From: Amoeboaphelidium occidentale
Lineage: Eukaryota
DNA length: 20,000 bases
Direction: 5' to 3'
NCBI GenBank assembly: GCA_023515795.1
Contig: JALGPX010000046.1
Coordinates: 56,080-76,079 of the forward strand
A program made the position numbers and the translations under genes. The notes beneath the pieces were generated by a model. It saw only the letters and a program-made list of their open reading frames with translations, had not been told where the DNA came from and did not search any database. Positions within the stretch are counted from its first letter, which is position 1; every line of letters begins with the position of its first letter. Below are positions 1 to 20,000 of the stretch, piece by piece.

Positions 1-756
1 TTTATTCAGTCTGAGAATGAAGATTTGAAGGTGTTGTTACAAAAACAGCCACCATCATTGTCACTTTTCCTGTCTGTAAGAAAAGGAAGAAAATGCTTGC
101 CGAGATTAATACGATTCTTACCGCCTCCACAATTAATGATGTTATTGAAAGCATGTATGCTGTCGTTGAAGAACATTGCAATAAGAAGTTCAAATCCAAA
201 AGATATCTTGGAAGAGCTGGATGAATACACGACAGATGTGGTATTCGCTTTTGTCGAAATGATCAGCGGAATGACGATGGATGGCTTGCTGGATATCGTT
301 GCTTGTCTTCGAACTAATGAAGGCGACTTGACTGGTGTTGCTAGATCAAAGCCTGGACTTCTATTCCTTACTTTGATCATCAGCAGAGCGGAACTCATTA
401 AACAACAGCAAAATGAAGAATCAGATGCTACAATGATGTGGAATACTCAAGTGTTTCCATACATCTTCAGTGCATTCGAGACAAGGTTCAACACATTGTT
501 CCCTCCAACGCATATTATGCCATCCTTGTTCTCTCAGACAGAGAACGTGAAGCCAATACCTGTTGATGATTCCTACGCATGGCAATTCCTGGCTGCGATG
601 GCTGTGGCATCTACATTGGATCAGCAAAGAATCCTTGTCGCGGAGATCAGAGACAAGATTTTTGAAACTGTTACAAATGGTGGCCAGCAGGGCGTAGACA
701 AAGTGAATGTATTCCTGAACGCAATTGGCCTCGATGCAAGTCAATTAGTCGCATGA
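1..756 (+). CDS. PAT1: mRNA decapping activator Pat1, C-terminal part (5' end outside window)
   Basis: Translation has Pat1 C-terminal signatures: FLSVRKGRKCLPRLIRFL, WQFLAAMAVASTLDQQRILVAEIRDKI and VNVFLNAIGLD. Stop TGA at 754-756. The first bases (tttattcag) may be an intron end. Confidence 0.85.
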   Translation, partial: FIQSENEDLKVLLQKQPPSLSLFLSVRKGRKCLPRLIRFLPPPQLMMLLKACMLSLKNIAIRSSNPKDILEELDEYTTDVVFAFVEMISGMTMDGLLDIVACLRTNEGDLTGVARSKPGLLFLTLIISRAELIKQQQNEESDATMMWNTQVFPYIFSAFETRFNTLFPPTHIMPSLFSQTENVKPIPVDDSYAWQFLAAMAVASTLDQQRILVAEIRDKIFETVTNGGQQGVDKVNVFLNAIGLDASQLVA

Positions 757-813
757 TAATGGCAATGAATAATCATTACTAAAGCCTAATAATCCTTTAT
801 TACTTTGAACTTT

Positions 814-1118
814 TTATGGCTTGTCAGTGGAAGGAGCAGGGTTCATCCTTCTCTTTCCAAATCCAGCGACAACATTCACGAATCTTCTGTTGTACTGAAT
901 GCGCTTCTTAGCACGTCCAACCTTCTTCTTCTTCTTTTCCTGCTTTTCGACCTTTGGTGTTTGTCCTTTAACTTTACCTGCACGCGCAAGGGATCCGTGT
1001 TGTTTTCCCTACAGAGATTAGTCGCTGTTCAAAGCCAATAGAATGAGTGGCGGCTGTCCTCCAGTTGTTAGCCGTTGTGGCTTTCCTTTAAGGACACCGC
1101 CAATTAAGATCCTACCAT
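814..1118 (-). CDS. RPS30: 40S ribosomal protein eS30 (not in ORF track). Exon 1 is the ATG only (1118-1116), intron 1115-1009, exon 2 1008-814; 65 aa
   Basis: Spliced translation [65 protein letters not shown] is typical eS30. Intron is GTAGGA...ACTAAT...TGTAG. No ubiquitin-like fusion. Confidence 0.97.
1048..1102 (-). other. Stem-loop inside the RPS30 intron
   Basis: + strand tggcggctgtcct (1048-1060) and aggacaccgcca (1091-1102) are complementary with one bulge. Inner hairpin agcc/ggct at 1070-1082. Confidence 0.7.
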
Positions 1119-1151
1119 TTCGACTGATTAAAAAAAAATTTTCATCGGTCG
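1119..1151. promoter_or_regulatory. 33-nt divergent spacer between RPS30 and TAD2 (putative bidirectional promoter)
   Basis: Lies between the two ATGs. Imperfect inverted repeat tcgactgat...atcggtcga flanks an A/T tract. Confidence 0.5.
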
Positions 1152-1685
1152 ATGGAGCGCGATCATGTTGAGTTTATGGAAGCTGCAATACAAGTAGCGA
1201 AGAATGCGCGCCTGGTAGATGAAGTTCCGATAGGGTGCGTGTTTGTTCATGTTCCTACTGGTGAGATCTTGGCGTCTGCTCATAATCGGACATGCATTGA
1301 GAAGAATGGTACCAGACACGCTGAGATGGTTGCGATCGATGATATTTTGACAAAGTACTCATATGAAGTGTTCAGAGATTGTGTTCTTTATGTAACAGTG
1401 GAGCCCTGCATAATGTGCGCTGCTGCTTTGAGGGAGATTCAGATCAACAAGGTTTACTTTGGTGCTTGGAACGAGAAGTTTGGTGGTTGTGGTGGTGTTT
1501 TGACTGTACATCAAGATGAATGGGATGGTAAAGGCGGCAGATATGAAGCAGTTGGTGATCTCTTGCGAAAAGAGAGTATAATGCTCCTCAGGGAATTCTA
1601 TTTGACAGAGAATCATAAGGCTCCAAACCCACAAAAGAAAGATCGCAGAGTACTAAAGTTTGATATACCTCCACCAAAACAATAA
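1152..1685 (+). CDS. TAD2: tRNA adenosine-34 deaminase catalytic subunit (ADAT2)
   Basis: EVPIGCVFV, HAE and TVEPCIMC zinc-deaminase motifs, NEKFGGCG, C-terminal FYLTENHKAP. Confidence 0.93.
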   Translation: MERDHVEFMEAAIQVAKNARLVDEVPIGCVFVHVPTGEILASAHNRTCIEKNGTRHAEMVAIDDILTKYSYEVFRDCVLYVTVEPCIMCAAALREIQINKVYFGAWNEKFGGCGGVLTVHQDEWDGKGGRYEAVGDLLRKESIMLLREFYLTENHKAPNPQKKDRRVLKFDIPPPKQ

Positions 1686-1730
1686 TAAGTTTTTCATGTA
1701 AATAGATTCTTTATATTAATTAGCGTCTGA

Positions 1731-4262
1731 TCATCCCCATACGTTACCAAAAAACCGGTTCTGAATCGAACTTGAGATTGAAGACAGTTCTTTGGTTAGC
1801 GATGGCCGATTTGTCGGTTCTTTCAGTTGTTTCTGCGTCGGCTTACTCTCAATGTGTACAGCGCCAATATTTTCACTGTTCTCAAGGATCGATTCGACCA
1901 AATCATCCAAACTAGTGCGCTCAAGTGGTTGATAGCTGACAGGAAACAATGCAAAACGAGAGCCACTCTGAATAATAGGAACAATAACATGTTGTTCTGT
2001 GAGAAATGATCTTACACTTGAGCCTTCGTGAGGCGTGTAATTCGAACCAACATTAAATGCCTGAAACAACGAAGAGTATCTTGTTTGGCATCGATCAATT
2101 CTTTCTGAAAAGGTATCTTTTAAAGTTTCAAATTCACTGATACTCGACAAAACAATCTGCGCTTTGTTCTTGACATCCACAAAAGATGAATTCAAATCTC
2201 GCTTATCATCAGTCTTGTTTAGCCTGTAAACGAACGACGGCTTTAAAATCTTTCCCAAAAACAATAAATCAAAATAAGACTGATACAAATGGTGTTTCTT
2301 GTCTTCAACTGAAAAAGCACTATCGAATAAGTTCCTAAAGAATTTGATTGTTTCTTGAGATAACTGAAAGTCAAAGTACTCAAAAACCTTCTCGAACTCA
2401 AGCACTTCAGTGTGGTGCTTCAAATCAGTGACTATTCGAAACAGAATTCTGATGAGTGTCGGTGAAGGATGAGACGGAAGTATGTAACGTTCATTTTCTA
2501 TCTCAACAACATCCCAATTCGACGATGCCATCTTACTGGGTTTGTTCATTTGCTTCGTGAGGCTAAATTGAAGCACATTCCAATGATCAGCATCTTGAGC
2601 ATAATAGTCTTTTAAAGTATCCGAATATGTCTCAGTAAGCTTCTTAACTAGCGGTTTGAACGCGCCAACAAAAACTTCAAGTCCTTCATTCACAGCAGAA
2701 TCGAATTCGTGGGATACTTCTGGGAGTCCAGTTGCTGCAGTAGCTTCCTGAATAATACTATCCTTCTGAGACAAAAACAAGCTCTTGGTCTTCTTTCCTA
2801 GAATTGTAAGAGCATTAATGTCTAGATTATTTTCAGATAAAGACAAGATTGTTTTTGAACAAAACTGCAAAATTTCAGTAAATAGAGATCTGCAAGAATC
2901 CATATAGTGAGGCTCAAGCTTAGGATTATCTTTAAGCAAAGAAACTACAGATTCAAACTGTCCCTTAAAATCAATCCTTTGTTTGGAGCTGTCAGACAAA
3001 AACTCTTGAGCTCCATACAGTGCAGACTTCATTGTCATATCAATAATTTCAATACTTTTCGAATTGAATGAAGTCTCAAAGAGTTTATCCCAAACATTGA
3101 TGTTCTCAAAGAACTTAGAAAGTATTTCTGATTTCCCTAGAATAGCCTCGATTTCGCGCTTAAGCAGAACCAATTCCTGACCAGTTTTGGCCTCTTTTAG
3201 CGATATAGAATTAAACTGACTTACAACAGTTTTGAGCCATGATTGAAATTCCGTTTTGAAGAACTCTCTGTTCTTGCTTAGCAAAAATGATATCCGTGGT
3301 TTCAGTACACGAACATTTGGTGGTAAATAACGATACATCAGGTGCATCTTAGTCTTTGAAACATTAAATAAATCATTAGCGAGAGCTGAAGACGATACAG
3401 AAGGATGCAAATTAATGCCTGGGTCGAGATGATCATGAATGTACTGAGACAAAACACCACTGGATCCATTATGACCCACAAAAAGTCGGTAGCCTTCTTC
3501 CAAAGTACCAAGAAGCAAGCTTAGCCTCTCTTTAACAGAAATATCATCTCTAGAATGCGCATTATAGCGTTCCTTCAAAAAGACTTTTGTAAAAATACTT
3601 TCCTCATCGTAACTATCAAGCATCATCAAACAAAGCACGGAATCCAGGACATCATCGCTTTTCGATCTCAAAGACTCAAAACAGAGTTCCGTAATTTTAG
3701 TTTTTAACGGAAGAATATCATCGTTCCATTTAGTCCGAATGATCCCTTTAAACTCTTCGTTGGCTGACAAATTCTTCTGTATTTCTCTCGCCAGCAAGAA
3801 CAGCAAGGACGCACTCAACACCGCAGAATTATCCAAATGAAAATGAATCTGTTCGTAAGAGTCAATTAACAGTTTTACTTGACATGCAACTTGAAACGTT
3901 TCTTTAGCTGAAGGGTCTTGAGGATCAATCGGACTAAGCGGCGATTTAACTTTGCCAGGGTCTCTCATTTCTGCCCCAATTTTCCGTAAGCCATCTTCAA
4001 TTGATGATATCGATTCTCTTAATTCTGATACTTTCGATGGCATAATTGTGATGATGGAGGAAGCTGCGCTCTTCTCTTCGCTGTTTGGCAAGAAGTCTCT
4101 GTAATGTGCGCCAACCAAATCCCTGAGCTCCTGCCTCTTCGCATTCGAGTCATTCCGGACTTTTAAATAAAGTTGACGCAATTCTGCTACAGAGTGCTTT
4201 TGGAAGAGGCGATCTGTTTCTGTTGCGGCTGAAGTTGCAGATGGCTGCTTCCCAATTGTCAT
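1731..4262 (-). CDS. COG1: Conserved oligomeric Golgi complex subunit 1
   Basis: N-terminal Vps51/COG1-like motif DRLFQKHSVAELR...KRQELRDLVGAHYRD, then VKLLIDSYEQI and LPSHPSP. 843-aa intronless ORF. Confidence 0.8.
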   Translation of the reverse strand: MTIGKQPSATSAATETDRLFQKHSVAELRQLYLKVRNDSNAKRQELRDLVGAHYRDFLPNSEEKSAASSIITIMPSKVSELRESISSIEDGLRKIGAEMRDPGKVKSPLSPIDPQDPSAKETFQVACQVKLLIDSYEQIHFHLDNSAVLSASLLFLLAREIQKNLSANEEFKGIIRTKWNDDILPLKTKITELCFESLRSKSDDVLDSVLCLMMLDSYDEESIFTKVFLKERYNAHSRDDISVKERLSLLLGTLEEGYRLFVGHNGSSGVLSQYIHDHLDPGINLHPSVSSSALANDLFNVSKTKMHLMYRYLPPNVRVLKPRISFLLSKNREFFKTEFQSWLKTVVSQFNSISLKEAKTGQELVLLKREIEAILGKSEILSKFFENINVWDKLFETSFNSKSIEIIDMTMKSALYGAQEFLSDSSKQRIDFKGQFESVVSLLKDNPKLEPHYMDSCRSLFTEILQFCSKTILSLSENNLDINALTILGKKTKSLFLSQKDSIIQEATAATGLPEVSHEFDSAVNEGLEVFVGAFKPLVKKLTETYSDTLKDYYAQDADHWNVLQFSLTKQMNKPSKMASSNWDVVEIENERYILPSHPSPTLIRILFRIVTDLKHHTEVLEFEKVFEYFDFQLSQETIKFFRNLFDSAFSVEDKKHHLYQSYFDLLFLGKILKPSFVYRLNKTDDKRDLNSSFVDVKNKAQIVLSSISEFETLKDTFSERIDRCQTRYSSLFQAFNVGSNYTPHEGSSVRSFLTEQHVIVPIIQSGSRFALFPVSYQPLERTSLDDLVESILENSENIGAVHIESKPTQKQLKEPTNRPSLTKELSSISSSIQNRFFGNVWG

Positions 4263-4304
4263 CGCAGTGAAACGAAATATGTTTCAACTTTTAAAACGCT
4301 TTTA

Positions 4305-5069
4305 TTACCGATAAGTCGGCGGCCTGTTGTCTCTGTTGAGAAGTAACCGTGAATGGAGCCATTCTACTGCTCCTTTTACGCCATCCCTATGAATAAATTA
4401 GGCGCGATGCTAGACAGTAAAAATACCCCGTTAGTGCGCTCACTGGCATGACTTTGCTATCTCTAGCATCTAATTTAGCCGCCAAGGGATTAAATGCCTC
4501 CTTAATCTGCTCGACCCTCAACGCTTTATCGACTATATCTTGCTTATTCGCAAGCATTATCACAGGAACACCTTCAGTTGACGATGAAGATATCACATTC
4601 TCTTCACAATTACTTGATACTAAGTAAAAGATTACCAAATACTTGTAGAACTTCAGCTATTCTGCTAACATCACAAGAATCAATAACGAACATAATCGCA
4701 TGACAGGAATCATAGTATTCGTTCCATATCTTTTGTAAGTCAGTCTGCCCACCAAGATCCCATATCTGAAGCCTCGAATGTCCAATATCAAGTTTACCAA
4801 CTAAAGATCAATCGAATGATTTATGCCGCAGTCTTATTACTGTTAAGTCCAATGGTCGGTGTAATCTTGTCTGGTGGGAGGCCAGGCACACCCAGGTACA
4901 GCGATTTAATCTTTTCTAATAGAGTCTATAAGAAAGAATTAGAGGTCATGATACTACAGATCTTGTTTCATTTTACAGTTTTGCCTGCATTATCAAGGCC
5001 GAGCACCAGTACATTGTACTCCTCCTTTCTTGCCAAGTGCTTATACAGGCCGGTCAGTAAAGTGTACAT
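4305..5069 (-). CDS. ARFRP1: ARF-related GTPase ARFRP1 (yeast Arl3), 199 aa; introns 4976-4926, 4840-4801, 4635-4602, 4426-4387
   Basis: Spliced translation MYTLLTGLYKHLARKEEYNVLVLGLDNAGKTTLLEKIK...WDLGGQ...LANKQD...SALTG. Four GT-AG introns keep the frame. Tyr2 in place of the myristoylation Gly is typical of ARFRP1. Confidence 0.93.
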
Positions 5070-5130
5070 TTAAGCGTTTTCTATTTGAATATCCTTATTG
5101 ATATTGAAAATCAAGTTGTTATCGACAGTG

Positions 5131-5749
5131 ATGCAATTGCGCTCTAAATTACTGATAATCCCTAAGCGATTCTTCATTCCCTCGCCCTTCAGTCCAGCAA
5201 GTAGAGAATCTGTTGTTACTCAGAAAAAGATACTTCCGTACGTGTCCTAATGATACAGTGTTCAGTTGAACTAAATTTTGAAGGTATCGTCCAACGGAAC
5301 TTTATGATATTGTTGCTGATGTTGGAAAATACCACGAGTTTATACCCTTGTGTACGTCCTCGGTCGTGTTATCCAGCAGAGTGGAGTTGATAAACAATGG
5401 AAGTATGGAAAAGCGGATACTGGAGATGAGTGAGCTGGGGATAGGCATAAATGGAATGGACGTCAAGTACACGAGCAAAGTCACAAGGGAGGAGCGCATT
5501 AACGGAAAAGAACTTTATAGGATATTAGCAAATGTAGATAATGATGATATATTCCATCATTTGCGCACAGAATGGATGTTTAAACCTTTGCTAAATGCAG
5601 AGCATGACCGTAAATGCTTAGTGGAGTTCGATGTTCGCTTCAAGTTCAAGTCTCCTATTTTGGCTCAGCTTGCGACAACTATGCTTGAGGAAAGCAATAA
5701 GCTGATACTTAATGCCTTTGAAAGAAGGGCTAGAGAAATATACCAATAG
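5131..5749 (+). CDS. COQ10: Coenzyme Q-binding START-fold protein; intron 5238-5283
   Basis: Spliced: basic N-terminal presequence-like stretch, then KKILPYRPTELYDIVADVGKYHEFIPLC, IFHHLRTEW and AFERRAREIY. Confidence 0.88.
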
Positions 5750-5775
5750 ATTGTAGTTGTTTTTATATTAATTGC

Positions 5776-6431
5776 TCAGATTATGGTTCCATTGATGAGG
5801 TTCAAGAACTTGTTACGCTTCGATTCCGTAAATGCTATTCCGTTCTCGTTCAATAACGATTCCATTTGTTTCTTAACTTGCTCTGGATTTGTGGTTTCAA
5901 TTTCGATTTCCCAACCTGTGCCAAACGGATAAGTCGTCTCGTCCAATTCTACTGTTTCAGATGTCCATGGAATCTTTAGTCTGAGCGTTTTAAACTCGCC
6001 AACAACTTTCCATGCAGTCTCTGGTGTCGCGTCTGCTCCAATAACTGAGAATATGTGCTTAATTAACGGATATTCTCTGGAATATTTCGCAATGCTACTC
6101 GGATCTCTCAAGATTTCCTGTCCGATTTCCTTTGTGAGCTCCGTTTCTTCTTCCCTGACTTTGCTTATGCCATCTGCTAGAGTTGCTTTTCCTTTCCATG
6201 TAAGAATATACTTCTCGCCATTGTTAATATCACGAACACGAACGATGTTTCTCAGTTTTTCACTATATTGCTTGTTATGGCCTTTAACAACTTGCAGGCT
6301 TACAGAGACAAATTGACTGTGTCAAGATAATAGTTTGCTTGGTGCTGGGTCTCCTTTGGTTCTCCAAGAAGAGCTTTGACTTTAAGGTATTCTTCTTTTG
6401 TCGGAAGCCTGAGCTTTATTTCTACCTCCAT
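5776..6431 (-). CDS. CYTH / triphosphate tunnel metalloenzyme (TTM3-like), 204 aa; intron 6303-6263
   Basis: Starts MEVEIKLRL (ExExK motif). Also Q-x-NYYLDT, VRVR, GEFKTLR, ELDETTYPFGTGWEIEIET. The 41-nt intron GTAAGC...TAG restores the frame. Confidence 0.88.
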
Positions 6432-6837
6432 TATTGTGAGAAAACGCAAATCTCCGCAAGTGTCAGGGAGTCATGCAGTATCAATGCTGTTTCACATCTC
6501 ATTCCGGAAGCCTCTTGTGAGCTTTTCGGCAAGAAATATATTTGAAGTAAAACTCTATTCATACTATGCATTCGCGTTCTTCTGTGAGGTTTGGAATTCG
6601 CGAAGTAACAACGCGTATTGCTGTCAGAACTCCTTCAAGATAACAAAACCGGATATTTCTCAATTCTCGTGTTTGCAGTCTGCATAACACTTAACCTACT
6701 GCGTCACAGAACTAAATAGTCGCTATTTGGAACGTTATTGTTAATGATTTCGCTGTCGCAGCCTCACGATACTCGAAGTTTGCACGCTGTTGCGCTTTCC
6801 AGTTGATCGAGATCGCCCTCTGCAAATTTTTTTTGAA

Positions 6838-9800
6838 ATGGATCTGGTCAAAATTATTGAGCATTTGGCATTCGAAGGTGAAAGCGGTAAGTGATCATGG
6901 AATGAATGGTCTCTAATTAGCGTAGGCCTTCGGTTTTCCGAGTTGTTACAAGTTTCCAAAGGATTTGGATGGCTTCATCATGAATCGGACGAATTGTTGT
7001 TGTTGCAAAAGCTTATTTGTTCCGACCATGCTGAGATACACAAAATCATTGTACCCACGGAGGCGTTGTCTGTTATTCCTACACGAGATACTGTTGATAA
7101 GAGATCCGAAATCGACAAGTGCGCTTACGGTGCAGAGAAGCTACAGCAAGCAGTTATAGAAGCTCCTCTCGCTCATGTTATTGTGTGCTCTGCTGAGCTT
7201 CGGCTTAAAATATTCTCAGCTGGGGAAGTTAATAACAAACGTCTAACAGATAACTCCTTCAAAGTTCTTGAAGCGATCGCAGTATCAAAAGAGAAAGGAG
7301 TGACACAAGCCGAGCTAAAGAATTTGTTTGACATGGATTCGCGTACCGTGTTTTATCACACAAAACTTCTGGTACAGAAAGATATAGCCATCAAGAGGCC
7401 AGTTTCTCAAAATGGGGCTTATACACAGCTTATTGTATTGAAGAGGTTTGCAAACGGTCGCCCGGATGGAGCAGAGGGTGATGACGAAGAAGTATCAGAC
7501 AAAAGAAGCATTGAATTAATGGTATCGAAATTGACGAAAGTTCTTGACTCCGTTGAAAACAGGACGATTTGTTACGATGATATGAAAAAAGCTCCAGAAC
7601 TGGCAGTTTATAGTTGGGATGTTTTGAAGAAAGTTATTGGAAAATTAGAGGAGCATGGTATATTAGAACGATTCTACGTGAAGAATGGAAAGAAAGATGT
7701 TCGTTGTGCTCGACTTCTTGTTGATCCAGCAAATGTCAAAGGATACAAAGTTGAAAACAAGGACAATGTAGAACCAGCACCTGATATGGTTGCGGAGACA
7801 GAAGCATTTACGGTTGATTGCAGTCAGATTATAAAGGAGCATTTTGAAGAGAAAGTAGGACCAGAGACTTCTAGCAGTTCCAACCAACAAATTGAACACG
7901 TAGAACCGCCTATTCCAAAAGGTCCTCCAGCAGGCATTACCAATATGCGCGACATGCCTTTGTTCATTGGTCATCTTCTTAGATCAGATATGACATTAGA
8001 TGCTCAGATATTTTATTTGGTAGCTTACAGTGGGAAAGATGGAATTACATCCACAGAAATATTTTTGCTTCTTGGAGGAACATCGTTCAAAATGATAAAC
8101 AAGCTACTGAGTGATATGGAAGCATTAAAAGGCGCAAACAAGATTCGAAGGGTGAAAGAATTCTATGGCAAGGAACAGCGTTACAGGTATTTTCTTGCCC
8201 AACCAGCAAAATGGAGTGGCATCTATGGCAAGGGAATCTCTCTACCTGGTAGTGCACCAGACAAAGCTTCAGATGAAGAAGTCAGCTTAGTCGACAATAG
8301 TGTAGCTACAATACTTGGCGCCAAACCTGCTAATTTAAGTGTTCTTACGGTGGCGCAAAGAAGGGAAAATTTGTTGGAGATGCTTGAAGAACAAAAAATA
8401 ATTGAGTATACAGCTCGTTTTATGTCAGACTTCGAGGAGAAATACGAGAAAGACAGTGGAGTTACGCTTGATAGAAAGTCTATGCAAAGGCTTGCGACAA
8501 ATCTTCAACGTGAAAAGTTGTTAAAGATGGTTGTCGTTGAGTCAAGATCTATAACAGGAAGTACGGACACAAGAACGTTGTTTTTGCATCCTAGCATAGA
8601 CGCTAAAGGTCCTGAAATGAAAGCCTTCGTGGAGAAATTGAACGAAGATATGATTTCTAAATCTATTCAAAAAGTTTCGAAAGAATACAAAGATATTGAA
8701 GTCGAACGGCTTTATGATAACGAAGAGGAGGCAGAAAAATCATCCAACTATCCGAATTATTTTGCTGTTGCTGAAGCAAAAGGCTATGTTCGTGCTAAAC
8801 TGTCTAGAGCTCGAATTTTCCATCGCTACTTGTTCTCTATGTGCACATCTCTTATTGAAGACGAAGATTTGGAATCTGACATGACAGTAGATTCCAGCAA
8901 AGTGTTTCGCGAGCTTCCCCTTCAAGTGTTTTTGAAAGTAGTTGGAGTCTTTAGAGAGAATCCGGCATTGGATGAATTCATTACTGGCGGTGGCGATCTT
9001 TCATTACCAGTCTGCAAGGTGCCTTATCAGATCGCAAAAGCTATATTTGGAAAAGCAGGAATTAGTAGATACAAAAGAGCACTCAGAACTGTGTTTGATG
9101 TTCTAGCGGAATTGAAGCTAATTGAAAGTGTTGAAAGTCATCAAGCTGACACGGATATGTCTTTCCTTCCTAAAGAGTATCTTTTGAAGCGACAAGTTCC
9201 TTTTCCTTTCTTCGACAATGATACTGGTGAAATTTTGTACAAACCCCAAGATTTGTACAATGTTAATGATGCGGTTATATTTTGGAATGAACTTGAACAA
9301 GCGAGTTTGTTAAGAAAGAAGTTTTTAATCAAAGAGAAAGCAAAGTTGGCCAAGAAAGAAAAGAACAAGTCCAAAAAGTCGAAGTCCGGTGTAACAGAGG
9401 ATGCCATGGAGGTTGATGAAAACTCTGCCATGTTCGGTCAGCCGGTCAATGATTTGCCAACACCTATGCTGACTCCACTGGGTAGTCCATATATTGGGAC
9501 AGCGCTCTCAAGCGACATTCTTGTGGAGCAATCCAATTGGGATTTCTTGGCGCGCATTCCTCAAGAACGCTTGGATAAAATTTTGACTACGGCGGATGAA
9601 CAGCCAGATGGCGACTCTACAAAATCTTCTTTGGAAGATCCATATGAAAGTGAAATAGCTGCACGTTTAGCTCGCACATTACAGTCAAGTGTCTCAAAAC
9701 TTTCGGCGCCTCCAAAAAAGAACTTGAAAGTGAAACCTGCCCGTAAAGTCCAAACGAGAATAAGGCAAAAGAATATATGGACGGTAGAAATGGATCGTAC

Positions 9801-11517
9801 TTTGAATGCATGCTTCATTGCTGGAAGAGCCATTGTTGATACATGGCCACATCCTATTTTACCTTGGGCTCGAATTAGTGAGAAGTACTTTCCTGGACTC
9901 GCATCAAATGCATTAAGACAAAGAATTAATACAATTGCACGAAATGAAGATGTTAAGAATGAACTTGAAGCAAAAGTTGGTCGCTGGAAATCCAGGCGAG
10001 AAGAGTTGGTAAATGAAGGAAAGCTTGATAAAGTTCCACCAAGGCTTAAAGAATTTTCAAGTTATGATCTCGACAAAGATTTAAGCTTCATTAATGAAAT
10101 TGAGAAGACTGGATGGGGAATTGAACCACGCCATTGTCTGCCTGTAGTTCAAAGTGACGTGCAAGATCTTGCTGCATATTTGGAGGAGAACGAATTTGTT
10201 ACTGAAACAGACATTTCTATTGGTGAACCATACATTGATTTAGAGTCAAAGGATAGCATACAAGAGAAGCTAGGAAACTTCTTACAGAGTGATTATAGCC
10301 TTGCAAGAGATGAGAATGACAAGCTTGATTCTCGTGAAGAAGACTACGTTACTGGTTCACTTAAAAGTATGTTCCTTAACATGGACCCTTCCTATGATTC
10401 TAATCGAGCGATTGAACAATTATCAAAGTTTGATCAGCGTGTGTTGGAGCAGAAAGTTGATGAGCTTGTTCAAAACCGCTTTCTTCTGAATGTGAGGAAT
10501 ACACATAAGCAGCTTGGTCACAATGGACCATCGTATTCTGCTAACCAACAAGCACTACTGTTGATAACAGGGTTTGAAGACTTATTTGTCCAGCTGACTA
10601 AGTTCAACAAGTTTTGGCTAGAATTCTCTGGAACCTACGATTTGTCTGATGAGAATTTAGGAGATGTTTCATTTTTGTCTTTGGTTTCCATGCTTATCCA
10701 AGGCTTTGTAAGTTTCACTGTTGTAACAAAAGATGTTGGAGACGTTATGAAGAGCACTAGGAATGTTACTGAGGCTCCAGTGTATTCTGTGGTTTTCAGT
10801 CCAAAGCAGGCTAACAGATTGACGAAGAGAGAAAGAGAAGAGCCTGAAGAAGGAGGTCAGTGCGTTGATCCTAAGGTTAAATCTGAACTTGTGAGTAGCA
10901 ACGCTCGGGAAGAAGTTTCAGCCGAAAACGAGATTATGTGGGAAGGCGACTGGGAATCTTTGACGTCGTATGTAGCATCTAAACAAATTTCTGAAAAAGA
11001 ATTTAAAGCTGAACTCAGGGTCGGAAAATTGCAGAGAGAAGGTTATCAGAAGTTTTTATACAGAGTAAGAAGTGACAGTTCACTTGCATCTATCAATCCG
11101 CGAGGGAATTCATCAGATCCTAAATCTAGGGAAAGCATAGAACCAAGAGTTTGGAATGACGTGAAGGGAAGTTTTAATGCAAAGAAATTCAAGAGTGTTT
11201 GCTTGGCAGTCCTAAGCACGATAACATTACGCCCTGGAATATCATTTGTAAGTTTTTGATGTCGTAATAACTCTTACTTTAAGGCCAACCTAGTTAAACT
11301 TTTTACATTATCATTGGGTGCTTGCGAGATCATTGAAGTACTTGAATTTTTAATGTGGAGGAATCTTGTTAGAAAGCAAGTTTTAGAATGCGAAACTGGA
11401 AAGTTTGTCGTCTTTGAGGCAACAATACAATCAGTTCAAGCATGTGCTTACGATTTTGGAAGCTACGACAAGGTCTTTATTCCGGTGGATTGTGATCTTT
11501 TGAGTCTTATGGGGTGA
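6838..11517 (+). CDS. TFC3: RNA polymerase III factor TFIIIC largest subunit (B-box binding, GTF3C1/Tfc3), ~1534 aa; introns 6887-6925, 11248-11283
   Basis: N-terminus EHLAFEGESGL; B-block domain FKVLEAIAVSKEKGVTQAEL...MDSRTVFYHTKLL; TLDRKSMQR; KLSRARIFHRYL; C-terminal TITLRPGI. Both introns keep the frame. Confidence 0.85.
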
Positions 11518-11571
11518 CACCAAAATAATAGAAAGCCATTATAATTGAGATTACTCAAATCTTATTCGTGC

Positions 11572-11611
11572 CTACAATATTAGACGCTTTACCTTTACTG
11601 TTATTCCATAC
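11572..11611 (-). other. Intron-like 40-nt element outside any CDS, just 3' of the putative guide RNA
   Basis: Minus strand GTATGG...GTCTAAT-attgTAG. Length and signals match the other introns in this window. Confidence 0.5.
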
Positions 11612-11618
11612 AAAAGTC

Positions 11619-11954
11619 AATGAGTCAGTTGTAATCTTTCATCATTTCCATGGTCGAACCAAAGCCGTTAGCCTTTTGACTTGACGTGCTAAAACCTCAA
11701 CTGTGCTATGAAATCCTGCACTTCATCGTTCACTATGCCGATGAAGCGTGCCGACTCGTAGCAGGTTTTCTGTAAGATCGACCCTTTAACACGAAGGCAG
11801 AACTTCGCCAACCTGCCCATTTACGATCTGTTTTGCTGTCTTGGCGCTTGACTAAAAGTGATACTTCTCGCGTATACTTCTCCTTCTGGCCAAAGTTTGT
11901 AATGAAAATGGTTCGACCATGTTACGACCTTTTACCGTAAACATCACTCTCATT
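11619..11954 (-). ncRNA. Putative composite box C/D + H/ACA guide RNA (U85/U87-type scaRNA architecture), ~336 nt
   Basis: Terminal stem AATGAG/CTCATT with 3-nt K-turn bulge; C box GTGATGT (11947-11941); C'-like ATGATGA (11645-11639); D box CTGA (11628-11625). Perfect 13-bp stem 11649-11661/11909-11921 encloses two hairpins separated by H box ACAGAA (11773-11768) and ending in ACA (11704-11702). Guide GGTAAAAGGT is complementary to U5 loop 1. Confidence 0.72.
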
Positions 11955-12020
11955 TGCTAAAGAAGAAGCATTCGCGATTTGTAACAATATTGGATCTCCA
12001 ATGTGTTTCCTGTTATCGGC

Positions 12021-12120
12021 TCAGGTTCAGAATAGACGCTGTTACTCCCATAACTGCAAGGGCTAGATGCTGCCATAAAGATGATCTAAACCATAACATT
12101 TATTACATTTCATCAAACCC
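12021..12120 (-). ncRNA. Possible second box C/D snoRNA (~100 nt)
   Basis: TTGATGA (12116-12110) and CTGA (12030-12027, or 12024-12021), with a short terminal stem GGGT/ACCT. K-turn geometry is imperfect and no clear target was identified. Confidence 0.3.
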
Positions 12121-12143
12121 GTTATTTCATAAAATGAGCAAGA

Positions 12144-14228
12144 TCATTCACAGTCCATATGATTAGAGGAAGATTTCAATTGCGCGACTAATTCTTCATA
12201 GAATACCCTTGAGACGCCCTGTTCGCTTGAATTCATTACCAAAGATTCAAATTGATCGCACCATTCTTGTCCCAGAAGTTGTAAAACATTTTCTTGATGA
12301 ATGAAATTCAAAAGCTTCATGTTGAAGTCTTGCGAGCTATCTTTTATCAAGTTAATTAAAATGGCTTTCAAATTCTCAGCGTGACAAGGACGTGTGCTTT
12401 TAACAATTTCTTCAATTATGAAATCCATGGCTTGTTGCTTGCATTGTTTATCATCTTCATTCTTGAACCAATTCTCGTCGCAGACTTTTTGAAGTAAATC
12501 TTCACGAAGAGAATCCCGGCGACTTAACCAATTCTTTGCATTAAACAGATTGGCTTTGGCTTTCGACTCTGAAGATAAAATAGTTGGCAGTATTGCAAAA
12601 TGCTGCGATGCAAAAGCCTCTGTGGTAACCAAATCATTCTTGAACAATACTTCCGTCAGCATGATGACATGCTCTAAAACGTATTGATCTTCTTCAGTCT
12701 TCAATAAATCATCTACAGCAGACAGATGATCATCTCTAAACACGACTTTCTTTTGAGCTAAACACTGTAACATATCAATCGATGTCTTTCGAATTTTCCA
12801 ATCTTCTGAATTAGACAAACACATGGCAATGTCCAGCAATGCTTCATACACTTCAGGATTATCTTCAGTCTTTTCTAGTATGAAGATCATTAATTCTAAC
12901 CGAGAACGCAGAGCAGCAGAATGTAACATATCCTGATTAGCTAAAGTCACCAACGAAGACAGTAAATCATGCACAACTTGATTCTTAACTTCATTCTTAG
13001 TGATAGCATACAAGCAAAATCTTTCAGTGTACTTCTTCAATGAGGTATGAATCGGATCGGTGCTTGAGAGTAACTTGAAGTAGGGCCAGTTTGCAACATT
13101 ATTCAACATTTCCACGTTTACGCTATTGACCATTGAAGATGCTAAAAAGTAGCGTGCTATCATTTCGTTCTTTCTGAGACCAAATTCAATATCATGACCA
13201 GATACTGTAGTCGCTAAAGCAGTGGTTGCTTCTGGATCAACAAGATTTGAAGCATAAACAATGTAATCCTGAACCATACCATCATCGGCCTTTCCTTTCG
13301 CACACATGTACTTCCACGCAATAGGAACTATATCAAACAGTATCGCACGGTACTCCTTCCTGCCAGACATTGTGAGGAAGTAAAGAAGTTCTTCTCTAGG
13401 TGGAAACACATTGTGCTTATTGAAAGAGAAAACATCATTCGTCAGGGCCAAGTCAAATAGCTCCAAGATAGCTTCATTGAATATGCGATCCCTATTCAGT
13501 AATGAAAATGACAAGTTGATAGTCTTTGCGATTCTGACTCTTTCTTGTTCAGTGTCTTGGTTCCATGTGATTTCGGTCACAAAAGGCTTCAGGAATCTGA
13601 TGATCAACAACGAGTAATTTCTGTTGTACACAGCCTCCTTCTCAACAGCCCACTTGGAAACGATTTCCGTAAGATGCTCAAGGAGAATCGCGCGACCTTT
13701 CTTCAGGCCTGGGCGTTTGTCAGCCAAACACACCGACAGGAATTCTGCCATGGAATTCAGCGTGCGGCTATTAACAGCGCATTGCGCATTGAAACTCAAA
13801 ACTTCTTTGCTAAGCAGCTCAAATACTTCCTTCAAATGGTCGATATCAATTCGTCCTCTGCGTTCAACTTCTGCGAACAGCTTCCATATTGCTCGATCTT
13901 CCGTGCTGTCTTTCTGTTCGTGTGTTGTCTTCAGTCTAGCGACTAATGAATAGTAAATATCTTCTGCGATTTCTTCTTCTGGACCCATAAGTACGCTGTA
14001 CACTCCAACTGCTGTTGCGAATACGTGACCACGATCGCTTTTTATCATCTGCGCCAACAAGGACCCAACTTTGGGATCGCTTCCTACGCGTAGTTTTGAC
14101 TGATGCTCCATATCATTGAACCACTTAAATAGGCGTTCATAAACGACGTCTTCGTGGTCCGTCTTTCTGGCTAAATTCAACAAGTTGACGGCTTGCTCTG
14201 ATTCCGTTGTTTGCTCTTCGAACGTCAT
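12144..14228 (-). CDS. ARM/HEAT-repeat protein, BRAT1-like (694 aa from first ATG)
   Basis: Helical repeat protein with SEDWKIRKTSIDML and EEDQYVLEHVI (similar to BRAT1 WEVRDSALEF and ESYVRASAV segments as recalled). C-terminus MDCE resembles the BRAT1 terminal DCY. Confidence 0.6.
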   Translation of the reverse strand: MTFEEQTTESEQAVNLLNLARKTDHEDVVYERLFKWFNDMEHQSKLRVGSDPKVGSLLAQMIKSDRGHVFATAVGVYSVLMGPEEEIAEDIYYSLVARLKTTHEQKDSTEDRAIWKLFAEVERRGRIDIDHLKEVFELLSKEVLSFNAQCAVNSRTLNSMAEFLSVCLADKRPGLKKGRAILLEHLTEIVSKWAVEKEAVYNRNYSLLIIRFLKPFVTEITWNQDTEQERVRIAKTINLSFSLLNRDRIFNEAILELFDLALTNDVFSFNKHNVFPPREELLYFLTMSGRKEYRAILFDIVPIAWKYMCAKGKADDGMVQDYIVYASNLVDPEATTALATTVSGHDIEFGLRKNEMIARYFLASSMVNSVNVEMLNNVANWPYFKLLSSTDPIHTSLKKYTERFCLYAITKNEVKNQVVHDLLSSLVTLANQDMLHSAALRSRLELMIFILEKTEDNPEVYEALLDIAMCLSNSEDWKIRKTSIDMLQCLAQKKVVFRDDHLSAVDDLLKTEEDQYVLEHVIMLTEVLFKNDLVTTEAFASQHFAILPTILSSESKAKANLFNAKNWLSRRDSLREDLLQKVCDENWFKNEDDKQCKQQAMDFIIEEIVKSTRPCHAENLKAILINLIKDSSQDFNMKLLNFIHQENVLQLLGQEWCDQFESLVMNSSEQGVSRVFYEELVAQLKSSSNHMDCE

Positions 14229-14281
14229 CAACTTCAGAACGAAAAATCAGTTTGAAAAGGAACCTCTATTCTAAACGATCT

Positions 14282-17200
14282 TCAGAATTCGTACCATTTC
14301 TTTTCTTGTTGTTTCTTGTTGTATTCTCTAATAGTCTCTAAAAAGTCTTTGCTTTGATCAGCCAAGTTCGCAAACTTATCATCAAGCCTCTGAAGCTTTT
14401 CTCCTCGCTCAGCAAGATTGTTTCGAGCGTCTAGGAAAGCGTTCTGTTTCTTATCAGACGTGTCTGAGACTTCCTCAGCGCCCTCCATAAGTTCTTCTCG
14501 CTCGTTTCTATGAGAGGTTGCAGCCTGGGATTTCATCTTTCCTTCGACGTTATTCTGCTTTCTCTGCGTAGATTCCTTTGCTTTAAAATTGTACACCAGT
14601 TTCAAATCATCACATTCTGCAGCCCAATCTTGATCATTTGTCCATAATAATGCTCCCGTGAATGCTTTCTTAATTGTTCCCAAGAATTGTTGCTTGCTGT
14701 CCATTAGAACGTCCATATTGGGGCGCGATGGAATCTGTAACATTGTATCGTACGGAAGCCCGAGTGATAGCGGGACGTTTCTTCGTTTCTCTGCATGGAA
14801 TATATAAAACTGCTGAAGATCACCTCGATCAAACAAGATTGTAATTCTACCATCTTTACATATATCAATTACATCACTAAAAATTAAAACGAATCCAGTG
14901 TAAATTTTTACTCTTTGCTCAACTTCAGCGAAGAGATCTGATTTTTGAATAGCTGTTTCAACGTAGGCAGAGAATGAACGATCACCGTTGCATCTTCTAA
15001 AACAGCGACTAAAAAGACTTGTCCTAAATAATAATAAGCTACTGAAACTTCATGAAAGTACCCATAAAGTCAACTAAATTTGCCGCCATGATAATTCCTT
15101 CAAGAGAGATCTCGTATTCAACTTTTTGCGAGACGTTTTTTAATATCTTGATGCAAGACTTGTGACAAACGATAGTGTAGTATCTTGTGTCTGATATAGT
15201 TTCCATTGTTTTGAGTTTATCGTGGTTAAGACTATCAGCAGACCCTCCTTTCGCTTTCTTGTTCTTTTTAGGCTCTGTGGCTTCTGGATCAACTGGAGTT
15301 GGTGGTTTTTCTGTCTTACGGACCAAATCATCAGCCACGACTCTTTTTCCTTCAATAGAATCAATTATCGACAAGAATACATCTTTTGATGGAGATTCTG
15401 ATATTTTTGATCTAGCTACTATTGGCACAATGGCATTATCAGCCATATTAACCAATTCGATTTGGTATGCGTAAACACAGCCAGATTCCGTACCAACAAG
15501 CATAATCAGTGTAGGCGAGACCGGTTCAACATTTAAATCCTTCAAAGGAACAAAAACAGAAGAAAATACAACCTTTGTGACGATATCTGGGCGTAAATCT
15601 CCTTTTCCGCTATCTTCTGTGGAGGAAGTAAGCAGAATTTTTTCATGGTGTATTATCTTAAAGGTGCCGATATTGAGAAGCCAAAAATCTCCTGTACTTA
15701 AGCCGATAAAAAAGAGCCTGTTCTTGGGGTCATACTTGGTTATTGTAAAAGTTGCGTCGCTGGAGATGTCTTTCAACGTAATCGTAAACACAGGCTGAAA
15801 TCCACTAGAGCAAGTTGTGCTTACTTCTTCAATAATAAAACCATTAAGCTTTTCTTTTCTAAGCTTATCTTGAGACTCTTCCATCCTATTTCTTTCCGAT
15901 AGCTTGTATGCAGTAATTGACATTGCGTCGTAACAAACTAACAACATACTATCCTCTTCAACAAACTCAAAATAATTAATTTTTGGTTTCTCTCCTTCCG
16001 CAAAGTGCGAATCTAAAGTAAGATAATCCATTGGCTTTAGTGTTGCCCCGATTTCCCAAAACACTATTTGATTTTGTTCATTAGCCAATAGCAAGATATC
16101 GTTCATATCTGAAGGAGGATTTGGAATATCCAGCAATTCAGTATCGTCTTCAGCTTCTTCGTTACCACCACTGTTTTCTTCTGGTGATTCCTGGATTGTG
16201 AGATCTCGAAAGGATTTTAGAACTTTCATTGCTGTGACAGGGTCGGAACTGGATACTCCTGGTATTCCACCGCAAACCATTGGTAAAGGAGTCTTTGAAG
16301 GTTGACCTTCCTCAGATTGCAGTTGAAAGTCTTTAAGTTTGAAGAAATCCATTGCGCTTATTCCCAAAGCGAACTTGGCTAACTTTTGCAGCGGCTGATT
16401 GTAATAATTCAAAGTGTTGAATCCTGACATTGGAGGAAATCCTTTCAAGGTGATATCATAAGCTCTAAAGTATCCGGAAGAAGTTATTAAAAAGATTGCG
16501 GCTGGATCTAATTGCTGGTTGGCCCAAGGAGAATTTGTAGGCGTGACTATGAAACAATTAATATCATCATTCTCAATTCCTATCATATGTTGAGCCTTGT
16601 AAGATTTCATATCTGCAATATCTTTCCCGATTTCAAATATTCGAACTCCTCTCAGAGATTCCACAGATACATTCCCACCTGAAACAATAATCCACGAAGA
16701 ATCCTTTTGCTCCAGCGAACAGCACCATTCGATTTGATAGACAGGATCTAGAGAATAATTGTCGCGGTAACCTGATACGAATTTAACCGATAAAGCCTGA
16801 TCATTTTTCTTATTCCAGAAAGCGAACTGACCATTATCGAAACCAGCAACGAAATGACTTCCATCAGGTTTCCAACTTGCACATGTGACACTAATATCAT
16901 CCGTGCTCCTACCTTGTGGAACATATAAATCAGAGGAATTAACAAAGAAGCTTTTCAAGACTTTCTTTTCTGCGTGACTCCAAAGAACGATTAAACGAGA
17001 ATTATATCCGATTAGAATCTGTGTTGGGAACTGAGGATGTGTAATGCAAAACGAAACTGGAATAGACTTATGATTCTCAGGACACGGGATCAATTCTTGA
17101 GATAGGTTCCCTCTTTCACAATTCAAAACCAGGACATTGCCTGATACTGTACCCATGAAACCCACACCCATTCCACAAGGTAAATCGAAATAAGTTACTT

Positions 17201-17761
17201 GTTCTCCCACATCGACTACGAAATCTGCAAGACCATTAACCAAGTTCCAACCAACGACTTGGTTCCTCCCATCGATACTTATCAGCAGACCGGAGCCTTG
17301 TTTGAACTTGAGACATTTCACAGGATTGCGCCGATCGTTGTCATATTTTGATCGCGGCGAGGGAACATATCCATCAGGTTGATCTTTCGATGCAACGCTG
17401 TTTAACTCAAAGTATCTTTCAACACCAACCTGCCCAAAAACGACGATGCTACCCGTAGAGGTTCCGATTGCCATGATCCTTTGAACTGTGTCGTAAGCCA
17501 AAACGCTGATTATTCCAGGAATACCAAATCGGCAGCCCTACAGAGCTGATAAGACTTATAGCAGATGAAAGGCACCTGTTTAATTGCAAAGAATTTGTTT
17601 AATACATTCTCATCATGTTCCACCAGAGGGCAGAATGTTACAGACTGATTTTGTCCACTCTGTTCCTCCTTCTTGTGTAAACTGAATGCCTCCCGTAACT
17701 TTGAAAAGGTAAAACCTTTCTTATGCTTCGCTGACTTTTCCTTCACCGTAGGAGAACTCAT
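14282..17761 (-). CDS. Tomosyn / Lgl family (Sro7-like) WD40 protein with C-terminal R-SNARE; introns 17575-17538, 15061-15024, 14911-14877
   Basis: RFGIPGIISVLAYDTVQRIMAIGTSTG is the Lgl/tomosyn N-terminal signature. C-terminus ERGEKLQRLDDK...KKWYEF. Three introns join ORF-track fragments in frame. Confidence 0.9.
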
Positions 17762-17806
17762 CAAGGCGATCGAAGAGATTGAGTTGTTTCGCTTTTCGAA
17801 AGAGAT

Positions 17807-18655
17807 ATGATCGCAAAGTTCATGATATTGAGACGATACTCATCCAAATCACTTCCAAGCTGGCTACCTCTACAGATGGACCTAAAGATTGCTCTGCTGA
17901 AAAGATCAGATTTTAGTTCTGCAGAAGTTCAGGGAAATATCAGCGATCGACTGTTAACTTATGGTCAGCGTTTAAGCGAGTACACAGTAAGGCAAAAGAG
18001 TATGCCGCAGTATCAGAGGAAAGCTGCTATATTAATTCCGTTATGTACTGTTTCAAGTGATGATGATTCGATCGTTAATGAGCCGTCAATCCTATTCACA
18101 TTGCGAAGTGTTCAGCTCCGGAAGCATTCTGGTGAAGTTAGTTTCCCCGGTGGTTTGAGTGACCCTGTGGAAGATTTATGTGAAGATAGAAAGGAAGTTT
18201 TACTGAGCAGAACAGCAATTAGGGAAACTACGGAAGAATTACCGTCTCTGGATCGCAAGAACATCAAGATCCTTGGAACGCTTCCTCCGATTCCCGATAA
18301 AACACAAACAATCTTAGTTGAGCCTTATGTGGCATACGTTGGACATGTTAGGGCTATTATTAAAGATGGTGTCAGGTCTTATCCTGAAATATCATGGAAT
18401 GAATCGGAGGTTTCTGATGTTTTTACAATGTCGCTTACGGAACTACTGGACGAGAGCAGAGTTGGACTTCAGTCTTTCCATTCACGGTTCACAAAAATTC
18501 CTTACTGGAGAGGCCCACCACAGCGTATAGATGAATCTGAGGCGAACAATCCGATAAATTCAGTCGCCGATAAGAACGGAGTTAAATGTTACAGGATATG
18601 GGGACTGACAGCATATGTCCTTAACCAATTCATGCAAAATATTCTGTTGAAGTAG
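17807..18655 (+). CDS. Nudix CoA pyrophosphatase (NUDT7/NUDT8/Pcd1 family), probably mitochondrial
   Basis: AAILIPLC, ILFTLRSVQLRKHSGEVSFPGG (NuCoA motif), TAIRETTEEL, IWGLTAYVL. N-terminus is basic and presequence-like. Confidence 0.88.
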   Translation: MIAKFMILRRYSSKSLPSWLPLQMDLKIALLKRSDFSSAEVQGNISDRLLTYGQRLSEYTVRQKSMPQYQRKAAILIPLCTVSSDDDSIVNEPSILFTLRSVQLRKHSGEVSFPGGLSDPVEDLCEDRKEVLLSRTAIRETTEELPSLDRKNIKILGTLPPIPDKTQTILVEPYVAYVGHVRAIIKDGVRSYPEISWNESEVSDVFTMSLTELLDESRVGLQSFHSRFTKIPYWRGPPQRIDESEANNPINSVADKNGVKCYRIWGLTAYVLNQFMQNILLK

Positions 18656-18673
18656 CTGTTTAAAACGGTTTAT

Positions 18674-19912
18674 CTAAACTTTCTTGATGATCTGCACCAC
18701 ATCTTCATCTTCAAGTACATGTTCTTTACCAACACGCTGAGGCTGATGCTTTGCTGATTTACCCCAAACCAAGGCACATTTGAATTGTTTAATAATGGCT
18801 CTGTGAATCTGATTACAGAAATCTTCCACGCTATGTCTGTCACTTTTCAACACAACAGGTGAGGAGTAGTCAGGCAATTGCCCTTTAGGTTTAGTATACA
18901 CTCTGCACAGTCTTAGCTTTTCCCACATCTTGAAACAATTAAAAAAAATAAACAGTCATTAATCTTACCATTGCGAGCAGTTCATCGTAGTTCCAGTCAT
19001 GGTGAGCAGAGATGGGACAACAATTAGGAATATTAGACAAGATCTCTAATTCTTCAATAGAAATCTGATCAATCTTGTTGAGGACGTAAATGCACGGAAC
19101 ATAAATCGGATTAATGTCTCCGATAACGTCCAAGAACTCATCTTCTGTAGCATCACATCTAAAAGTGATATCAGCATTATGGATTTTGTACTCGGACATC
19201 ATCGACTTGATCAAATCATTGGTCAAATGCGTCAGAGTGACCGTCGTTGTGATGTTAATGCCGCCCTTGTCCTTCTTCTTGAAGTAAATGTTTGGTGGTT
19301 GTTTGTTCAAGCGCAGACCGTATCCTTCCAGTTCAGCCTCCAAAATCTTCTTATGCGACAATGGCTTCATAACATCCAGGACCATAAATATAAGCGAACA
19401 AGTTCTTGCGACCGCGATCACTTGTCTACCTCTACCTTTACCATCCTTTGCACCTTCAATGATTCCGGGTAAATCCAGAATCTGGATCTTTGCGCCCTTG
19501 TACTGAATAACACCAGGAACTTTATAATTAGTAAACCTCCTTAAATTAAATCGGAAAATTACCTGTAGTCAAAGTTGTGAATTCGTACGCGCCAACTTCT
19601 GAATGCGTTCCTGTCAATTTACTCATCAGCGTAGACTTCCCCACAGACGGAAATCCAATAAACCCAACACGGGCCACACCGGTCTTTGCAACATCGAAAC
19701 CAACTGAAGAGTATTAGTTGATGCTCTTTGGGAAATATCACGGAAAGCGTACCTCCAGGCCCTGATCCACCAACTGATTTTGGCTCCAATAGTTCCTTAC
19801 GCAATTTAGCGAGTTTGGCTTTCAAAAGACCAATGTGGTGCATTGTCGCTTTATTCTTTTGTGTGCGAGCGAGTTCATCCTCAATGTCTTTAATTTTCTG
19901 CACGACAGACAT
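18674..19912 (-). CDS. DRG1: Developmentally regulated GTP-binding protein 1 (Rbg1), 368 aa; introns 19752-19704, 19562-19520, 18968-18929
   Basis: [44 protein letters not shown], and TGS domain [12 protein letters not shown]. Three GT-AG introns keep the frame. Confidence 0.96.
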
Positions 19913-20000
19913 CCTCTAGTTTGATGAGTTTAAGTAATCAGCACTTTTGTGCTACGTTATTCAGCACTAGAATGAAAAACGCGGAATTCCAATCACTCAA

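Follow-up and report, generated by a model that had tools for sequence, protein, structure and literature searches.

A probable composite C/D and H/ACA guide RNA of the U87/U88 kind in the aphelid Amoeboaphelidium occidentale, with predicted counterparts in filamentous ascomycetes

Amoeboaphelidium occidentale is an aphelid, an algal parasite close to the fungal root. An intergenic element in its genome raises the question of whether guide RNAs that unite a C/D scaffold with an H/ACA domain, which in the literature searched were found to be described in animals only, also exist in this lineage. The element lies in a stretch of 20,000 nt that was analyzed as a whole (the window; contig JALGPX010000046.1), and an earlier reading of the letters alone (the sequence-only reading) had proposed such a hybrid there. 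Our analysis indicates that the locus probably encodes a composite C/D and H/ACA guide of the U87/U88 kind, with spliceosomal snRNAs, and above all U5 loop I, as its predicted targets. The features of the predicted RNA, with the basis of each in parentheses, are the following.

11954–11619, minus strand: whole predicted RNA, 336 nt (sequence, folding and separate RNA-derived contigs)
11954–11949, minus strand: 5' arm of the 6-bp terminal stem, pairing with 11624–11619, with 3 bulged nt ahead of the box C G-A (sequence)
11947–11941, minus strand: box C, GUGAUGU, with K-turn spacing (sequence)
11936–11927, minus strand: D' guide of 10 nt, antisense to U5 loop I (sequence complementarity)
11926–11923, minus strand: box D', degenerate CGUA (position by comparison)
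11921–11909, minus strand: 5' arm of the 13-bp stem that closes the insert (pair probability 0.8–1.0)
11893–11841, minus strand: hairpin A (predicted structure)
11885–11882 / 11853–11851, minus strand: weak candidate U1 Psi6 pocket of 6 bp in hairpin A (pocket scan)
11839–11834, minus strand: box H, ACAGCA, 14 nt after pocket A (unpaired with probability 0.83–0.98)
11829–11775, minus strand: hairpin B (predicted structure)
11820–11817 / 11787–11783, minus strand: candidate U5 Psi43 pocket of 8 bp in hairpin B (pocket scan, fungal profile)
11773–11771, minus strand: box ACA, 14 nt downstream from the first base of pocket strand B (spacing shared by 16 of 17 fungal-type loci)
11769–11662, minus strand: extra helices C and D (folding; fungal counterpart not shown)
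11661–11649, minus strand: 3' arm of the 13-bp stem (pair probability 0.8–1.0)
11645–11639, minus strand: box C', AUGAUGA, canonical (sequence)
11638–11629, minus strand: D guide of 10 nt, U4-type (comparison with nematode U87 and human U4)
11628–11625, minus strand: box D, CUGA (sequence)
11624–11619, minus strand: 3' arm of the terminal stem (sequence)

The element is flanked by the convergent 3' ends of a plus-strand gene for the TFIIIC large subunit (stop at 11517; Pfam B-block_TFIIIC match) and of a minus-strand ORF of 700 aa (stop at 12144) that has no Pfam match. Positions 1128–19915 of the window form a compact gene array in which the DRG1 protein is also encoded; this protein agrees fully, as far as the end of the exon (188 of 195), with an A. 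occidentale protein of its sequence cluster. Other translations of this array we take to represent tRNA deaminase, COG1-like, ARL3-like, COQ10-like, CYTH, tomosyn-like and Nudix genes. In a related strain the stretch that separates the TFIIIC 3' end from the flank of the RNA (about 11530) is unrelated, and the RNA itself is nearly unchanged. It should be mentioned that branch-point-like and 3' splice-site-like motifs occur at 11583–11572 (minus strand), 40 nt 3' of the RNA; the strain contig runs through them, with two letter changes there, and the RNA might have an intronic origin.

Is the element transcribed on its own? Parts of the region occur in six runs, of which four were compared with the window. 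The RNA evidence comes from three of these four, runs X2, X5 and X6 of the related strain, whose contigs are unstranded and do not give true ends. They skip a 36-nt GT..AG intron at 11248–11283 and are therefore RNA-derived. Each of the three runs has one contig on the element (11529–11942, 11585–11873 and 11636–11942, respectively), separate from both neighbouring mRNA contigs. Contigs from two studies end at 11942 and so fall short of the predicted 5' end by about 10 nt, which, the contigs being unstranded, is a weak hint; one contig extends at least 90 nt past the predicted 3' end. Run X1 covers 12217–12377 alone, outside the element, and the contig-free stretch 11943–12119 is not informative.

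The strain differs from the element by 3 changes in 324 covered nt, each of them at a position unpaired with probability 0.74–0.90. More changes were found in the upstream coding DNA (19 in 448 nt, p 0.007) and in the 3' flank (7 in 90 nt, p 0.001); for the downstream gene, with 11 changes in 481 nt, the difference in conservation from the element was not significant (p 0.18). The predicted fold of the element is stable (z = −3.06; none of 100 shuffles was equally stable), and that of the plus strand is on par with it (z = −3.21). Since the plus strand folds alike, the strand of the RNA is not given by folding; it comes from the boxes.

These data bear on one alternative, namely that the element is no guide at all but a structured 3' UTR or read-through product, a decayed copy, or a U5-like RNA of the plus strand. 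The equal folding of the plus strand, where the U5 loop motif lies in a 5-bp hairpin, would fit this, as would the unstranded contigs and the degenerate D'. However, all boxes are on the minus strand, the contig is apart from both neighbour mRNAs, and the element is more conserved than the upstream coding DNA. The sequence-only reading had named a strong match to a different RNA class, or a protein gene, as what would speak against a guide: Rfam contains no such match, the U5, U3, RNase P/MRP and SRP models included, and the list of open reading frames has no long ORF across the element. We regard the alternative as highly improbable, and the locus is almost certainly a real structured non-coding RNA gene.

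What kind of RNA does it encode? The scaffold described by the sequence-only reading is present: a 6-bp terminal stem with K-turn spacing and boxes C, C' and D on the minus strand, and a perfect 13-bp stem looping out about 250 nt. The latter encloses 247 nt, and the window has no other inverted repeat of 13 bp within a span of 400 nt. The pairing probability of the terminal stem, predicted without protein, is 0.14–0.25. The final U of box C is also found in the fungal loci L005, L007, L041 and L119 (see below). A canonical D' is absent from the element, where D' reads CGUA as against CUGA in all 24 look-alike loci described below, and the distance from C' to D is just 10 nt; the odd D' and this spacing could weaken either methylation guide. 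The degenerate D' permits a 5-bp hairpin of 11940–11936 with 11926–11922 (minus strand), with the U5 antisense then held in a loop of 9 nt. On the plus strand this 11940–11922 hairpin mimics U5 loop I.

The sequence-only reading had arrived at a composite without noticing its guides; both C/D guides were found here, and both resemble those of U87/U88. Their register was judged against human U5 and U4. The guide directly 3' of box C, GGUAAAAGGU (11936–11927, minus strand), has 10 bases complementary to U5 loop I (U5 37–46), the text of which is printed in PMC7960923 and in the supplement of PMC6984369. A 9-mer of this antisense occurs once in the window versus 0.07 occurrences expected. With CGUA taken as D', the fifth base upstream of D' faces U5 U41, and it is rather likely that the RNA would guide Um41 despite the odd D'; U5 of S. 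cerevisiae has no Um41. Human U87 is entered in the PMC6984369 supplement as 'H/ACA + C/D' with the targets U5-U41 and U4-A65, and its activity is given as verified in yeast there and in section 9 of PMC5733568. In the Rfam consensus of SCARNA6, box C is followed by the same U5 antisense, CUGA and a stem, and box D is preceded by a UUUUCAA guide.

The U5 antisense also spans C45, and in size and architecture the RNA is similar to U85 (SCARNA10), the guide of Cm45/Psi46 (PMC5733568, section 9). An orthologue of U85 guiding these two modifications is nevertheless barely conceivable here: the D+5 rule gives U41 and not C45, the pocket scan detected no U46 pocket, and the look-alikes match SCARNA6 instead. 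Of the parallel with animal scaRNAs drawn by the sequence-only reading, the composite design has held, the closest RNAs being U87/U88 (SCARNA5/6) and not U85.

The D guide of the aphelid RNA is identical in 8 of 10 letters to that of a nematode locus, L115; the L115 guide is complementary to human U4 61–71 as printed in PMC13253345. An identity of 8/10 is reached at two of the 209 CTGA sites in the window, one of them being the aphelid guide itself, and at two of 936 CTGA sites in prokaryote loci; we estimate the chance of it at about 1–2%, five guide types being allowed for. The aphelid guide forms eight of ten pairs with human U4 62–71, i.e., there are two mismatches, and the arguments for and against U4 as the target that it would address appear to us evenly balanced.

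To look-alikes of this RNA we turned with a scan pattern made of box C, the U5 antisense and a D'-like tetramer. The scan covered 29 of 64 metagenome parts and returned at least 117 loci (about 270 estimated), with 120 prokaryote loci as the null set. In total at least 24 of the 117 metagenome loci, 7 short and 17 long, were judged to be look-alike RNAs by reading part of the loci by eye, and 93 were set aside as chance; four matches from a viral scan were also taken as chance. Because the 5' motif was the search pattern, its sharing among the look-alikes is not independent evidence. Downstream of it, a U2- or U4-type D guide was found in 13/117 metagenome versus 0/120 prokaryote loci, and a pocket together with a D guide in 9/117 versus 0/120. 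At the Rfam gathering score there was no match in the 18 look-alikes scanned out of 24.

Among the short loci, L115 (292–573) lies behind a 5' splice site in the PRP6 gene of a tylenchid-like nematode, with best matches in Ditylenchus. It matches Rfam SCARNA6 end to end with an E of 1e-6, which is below the gathering score, so it has likely been missed by routine annotation. Six further short loci of about 290 nt form two groups (L022/L027/L072 and L021/L032/L039), both with the same 5' end, terminal stems, long inserts and other D guides; the two of these loci that were tested match SCARNA6 via their 5' ends. A U5 Psi43 pocket inside the RNA was found in none of the seven short look-alikes. 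The pocket of L022 was not counted, as it is located outside its RNA.

The 17 long loci (L005, L007, L009, L013, L038, L040, L041, L043, L050, L056, L057, L063, L064, L091, L102, L118, L119) point to filamentous ascomycetes. Nine of them adjoin a SCY1/CEX1-like kinase gene, whose best named matches are to lichen-forming Lecanoromycetes, Sordariales and other Pezizomycotina; the taxon was read from these kinase-gene matches, which do not include L043, L056, L038 and L118. L043 and L056 adjoin a PPR gene. The family spans about 380–520 nt or more overall, and 384–522 nt in the 12 loci with a complete U2-type D guide. None of the 11 long loci scanned has an Rfam gathering match; at E up to 1, SCARNA6 was the sole match in four of five fungal loci, via the 5' end on which they had been selected. 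For U2 44–50 the usual sequence was assumed, and 51–53 agree with a printed fragment. By the D+5 rule the fungal D guide would target U2 U47, a known methylation site (published modification table). One long member, L038 (2490–3100), has a different D guide and apparently a large insertion in the H/ACA region; L118 resembles it and is cut short.

The fold of the fungal inserts is hairpin-hinge-hairpin-ACA. Double-sided changes affect 10 of the 13 pairs of hairpin 2, a number reached in 0/500 shuffles and higher than in slid controls; this count is based on 14 sequences, several of them closely related, and on a structure drawn by hand. The pocket strands are unpaired and conserved (UGG/CGG on one side, AAUGGC/AAAGGC/UAAGGC on the other) and are in register for U5 Psi43, and ACA or AAA follows exactly 14 nt after the pocket strand in 16 of the 17 loci, the remaining one being cut short. 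Another target of the fungal pocket is possible, since most loci have a U-U mismatch at U40. In hairpin 1 a strand able to pair with the 5' end of U1 is located 14–15 nt before the H-like box in 12/16 loci, and UGAG occurs in 8 of 13 fungal cores; the H boxes of the fungi are mostly non-canonical. MAFFT misaligns hairpin 1 across fungal groups, and the covariation count is confined to hairpin 2. Filamentous ascomycetes are predicted to have a composite guide family, apparently unannotated, with putative guides for U5 Um41, U5 Psi43 and U2 Um47.

How does the insert of the aphelid RNA compare with this arrangement? Single pockets are common by chance, appearing in 14% and 18% of 5000 insert shuffles. 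Both pockets in the fungal order were obtained in 13/5000, at an opening cost of 1.4 kcal/mol in the aphelid RNA. When both window strands (40 kb) were searched with a profile derived from 10 fungal pockets, any lower stem of 5 bp being accepted, hairpin B ranked highest among 68 candidates, and its score was attained in none of 118 prokaryote loci; both this profile and the insert-shuffle pocket test were devised after the aphelid and fungal data had been seen. A covariance model of the fungal hairpin 2, built from 14 hairpins, did not return hairpin B among its 10 matches at E up to 10, since the letters of the lower stem are wholly different; the same model gives the fungal L038 just 9.4 bits, and this locus is missed too. 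MAFFT misaligns the aphelid hairpin, and also the full-length RNAs beyond the 5' end.

From the fungal arrangement and the profile rank of hairpin B it follows that the predicted H/ACA unit of the aphelid RNA is made up of hairpin A, box H (11839), hairpin B and ACA (11773). The sequence-only reading had described a hairpin-ACAGAA-hairpin-ACA unit; its motifs are present, and the unit itself sits one hairpin upstream. In the ACAGAA at 11773–11768 the last two letters are mostly paired. The ACA that had been taken for the end of the domain (11704–11702) is carried by helix C, in a bulge of a longer helix, and had to be given up in favour of the conserved one at 11773. Helix C is possibly a third H/ACA hairpin in the folding model. 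No UGAG CAB box was found in the loops of hairpins A and B. Hairpin A contains a 9-nt direct repeat (11882–11874 and 11869–11861, minus strand); in both copies the last five bases are complementary to U1 1–5, out of register with the H box. Judging from the modelled structure, a functional H/ACA domain with a U5 Psi43 pocket is likely, and U1 Psi6 as the target of hairpin A may be put forward tentatively, as a somewhat doubtful candidate.

A C/D guide whose long insert is structural and binds no H/ACA proteins, its H and ACA being incidental, is very unlikely in our opinion. It would agree with the weak Rfam matches, which are all of the C/D type, with the shortness of H and ACA as motifs, with the frequency of lone pockets in shuffles and with the mostly non-canonical H boxes of the fungi. 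It does not account for the invariant 14-nt distance between pocket and ACA, the conserved unpaired letters and the covarying stems of the fungal family, nor for the top rank of hairpin B in the fungal-pocket profile. The composite with an inserted H/ACA domain, as originally proposed, is supported both by the U87/U88-like guides and by the similar fungal composites.

It should be mentioned that Rfam returned nothing at gathering score for either the window or the element, and weak C/D-type matches alone at E up to 10; RF00478 (SCARNA6) did not match the aphelid RNA even at E 10. The search with SCARNA models that the sequence-only reading had suggested has thus given no family match for this RNA. 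Formal membership in the U87 family is not shown, because an Rfam match and a canonical D' are both missing. We nevertheless consider homology of the C/D scaffold with U87 very probable, and common ancestry with the animal RNAs is likely, although not proven.

As predicted from its sequence, the aphelid RNA would work like U87. Snu13, Nop56, Nop58 and fibrillarin would assemble on C/D and C'/D', and the 13-bp stem would bring D' and C' together and loop out the H/ACA domain. The 5' guide would pair with U5 37–46, so that U41, facing the fifth base upstream of D', would be 2'-O-methylated, and the 3' guide would be directed at U4 in the vicinity of A65. A Cbf5 complex on hairpin B would produce pseudouridine at U5 U43, and hairpin A perhaps one at U1 U6. 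Two RNP types would in this manner occupy one RNA, C/D at its ends and H/ACA on the looped-out domain.

Did such composites arise once or several times? Separate assembly, in which the shared target dictates the guide and C/D and H/ACA parts were fused independently in animals and in the fungal lineage, appears unlikely. It is favoured by the lack of model-level homology outside the guides, by the absence of the fungal/aphelid pocket from the seven short look-alikes and by the variation of D guides between groups. On the other hand, all groups agree in how their parts are ordered and spaced (C, U5-U41 guide, D', stem, H/ACA insert, stem, C', guide, D), and the aphelid RNA unites a D guide of the nematode/SCARNA6 type with a pocket of the fungal type, for which one origin is simpler. 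For this reason we favour a single origin. We lean, with some reserve, towards the hypothesis that a U87-type composite was already present in the animal-fungal ancestor, where one RNA would have written U5 Um41 and Psi43 (plus U4 and U1 marks). The aphelid would keep this ancestral set; the ascomycetes would keep an overlooked version of 400–520 nt with the D guide switched to U2 Um47; and in the animals the C/D guides would have persisted, the Psi43 pocket being lost to an RNA of its own.

As the sequence-only reading had supposed, no composite guide in fungi or aphelids was found in the open-access literature searched. In the available parts of the papers concerned, PMC2685112 reports no composite found in Arabidopsis, snoR102 is a C/D doublet (PMC2875012), and the Neurospora entry in PMC2780460 is limited to the U5-Am62 guide. 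The words scaRNA, hybrid and composite are absent from the main text of the fungal snoRNA inventory PMC5824354. New fungal snoRNA-like RNAs are presented in PMC8216456 and PMC5640933, none of them called composite in the text available, and PMC10557570 mentions hybrids, there without fungal cases. Half of the fungal RNA may be catalogued as a plain C/D or H/ACA RNA in the supplements of PMC5824354 and PMC8216456. If the present interpretation is correct, (i) the composite design goes back at least to the divergence of animals and fungi; (ii) a conserved RNA family has been overlooked in filamentous fungi; (iii) a genetically tractable fungus could show how two RNPs assemble on one RNA and in which order the U5 loop I marks are made; and (iv) the role of these marks in splicing, for which direct evidence is lacking according to the relevant passage of PMC7960923, would become accessible.

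Comparison of the aphelid RNA with known systems places it as follows. ACA57 (U5 Psi43), U109 (U1 Psi6) and plant snoR103 have the same predicted pseudouridine targets but, unlike the aphelid RNA, are stand-alone H/ACA RNAs without a C/D scaffold. U85 (SCARNA10) and U89 (SCARNA12) share the composite C/D-H/ACA design acting on U5 loop I; they serve Cm45 and Psi46, whereas the aphelid RNA is in register for Um41 and Psi43. With U87/U88 (SCARNA5, SCARNA6; RF00478) it has in common the composite H/ACA and C/D design, box C followed by a U5 antisense placed for Um41, the stem after D', a predicted H/ACA domain between D' and C', and a U4-type guide before box D. It differs from them in its length (336 nt versus about 265–280), the degenerate D', the extra helices C and D, the candidate U5 Psi43 and U1 Psi6 pockets, the intergenic position between convergent genes and the lack of an Rfam match. 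The fungal family (L005, L013, L050, L064 and others) differs from the aphelid RNA in its canonical D', its size of 384–522 nt, the U2-type D guide (12 loci), the long arms around the H/ACA core and the SCY1/CEX1-like neighbour, which adjoins nine fungal loci and is not present in the aphelid window. At the same time, the two share the 5' end, the long insert, the hairpin-hinge-hairpin-ACA fold, the pocket strands and the 14-nt distance.
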